DNA of 27,420 bases from a virus (Duplodnaviria; Caudoviricetes). The stretch is taken from the IMG/VR virus record IMGVR_UViG_3300027819_000047, positions 1 to 27,420 of that record. One strand, 5' to 3'. Of this stretch, positions 1-27,420 are shown piece after piece. Made by a program: the position numbers and the translations under genes. Numbering within the stretch: position 1 is the first letter of the stretch; each line of letters opens with the position of its first letter. The notes under the pieces are model-generated. The model ran no database searches. It saw only the letters and a program-made list of their open reading frames with translations, and was not told where the DNA came from.

Positions 1-57
1 GACAGCGGCGGCAACGTCATCAACCGGCGGCAAGACCAACTCAAGGTGATAGTGCAT
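1..57 (-). CDS. hypothetical protein, N-terminal part only (runs off the window edge)
   Basis: Minus strand reads AGGA RBS then ATG at 57, giving MHYHLELVLPPVDDVAAAV, open to the edge and downstream of a leftward promoter. Confidence 0.55.
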   Translation of the reverse strand, partial: MHYHLELVLPPVDDVAAAV

Positions 58-108
58 CGTATCCTTTCTGCCGCCAGCGAAGGCGGCGGGTGCGTGGTTG
101 ATGTGCGA

Positions 109-184
109 ATCTTAGCGCCATGTTTGGATGGCTGTCAAGGGGGGTATTGCAAATAGTTTCCAGATCGGATATCTTAGCGCCATG
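109..184. promoter_or_regulatory. divergent sigma70-type promoter pair with a 14-bp direct repeat (operator candidate)
   Basis: Leftward: TTGACA (138-133), 18 bp, TAAGAT (114-109). Rightward: TTGCAA (147-152), 17 bp, TATCTT (170-175). ATCTTAGCGCCATG occurs at 109-122 and 171-184, overlapping both -10 boxes. Confidence 0.65.
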
Positions 185-319
185 AATCCAGCGGCACAAG
201 CACTCGGCAGACTCGGCGGTATAGCTCGGGCGCTGAAATTATCCAAGCGGCGCAAGAAGGAAATCGCGCGTAATGCTGGCAAAGCGCCCAAACGCAAGCG
301 CAACGGCAAGCCACGATGA
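182..319 (+). CDS. small basic putative DNA-binding protein
   Basis: MNPAAQALGRLGGIARALKLSKRRKKEIARNAGKAPKRK resembles the common phage ALGRxGGxARAxKL...EIAR motif. ATG 182 lies 7 nt after the -10 box. Confidence 0.65.
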   Translation: MNPAAQALGRLGGIARALKLSKRRKKEIARNAGKAPKRKRNGKPR

Positions 320-474
320 TCGACCACGAATCCCCGCTATACGTCAGCCTGATGCGCGAATGCTGGCAATGCGCTACTCAACAAGGCCCATTCGTGCAAG
401 GCGTTCATCTCTTGTGCAATGATTGCGATGCCGGTGAGCGGCGCGAGTATGCCGAGCAGGAGCGTGATGAATGA
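316..474 (+). CDS. hypothetical 52-aa protein with two CxxC motifs
   Basis: Not in the ORF track; read manually as MIDHESPLYVSLMRECWQC...CNDCDAG...ERDE, with ATGA overlaps on both sides. Confidence 0.6.
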   Translation: MIDHESPLYVSLMRECWQCATQQGPFVQGVHLLCNDCDAGERREYAEQERDE

Positions 475-695
475 TTGAGCAGGTCGGTATTGCCATCTGT
501 GGTGTCAGCGCGGTGTTTCTCAGTCAGGATGCCCGTGAATCATGGCGCAAGTGGGCTTGCATCTTCGGCCTTGTTGGTCAACCGTTTTGGTTCTACGCCA
601 CCTATCGAGCGGAGCAATGGGGCATCTTCCTGCTGTGCTTCGTCTACGCTTATTCGTGGGGGCGCGGCCTGCGAACCTATTGGATTAAACCATGA
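471..695 (+). CDS. small membrane protein (about 3 TM, PnuC-like pattern)
   Basis: Hydrophobic, Trp-rich 74 aa (GLVGQPFWFY...QWGIF); ATGA-coupled to its neighbours. Confidence 0.7.
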   Translation: MIEQVGIAICGVSAVFLSQDARESWRKWACIFGLVGQPFWFYATYRAEQWGIFLLCFVYAYSWGRGLRTYWIKP

Positions 696-865
696 CTGCC
701 CGCAAGCTCAACGAGCCTCCGCTAGATTCAGTAATCCACCTACTCGCACAAGCCGCCGAGATAGCGCGCAAGAATCGGCTGCGTGTTGGCGTGCGCGTGC
801 CGATTGCTTATGCTGTGTGGGCGGCGCTGGATGAGGAAGAACGGCAGCGGAAGGGGCGCAAATGA
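692..865 (+). CDS. hypothetical 57-aa protein
   Basis: Read manually as MTARKLNEPPLDSVIHLLAQAAEIARKN...RKGRK; ATGA overlaps at 692 and 862 fill the operon gap exactly. Confidence 0.6.
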   Translation: MTARKLNEPPLDSVIHLLAQAAEIARKNRLRVGVRVPIAYAVWAALDEEERQRKGRK

Positions 866-1140
866 GCGAGCGCATCAAGGTTGGCGATCTGGTGATGATC
901 GTGCGCGGGCATGAGTGCGTTATGAACTTATACCAAGGTGTTATTTTTACGGTGACAGGGTTTGTGCAACCGCGTTTTGGCGGATGGCATTGCGCTCGGT
1001 GCGGCAGAGACAATGCAGGCGGGAACGAAGCGGCTGCGACAGGATTCCACAAAGCTCATGCGCCGATTTCGTGGCTCAAGAAAATCCCGCCGCTGACCGA
1101 ACCTGAAACCGTCGAGCGCAAAGAGGAATTGCCAGCATGA
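862..1140 (+). CDS. hypothetical phage protein
   Basis: Translationally coupled ORF with an IKVGDLVMIVRG N-terminus and one CxxC. Confidence 0.65.
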   Translation: MSERIKVGDLVMIVRGHECVMNLYQGVIFTVTGFVQPRFGGWHCARCGRDNAGGNEAAATGFHKAHAPISWLKKIPPLTEPETVERKEELPA

Positions 1141-1352
1141 CGCCAAGTGAAATCCTAGAACTGAAGGCATACGCCGCCGTGGTCTACCGCGAGCGCGCAG
1201 AGATTGAGGGCCGGTGCAGATCGAAGGCAGCGTTTGGTACCCGAGCGCAAGCCGAGCGCACCATTCGCAGAGTAGCTCGAAAGGCTGGCGTCGTCGCTTA
1301 CAAGTGTCAATTCGCGGATCACTGGCATGTTGGGTCTAGGGGCGTGCGGTGA
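1137..1352 (+). CDS. hypothetical phage protein, possible Zn-binding
   Basis: C..K..F...A motif and YKCQFADHWHVG; coupled to neighbours. Confidence 0.65.
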   Translation: MTPSEILELKAYAAVVYRERAEIEGRCRSKAAFGTRAQAERTIRRVARKAGVVAYKCQFADHWHVGSRGVR

Positions 1353-2227
1353 GTAAGTGGGTTGGCGGTCTTGCCGAATGGGACGATGGCGATACCCGTT
1401 TCCTATCTGTAGCATTCACTTGGAAACTTGAGGAAGCTTACGAGCGCGCTGTTTTTGCCCGCGAATGCGGAATGAAAGTTGTCGCTGGTGGCCCCGCGCT
1501 TTATCTAAAGACCATGAAACACAGGCTTGAGGATGTGGCCGAAATCCGCAAAGAGTATCCTGACGCTATTGCTCATCAAAATCCATCTGCGACTATTGCA
1601 AGTCGCGGCTGTCCTGTCGGTTGCTGGTTCTGCATTGTCCCAAAGATGGAGGGCAAGAAGTTCACGCTGATACCTGACTTTCCAGTGCGCCCCATCTTGT
1701 GCGACAACAACCTTTCGGCGCTTCCTATTGACTACCAAAAGCACATCATCTCCCGTTACATCGGAGAAGGCGTGCCATTGCTTGACGCAAATAGCGGATT
1801 CGAGCCGCGCACGTTCACGGAGGAAGTTTACAGATTGTGGAAACCTATCAATCGCGGGCCTTGGCGCTTCGCTTTCGACGATTTCGAGGAAGCGGTAGAC
1901 GTGATGTATGTGTTCGAAATGCTCAAGGATGAACCGCCTAGCAAGAAGCGCGTCTATGTGCTAATCGGAAACGAACCATACGCCGAGTGCATGGCGAGGG
2001 TTTGTTCAGTAATTTCGCATGGTTGCGAGCCGCACGTTCAGCCGTTTATCAAACTCAACGCATTGCAGCGAGAGCCTCACGTTAAATTCGATTGGACAGC
2101 GCAGAAGTTAAAAGACGTTGCACGATGGGCAAACGGGTTCGTGTGGAGAAAGGCACCGTTTGAGGACTATTCGCGCTCAATGAAAACCGCAGAAGTCTAC
2201 GACGAGCAACAGGGGCTATTCGCATGA
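1349..2227 (+). CDS. radical SAM superfamily protein
   Basis: SRGCPVGCWFCIVPKMEG is a CxxxCxxC motif; DNN motif; N-terminal SVAFTW/AGGPA resembles a reduced B12-binding-like domain. Confidence 0.85.
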   Translation: MSKWVGGLAEWDDGDTRFLSVAFTWKLEEAYERAVFARECGMKVVAGGPALYLKTMKHRLEDVAEIRKEYPDAIAHQNPSATIASRGCPVGCWFCIVPKMEGKKFTLIPDFPVRPILCDNNLSALPIDYQKHIISRYIGEGVPLLDANSGFEPRTFTEEVYRLWKPINRGPWRFAFDDFEEAVDVMYVFEMLKDEPPSKKRVYVLIGNEPYAECMARVCSVISHGCEPHVQPFIKLNALQREPHVKFDWTAQKLKDVARWANGFVWRKAPFEDYSRSMKTAEVYDEQQGLFA

Positions 2228-2868
2228 CCTCCCGCAACTCCTGGACGCTGGCATTTTCAAAGCTGCACGTCGAGCCGCAGGGCGCGAGAAGGATTAACGG
2301 CGTCATGTCGAGCAAGCCTGACCCGTTGCCAAATGGCCCGGAAGTGACTGTACCGTCTGGAAAGCGCGGCAGGCAAAAGGTAGGGCGACCGCAGTCCGTT
2401 GCACCCCTTAACCCATCCAGTGAGCGGCAGTCGTGGGGATTGCGGCTGATCCTGCCATACCCGCCATCGGTTAACCACTACTGGCTGCTCAACCGCAACG
2501 GCTCCCGGCGCATATCGGCGGCAGGCGAGGCATTCAGGCTAGCGGTCAAGCTCTTGCCGCTGGTGCAGACCTTCCGGGGATTGGTCGCGGTCAGGATCAC
2601 GGCTTGCCCACCGGACAAGCGGAGGCGCGATCTTGATAACCTGCTAAAGTCACTTCTTGACGCGCTGCAACATGCCGGGATCATTGCCGATGACTCGAAC
2701 GTGGTCGATCTGCACGTCGTCCGTGGTGCGTACCGGCAGGGCGGAAGCTGCGAGGTCGAGGTCAGGGCTGCAAATGGGGTGTCAAACACCCTTCAGGACG
2801 TTCAGGAACCCCGGCAAACAGGGGGTAGGCGCGTCGCAATGGCAGGTCAGGCTATCCCCATAGCCTGA
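2224..2868 (+). CDS. rusA: RusA family Holliday junction resolvase (start uncertain, long N-terminal extension)
   Basis: LPYPPSVNHYW and PPDKRRRDLDNLLKSLLDALQHAGIIADDSNV are RusA signature motifs. Confidence 0.88.
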   Translation: MTSRNSWTLAFSKLHVEPQGARRINGVMSSKPDPLPNGPEVTVPSGKRGRQKVGRPQSVAPLNPSSERQSWGLRLILPYPPSVNHYWLLNRNGSRRISAAGEAFRLAVKLLPLVQTFRGLVAVRITACPPDKRRRDLDNLLKSLLDALQHAGIIADDSNVVDLHVVRGAYRQGGSCEVEVRAANGVSNTLQDVQEPRQTGGRRVAMAGQAIPIA

Positions 2869-2905
2869 AAACAGCGTTTTGGCCGAATTAGGGCTGTTTC
2901 AGGCC
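2863..2905. repeat. inverted repeat at the end of rusA
   Basis: GCCTGAAAACAGC and GCTGTTTCAGGC are complementary apart from one bulged A. Confidence 0.55.
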
Positions 2906-2932
2906 AGCGCGCGCGGCAACCATGAAACCCCG

Positions 2933-2961
2933 TTGACTTCCGCTATCCACCGGCATATAAA
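2933..2961 (+). promoter_or_regulatory. near-consensus sigma70 promoter
   Basis: TTGACT (2933-2938), 17 bp, TATAAA (2956-2961). Confidence 0.75.
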
Positions 2962-2964
2962 ACA

Positions 2965-3270
2965 ACTGCGGCCCAGGGTGACTCGCCCCAGGCCGCGTAA
3001 TCCTGATTGCTCTGGCGGAGCGAATCAAGACCTTAGAAACAGTCTAAACGCAAACCACCGCCATAGTCAAGCAGGCGCTCAAGTCGTCGGGGACTCACCG
3101 GCAGGGCTTGAGGGATACCCCGAACTGTGGGCTAGGTCTGAGATACGGGGTAGGGTGGCGAAGGCAGCGCCCTTGACCGAACGGCTACCGGGTAAGCGCG
3201 GCTCCGAAGGGAACGTGTTTTGAAGGCGACCTAGTCATGGGCTGGCTAGGTTTCGCTCACCAAAGGGAAC
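2965..3270 (+). ncRNA. candidate structured RNA of unknown family
   Basis: Starts just after the promoter and contains a run of hairpins: 2968-73/2991-96, 3004-12/3018-27, 3033-37/3043-47, 3078-83/3107-12, 3116-22/3146-52, 3152-57/3168-73, 3229-37/3243-51. No convincing ORF. Confidence 0.55.
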
Positions 3271-3283
3271 CATCCTTGAAACC

Positions 3284-3556
3284 ATGATCACTCTACCAGA
3301 CAAGCCGAGATTCAGATCACCCTGCAACGGCTGCGGGAAATGTTGCGCGCTTGAAATTTGCGAAGTCGGCGCGATGGCTTTCCCCGGCGCGTCTGCTCCA
3401 TGCCCTGCCTTGAAATTGACGCCAGATCACACTCGAACTTATTGCGAACTGGTAGCGATAGAAATTCACGCGAACATGGAGCCATTGATTCAGCGCGGGC
3501 TAGGGATTGGCGATGGCTGCACGATGGAAGATGAGGCAACTTCAAAGGCGGCGTGA
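3284..3556 (+). CDS. CxxCxxCC cysteine-cluster protein (YkgJ-like, Zn or Fe-S binding)
   Basis: PCNGCGKCC...C...CPAL...C...C pattern. Confidence 0.7.
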   Translation: MITLPDKPRFRSPCNGCGKCCALEICEVGAMAFPGASAPCPALKLTPDHTRTYCELVAIEIHANMEPLIQRGLGIGDGCTMEDEATSKAA

Positions 3557-3565
3557 TCCTGCATC

Positions 3566-3706
3566 CTACCTCCCTGCATAAATCGCCCGCACAATCCATC
3601 GCCGCGCCACCTGAATCTTAGCCGCGACCGCCAGTGTGAGCATGTCCCAGCCGATGGCTATGCCCGTGCAGCATTTCAGGGCGAGCGTGAGGCAGTAGAT
3701 TCTCAT
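3566..3706 (-). CDS. hypothetical small protein
   Basis: MRIYCLTLALKCC...; the ATG overlaps the stop of the upstream ORF. Last gene of the leftward operon. Confidence 0.45.
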   Translation of the reverse strand: MRIYCLTLALKCCTGIAIGWDMLTLAVAAKIQVARRWIVRAIYAGR

Positions 3707-3822
3707 ACCACCGCCAGCGCCGCCACCATCATTATCACGCCGATGACTACCAGCGCATCGACCCACGTATCGCGGCGAGGGTGGAGCCATGCCTTGCTTG
3801 CGTGGTCGGTCATGTGCATCAT
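3703..3822 (-). CDS. small single-TM protein (39 aa)
   Basis: Read manually as MMHMTDHASKAWLHPRRDTWVDALVVIGVIMMVAALAVV, with ATGA overlaps at both ends. Confidence 0.55.
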   Translation of the reverse strand: MMHMTDHASKAWLHPRRDTWVDALVVIGVIMMVAALAVV

Positions 3823-4010
3823 GGTAGTATCCTCCGTGTCGCGTGCTGCCGTATCAATTCCCATTTTTGCGCCATCAATGTGAAGTATGAAGCTGCCGCA
3901 TGGTTAGATATTTCGGTCGCCTTGATAGCGCAGCAGTAATACTTCACGCGTTCACTGGCGGCGCGGTCTGCCAAATCGTGAAGCTGGATTACTCGGTGAG
4001 TGCTGATCAT
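3819..4010 (-). CDS. hypothetical protein
   Basis: 63-aa ORF coupled by ATGA overlaps. Confidence 0.6.
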   Translation of the reverse strand: MISTHRVIQLHDLADRAASERVKYYCCAIKATEISNHAAASYFTLMAQKWELIRQHATRRILP

Positions 4011-4258
4011 GGCCGCTTGTCCTTTTCGATGCGGGTGAGTAGGGCGCGGGCTTGGTCGAGTATTTCCACTTCGCTGTCATCGTAAATGTGCGGATTGTCG
4101 CCGTCCTCAAAGCGCAGGACAGCGGCAAGCATATCCCGCAACTCCCCAATCTGCTGCCGGGCTAATTGCAATTCATACCATATCCGGTCGGAGCGCATCT
4201 CGGGCTTGAATGGCTGACTGGCGATTGCGGTCACTCTGTTGAAGGTTTCGGCGCTCAC
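4007..4258 (-). CDS. hypothetical protein
   Basis: GTG at 4258 overlaps the exonuclease stop and follows a GGAGG RBS; reads MSAETFNRVTAIA... Confidence 0.65.
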   Translation of the reverse strand: MSAETFNRVTAIASQPFKPEMRSDRIWYELQLARQQIGELRDMLAAVLRFEDGDNPHIYDDSEVEILDQARALLTRIEKDKRP

Positions 4259-5943
4259 GCCGCCCTCCGTTGCGCCCGTTCGATGCAGGCTAAACATGCC
4301 TTTGCCAAAGCTGAATATTTCTTGTCAGCTTTGATCCTTTCATACAGCGCGAGGATGAGATTGTCCGTGTCTAACCCGCGTTGACGTTCGGCTTCGGCGG
4401 TACGAGCTTCAACATTCAGCCGGTCGGATTCTTCTTGCGCGGCTTTGCGCTCGGCTTGCAGGCGGGATTCTTCTGCGGCAAGAGCGTCTTGGATACGTCT
4501 GTCCTCGGCTTCTTGTTCGGCGCGGTCCTGCGCGACTTTGGCGTAGATCTCGGCTTGGGCTTCCGCTGCCGCGCGCTTGGCGGCTTCTTCGGCTTCGCGC
4601 TGCGCCTTGGCCTGTTCCTCTTGCCTGATCTTCTCGCGCTCGGCTTCGAGCCGTTCGGCTTCGGCCGCCTTGTGTTCCGCGATCCGCAGCTTCGCCAGAT
4701 TGGTAAGGTCGTCCGGCTCCTTCAATACCAGTTGTGCGGTGTCGGAAAACAGAAACTTGTAATCCGCCGCCAGCTCGCGCAGGGTCTTGAGATTCAGGCC
4801 GATCTTGCCGGCAATAGTCGTTGCTTCGATTGTCGCGCGGGCAAGCTCGGTATCAACCGCATCTTTCAAGCTGGCAACCGTCTTTTTCCCCTTGATCACC
4901 CCGGCGAAGTCGACGTTGATCTGTGGCATATAGGGCTTGCCGAATACTTGGTTGTGCAGGTTGATGCGCTCGGCAAGCGCGTCCCTGCCTGCCTGCACAA
5001 TCTCCACTCTGATCGAATCCTTCCTTGCAGCTACCAGCTTGGTCAGCATCAGTCTGGTAGACCGTGCCTGACCTGCGTACAGAGCTACAGTCCTTCTCAT
5101 TTCGTCTACCGAGGCTACCTGCGCCAGAGCGGAGCTTTCGGCGGCTTCCAGAGCGTTCTGCGCGGTTTCGAGCGTCTTGATTGCTTGTTCAGCATCGGCA
5201 AATTCTTGATCGCTTGACGGTGACTTTGGCAACCGCTCGATAAACGCGGTCAGCTTCTCGCCGAACACCTTGAGATTGTCGGTCAGGGTGATGGCTCCGT
5301 TGACCTGTATCGACAGCGCCGGCAGCGCCATGACCGGCGCCGCGGTGACTGGCGGCAGGACTTCGGCCGGCTTGAATTCCGCCAGATCCTGATGGAACAT
5401 TGCCCATCCGGCTTTGATGCGATCCATCCATTTCCCGTGTGGAGACACGAACATATGCACGCAGTTATCCGGTGTTCCGTCGCTCACCATGAACAGCACT
5501 CTATTAGCCCCGGTAACCATCATTATCTGTTGGCATTGCGGCTGATGTTCTTCTGGTAACTCACCACGGCTTACTGAGGCAGCAAGGGCTGCGGCCCATT
5601 GCTTGTGTTCCCACGCGGTGAGCCCATCCATCGTGAGCCCGTCCGTAGACGCGCGGAGTTTCCCGTAAGTGTAGGTAGCGGGGTAAAGTTCCTCACCGAG
5701 TATTTCTTCCGCCATCGGACGCGCCAGCGCCTCGACCTTATGACCGTGGTCCAGAATTTTATCCTGAACGAAATCGCTGAATTCCTTGGCGATGCCTGTT
5801 GACTTCGCGCGCAGCAACTCGGTGCGCGTCGTGTTTTTCGACAGGCCGAGCATTGCCGCTGCCTCGCTCGCGCCGTCCGTTTCAAGCAGCAAGGTCTGCC
5901 ACTTGGGTTCGCCTTGAATCAGTTCGTGCTGGATGCGTTCCAT
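4255..5943 (-). CDS. YqaJ/lambda-exonuclease-like recombination nuclease with a long coiled-coil C-terminus
   Basis: GASEAAAMLG, GHKVEALAR, ASTDGL, WEHK and QCQQIMMVTGA motifs; AAGGAG RBS; Ala/Glu/Arg-rich helical tail. Confidence 0.88.
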   Translation of the reverse strand: MERIQHELIQGEPKWQTLLLETDGASEAAAMLGLSKNTTRTELLRAKSTGIAKEFSDFVQDKILDHGHKVEALARPMAEEILGEELYPATYTYGKLRASTDGLTMDGLTAWEHKQWAAALAASVSRGELPEEHQPQCQQIMMVTGANRVLFMVSDGTPDNCVHMFVSPHGKWMDRIKAGWAMFHQDLAEFKPAEVLPPVTAAPVMALPALSIQVNGAITLTDNLKVFGEKLTAFIERLPKSPSSDQEFADAEQAIKTLETAQNALEAAESSALAQVASVDEMRRTVALYAGQARSTRLMLTKLVAARKDSIRVEIVQAGRDALAERINLHNQVFGKPYMPQINVDFAGVIKGKKTVASLKDAVDTELARATIEATTIAGKIGLNLKTLRELAADYKFLFSDTAQLVLKEPDDLTNLAKLRIAEHKAAEAERLEAEREKIRQEEQAKAQREAEEAAKRAAAEAQAEIYAKVAQDRAEQEAEDRRIQDALAAEESRLQAERKAAQEESDRLNVEARTAEAERQRGLDTDNLILALYERIKADKKYSALAKACLACIERAQRRAA

Positions 5944-6066
5944 CGTTTCTCCTTGAAATGGGTGGGGCTCAGGGCGTTGTAACCGATATGACCAAGCTCG
6001 CTTGCCGTGGCCCTTGGTTCGCTTATTGGCAGATGCCGGCGCAGGCCCGCTGTTGCCCCATGATCG

Positions 6067-7047
6067 TTATTGCGCCGCCAGTTCCGCGCGCCGGTCCTGA
6101 TATGCCTTTGCCAGTTCATTCTGTCTGTCCTGGCCTTCGATGCCACCGATCAAAGACGCGTCCGCGTCTAGCATATCAACGTCCCTGCCAGTTTTCAGAC
6201 GCGCAAGCAGCGCCTCGTAGTTGATTGCCGGGGCGCCAGTCTTAACCTCACCCGTGTCCGTGTCTACCGTAGCTTTCTTCACGGCCATGATTTCTTTCTT
6301 CTGCGCGTCGGACAGCACGGCTTTGCTGGATACCGTCGTAATTATCTGCTCGCCGGTTTTCTTGCCGTCCTGAATCAGTTTGGTCCATGTCGGCAGGTTC
6401 TTGGTGAACGCTTCGGCGGGGTAGGGCTGCGGGCCGGTGGGTTGTTGTTCCTGCGTTTCGTCCTCGTCGTGCCGCAATTCAGCCGGCAAATCTTCAATGT
6501 CTTGCGTAAATATGTCGCTCGCCGCGGTGACGTTCAGCGTCATGGCGATCTTCGCGCGCTTGCACGCCATCTTCAGGATGGTATTCGCCTGGTCCGCTGA
6601 TTCTGTCCTGATCTGCGCCGTCTTGCTCACCTTGCCCTGATACTTCTTGAACTTCACGCGCCGCAGGTTTTCTGGAGTCGCCTCGAATTCTTCGTCGCAT
6701 AGCGCGCCGCGCCACTTGTATTTTTCCTCGTGGGATGAACATTCGCCCATTCCCTCCCCGAGCACGATGCCGGTCCCTTGATGCGTGCCGATACACCGAA
6801 CACGGAACCGCGCCATGCCGTCAACGGTCAGGTCTGAAATATCATATTTGTCGGCAATGCGGAATGTCGCGCAAAGCACTTCGGCACCGGCCTTATAGAG
6901 CGTCGGCTTCTGAGTTCCCGGAATTACCCCGTAGTGCATTTCCTTCTTCATGACAGCCTTCATGACTTCCTGCACCAGATTGACCTGCGCCCGCATATCG
7001 GCAGCGGTCAACACCCGGCTTTCCTTGTATTCAACGATATCAGTCAT
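6067..7047 (-). CDS. putative single-strand annealing protein (recombinase partner of the exonuclease)
   Basis: HYGVIPGTQKPTLYKAGAE and NTILKMACKRA...ASDIFTQDIED motifs; position directly upstream of the YqaJ-like gene; AAGGAG RBS. Confidence 0.7.
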   Translation of the reverse strand: MTDIVEYKESRVLTAADMRAQVNLVQEVMKAVMKKEMHYGVIPGTQKPTLYKAGAEVLCATFRIADKYDISDLTVDGMARFRVRCIGTHQGTGIVLGEGMGECSSHEEKYKWRGALCDEEFEATPENLRRVKFKKYQGKVSKTAQIRTESADQANTILKMACKRAKIAMTLNVTAASDIFTQDIEDLPAELRHDEDETQEQQPTGPQPYPAEAFTKNLPTWTKLIQDGKKTGEQIITTVSSKAVLSDAQKKEIMAVKKATVDTDTGEVKTGAPAINYEALLARLKTGRDVDMLDADASLIGGIEGQDRQNELAKAYQDRRAELAAQ

Positions 7048-7115
7048 TCAAATCTCCTTGTTGATAAAGTAATTCCAACTCCCGCGCCGCCTCGCCGTCA
7101 CTTCTCCAGTCGGGT

Positions 7116-7361
7116 CTAGCGTTCATTTTCGTGGACTAATGCATACAATGTGTTTTTCGTCTGCGCTAATCCAACGTCACGGCGCAACCATGTAACTGGC
7201 GAAGTATGGACATACTCGCCGTCTGGTACGTAGGGATGGTTGTAAACCGTGCCACTTAAATGAGTGCTGTGATCGGTCCAACCTTCAAGCCTCGGAAGTT
7301 TGGAAATATCATCCGGGACTTCTGAATCGACGGGTTTGACAATCACGGCCATGTTCATCAT
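7116..7361 (-). CDS. hypothetical protein (DUF6634-like)
   Basis: LEGW...LSGTVYNHP..PDGEYVHTSPV...TKNTLYAL pattern. Confidence 0.6.
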   Translation of the reverse strand: MMNMAVIVKPVDSEVPDDISKLPRLEGWTDHSTHLSGTVYNHPYVPDGEYVHTSPVTWLRRDVGLAQTKNTLYALVHENER

Positions 7362-8038
7362 TTCCCCTTCCGTTTCGCCGCACGTTCAAAATTACGCTCA
7401 TACTCAGATGGCGATTTGCTCGTTTTATATGGGCCACGTTTTTTTCCTAGACGAGCTGCGGCCATATTTGCCCGAGCTTCCGGGGTGTGTTTGTAACCAA
7501 GGCAATTCTTATTTCCAATTTTTACAATCGACATATTTATTCTAGCTTTGTCAGAATACCTGCCGCGTTTTCTTCCAATCTTCGCTGCTGAGTGATTTGC
7601 AAGATGTTCCGGGGAGAACGATTTGCCAAGGAGCGCGGAAGATATTTTCTTGCGCGCCTCGTCAGAATGACGATAACCCAAGCCGTTTTGATTTCCGCGC
7701 ATCGCATCAGCCATCATTGATCTATATTCAGCCGAACGAATTACTCCTTTGGGCGAACTGGAAGACAGATAGATATTGTAATCCGGAAGAAAGCCGTGGA
7801 TGCACCGCTGCTCTTGAAACAGCAATTGCTCCTTTGGGCACGGCAATATGATGCGGAAAATGAATGATCCCTCTCCGTGGTCACTCCAATCTTTCTGCAA
7901 TCTATGATTGGCGTGTCGAGCGCTCCTAAGCATGTGAAGATGTGTTCTCCATCTACCGGGACAGTCATTGGACGAGCCTATATACCGTTTCCCGTTCACG
8001 GTATTGAAAATCTCGTAGACTCCGCTTTGGTTGTTCAT
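7358..8038 (-). CDS. free-standing GIY-YIG homing endonuclease with NUMOD3-like repeats
   Basis: SGVYEIFNTVNGKRYIGSS catalytic motif; repeats such as GYRHSDEARKKIS and GYKHTPEARANMA. Confidence 0.9.
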   Translation of the reverse strand: MNNQSGVYEIFNTVNGKRYIGSSNDCPGRWRTHLHMLRSARHANHRLQKDWSDHGEGSFIFRIILPCPKEQLLFQEQRCIHGFLPDYNIYLSSSSPKGVIRSAEYRSMMADAMRGNQNGLGYRHSDEARKKISSALLGKSFSPEHLANHSAAKIGRKRGRYSDKARINMSIVKIGNKNCLGYKHTPEARANMAAARLGKKRGPYKTSKSPSEYERNFERAAKRKGK

Positions 8039-8045
8039 GGCAGAA

Positions 8046-8255
8046 CTATTTCAGCTTCTTCTTCGCAAGTTTTTCGGCATATACACGCTGTCTTACCGCC
8101 ATATCGAAACAGGCCGCCAACGATACATACTCGGTCTGCCGGCAACGTTCCTGCCTGAGTCCTAGTAAATCGCCGGGTTCCAAGCTCACCATGATGCGTC
8201 TACCACGATGGATACCGATGGTGCGGCGGGATACACGTTTTTTGAGGTCGGTCAT
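8046..8255 (-). CDS. hypothetical basic protein
   Basis: 69-aa ORF in the leftward operon. Confidence 0.65.
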   Translation of the reverse strand: MTDLKKRVSRRTIGIHRGRRIMVSLEPGDLLGLRQERCRQTEYVSLAACFDMAVRQRVYAEKLAKKKLK

Positions 8256-8362
8256 GATTGCGTCCCAATGATTAAAATTCCTGCGATTACTACTGCGATG
8301 CAGAAAGCAATCAACACGATTACATTGCGCGATCTCTTTTGTTTTGTATCATGGATGCTCAT
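8252..8362 (-). CDS. small single-TM protein (36 aa)
   Basis: Read manually as MSIHDTKQKRSRNVIVLIAFCIAVVIAGILIIGTQS, with ATGA overlaps at both ends. Confidence 0.6.
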   Translation of the reverse strand: MSIHDTKQKRSRNVIVLIAFCIAVVIAGILIIGTQS

Positions 8363-8553
8363 TCCGCGAGAGCCTTCACAATATCTTTATGTTTCGCATA
8401 TGCAACGAGACCGAATGCACGCTTCTCCGCTGGATCATGCGCCATACCTTCCGCCCTGAATCGTGCGGTGAGTTTTGCATAAAGCCGCAGGCGATCACGG
8501 ATAATCGTATCCTCACGATTATTGTTGCGCTTTGGAACATTGCCGAGACTCAT
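8359..8553 (-). CDS. hypothetical protein, first gene of the leftward operon
   Basis: GAGG RBS before ATG at 8553 (MSLGNVPKRN...). Confidence 0.6.
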   Translation of the reverse strand: MSLGNVPKRNNNREDTIIRDRLRLYAKLTARFRAEGMAHDPAEKRAFGLVAYAKHKDIVKALAE

Positions 8554-8599
8554 GACTTCCTCACTTCGCAGGTTGCCCGCACAGCGCGGGTATAGGCGT

Positions 8600-8704
8600 A
8601 TAGTGCGCTTGTGGTTGACGTGCGTCAATAGCGTCTGGAAACTGTTACACTATTTAGACTTATTCTATATTGACGAGTGACAACAGGTGGTATATATTGA
8701 TCGC
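8600..8704. promoter_or_regulatory. second divergent promoter region with palindromic operator candidates
   Basis: Rightward: TTGACG (8670-75), 17 bp, TATATT (8693-98). Weaker leftward: TTGACG (8628-23), 17 bp, CACTAT. Palindrome TTGACGtgCGTCAA at 8615-8628 and related TTGACGagTGACAA at 8670-8683 each cover a -35 box. Confidence 0.65.
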
Positions 8705-8878
8705 ATGATGTCCATAAATCAAGCTGCTGACAAGCTCAATTTGAGCCGGCAGCGAGTCCACATTCTCATTACGCAGGGGCGTATACCAGCGCAGCGCATC
8801 GGCCGGCAATGGATAGTATTGCGGGCAACGATTGGCAAAGCGCCGAAACGTAAACTGGTTGCAAAGGCGCGGGGATAG
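8705..8878 (+). CDS. HTH DNA-binding protein (excisionase/HTH_17-like), in the Cro position
   Basis: MSINQAADKLNLSRQRVHILITQGRIPAQRIGRQWIV winged-helix pattern. Confidence 0.85.
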   Translation: MMSINQAADKLNLSRQRVHILITQGRIPAQRIGRQWIVLRATIGKAPKRKLVAKARG

Positions 8879-9035
8879 GCGCAATATACGTTTTCAGGCT
8901 GTGAGAAGCCGAATGGAGATTCCGATTGAATTCTGACACGCCAGCCCCCTTTACAGAGCCTATCAAGGCGCGGTCTCCCTGCGTCATGCTCCGGCAATTC
9001 TCACCTGTATCGTGGGGCTGGTCTGTGAGCGTTTA

Positions 9036-9683
9036 ATGCCTACCCGTTACCTCAAGCCCGGCATCCGGGATTCCGAACGAATCGAGGCTGTTTCGATCTC
9101 TGACGCCGAAATCCTGTATTACCGGCTACTTGTAACCGTTGATGACTTTGGTAGAACTGATGCAAGGCCGTTAATGGTCAAGTCCGCGTGCTTTCCTATA
9201 CGTTTGCGCGCAACTGCGGACAAGTGTATGCAATGGATGCAAGAGCTTGATAAATCAGGGTTGATTGCCCTATACGAGGTCGAAGGCAAATCATACTTGC
9301 AGATCACTAAATGGGACAATACCCCTCGCGCAACGTCGAGCAAATTCCCCGATCCGCCAGCAGATGTATACAAACGTATGCAAATGCTGCTCGTAACCGT
9401 AACTAAAACCGTAACTAAAACCGAAACCGATAAAGGCGCAGCTAAAGCTGCCGGTGGGGGTGTCAACGGAAAAGATTTGGAACTCCCGGATTGGGTTCCC
9501 TTGGATAATTGGGAAACCTATATCGCCATGAGGACCAAGATTAAAAAACCATGCACTCTTAGAGCCAAGCGCATGTTGCTTGGAAAGCTCGATGAGTTGA
9601 AAGAAAAAGGATTCAACCCGGCGCAACTGTTAGCCGAAGCAGAATCCAAGTGTTGGTTGAGCGTCTACGAGCCGAAGGGATAG
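9036..9683 (+). CDS. phage replication initiator / replisome organizer
   Basis: MPTRYLKPGIRDSE...LYYRLLVTVDDFGR N-terminal domain, VTVTKTVTKTET linker, LPDWVPLDNWETYIAMRTKIKKP C-terminal domain. Confidence 0.8.
   Translation: MPTRYLKPGIRDSERIEAVSISDAEILYYRLLVTVDDFGRTDARPLMVKSACFPIRLRATADKCMQWMQELDKSGLIALYEVEGKSYLQITKWDNTPRATSSKFPDPPADVYKRMQMLLVTVTKTVTKTETDKGAAKAAGGGVNGKDLELPDWVPLDNWETYIAMRTKIKKPCTLRAKRMLLGKLDELKEKGFNPAQLLAEAESKCWLSVYEPKG
9366..9432. repeat. iteron-like repeats inside the initiator gene (origin candidate)
   Basis: GTATACAAA and GTATGCAAA in tandem (another GTATGCAA near 9226), followed by CCGTAACTAAAA twice. Confidence 0.5.
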
Positions 9684-9685
9684 CC

Positions 9686-10138
9686 GTGGCAAATCGAAAA
9701 TCATTGTTTTGCAATTCCTGCGGAAATCCGCTTGAAGATGACGGGTCCTGCAAAATGTGTCCGGCCGGAAATAAGCGTAGGCGCGCTCCGGCAGACAAGG
9801 TCGATCGCGCCTGCCCATTCAATGATCACGGAAATGTTTGTGGACTCGTTGGGAGCATGAGCGACAGTACGAACGGGGGCGGGCCGTGGTATTGCTCGCG
9901 GCATTTCTGGAAACTGAAGGGGTATCCAGAAAAGTCCCGTGCCGAACTCGATGCTGCCGTTTTGAATCATGTCGCGGTTCGGGATCAGTGGTTTATCGAA
10001 AACGAACAGCCTCATGAGCTTCCAAAACTTGAAGATAGCGGACATTTCCGTTGCATGGCAACTGATGCTGCCGCTCTTTACGATAGACTTAGATCAGGCG
10101 AACTTGGCAAACGAACCCGCGAGCCAGGGGAGGATTGA
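9686..10138 (+). CDS. Zn-finger hypothetical protein
   Basis: CNSC..CKMC and C..C..YCSRH motifs; C-terminal REPGED; GTG start after the initiator stop. Confidence 0.7.
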   Translation: MANRKSLFCNSCGNPLEDDGSCKMCPAGNKRRRAPADKVDRACPFNDHGNVCGLVGSMSDSTNGGGPWYCSRHFWKLKGYPEKSRAELDAAVLNHVAVRDQWFIENEQPHELPKLEDSGHFRCMATDAAALYDRLRSGELGKRTREPGED

Positions 10139-10395
10139 TCGTGCAATTTGCCAAAGCTTACGAAAACTATTTCAAGTATTTACGGTCTATTTTCCCTGAA
10201 GAATGGTTGGGAAAATGGCGTGTAGTATGGCGTGATTTCGAGACCGTAAAACAGGATCGTGAGTTTGAAACAGCGAACGAGGCAGTTATGTTTGCTGCGA
10301 AGATTGTGAACAGGGATATCAGGCCGGAAATTGAAGAAATAAAAGCGCGTGGAGAGTTGGAGGATGCGGTGAATTATTGGGCGAACATGACATGA
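10135..10395 (+). CDS. hypothetical protein
   Basis: 86-aa ORF overlapping both neighbours by 4 nt. Confidence 0.55.
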   Translation: MIVQFAKAYENYFKYLRSIFPEEWLGKWRVVWRDFETVKQDREFETANEAVMFAAKIVNRDIRPEIEEIKARGELEDAVNYWANMT

Positions 10396-10604
10396 GCCAA
10401 AACGGTAACATCCTGATGTATTTGCAGGAAGGCAACACGTTGACCAAGCGTGAGGCGTATCACTTGTTTGGATCATTGTCGCTGAATAGCAGGGTAGCCG
10501 AGATTCGCCGCAAGACAGGTGCTCAGATTGATTGCGAGCGTGTTGAGATTGGCGGGCGGGTGAGTTTTAGATATTCGATGCCGGTGAAAGTGGCGTATGG
10601 GTGA
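10392..10604 (+). CDS. winged helix-turn-helix protein (HTH_39-like)
   Basis: SQNGNILMYLQEGNTLTKREAYHLFGSLSLNSRVAEIR pattern. Confidence 0.75.
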   Translation: MSQNGNILMYLQEGNTLTKREAYHLFGSLSLNSRVAEIRRKTGAQIDCERVEIGGRVSFRYSMPVKVAYG

Positions 10605-10610
10605 GACGGT

Positions 10611-11978
10611 ATGAACTATTCTGATTTCCTGAAACGTAAAGCGCAGATTGACCCGGATACAGGGTTGACTGAGATCCCGCCATTGAATCCGATATTGTGG
10701 CCGCACGAACACGATATCGTAACGTGGGCGTTGCGCCGTGGTCGTGCCGCGATATTTGCTGACTGTGGGTTAGGTAAAGGACCGATGGAAATGGAATGGC
10801 TGCGATGCCAGCCGCACGAAGGAATCCTTGTTGCTCCGCTCGCGGTAGCTCATCAGTTTGTGCATGAAGCGCAAAAGTTCGGCATTGAACTGGCTTACGC
10901 GAAAGATCAGGCATCCATCACAAAGAGAATAACGGTTACCAACTATCAACGGCTCGAGAATTTTCATATTGAACAATTTGGTGCCGTGTCGTTGGACGAA
11001 TCATCCATTCTGAAAAATCAAAGTGGGGCTTACTGCACATGGATGATTGAAGCGTTCAAAAACACTCCGTTCAGACTTGCGGCTTCCGCCACCCCAGCGC
11101 CGAATGATGTTATGGAATTGGGAACACAGGCTGAGTTTCTAGGTGTTATGACACGCGGAGAAATGCTCGCCATGTATTTCACGCATGACGGTGGGGATAC
11201 ATCTAAGTGGAGAGTGAAGGGGCACGCGCAAAAGGTATTTTGGGAATGGATGGCGTCATGGGCGGTGATGATCCGCAAGCCATCGGATTTGGGATATAGC
11301 GATGATGGATTTATATTGCCGCCATTGCATATGCATGAGCATTGCGTCAAGGTCGATGCTCCGTCTACCGGGTTTCTGTTTGCGGTAGAAGCGCAATCGC
11401 TACAGGAGCGCCAACAAGCCCGGCGTGACAGCATTGAGGATCGTGTTAAAGAGTGCGCGGCCATCGTGAACGCGAGCAAAGAACAATGGCTGGTGTGGTG
11501 CAATCTGAATTCGGAAAGCGATGCGCTCGCCGCAGCGATACCGGATGCTGTAGAAGTTCGGGGAAGCGACACGGACGACCACAAAGAAAAAACGATTGCC
11601 GATTTCCTTGCCGGGAAAATTCGGGCCATCATTTCAAAGACGAGTATTTTCGGGCTTGGGTTGAATATCCAGTGCTGTCACAATATTGCCTACGTTGGGC
11701 TGTCCGATTCTTACGAGGCGTTGTATCAATCCCTTCGGCGGTGTTGGAGGTTCGGACAGGATCACGAAGTCAATGCCCACATAATTACCGCCGAAACTGA
11801 GGGCGCCGTTGTTTCCAATATAAAACGCAAAGAGCGCGAAGCCAATGAAACCTATGACAATATGGTTGCCCACATGAAAGACCTGAATGCAGCGGCCTTG
11901 CATGGCGCATCGCTACGCAACAAAACTGATTATCTGCCGGAGAGAACAATGAAGATACCCGAATGGTTGGCGGCATGA
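10611..11978 (+). CDS. SNF2/SF2 helicase-like protein
   Basis: ADCGLGKG (motif I), LDESS (II), SATPAPND (III), FGLGLNIQ (V), QSLRRCWRFGQ (VI). Confidence 0.88.
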   Translation: MNYSDFLKRKAQIDPDTGLTEIPPLNPILWPHEHDIVTWALRRGRAAIFADCGLGKGPMEMEWLRCQPHEGILVAPLAVAHQFVHEAQKFGIELAYAKDQASITKRITVTNYQRLENFHIEQFGAVSLDESSILKNQSGAYCTWMIEAFKNTPFRLAASATPAPNDVMELGTQAEFLGVMTRGEMLAMYFTHDGGDTSKWRVKGHAQKVFWEWMASWAVMIRKPSDLGYSDDGFILPPLHMHEHCVKVDAPSTGFLFAVEAQSLQERQQARRDSIEDRVKECAAIVNASKEQWLVWCNLNSESDALAAAIPDAVEVRGSDTDDHKEKTIADFLAGKIRAIISKTSIFGLGLNIQCCHNIAYVGLSDSYEALYQSLRRCWRFGQDHEVNAHIITAETEGAVVSNIKRKEREANETYDNMVAHMKDLNAAALHGASLRNKTDYLPERTMKIPEWLAA

Positions 11979-12901
11979 AAAAAGTAATCGATCAAGCGCA
12001 GGGCGAAAACTGGACGCTGGTTAATGGCGATTGCGTGGAGGTATTGAACGGATTGCCTGAAAACTCGATTCACCTATCTATTTTTTCTCCGCCCTATGCC
12101 TCGTTGTACACATATTCCAACTCTGACCGCGACCTTGGAAACAGTGTTGACGATGCTCAATTTTATGAACACTTCGATCATGTTATAGCAGGGTTGTATC
12201 GCGTGACAAAGCCGGGGCGCATTGTGGCCGTGGACTGCATGAACATTCCGGCCATGAAGGAACGGGACGGTTATATCGGGATCAAGGACTTTCGCGGCGA
12301 TCTGATCCGGGCATTTCAAAAGCACGCTTTCATTTTTCATAGCGAGCATTGTGTGTGGAAAGACCCGTTGATTGAGGCGACCAGGACAAAGGCTCTCGGG
12401 TTGATGCACAAGCAGCTTTGTAAGGACTCAACCAGGTCAAGGGCGGGTATACCGCAATACATTCTGGCGTTTCGGAAAGACGGAGAAAACACGGAGCCTG
12501 TCGCGCACATCAACGGCCTTGAATCGTTTGCCGGCGAGAATGAGCCTACGCGGGGAGTCTTGTCGCATGAGCGGTGGCGCCGATATGCTTCTCCGGTGTG
12601 GATGGATATCAATTTCAGTAACACGCTGAACGCAAGAGCAGCTCGCGACAATGAGGATGAGCGGCATGTATGTCCGATGGCGCTGGACCTGATTGAACGA
12701 TGCATGACGCTGTGGAGTAATCCTAGTGATGTGATTCTTGATCCGTTCAGCGGAGTGGCAAGCACCGGGTATATGGCGGTAAGGATGGGTCGCAAGTTCA
12801 TTGGTGCTGAATTGAAAAAATCCTACTTCGATCAAGGATGCAAAAATCTGCATTCCGCAAAGCAGAATCAAGGCCCATTATTTGATGATGAGGCTGCGTG
12901 A
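11975..12901 (+). CDS. N4/N6 DNA methyltransferase, beta class (probably m4C)
   Basis: GDCVEVL, FSPPY catalytic motif, HVCPM, LDPFSGVASTG SAM-binding motif. No adjacent restriction endonuclease. Confidence 0.9.
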   Translation: MKKVIDQAQGENWTLVNGDCVEVLNGLPENSIHLSIFSPPYASLYTYSNSDRDLGNSVDDAQFYEHFDHVIAGLYRVTKPGRIVAVDCMNIPAMKERDGYIGIKDFRGDLIRAFQKHAFIFHSEHCVWKDPLIEATRTKALGLMHKQLCKDSTRSRAGIPQYILAFRKDGENTEPVAHINGLESFAGENEPTRGVLSHERWRRYASPVWMDINFSNTLNARAARDNEDERHVCPMALDLIERCMTLWSNPSDVILDPFSGVASTGYMAVRMGRKFIGAELKKSYFDQGCKNLHSAKQNQGPLFDDEAA

Positions 12902-13113
12902 TGCAATCGCGCCTGCAATCACTGCTTGAGTCATTCGCCAATATCGCAATCGGATACCTCGTTGCGCTGGCGGCTCAGTTGATCGTGTTTCCGTTGATGG
13001 GGATTGCCGTGCGTATGGATCAGAATCTGGCCATTGGCGCGATCTTCACAGTGGTGTCGCTGGCGCGAAGTTATGCGCTTCGCCGGTTTTTCAACTGGAT
13101 GCACAAGAAATGA
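12898..13113 (+). CDS. small membrane protein
   Basis: QSRLQSLLESFANIAIGY...FTVVSLARSYALRRFFN, a two-TM phage protein type that often follows methylase genes. Confidence 0.75.
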   Translation: MMQSRLQSLLESFANIAIGYLVALAAQLIVFPLMGIAVRMDQNLAIGAIFTVVSLARSYALRRFFNWMHKK

Positions 13114-13568
13114 AATTCACCATAGGTCACTCGAACGGTCGCACCAGAGCGATAGAAGCCATTCGCGGGGCTGAGATTGGAACGGTCATCGAGGTTGGCG
13201 TGGTTAGCAAGACGCGCGAGCAGGAGAGCCGCTATCATGCGATGCTTGGGGATATCGCGAACCAGTGGCTATTCTGCGGAAGAAAATGGGATCGCGAGGA
13301 CATGAAAAGGTTGTGTCTGGATCAATTCCGAAGGGATACCATCAAAGACCCTGATCTTGCTGAGTTGTGGAAAAACATGGGCCAAGTGGACATGGCGCCT
13401 AGCCTGGACGGCAGCGGAGTCGTGGCTTTGGGCATCCAGTCCAGACGCTTACCGAAGAAGCTCGCCACGGCTTTCGTGGAATGGTTGTTCGCGCTTGGCG
13501 CCGAGCATTCCGTGATCTGGTCAGACCCAACTATTCCGCCGGCGGACGTGTATGTCGAAAATCACTGA
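13110..13568 (+). CDS. ninB: NinB/Orf family recombination protein
   Basis: KTREQESRYHAMLGDIANQ...W..EDMK...PSLDGSGVVALG.QSRRL...FVEWLFALGAEHSVIW. Confidence 0.85.
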   Translation: MKFTIGHSNGRTRAIEAIRGAEIGTVIEVGVVSKTREQESRYHAMLGDIANQWLFCGRKWDREDMKRLCLDQFRRDTIKDPDLAELWKNMGQVDMAPSLDGSGVVALGIQSRRLPKKLATAFVEWLFALGAEHSVIWSDPTIPPADVYVENH

Positions 13569-13842
13569 ATCAGCGCGCGGCGAGGAATGCCAGATCAGGA
13601 TGCCAGGAATCTGCAATGGCAATCCTGAAACCGTTGTGTGGTGTCACGCCAACGGTAGCGCGGCCGGCAAAGGCATCGGCATGAAGTCGCCAGACCTGCT
13701 TGGCGCCTACGGATGCAGTTCATGCCACGATGAATATGATAGAAGAACGTCCAAGCTGGATCTGATCACGGCGAGGCTGTACTTCGCGGAAGGTCACTAT
13801 CGAAGTTTGGTGAAGCTGATCGAGAGGGGATTGGTTGGTTGA
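13552..13842 (+). CDS. DUF1364 / YbcO-like putative nuclease
   Basis: SARGEECQIRMPGICNGNPETVVWCH...GIGMKSPDLLGAYGCSSCHD. Confidence 0.88.
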   Translation: MSKITESARGEECQIRMPGICNGNPETVVWCHANGSAAGKGIGMKSPDLLGAYGCSSCHDEYDRRTSKLDLITARLYFAEGHYRSLVKLIERGLVG

Positions 13843-13867
13843 TTTGTGCAAAATAATGGGGTAAATT
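13839..13867 (+). promoter_or_regulatory. sigma70-type promoter for the Q-position gene
   Basis: TTGATT (13839-44), 17 bp, TAAATT (13862-67); the ATG at 13874 follows 7 nt later. Confidence 0.55.
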
Positions 13868-13873
13868 TCTCAG

Positions 13874-14206
13874 ATGGACACAAATTGGGTTGAACGTTGG
13901 GCATCAATCTGGCGGCTTGCCATGCTTTCGTCCGATATGCAATTAGGTTTACCAAATCAATCACTTGTAATATGTTCAGGCTATGGAGAAAATCGTTCGA
14001 TCACTGAGGACTGGCAACACGAAGTAGACATGAGGGCTGTCGGAATAATAGACGCTGCTCTAGACGATCTTCCAACGGTTGATTCTGCCGCGTTCTACCA
14101 TCGTCAACTCGGTTGTGTGTTCCGGTTTCCTGTACCAGTCAATGTCGCGTATGAGAGAGCCTTGGTGAAGGTCGGGGAAAGGCTTAAGGCGGCGGCGTTC
14201 AGTTAG
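13874..14206 (+). CDS. putative late-gene regulator (antiterminator Q position)
   Basis: Last early gene, immediately before a promoter-terminator pair; WVERWASIW N-terminus and IIDAALDDLP helical segment. Function inferred from synteny. Confidence 0.55.
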   Translation: MDTNWVERWASIWRLAMLSSDMQLGLPNQSLVICSGYGENRSITEDWQHEVDMRAVGIIDAALDDLPTVDSAAFYHRQLGCVFRFPVPVNVAYERALVKVGERLKAAAFS

Positions 14207-14210
14207 CCGT

Positions 14211-14240
14211 TTGACACATAGGACTAAATTGGTGTAATTT
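14211..14240 (+). promoter_or_regulatory. late promoter (pR'-like)
   Basis: TTGACA at 14211-16 with TGTAAT/TAATTT at 14233-40. Confidence 0.65.
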
Positions 14241-14269
14241 CCGTTTGGGGAGAAGCTCGCCCTAAAGAA

Positions 14270-14294
14270 ACCCGCGCAACGCGGGTATTTTTTT
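14270..14294 (+). terminator. intrinsic terminator (tR'-like)
   Basis: ACCCGCG-caa-CGCGGGT followed by ATTTTTTT, about 30-50 nt after the late promoter. Confidence 0.8.
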
Positions 14295-14310
14295 GCCCAT
14301 CGGAGACGCT

Positions 14311-14493
14311 ATGCCTTGGCAACCATCAGACTCGACCAGGCACACCAAGAAGGCGAAGTCCGCGACCGCCAAAAAGCAATGGTCCAAGGTGGCCAACAGC
14401 GTGATGGCGCGCACCGGAAACGATGCGCGTGCCGTGCGCTCCGCTAATTCTGTGATTGCGCGCAGGACTCACGGACTCGAACCCAGGAGCTAA
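14311..14493 (+). CDS. small basic protein (ChaB-like pattern)
   Basis: GGAG RBS; MPWQPSDSTRHTKKA...KQWSKVANSV...ARAVRSANSV. Confidence 0.65.
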   Translation: MPWQPSDSTRHTKKAKSATAKKQWSKVANSVMARTGNDARAVRSANSVIARRTHGLEPRS

Positions 14494-14495
14494 AC

Positions 14496-14864
14496 ATGAG
14501 CGACAGATCAATGGTCAGGGCGCAGCTCCTGACGTTCGGTAATACCGGGACCCTCGCGGTAGTTCCAACAGCGACTGGTACCAACACCAGCAATTCCGTA
14601 CCCCTCCCAAGAGATGACTACACCGTCCAAGTCACTGTCACAACGACAGGCACGTCGATCGGTAGTGGCCAGGTCGTGTGGCAAACCTCCAACGATAACG
14701 TCGCTTGGATACCCCAAGGTACGGCTGCCGGAACATCTACCAATGCTGCCGTGACTTCGAGTGTTGCGGCTGCGGCTATTGCGGTGACCGCGAAGTATGC
14801 TTACGGCCGGGGAATCGTGTCAGGAACCGGGACGAGCCAGGTTCAGGCGTTTGTGGGAAGCTGA
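14496..14864 (+). CDS. Thr/Ser/Gly-rich beta-strand protein, putative virion decoration
   Basis: AGGAG RBS; QTSNDNVAW motif; very Thr-rich. Confidence 0.65.
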   Translation: MSDRSMVRAQLLTFGNTGTLAVVPTATGTNTSNSVPLPRDDYTVQVTVTTTGTSIGSGQVVWQTSNDNVAWIPQGTAAGTSTNAAVTSSVAAAAIAVTAKYAYGRGIVSGTGTSQVQAFVGS

Positions 14865-15460
14865 TGGCTAAGCGTAAGCCGAGTAAGCGCGTCAAGGCAG
14901 GGACGAGCAAGGCGGCTGCTGCTGTGCGTAAGGCCGCGTTTGGAAAGGAATATATTGCCAACGGCAGGAATGGAACTGCTGCCGCGATAAAGGTGGGGAT
15001 AAGTAAAAAGGGCGCAGAAGTATGGGCGTCCAGATCACTAAGAGACCCTAATGTTATCGCGATTATCTCGGAAGCCACTGAAAAAGCAGCGAAAATTGCC
15101 GGGCTTAGTGTTGATAGAACACTGCGCGAGATTGCCAGACTCGCCTACTCGGACGTTCGCAACCTGTTCGATGAACGCGGCGAACTGAAGCCAATTCACA
15201 CGCTTGACGACGATACCGCTGCAACTGTGGCGAGCATCGAGCAGCTTGAGGAGTTCGGACCCGGAAGCGAGGGCGAGCGCAAACTGACCGGCTACACCAA
15301 AAAACTGAAAACTTGGGACAAGAACGCCGCGCTGGAAAAGGCCATGAAGTACCACGGGCTTTACAAAGAGGACAACAGTCAGAAGGGCGACGCTGCCATA
15401 GCAGCTATGATGGCCGCCGTTGCAGAAAATGCCAGCAACAAACCTGCAATTAAAACATGA
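14864..15460 (+). CDS. terS: terminase small subunit
   Basis: AFGKEYIANGRNGTAAAIKVG HTH, VDRTLREIARLAYSDVRNLFD, KLKTWDKNAALEKAMKYHGLY; directly upstream of terL. Confidence 0.9.
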   Translation: MAKRKPSKRVKAGTSKAAAAVRKAAFGKEYIANGRNGTAAAIKVGISKKGAEVWASRSLRDPNVIAIISEATEKAAKIAGLSVDRTLREIARLAYSDVRNLFDERGELKPIHTLDDDTAATVASIEQLEEFGPGSEGERKLTGYTKKLKTWDKNAALEKAMKYHGLYKEDNSQKGDAAIAAMMAAVAENASNKPAIKT

Positions 15461-16940
15461 CGAGTGGGGAGATTGCAGGTGGCGCCTGCACAATCTCTAT
15501 TACATCGTTACCGACGCCGGGAAGAAAATCAAGTTTGTGCCGAACGAAGTCCAGCTTCAACTGTTGGACAACTTGTGGTATCTCAACATCATTCTAAAAA
15601 GTCGGCAGCACGGATTCTCAACTTTCGTTGACCTGCTTGGGCTTGACCTAGCCGTGTGGAATTCCAATCACACTGTTGGTGTGATAGCGCACGGTCTTCG
15701 AGAAGCTCAAGTTATGTTCAAGACAAAGGTCAAGTTTCCGTATGACAATCTTCCTGAGGGCATAAAAGAGGTTGTAAGCCCGACCAATGACTCAATGCAG
15801 GAACTGTCATTGTCGAACGGGTCAAGCATTTATGTTGGAACGTCGATGCGATCTGCGACGGTTCAATTTTTGCACGTTTCAGAATTCGGCAAGATCAGCC
15901 GGCGAGATCCTGACAAGGCAAAGGAGATCGTGTCTGGCTCGTTCAACGCTGTACACCCTGGCCAGATGATATTTGTTGAGTCAACCGCTGAAGGACGAGG
16001 TGGTGACTTCTTCGATATGTGCGAGACGGCGCAGAAAACGCAGGCGGCCGGAACGAAGTTGACCACGATGGATTTTAGATTCCATTTTTTCCCGTGGTGG
16101 AAAGACCCGAACAATACGCTGCCTGCCGATGGGGTTGTCATTGGCCAGGCTTGGCACAAGTATTTTTCTGAACTGGCCGCGCTTGGCATTATCTTAAAGC
16201 CGGATCAAATGGCTTGGTATGTAAAGAAAGCCGAGCTACAGAAGGACAGGATGAAGTCGGAGTACCCGTCAACGCCTCGTGAAGCGTTCGAGGCCGCGGT
16301 TGATGGAGCGATATACGGGAAGGAAATGGCGCGGGCTCGTACTGCTGGACGCATTACCAGCGTGCCGTTTGCTCGTGGTGTTCCTGTTAACTCATTTTGG
16401 GACCTCGGGCTATCGAAGAAGTCAGGGACTACTGCGATCTGGCTTCATCAATATGTCGGGTTCCAGCATCGTTTCATCGGTTGTTACGAGTCGCATGGTC
16501 AGTCCCTTGACCATTACGTCAAATGGCTCATCGATACCGGCTACGTGTTTGGCGTTCATTACCTGCCTCACGATGCGAGCGTTCGTAGGCTTGGAAAGCA
16601 GGATGTTAATTCGTGGGCAGAGATGCTTTCTGATCTGATGCCTGGGCATCGCTTCGAGCTGGTTCCTATCATTGACGAGGTTGCCAAGGGCATCAATCGA
16701 ACGAAGAACAAGTTTGACGAGTGCTGGTTCGACGCAGAGAAATGCGCTGATGGACTCAAAGCACTTGATGACTACCAATACGAGTGGGATGAAGCGGTGG
16801 GAGCGTTCAAAACATCCCCTCTGCATAACTCAGCGTCTAACTACGCGGATTCGTTCAGGCAGTTCGGGCAAGCAGAGCTTGCTGCCACCGTAGTTAAGCG
16901 CCCGAATCGCTCCGAGGGATCGAATTGGCGTGTGATGTAA
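15420..16940 (+). CDS. terL: terminase large subunit (start uncertain)
   Basis: ILKSRQHGFST (Walker A), FLHVSEFG (Walker B), VESTAEG, FWDLG nuclease motif, YLPHDA, SNYADSFR. Confidence 0.93.
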   Translation: MQKMPATNLQLKHDEWGDCRWRLHNLYYIVTDAGKKIKFVPNEVQLQLLDNLWYLNIILKSRQHGFSTFVDLLGLDLAVWNSNHTVGVIAHGLREAQVMFKTKVKFPYDNLPEGIKEVVSPTNDSMQELSLSNGSSIYVGTSMRSATVQFLHVSEFGKISRRDPDKAKEIVSGSFNAVHPGQMIFVESTAEGRGGDFFDMCETAQKTQAAGTKLTTMDFRFHFFPWWKDPNNTLPADGVVIGQAWHKYFSELAALGIILKPDQMAWYVKKAELQKDRMKSEYPSTPREAFEAAVDGAIYGKEMARARTAGRITSVPFARGVPVNSFWDLGLSKKSGTTAIWLHQYVGFQHRFIGCYESHGQSLDHYVKWLIDTGYVFGVHYLPHDASVRRLGKQDVNSWAEMLSDLMPGHRFELVPIIDEVAKGINRTKNKFDECWFDAEKCADGLKALDDYQYEWDEAVGAFKTSPLHNSASNYADSFRQFGQAELAATVVKRPNRSEGSNWRVM

Positions 16941-16961
16941 TTCTATGAACTGGAGAGCGTT

Positions 16962-17147
16962 TTGAACCTATCCCAACAGCGCACTGAATTCAAGTGGGGC
17001 ACATTCACCGAGCTTGATGATGAAGGCGATCTTCGCTCGATCCATTTAGCGCCGCTATTCGGGCGCGAGCATGTCTGTGCGTGTGACTGCTGGTGCCATC
17101 CCGAGCGCAATTCGTACTGTGTCGTTCTTCATAACGTGATGCACTGA
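16962..17147 (+). CDS. small Cys/His-rich hypothetical protein
   Basis: GGAG RBS with a TTG start; HVCACDCWCHP...VLHN; its stop overlaps the portal start. Confidence 0.6.
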   Translation: MNLSQQRTEFKWGTFTELDDEGDLRSIHLAPLFGREHVCACDCWCHPERNSYCVVLHNVMH

Positions 17148-19228
17148 TGGGCCTCGCCAGTTACAGCGCGGATTCTGCGGTTAATCCGGGCCTGCCTATC
17201 GACAAGCTCGACCGGTATCTGGACGAGATTCGCTTTGAACCGGTGTGGCGCAGGGATGCCGACCTGGACGCCTCGTATTATGACGGCAACCAGTTGGACG
17301 CCGCGACTCTAGACGACATGCAACGTCTGGGCATGGCCCCTCTTATCAGGAACCTGATAAGGCCCACGATTGACGTGGCTCTTGGCATGGAAGCAAAGAC
17401 TCGTTCTGACTGGCGTGTACAAGCCGATAACGACGAGCAACAAGATATGGCGGAAGCGATGTCCGCGAAGATGAAGGAAGCAGAGAGGGAGTCCGGCGCT
17501 GACAGGGCTTGTTCGGATGCTTATGCAGGACAGCTTAAAACAGGATTGGCGTGGGTCGAGGTGTCAAGAGAGCTTGACCCGTTCCGCTATCCCTACTTGG
17601 TATCAGCGGTAAACCGGAAAGAGATTTTCTGGGACTGGCGCTCGAAGAAACCTGATTTGTCTGACGCCCGTTACCTGGTTCGTAAACGCTGGCAGGATGC
17701 CGACATTCTCGAACTGATGTTCCCAGATGACAAGGAGTTGATCGAGCAGGTTGGGTTCTCAAGAGCTAATTGGGACACGCCGATCAGCGATATCACGGCG
17801 TTGCAGGGGCGCACATGGTTGCACGAACAAGCTTCAAGTCTTCCTGAGTCGGAGTGGAGAGACACGACAAGAAAAAGACTGTGCCTGTATGAAGTCTGGT
17901 ATCGGCTGTGGCAAAGGGGTTTCGTGATTCGCACCCCAGACGGTCGCACCGTTGAAGTCGATTTGAACAATACGAGACATGCGGAAGCGGTGGCAGCGGG
18001 TGTAGTAGAACCTGTACCAGCTATTTTCCCGAAGATGCGTCTGTCGTGGTGGGTAGGGCCTCACCGTATCGCTGATCTTCCAACTCCATACCGTCACGGG
18101 AACTTTCCGTATATCCCGTTTTGGGGTTATCGCGAGGACTTGACTCAAATACCCTACGGCTTGATCCGTTCGATGAGAAGTCCGCAGGACGAGATCAACG
18201 CGCGGCTCTCAAAGATGATGTGGCTGATGTCAGCTAAACGCACGACGATGGACGCTTCTCAGGTCGATGACGTTGACGAATTCAGACGTGAAGTAGCAAG
18301 ACCTGACGCTGTGCTTATCCTGTCAGCACGCAGGAAGAGTGAATCTGCTGGTGGGATATTCAAAGTCGATGACCAGATGGAACTGTCGAAGCAACAGTTC
18401 ATGGTCATGCAAGACGCCATGGAAGCCATTCAAAAGACCGCTGGTGTCTATCAGGCGATGCTTGGAGAAAAACAGGGACAGGTTTCATCCGGCATAGCGA
18501 TCAACAGCCTTGTTGAACAGGGAACCACGACTTTAGCCGAGATCAACGACAACTATCGCTTTGGTAGACGTGGAGTAGGACAAGCTCTAGCCGAATTGCT
18601 GATCGAGGACATGGGTTCACAACCCCAGGTCGTGAACGTGGATGCAAAGTTTGGAACGAAGAAGCGGCAGATCATCCTGAATAACCCGACTACCAAGAAC
18701 GGCATTCAGGTTCTGGACAACGACATTCAGAGAACGATGATCAAGGTGGCGCTTGAGGATGTTCCTAGTACCCCGACTTACCGGGCGCAACAGCTACTCA
18801 TGTTGAGTGAGATGACCAAGGCAATGCCGCCGCAGATTCAAGCGTTCGTCGTGCCATTCATTCTTGAGGCCAGTGAAATGCCTCACCGTAGAGAAATAGC
18901 GGATCAGGTAAGGAAAGCTCTCGGTATTGAATCCGGAGATCAGGAGCAGACGTTCACGAAGGATCAGGTTCAACAAATTGTTCAACAAGAGATCGAGAAG
19001 TTTGTCCAACAGTCAGAGATTGGCCTGAAGCAGAAAGAAGTTGATATCAAGGCGGCCGGATTGACGCTTGCCGAGAAGGACAGCGAAACGAAACGCTTGT
19101 TAGCTGACGCCAAGGTGAAGAAAGACGTGGCCGACACTGATCTGAAAGTCTTGGACACGTTGCTTGCTCATGATGCAGCTTTGGATCAGAACAGAGGGAA
19201 GCAGATTTCTAATGAGTTGGCGGCGTGA
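17147..19228 (+). CDS. portal protein (P22-like)
   Basis: 693 aa after terL; YYDGNQL, NLIRPTID, FPYIPFWGYRED, GLIRSMRSPQDEINAR, SGIAINSLVEQG; coiled-coil C-terminus. Confidence 0.92.
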   Translation: MGLASYSADSAVNPGLPIDKLDRYLDEIRFEPVWRRDADLDASYYDGNQLDAATLDDMQRLGMAPLIRNLIRPTIDVALGMEAKTRSDWRVQADNDEQQDMAEAMSAKMKEAERESGADRACSDAYAGQLKTGLAWVEVSRELDPFRYPYLVSAVNRKEIFWDWRSKKPDLSDARYLVRKRWQDADILELMFPDDKELIEQVGFSRANWDTPISDITALQGRTWLHEQASSLPESEWRDTTRKRLCLYEVWYRLWQRGFVIRTPDGRTVEVDLNNTRHAEAVAAGVVEPVPAIFPKMRLSWWVGPHRIADLPTPYRHGNFPYIPFWGYREDLTQIPYGLIRSMRSPQDEINARLSKMMWLMSAKRTTMDASQVDDVDEFRREVARPDAVLILSARRKSESAGGIFKVDDQMELSKQQFMVMQDAMEAIQKTAGVYQAMLGEKQGQVSSGIAINSLVEQGTTTLAEINDNYRFGRRGVGQALAELLIEDMGSQPQVVNVDAKFGTKKRQIILNNPTTKNGIQVLDNDIQRTMIKVALEDVPSTPTYRAQQLLMLSEMTKAMPPQIQAFVVPFILEASEMPHRREIADQVRKALGIESGDQEQTFTKDQVQQIVQQEIEKFVQQSEIGLKQKEVDIKAAGLTLAEKDSETKRLLADAKVKKDVADTDLKVLDTLLAHDAALDQNRGKQISNELAA

Positions 19229-19443
19229 TGGGTGCTGTCGTCAAGTTTAATCCAGTTGTTGTTGGCGACGGATTCAGGTTTGACCCAGATCAGATATTGG
19301 AAGCGGCCAAGGGAAAAGGCTTCGTCAATCTGGTGATCGTAGGAGAACTGCCAGATGGCGGTGACCTGTGGGTGAGCGGTATGGCCAACGCTGGCGAGAG
19401 CCTGATAATGATCGAGCGGGCGAAACTGCAAATCATAAAATAG
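19225..19443 (+). CDS. hypothetical protein
   Basis: 72-aa ORF coupled to the portal stop. Confidence 0.7.
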   Translation: MMGAVVKFNPVVVGDGFRFDPDQILEAAKGKGFVNLVIVGELPDGGDLWVSGMANAGESLIMIERAKLQIIK

Positions 19444-19452
19444 GGAGCCAGA

Positions 19453-20139
19453 TTGCAAGCGAACTTGCAGCGCAAGGAAGCCCGCAGGGACAAGGACGTT
19501 TATTACTACGACTGTAGGGTAGAGGCTATCTACAGACCGTTCTACGGGTTCGACATCGAGTTTGACGCCCACTACCAAGCGGTTAAGCCTTACACGGATA
19601 TGTCAATCGAAAGGCTGTGGACGATCTATCTCATGGCCAAGCAGTCAATGAACATCCTTGGATGTTTCATGGAGTGCGGAGTTTTTAGGGGTGGAAGTGC
19701 CGCGCTGATTGCGAACGTGGTCAACAACAGAAAGCCGTTGCATCTGTTCGACACGTTTTCAGGTATGCCAGAGTGCGATTCGATTCGTGACGATCACGAG
19801 GCCGGAGACTTTTCGGAAGTCTCGATTGAACAGGTAAGGAAGGTTGTCGGGCATCAGGGCAGCGTTGATTTCCATCAGGGCTGGATTCCAGATACGTTTG
19901 TCGGCAAAGAAGCGGCAAGGATAGCTTTTGCCCACATCGACGTTGACATTTACCGGTCAATGAAAGACTGCCTGGAGTTTATCTACCCGAGAATGACTGT
20001 AGGTGGAGTGATAGTGCTGGACGACTACGGACAGTTTACGTGCAGGGGCGCAAGGGATGCGATTGACGAATACTTCGAGGACAAGAGATCAGTCCCGATG
20101 CCGCTGATGAGCAAGCAGGCTTTGGTGTTCAAGATATGA
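19453..20139 (+). CDS. TylF/MycF/NovP-family O-methyltransferase
   Basis: GCFMECGVFRGGS, LFDTFSGMP, GWIPDTF, FAHIDVDIYRS, GGVIVLDDYG, GARDAIDEYF. Confidence 0.92.
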   Translation: MQANLQRKEARRDKDVYYYDCRVEAIYRPFYGFDIEFDAHYQAVKPYTDMSIERLWTIYLMAKQSMNILGCFMECGVFRGGSAALIANVVNNRKPLHLFDTFSGMPECDSIRDDHEAGDFSEVSIEQVRKVVGHQGSVDFHQGWIPDTFVGKEAARIAFAHIDVDIYRSMKDCLEFIYPRMTVGGVIVLDDYGQFTCRGARDAIDEYFEDKRSVPMPLMSKQALVFKI

Positions 20140-20399
20140 GTGCGATCACCCATTCATCTGGTACACCGTCGTTCATGGCCCCGGCGCCGTCGTTCAGTTT
20201 TTTCGAGCAGGCGATTCAAGGGCAACTTGTAAACTTTGATGTATTCGATGAATTAGGCGGCGGTTGGTATCAATACCGAAGCGTTCAGATTGAACTCTAC
20301 GCGCCGGGATGGATTGGCGGGTATGACGACGACGATGTAGCGCACGCCGTCATCATGGCCAGAAAAGTTCCATATCAATTTGCGGGAGTGCGTTGGTGA
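20136..20399 (+). CDS. hypothetical protein
   Basis: 87-aa ORF coupled between the two methyltransferase genes. Confidence 0.6.
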   Translation: MSAITHSSGTPSFMAPAPSFSFFEQAIQGQLVNFDVFDELGGGWYQYRSVQIELYAPGWIGGYDDDDVAHAVIMARKVPYQFAGVRW

Positions 20400-21907
20400 C
20401 TGATTTTGCTGCGGCTGTTAAATTCGACTTGCTCCCATTCATAAATGGAGAGGGCCTTGATATCGGATGTGGAGATTTCAGGCCATGGGATTGGCCGGTA
20501 GGCATAGATATAAAGGCCGGCACTACGGCGCGCGGCCCGAATCAGATACGTGATGCCCGACAACTTGACGGATACTTTGCAGCAGAATCTCAAGACTTCA
20601 TATTTTCGAGCTACCTGCTGAACGAGCTTGAAGAGTGGTCCTCGGTACTGTCGGGCTGGTGGAAGCTCATCAAGCCGAACGGTTACCTGATTTTGTTTAT
20701 GCCGCTCGTCGAAGCAGCGGCGGCAGATGGAGACAAGCCTGCCGTCAAAGCATGCACGCCGCAGATGGTTGTCGATGCGATGGCGGGTTGTAGACCGTGG
20801 CAGTTTGTCGAAGCAAAGGTAAGCGCAGGATCATTTTTCCATGTGTACCGCAAATGCGATACGCCGACCGTGCTTGAGGTTCCAGACCCGGAGAAAATCT
20901 GCGCGGTGCTGAAATTAGGCGCGCATGGTGATGCGTTGTGGGCGTCCAGTGTGTTACCCCATCTGAAAGAACAGGGGTATTACACGATTCTCTACACGCA
21001 GGACACGGGCGAAGAAGTGTTGAGACACGATCCTCATATCGACAGGCTGATCAAGTTTGAAAGTCGTGTCCCTATGGGGGAATTGGGAAACCTGTTCGCG
21101 TGGCTGGAAAAGAAGTACCACAATTCGAGGATTCTGGTCGAATGCGTTGAAGGAACTCTTCTACCAAGTCCGCAGAAAATTCAGTATTGGTTCCCGCCCG
21201 ACATGCGCGACATGTTGATGAACTTCAACTACGTCGAAATGCACCATCGCCGGGCTTTGGTACCCTTGGAACCACGGGTAAAGTTCTACCCGAACGAGGA
21301 AGAAAAGCGTTGGGCGAACAAGATGCGCTCTGAAATGACGGAACGGGTTGTCGTGGTTGTTCCAAATGGTTCCAGCGTGTCGAAGATGTGGCCTTACACG
21401 GCGGAATTCTGCGAACGGCTGTTGAAGCGCAAGGACGTGACGGTCGTAATGCTTGGTGATGAACGGGGAATGGACTTTTCTGCCTTGGACGATCACAAGC
21501 GTTTCAGGAAGATCGGCATGAGTTGGAATATCAGGCAAGCTATGACGTTTGTCCAACTGGCTGATGTGGTGATGGGGCAGGAGACTGGGTTACTCAATGC
21601 GGTATCGCACGAACCCGCTGTGCATAAAATCGTGTTGCTCAGTCATTCGTCGGAACAAAATCTTACCCGTGACTGGCCGAACACTGTAGCGATCAGGACA
21701 TACCCGGAATGCGCTGGAAAGTCGGGATGTCACCGGCTCCAATACGATTGGAGCACTTGCAACAAGGATGAGGCGACCGGTGCTGCCAAGTGTCAGGCGA
21801 TGATACCGTGCGATCAGGTGCTGGATTACGTCAACACGGCGTTGGATGTGAATACCGAGCCAGAAATCGTGGCTCCAGAACAGCAGCGGTTACACGCTGT
21901 AGGATAG
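20393..21907 (+). CDS. class I SAM methyltransferase fused to a GT9 (heptosyltransferase-like) glycosyltransferase
   Basis: N-terminus: GLDIGCG, DFIFSSYLL, WWKLIKPNGYLILFMP. C-terminus: LGAHGDALWASSVLPHLK, HDPHID, SKMWPY, ADVVMGQETGLLNAV, and a C..GCH..C..C Cys cluster. Confidence 0.85.
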   Translation: MVTDFAAAVKFDLLPFINGEGLDIGCGDFRPWDWPVGIDIKAGTTARGPNQIRDARQLDGYFAAESQDFIFSSYLLNELEEWSSVLSGWWKLIKPNGYLILFMPLVEAAAADGDKPAVKACTPQMVVDAMAGCRPWQFVEAKVSAGSFFHVYRKCDTPTVLEVPDPEKICAVLKLGAHGDALWASSVLPHLKEQGYYTILYTQDTGEEVLRHDPHIDRLIKFESRVPMGELGNLFAWLEKKYHNSRILVECVEGTLLPSPQKIQYWFPPDMRDMLMNFNYVEMHHRRALVPLEPRVKFYPNEEEKRWANKMRSEMTERVVVVVPNGSSVSKMWPYTAEFCERLLKRKDVTVVMLGDERGMDFSALDDHKRFRKIGMSWNIRQAMTFVQLADVVMGQETGLLNAVSHEPAVHKIVLLSHSSEQNLTRDWPNTVAIRTYPECAGKSGCHRLQYDWSTCNKDEATGAAKCQAMIPCDQVLDYVNTALDVNTEPEIVAPEQQRLHAVG

Positions 21908-21911
21908 ATAT

Positions 21912-21986
21912 CGCGGATTGGCGCAGCAGTAGCGCGGGTGGCTCATAACCATCAGGTCATCGGTGCAATTCCGATATCCGCAACCA
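21912..21986 (+). tRNA. tRNA-Met(CAT), initiator type
   Basis: Cloverleaf: acceptor CGCGGAT/ATCCGCA with a C1:A72 mismatch, D stem GCGC/GCGC, anticodon arm GGTGG-CTCATAA-CCATC, T arm ATCGG-TGCAATT-CCGAT, encoded ACCA end. Confidence 0.92.
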
Positions 21987-22019
21987 ATTTTCGCAGGACC
22001 AGGCGATAGGTCAACAGGT

Positions 22020-22042
22020 AGCCGCATATAGCGGCTTTTTTT
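22020..22042 (+). terminator. intrinsic terminator
   Basis: AGCCGC-atata-GCGGCT followed by a T run. Confidence 0.8.
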
Positions 22043-22067
22043 ACGGGCTTTTCCCAAGGAGAAAACT

Positions 22068-22400
22068 ATGAGCTTAGGCCCGGACACAATCCCTACCGTC
22101 TTCGATCTACTCGATGGCGAGGGGACCTCGACTGGCACTCGTGCCGGTCTGGCAATGGGGCTTCCGCCCGGTCGAAAGGCAGTTCAAATCTCGGTGGTCA
22201 CGTCAGCAACGCAGACCATTCAAGTGCAGAACTCGCTCGACAAGACCAACTGGTTCAACGTGATTCTCGCGACGAACACCAGTCTGTTGGCGGAAGTCGA
22301 TTCGGTGGTCCCGTTCTGGAGAGTGAACATCTCAGTTCATGCAACCAGCGGAACCGGAGCGTCAGCGGCTACGGTAGCGCAAATCGCTCAACTGGTGTAG
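22068..22400 (+). CDS. Thr/Ser-rich beta-strand protein, putative virion decoration
   Basis: AAGGAG RBS; IQVQNSLDKTNW motif like that of 14496..14864. Confidence 0.7.
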   Translation: MSLGPDTIPTVFDLLDGEGTSTGTRAGLAMGLPPGRKAVQISVVTSATQTIQVQNSLDKTNWFNVILATNTSLLAEVDSVVPFWRVNISVHATSGTGASAATVAQIAQLV

Positions 22401-22409
22401 GGGGCCGAT

Positions 22410-22784
22410 ATGGCGACAGTCAAATTGGTTTCCTATGAGGAACAGAACGCCAATCGTATCGCAGGCGTGCAGGTGGATACCGCCATTTACGTGGGAACGG
22501 GGTCCGGCGCGACTGGGATGCCAGTGTTGAAAGTTGGCGTCAATCCTCCCGTCTATGTGCTGGAAGGCACGCAGACAGCCGCTTCGGTAAAGGTGTGCAT
22601 GAGCAACGAAAACGCCTACCACGGTGCAACACAGCGAATCGTTATCGGAACGGGGGCTGCTACTACCTCCATCGTTTCGGTCGTAACGGGTTCGCAGGCA
22701 GGGCCGACCATCAACACCATTACCAGTGGTGTGGGTCGTGAAGCAACTGTCGTTTTCGACGGCATAGCAAAGACTTGGCGGTAA
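22410..22784 (+). CDS. Thr/Gly/Val-rich putative virion protein
   Basis: 124 aa between portal and scaffold; GTGSGATG and GTGAATTS segments. Confidence 0.7.
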   Translation: MATVKLVSYEEQNANRIAGVQVDTAIYVGTGSGATGMPVLKVGVNPPVYVLEGTQTAASVKVCMSNENAYHGATQRIVIGTGAATTSIVSVVTGSQAGPTINTITSGVGREATVVFDGIAKTWR

Positions 22785-22844
22785 TTCGATTTGCCCGCGA
22801 CAAGGGCTAACTTCGCATCCAATGCGACAAATGGAGAATCCAGC

Positions 22845-23921
22845 ATGAGCAAGAACCTTCAGTATTACCTCGACCATACCGACGAAATGCCGACAGATCC
22901 AGCTGAAATCGAAAGGCTGGCCAATGAACATTTGGCACAAGCTAACGAAGCTGGAACCGAGGAATTGACGGTAGACAAGTTCGTCCCACCGGACGACAAG
23001 GACGACAAAAAAGGCGTTTCGTCCGACGCGAAGGTCGAAGCGAAAGATGACAAGGCAGACGAGCAGGCTGAGGCGGAAGCGAAAGCCGTAGCCGATGCGC
23101 TGGCCGCGGACACAGCGAAAAAGGCTGATGACGCGGCGAAGGCTGAACTCCCAAAAGAGGAAAAGCCCGAAGGAATACTCGCAAAAGACGGCAAGAATGT
23201 CATTCCGTATTCTCAACTTGAAACCGCGCGTGCCAGAGCAACGGCGGCGGAAGCTCTTGCGAAAGAGCAGGCGGCTGAAATCGAACGCCTGAAGGCTGAG
23301 AAGTTACCGAAGGAAGATGTTGCGACGCTGACGAACGAGGAACTGGACACGCTTGAAGCTGACTCGCCGACGCTGGCGAAGACGCTGAGAGCGCAACAGG
23401 CTTCTATTCAGAAGCTGACTGAACAACTTCAAGCGGTGGCGGAGCGGCAGGAAGATCAAGCCGTGATTCAAGAGACTGAAGTCAAGTCAGAGATTCAATC
23501 TGCGATTGATGCGAATCCAACGCTTGCCGAATGGCAGACAGCGGAAGACCAGACGTTGTGGAATGAAGCCTCAAGATTCGACAAGGTTTTGCGGGAAAGC
23601 CCTGCGTATGCCAACAAATCATTCGCTGAACGGTTTACGAAGGTCGTGGAGTTGACGCAATCCGCTTTAGGGATTGTGGTTGAAACTACAAAGACGGAAG
23701 TAGAACTTCCGAAGCTCACGCCGGAGCAAATCAAGGCGGCGGCACAGGCCAAACTGAAGGGTAAGACCTCGGTGCCGGTGTCGTCATCGCAAATTCCGGG
23801 TGGTGCGCCTCCAGCCGTTGACGAGCGCGAGCGCGTCGAACAGATGTCGGTGCATGAGCTTGGCAACAAGTTCATGAACATGACGCCTGAACAGATGGAA
23901 GCGTATCTCACTACGTTATAA
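22845..23921 (+). CDS. capsid scaffolding protein
   Basis: Acidic, Ala-rich and helical; GILAKDGKNVIPYSQLETAR; directly upstream of the capsid gene; GGAG RBS before ATG 22845. Confidence 0.8.
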   Translation: MSKNLQYYLDHTDEMPTDPAEIERLANEHLAQANEAGTEELTVDKFVPPDDKDDKKGVSSDAKVEAKDDKADEQAEAEAKAVADALAADTAKKADDAAKAELPKEEKPEGILAKDGKNVIPYSQLETARARATAAEALAKEQAAEIERLKAEKLPKEDVATLTNEELDTLEADSPTLAKTLRAQQASIQKLTEQLQAVAERQEDQAVIQETEVKSEIQSAIDANPTLAEWQTAEDQTLWNEASRFDKVLRESPAYANKSFAERFTKVVELTQSALGIVVETTKTEVELPKLTPEQIKAAAQAKLKGKTSVPVSSSQIPGGAPPAVDERERVEQMSVHELGNKFMNMTPEQMEAYLTTL

Positions 23922-23938
23922 CCAATAAGGAGCCACTC

Positions 23939-24300
23939 ATGGCTACTACCAATATCCCCTATGGGTCAGCACTGGCCCGCAAGGTATTTGGTGCCGCCTT
24001 GTTTGCCGCCGTTCAAGTCAAGCCGGGTTTCATGAACCTGTTGACAGGACCGGCGCCCAAACAAGCCGAGGCGGAGTCGAAGCTGAAAGGCCAGACTTCC
24101 GCCGATTACCCGATCGTTCGTGTAACAGACCTGTCAAAAGGTGCTGGCGCGAGCGTGTCGGTGGACTTGTTCAACAATCTGAACGGCAAACCTACGATGG
24201 GTGACAAGCGCATCGCTGGCCGTCTGATGGGGTTGGATTACTCGTCGATGGACGTGCAGATCAATCAGTATCGCGGTGGAGCGGACGCAGGTGGAAGGAT
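23939..24300 (+). CDS. major capsid protein (N4-gp56/DUF4043 type), exon 1
   Basis: TAAGGAG RBS; PIVRVTDLSKGAGASVSVDLF...KPTMGDKRIAGR...INQYRGGADAGGR, ending with the AT of a split ATG codon. Confidence 0.9.
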
Positions 24301-25281
24301 TTATTGCTAAGTCCCCCGCTACGGAAACGTAGTGGTGTAAACTAGGTGAATTGCTGGGAAACCCTTAGAGCCTTAAGTGCTACAGCGTGGTCTGTAAAGA
24401 CGTGCGCGAATGCTTGAAAAACTTAGGATTGGGCAATCAGCAGGGAAGCCTCAAGAAATGCAACAGGTAGAATTACATGGCATCCATCGAAGTTATTCGA
24501 GGGGATGCAGGTGTGACGAATGTCGCGAAGGTGAGCGGCAATATCGCTCACACCTAAGGCTGATAACTGATTTCGACGCCCCGGAGTACAATCACGGGGA
24601 ACGACGCGGTTATCGGATGGGTTGTAGATGTGACGCTTGCAGAGAAGCAAACAATGCATACGACAAGTCGCTTACCGAACGGCGCGACTTGACGGCTCCC
24701 GACTTTCCTCATGGAACCAGTGTTGGGGTTAGGCGCGGGTGCAGATGCAATGTTTGTCTTGATGCAAAACGCAAGACCGAACGAGACAGGAAGCGGAATA
24801 GACGTGCTTCAGACTCAGAGTATGCGGATAGATTGCGCGCTCAGGGTCGCAAAAACATGTCGAAACCGAGGGCCAAAAAACTACACGTGGCGGCAGTAAC
24901 AAAGCGCAATGTTTTAAAGCGTGCCACCATCGTAGACGAGGCGCTGATAAAGCGAATCTATTTGGCTACTCCTGAAGGCTATACGGTCGATCACATCAAG
25001 CCGCTCGCAAGAGGCGGCGCACACAGCCCTGAGAATTTGCAGTATCTACCTGGTGCCATTAATACCGCAAAACATGCGCGGATTGATTACGATGTTTCAA
25101 AACATGTAATCAGATGGCAGGACGTTCTTGAGGAACCTTCAACGACTATCCCGCAAGGGAGTAGGCTGCAAGTGCAGCCGAAGTGCCTAGCCCCTGAAAT
25201 GGGGATGATATAGTCTGTTCTAGGGCGAAATCCCTAGCAGCGAAAGCGGGTTGGAAGTAACGAATCCAACCGAACAAAAAG
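24301..25281 (+). mobile_element. group I intron (IA2-like, 981 nt) in the major capsid gene
   Basis: P1 GGAU^UUA/UAAGUCC with a U.G pair at the splice site; P2 GAAA hairpin; P3 24342-47/25185-90; P4 24351-56/24438-43; P6a 24449-57/25125-33; P7 GACUA 25144-48/UAGUC 25211-15; P7.1, P7.2, P8 and P9-P9.2 hairpins; terminal G at 25281. Removal restores the reading frame. Confidence 0.93.
24458..25213 (+). CDS. intron-encoded HNH homing endonuclease with three HG..GCRC..C repeats
   Basis: YTVDHIKPLARGGAHSPENLQYLPGAINTAKH HNH motif; ATG at 24458 sits at the edge of the P6a stem. Confidence 0.87.
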   Translation: MQQVELHGIHRSYSRGCRCDECREGERQYRSHLRLITDFDAPEYNHGERRGYRMGCRCDACREANNAYDKSLTERRDLTAPDFPHGTSVGVRRGCRCNVCLDAKRKTERDRKRNRRASDSEYADRLRAQGRKNMSKPRAKKLHVAAVTKRNVLKRATIVDEALIKRIYLATPEGYTVDHIKPLARGGAHSPENLQYLPGAINTAKHARIDYDVSKHVIRWQDVLEEPSTTIPQGSRLQVQPKCLAPEMGMI

Positions 25282-26191
25282 GACGCAACAACGCACCGTC
25301 TGGAATCTTCGCGGTATTGCGATGGCAAGCCTTGCGAACTGGTCGGGCCGTCTTGAGGATCAACTGGCGCTGGTGCATCTTGCTGGAGCCCGTGGTACTC
25401 AGAACAATTCCGACTGGGTTATCCCGCTGGCATCAGACTCCGATTTCGCGACCATCATGGTCAATTCGGTTGTCGCACCAACGGCAAACCGCAAGTTCTA
25501 CGCCAACGACGCGACTCTCCCGAGCAATCTGGACACGAGCGACATTCTGACCTTGACCGACTTTGACCGCATCGCGAGCGTATTGAAAGACGCGCTTGTG
25601 CCTATGCAGTCGATCCAGATCAAGGGCGACGTGTATGCGTGGAACGATCCGCTGTGGGTGGCGTTCGTCACGAACCGGCAATGGCTGTATCTGCAAACCC
25701 GGACTGGTGAAAAAGGCTGGCGCTCATTCCTGCAAAACGCTTATGAACGGCGTGCGAACGGGATGAGGCATCCGTTGTTCTACGGAGATGTGGGCATGTG
25801 GGCGGGAATCTTGATCCGTCCGATGAACCGCCTCGCCATTCGTTTTGCGGCAGGAGACACTGTTGCATACGACAGCGGAACGACTTCGTTCAGTTCCAGC
25901 AACGCGACCGCTTCGGTTGCAACTGACCGCGCCATTATTGTCGGCGCTCAGGCCCTTCTGAAATGCTACGGGCAGCATCAGGGTAGTGAATACTACTACT
26001 CGTGGCACGAGGAAAAGGTCGATCACGGCAACGCGATTGAAACATCGGTCGCGATGATGGGCGGCGTTGCTAAAACGCGGTTCACCGTGTCGGATGGAAC
26101 GAATGGAATTTCGACCGACTACGGCGTTGCAGTCTGTGACAGTTATGCTCCGGACCCAACCTCGGCGGCTGGTAAAGCGCTTCTGGTCTAA
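25282..26191 (+). CDS. major capsid protein, exon 2
   Basis: G + ACG CAA CAA CGC... gives (M)TQQRTVWNLRGIAMASLANWSGRLEDQLALVHLAGARG; later HPLFYGDVGMWAGILI, DRAIIVGAQAL, WHEEKVDHGN and DYGVAVCDS. Spliced CDS is 1272 nt (423 aa). Confidence 0.9.
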
Positions 26192-26205
26192 CAAGGAGAA
26201 AACAC

Positions 26206-26640
26206 ATGGCTAACTACACCGCCGACAACTACACGCAAAACAATTTCAACAACCCGTATGGGAACAAGTCAACGGTCGATGCGATTCTCACGTTGGGCAC
26301 GTATGCTCAATATGACACGTTCGATCTGGCGAAAATCCCGGCTGGCGCGAGAGTGCTTGGAGGGTTTGTTGTGGTGGCGACTGCGGTCGCTACTTCCACG
26401 ATCTGCGTTGGCATCAAGTACGCAGACGGCACTTCTACCGGCGGCACAACTGGAACTGCGGTCGTTGGGACCGGCGCGACGCTATCAACCGCGCTGGCTC
26501 CGCAAACGCTGTCCTGCGTGCCGTTTGTCAATGACGTTGACACCATTTTGTACGCGACAGTACTCTCACCCGGATTTGCTCCGGGCGCGAATATCCCGTT
26601 GCATGCGGTGCTCGACTATTCGGCAGAGGGCACCAAATAA
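26206..26640 (+). CDS. putative capsid cement/decoration protein
   Basis: AAGGAG RBS; directly after the capsid gene; DTFDLAKIPAGARVL jelly-roll-type motif; Thr-rich. Confidence 0.7.
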   Translation: MANYTADNYTQNNFNNPYGNKSTVDAILTLGTYAQYDTFDLAKIPAGARVLGGFVVVATAVATSTICVGIKYADGTSTGGTTGTAVVGTGATLSTALAPQTLSCVPFVNDVDTILYATVLSPGFAPGANIPLHAVLDYSAEGTK

Positions 26641-26657
26641 AAACTTCGCTGCACATT

Positions 26658-26686
26658 TGCCGGGGGAGAAATCCTCCGGCATTTTT
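26658..26686 (+). terminator. intrinsic terminator after the capsid and cement genes
   Basis: TGCCGGGGGA-gaaa-TCCTCCGGCA followed by TTTTT. Confidence 0.8.
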
Positions 26687-26700
26687 ACCAAGGAGCAGAA

Positions 26701-27183
26701 ATGCGTATCGTGTATCGTGGGACAAAGGAAGTGAAAGCAGACAATGTTGCAGCCACGGGTCTTGTATGGACGCGCGGCCAAGTGCATAAAGTCGAAGAAG
26801 TCGAGAAAGCCGAGAAATTACTGGCTCATCCCCTCATTTGGGCTGATGCAGACAAGCCGTATGAACTGTTGCCGGAACTGAAACCAGTCCCTGCGGAACC
26901 TCGCGTTCATGTCGTGCCATCGAATTCGCAGGACACGTTCTGGGACCCGGTTGTGATCCCGGTTGACGTTGAAGTATTCAAGCGTTTGCAGGCGAAAGAA
27001 CTGACCGCAGTATTCCTGACTGCTGAATCAGTAGCAGCGTTTGACGACTGGAAGCTCGAACGAGATACACGTCCTGACTCTGTTCCGCAGAATACCGGGC
27101 CGAAGCCGCAGGATCTTGAACCGACTGACAAACGTACCCGCGAATGGAAAGAGTGGGCGGCGAGGAACGGGAAGGCTGCGTAA
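26701..27183 (+). CDS. hypothetical head-region protein
   Basis: AAGGAG RBS; YRGTKEVKADNVAATGLVWTRGQV...AEKLLAHPLIW. Confidence 0.75.
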   Translation: MRIVYRGTKEVKADNVAATGLVWTRGQVHKVEEVEKAEKLLAHPLIWADADKPYELLPELKPVPAEPRVHVVPSNSQDTFWDPVVIPVDVEVFKRLQAKELTAVFLTAESVAAFDDWKLERDTRPDSVPQNTGPKPQDLEPTDKRTREWKEWAARNGKAA

Positions 27184-27189
27184 TAAATC

Positions 27190-27420
27190 ATGGCCATTAT
27201 CGTCCCAGTAACAGGCGTCACGATGCAGAACGTGATGGACCTTGCCGGGCTTGATCTTAATGACTCCTCTAAGGTGCGCCATCCGGACTCCGACAGGCTT
27301 AAATTCGCCAATGACGGCGTGGCAAAGGTGCTGGTCATGCGGCCCGATCTGAATTTCGGGAACTACGGCAACGAATACGTTGACCTTGCGGCGGGCGCAG
27401 CTTTCCCGCTCTCACTGGAA
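27190..27420 (+). CDS. putative head-to-tail adaptor (DUF6682/P22 gp4-like), 3' partial
   Basis: Read manually as MAIIVPVTGVTMQNVMDLAGLDLNDSSKVRHPDSDRLKFANDGVAKVLVMRPDL...; LND...NDG...RPD pattern and position; open to the window edge. Confidence 0.7.
   Translation, partial: MAIIVPVTGVTMQNVMDLAGLDLNDSSKVRHPDSDRLKFANDGVAKVLVMRPDLNFGNYGNEYVDLAAGAAFPLSLE

Follow-up and report, generated by a model that had tools for sequence, protein, structure and literature searches.

The split capsid gene

Three open reading frames of 123 aa (23939-24310), 267 aa (24410-25213) and 289 aa (25322-26191) were listed on the plus strand over the capsid region of the window, a viral contig of 27,420 nt that is 43% complete by tool estimate. 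With both PF13252 and PHROG 334, the first and the last of these frames align to successive stretches of the capsid profile. Exon 1 (23939-24300; 362 nt, 3' end U) begins with codon 1 and ends after the second base of the Met121 codon, matches PF13252 over 1-99 and PHROG 334 over 1-104, and is identical to the uninterrupted homolog P0001 in 119 of 120 residues. Exon 2 (25282-26191; 910 nt) matches the same profiles over 102-375 and 106-379 with 97% identity to P0001. Each exon alone passed PF13252 (71.6 and 219.5 against a cutoff of 23). For TIGR04387, P0001 (98% identical) reached 76.8 against a cutoff of 60, and the single exons stayed below it with 23.6 and 38.2. Judged by these profiles, the split gene, the only capsid gene of the contig, is an N4-gp56-like major capsid gene (TIGR04387 / PF13252 / PHROG 334).

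Excision of 24301-25281 by script gave one frame of 423 aa with zero internal stops and the codon of Met121 split as AT|G, reproducing exactly the exon and intron boundaries and the joined protein of a preliminary description of this DNA. The joined protein and P0001 are identical in 414 of 423 positions. Among the 120 homologs listed of 823 found, all 116 full-length sequences were gap-free across the junction, which bears out the expected colinearity with uninterrupted capsids, and 115 of the 116 had Met at the junction column. The junction is unambiguous, because a one-base slide would alter the Met codon. In the precursor, the reading frame from exon 1 ends at TAA 24308-24310, the stop previously read there. 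The first in-frame ATG of exon 2 lies at 25322; a start at this position would omit 13 residues, including five that never vary among 45 homologs, so the full-length capsid protein requires the join and its dependence on splicing was rightly proposed. Automated annotation breaks the gene as foreseen: P0253 of a public collection is exactly the 289-aa exon-2 frame.

Two other classes of intervening elements were rejected. Group II introns start with GUGYG and end with AY; the ends of the insert differ from these motifs, and the Rfam group II families gave no match. An intein was ruled out by the in-frame TAA 8 nt into the insert.

The contig carries, in this order, a replication/recombination block (RecE-like exonuclease, RusA, NinB, replication initiator, helicase), the small and large terminase, a P22-like portal and the head genes. 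A Betaproteobacteria-1 RNA (3076-3193, plus strand, 98.8 bits) hints at the host group. An excisionase-family DNA-binding frame (8687-8875, plus strand; TIGR01764 above cutoff) near the switch in gene direction is a hint of a temperate phage; no integrase was identified among the open reading frames scanned in the window. Further mobile or accessory elements are a free-standing GIY-YIG/NUMOD3 homing endonuclease gene (7358-8038, minus strand), a small HNH gene (13552-13842, plus strand) and, between portal and head genes, TylF-like and other methyltransferase genes (19453-21986, plus strand) together with a tRNA with CAU anticodon (21912-21986, plus strand). A strong hairpin resembling an intrinsic terminator (26658-26681, plus strand) stands after the gene that follows the capsid gene, and the promoter scan of the plus strand gave no sigma-70-like site. 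The 13 runs listed include no RNA datasets and have no bearing on expression.

Structure and covariation of the intron RNA

The 981-nt insert (24301-25281, plus strand, last base G) is missing from the uninterrupted homologs and, by its helices and their covariation, is a group I intron in a major capsid gene, with an IA2-like layout. All named helices P1 to P10 pair fully in the window sequence. P1 (24297-24303/24308-24314) places U24300.G24311 at the 5' splice site and contains the in-frame TAA. P10, previously regarded as possible, was drawn between 24304-24307 and exon 2 at 25285-25288 and does pair. The P2 hairpin with a GAAA loop (24316-24335) has changes on both sides in four of its eight pairs. 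The 5' core (24342-24455) contains the 5' strand of P3 (24342-48), P4 (24351-56/24438-43), P5 (24362-64/24431-33) with a P5a extension, and the 5' strands of P6 (24444-45) and P6a (24449-55). The 3' core (25127-25215) is built from the 3' strands of P6a (25127-33) and P6 (25136-37), P7 (25144-48/25211-15), P7.1 (25150-59), P7.2 (25164-79), the 3' strand of P3 (25184-90) and P8 (25191-94/25201-04). The 3' end (25216-25281) holds P9.0 (25216-20/25272-76), P9 (25220-37), P9.1 (25240-47, two pairs), P9.2 (25249-71) and the terminal G25281 before the 3' splice site, a G that is also present in two further introns described below.

The guanosine site of group I introns is a G-C pair in P7 adjoining a bulged base; here it is predicted at G25144-C25215 with the bulged C25143. 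The phage-type subgroup IA2 is defined by the hairpins P7.1 and P7.2, which lie between P7 and P3. Both are present, with compensation on both sides in one of three and three of six pairs, respectively; one study describes the IA2 subgroup as heterogeneous (PMC11878797). Without the open reading frame, the core had a folding z of -4.6 and none of 200 shuffles was equally stable.

Rfam RF00028 gave no match at its gathering threshold and 20.4 bits below it (E 0.015, cutoff 50). The alignment spans 24291-25237 with the P, Q and S elements aligned, P and Q falling on the 5' core, the open reading frame as a long insert and P7 misplaced. Incompleteness of the Rfam group I model and partial matches of cores split by open reading frames have been described (PMC11878797). 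A covariance model built from the 3' cores of 22 other introns scored the window with 69.3 bits (E 4e-13), though it is not an independent test, because its introns were selected with motifs similar to those of the window; the same model gave 68.8 bits for L025, 57.6 bits for L020 and zero matches in the intron-free allele L001.

Introns at the identical phosphodiester were found in two unrelated assemblies, L020 (1026 nt) and L025 (1030 nt), whose capsid genes are about 51% identical to that of the window. In both, the exon joins restore full frames and orthologous HNH frames lie in P6a. Across the three same-site introns, 98.1% of 105 cells of the 3' half pair, with changes on both sides in 12 of 35 pairs; for the 5' half the values are 94.0% of 83 cells and eight of 28 pairs. 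In the shuffle control 0 of 500 reached the values of either half, and slid controls paired at most to 46%; the shuffle controls overstate the covariation, because only three related sequences are compared and the structure was drawn from the window itself. Compensatory changes include two in L025 within the long-range P3, whose strands are 840 nt apart, and two in L020 within P6, while five of seven P9.2 pairs changed on both sides. Unpaired in the alignment were two P8 cells and several P5a cells. The four exon pairs of P1 are identical in all three introns and the U.G pair is kept in 3/3; P10 can be formed in each of them with a different sequence. The group I core claimed in the preliminary description was confirmed, its helices pairing at the stated places.

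Searches with a pattern of the 3' end returned 20 viral loci, three of them in the capsid family of the window (L022, which is its own copy, L025 and L034) and 17 without a capsid match. In metagenomes 11 loci were obtained, with a capsid only in L126, which has the same length and sequence as the window, and none of seven loci from genomes had a capsid. With a 5'-end pattern, applied to 26 of the 64 parts into which the viral collection is divided, 120 loci were obtained, none of them a further same-site allele. A C-terminal capsid fragment (P0028) and an HNH protein (P0131, 65% identical to that of the window) both come from a Logan contig of 59,190 nt, apparently one and the same, and by this shared length probably represent a fourth same-site intron. 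The cluster of P0028 also has a full-length member of 422 aa.

The intron-encoded HNH endonuclease

The preliminary description placed a full group I core within the 981 nt. Most of the insert is an HNH endonuclease gene (24458-25213, plus strand; 251 aa) that had been missed. The gene fills the 671-nt loop of P6a. Its start at 24458 was inferred from the two orthologs, which both begin at the matching position; the alternative start at 24410 gives 267 aa. In the 251-aa frame, a long helical linker connects three HG-x-C[RK]CxxC repeats to the HNH domain that follows (model pLDDT 90, pTM 0.56). The HNH domain scored 22.4 bits with Pfam PF01844 (cutoff 21.4), and 55 homologs all share D178, H179, N193 and N202, the last ligand being N, not H. 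Structurally, the C-terminal domain comes closest to PacI, an HNH-type enzyme, a weak match (Z 5.2, rmsd 2.8, 79 residues) followed by the likewise weak Cas9 HNH domains. Foldseek gave no match in the PDB at E<=0.001, Cys repeats included. The N-terminal Cys repeats matched no named family and the Atlas returned unnamed viral clusters only; the wide structural search barely covered residues 1-83. The Cys spacing suggests that the repeats bind zinc.

The last ~87 nt of the frame traverse P6a, P6, P7, P7.1, P7.2, P3 and P8, and its stop codon falls within the S element; the HNH frames of the three same-site introns all end at or just before this element. None of these three frames is broken, they share about 43% identity, and each has retained the catalytic residues. 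A profile search yielded 434 relatives, of which 120 were listed. The best 55 each have one to four Cys repeats, and every one of them ends in a translated intron core, compared with two of the 65 other listed proteins; 48 of the 55 were recognised with the first pattern for this read-through and all 55 after the pattern had been widened on seeing the misses. The top 55 relatives would accordingly be expected to sit in introns. No description of a CXCXXC intron endonuclease was found in the literature searched, main texts with few subscription journals among them, and the intron-borne HNH proteins with Cys repeats are apparently an undescribed family.

Distribution of the intron

Three of 73 distinct capsid coding sequences have the intron and 70 are without it, counts from a sampling that favours uninterrupted genes on one side and pattern matches on the other. 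In a quick tree, every allele with the intron has an intron-free sister (L001 for the window, L097 for L020, L095 for L025; SH-aLRT 99-100), and a single clade of the three intron alleles was rejected with p-AU 6.5e-9 in a quick tree of 19 chosen rows. The intron-free sister of the window is 98% identical. On these trees the patchy distribution fits homing and horizontal spread; repeated loss would fit too. Intron-free DNA was also seen in the runs X5 and X7, each with one contig from a relative that is continuous across the site. In the runs X3 and X4, short pieces were identical to the far flanks and differed near the site, but the intron had no coverage and no contig bridged the site, so that these pieces carry no weight here.

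The insertion site lies in a highly conserved stretch of the gene (rank 16 of 413 windows). The flanks GGAT before and GACG after the site, which are those used by P1 and P10, occur in 3/3 intron alleles compared with 4/68 intron-free alleles. Between the window and L001, the density of silent differences is higher at the site (8/17 against 69/397, p 0.006), a co-conversion signal found in one of the three sister pairs and absent in L020/L097 and L025/L095; the capsid gene has other clusters of differences. L097 has a P1-compatible flank and, two codons past the site, Arg for the usual Gln, which could be an altered target or the trace of a past intron loss.

Comparison with known introns

A close known design is that of T4 td with I-TevI, a phage group I intron with the endonuclease frame in the P6/P6a loop and the frame's 3' end contributing to P6a and P7 (PMC3073962, PMC2988022). 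The differences in these sources are the host gene, thymidylate synthase in td, the GIY-YIG enzyme, and the overlap of frame and core, which is 20 nt in td against ~87 nt in the window; the largest overlap in Table 1 of that paper is 81 nt (PMC3073962, PMC2988022). For td/I-TevI, the same sources describe endonuclease translation and core folding as mutually exclusive (PMC2988022, PMC3073962). An intron-encoded phage HNH homing endonuclease, like the one predicted here, is gp210 of PhiPA3, for which interference with a co-infecting phage was shown (PMC11620839); unlike in the window, the PhiPA3 intron sits in an RNA polymerase gene (PMC11878797).

Introns in capsid genes are not the rarity implied by the preliminary description. 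In mycobacteriophage LittleE, a major capsid gene intron is described with U|...G boundaries, an endonuclease frame inside and intron-free relatives, and its splicing in vivo was shown by RT-PCR and by N-terminal protein sequencing across the junction (PMC3706429). Unlike the window, LittleE has a siphovirus capsid of another family and a frame on the opposite strand in an 819-bp intron that was termed only 'most likely' group I in that text (PMC3706429). Group I introns in the major capsid gene are also given for crAss-like Delta/Zeta phages (PMC7886860) and for Lactococcus phage Tuc2009 (named in PMC3706429 and PMC2504315). These belong to other capsid families and hosts, with up to several introns per gene, and are likened here by their published description (PMC7886860, PMC3706429, PMC2504315).

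The core itself is 77-81% identical over matched pieces to introns in nrdB of Pseudomonas phage KIL1 (KU130126, annotated as joined CDS) and in the capsid gene of Vibrio phage 1.232.O (MG592596, unannotated). Both have other insertion sites, and unlike in the window neither record lists an intron frame. In the literature searched, main texts with few subscription journals among them, no publication was found that reports an intron within a gene of the N4-gp56 family; the insertion site may be new for this capsid family.

A recognisable group I core was present in 20 of the 120 loci obtained with the 5'-end pattern, some of them duplicates and two of the window's family. Among 11 tested flanking frames beside other group I cores, nine were major head proteins of other families. 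Group I cores adjoin major head protein frames of several other PHROG families in L140, L146, L147, L171, L177, L203, L205, L229 and L252. Seven cores lie within ~2.7 kb in L181 and four each in L169 and L180; the exon peptides of these three loci resemble the major head protein of L147 (PHROG 1005). The unannotated intron of the cultured Vibrio phage 1.232.O (L259:1158-1470) is a 313-nt group I intron without a frame near the end of the major capsid gene. It has U|...G ends, its excision gives a 317-aa frame, and a free-standing HNH gene follows at 1609-2094. The annotation of Escherichia phage W70 (L260, OP778610) lists separate primase/helicase, HNH and hypothetical genes in place of what seems to be a single gene interrupted by a group I intron that carries an HNH; another group I core, without a frame, is located upstream.

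Probable splicing and homing, and alternative explanations

Group I introns splice by two transesterifications that depend on the G site of P7, the U.G pair in P1, the terminal G and P10. Since the insert at Met121 has all group I pairings and an intact HNH gene, we consider it likely that its RNA self-splices before capsid synthesis, yielding the 423-aa capsid protein, and that homing, started by nuclease cuts in capsid genes that lack the intron, copies the intron into them. An external G would attack after U24300, the terminal G25281 would then occupy the guanosine site in P7, and P10 would bring exon 2 into line for the ligation step. Translation of the precursor from exon 1 would end in P1, in the window at its TAA; in-frame stops occur 8, 11 and 23 nt into the three same-site introns. 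The likely ribosome-binding bases of the endonuclease would be located in P4/P6. As these bases and the last 87 nt of the frame belong to the core, one RNA would either fold and splice or be translated for the nuclease, as described for td. In mixed infections the nuclease would nick or cut the intron-free capsid gene, and repair would copy the intron in. The presence of the intron is explained by the endonuclease frame carried inside, and the most fitting view of the intron is that of a selfish element close to neutral, a passenger and not a regulator of capsid output.

Among the alternatives, an intron that splices while its HNH frame no longer homes, being a remnant or having another role such as an aid in RNA folding, is unlikely. 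The PF01844 score barely above its cutoff, the N-terminal repeats outside of any named family and the weak co-conversion signal would agree with such a loss. However, a frame intact in three introns at this level of divergence, with the catalytic residues conserved, and the patchy occurrence of the intron across distant capsid clades argue against it.

Somewhat less probable still is the proposal, going back to the preliminary description, that capsid production is timed or capped by splicing as a regulated, rate-limiting step. The requirement of splicing for the full-length protein speaks for it. The design could in principle be sensitive, given a frame that runs through the core and the lower td splicing that follows when I-TevI is translated at the wrong time (PMC2988022). 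Yet the near-identical sister and 70 distinct full-length relatives manage without the intron, no regulatory element was seen, a homing endonuclease is carried, and the LittleE authors presumed extremely efficient splicing for a capsid protein of 775 copies (PMC3706429). The proposal thus found no support, and the self-splicing, mobile passenger is the preferred reading.

A dead intron in a broken capsid gene of a defective phage or prophage would be compatible with a contig that is only a fragment, but it is very improbable in view of a core, frame and exons free of lesions, a joined protein with just nine differences to P0001 and a contig without another capsid gene. An assembly chimera is already close to refuted: the two runs in which all of the stretch is present, both groundwater metagenomes, could themselves be where the window came from, but a contig of 5063 nt crosses both intron junctions with no differences, and orthologous introns occupy the same phosphodiester in the two unrelated assemblies.

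A wider reading of the endonuclease is put forward tentatively, as a possibility. The Cys-repeat proteins could form an undescribed, intron-dedicated HNH family built of one to four HG-x-C[RK]CxxC modules, probably zinc-binding DNA readers, that always reside in P6a and read through the ribozyme core. The member in the window would target the highly conserved stretch in capsid genes of the N4-gp56-like type whose proteins diverge by ~50%, with the result that phages with the intron might cut the capsid gene of co-infecting relatives in a capsid-directed interference competition, and the modular array could be retargeted.

The locus is a clean case of a mobile intron in the gene for the most abundant virion protein. 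The mobile intron as such does not change the known picture of phage introns, because capsid-gene cases have already been published. Capsid-gene introns are undercounted, since gene callers deposit the 289-aa fragment and the Rfam gathering threshold misses the intron. Splicing and homing are directly testable at this locus, as near-identical intron-free alleles are at hand. Most worth the attention of specialists is the HNH family with Cys repeats, which may represent a new set of modular site-specific nucleases.
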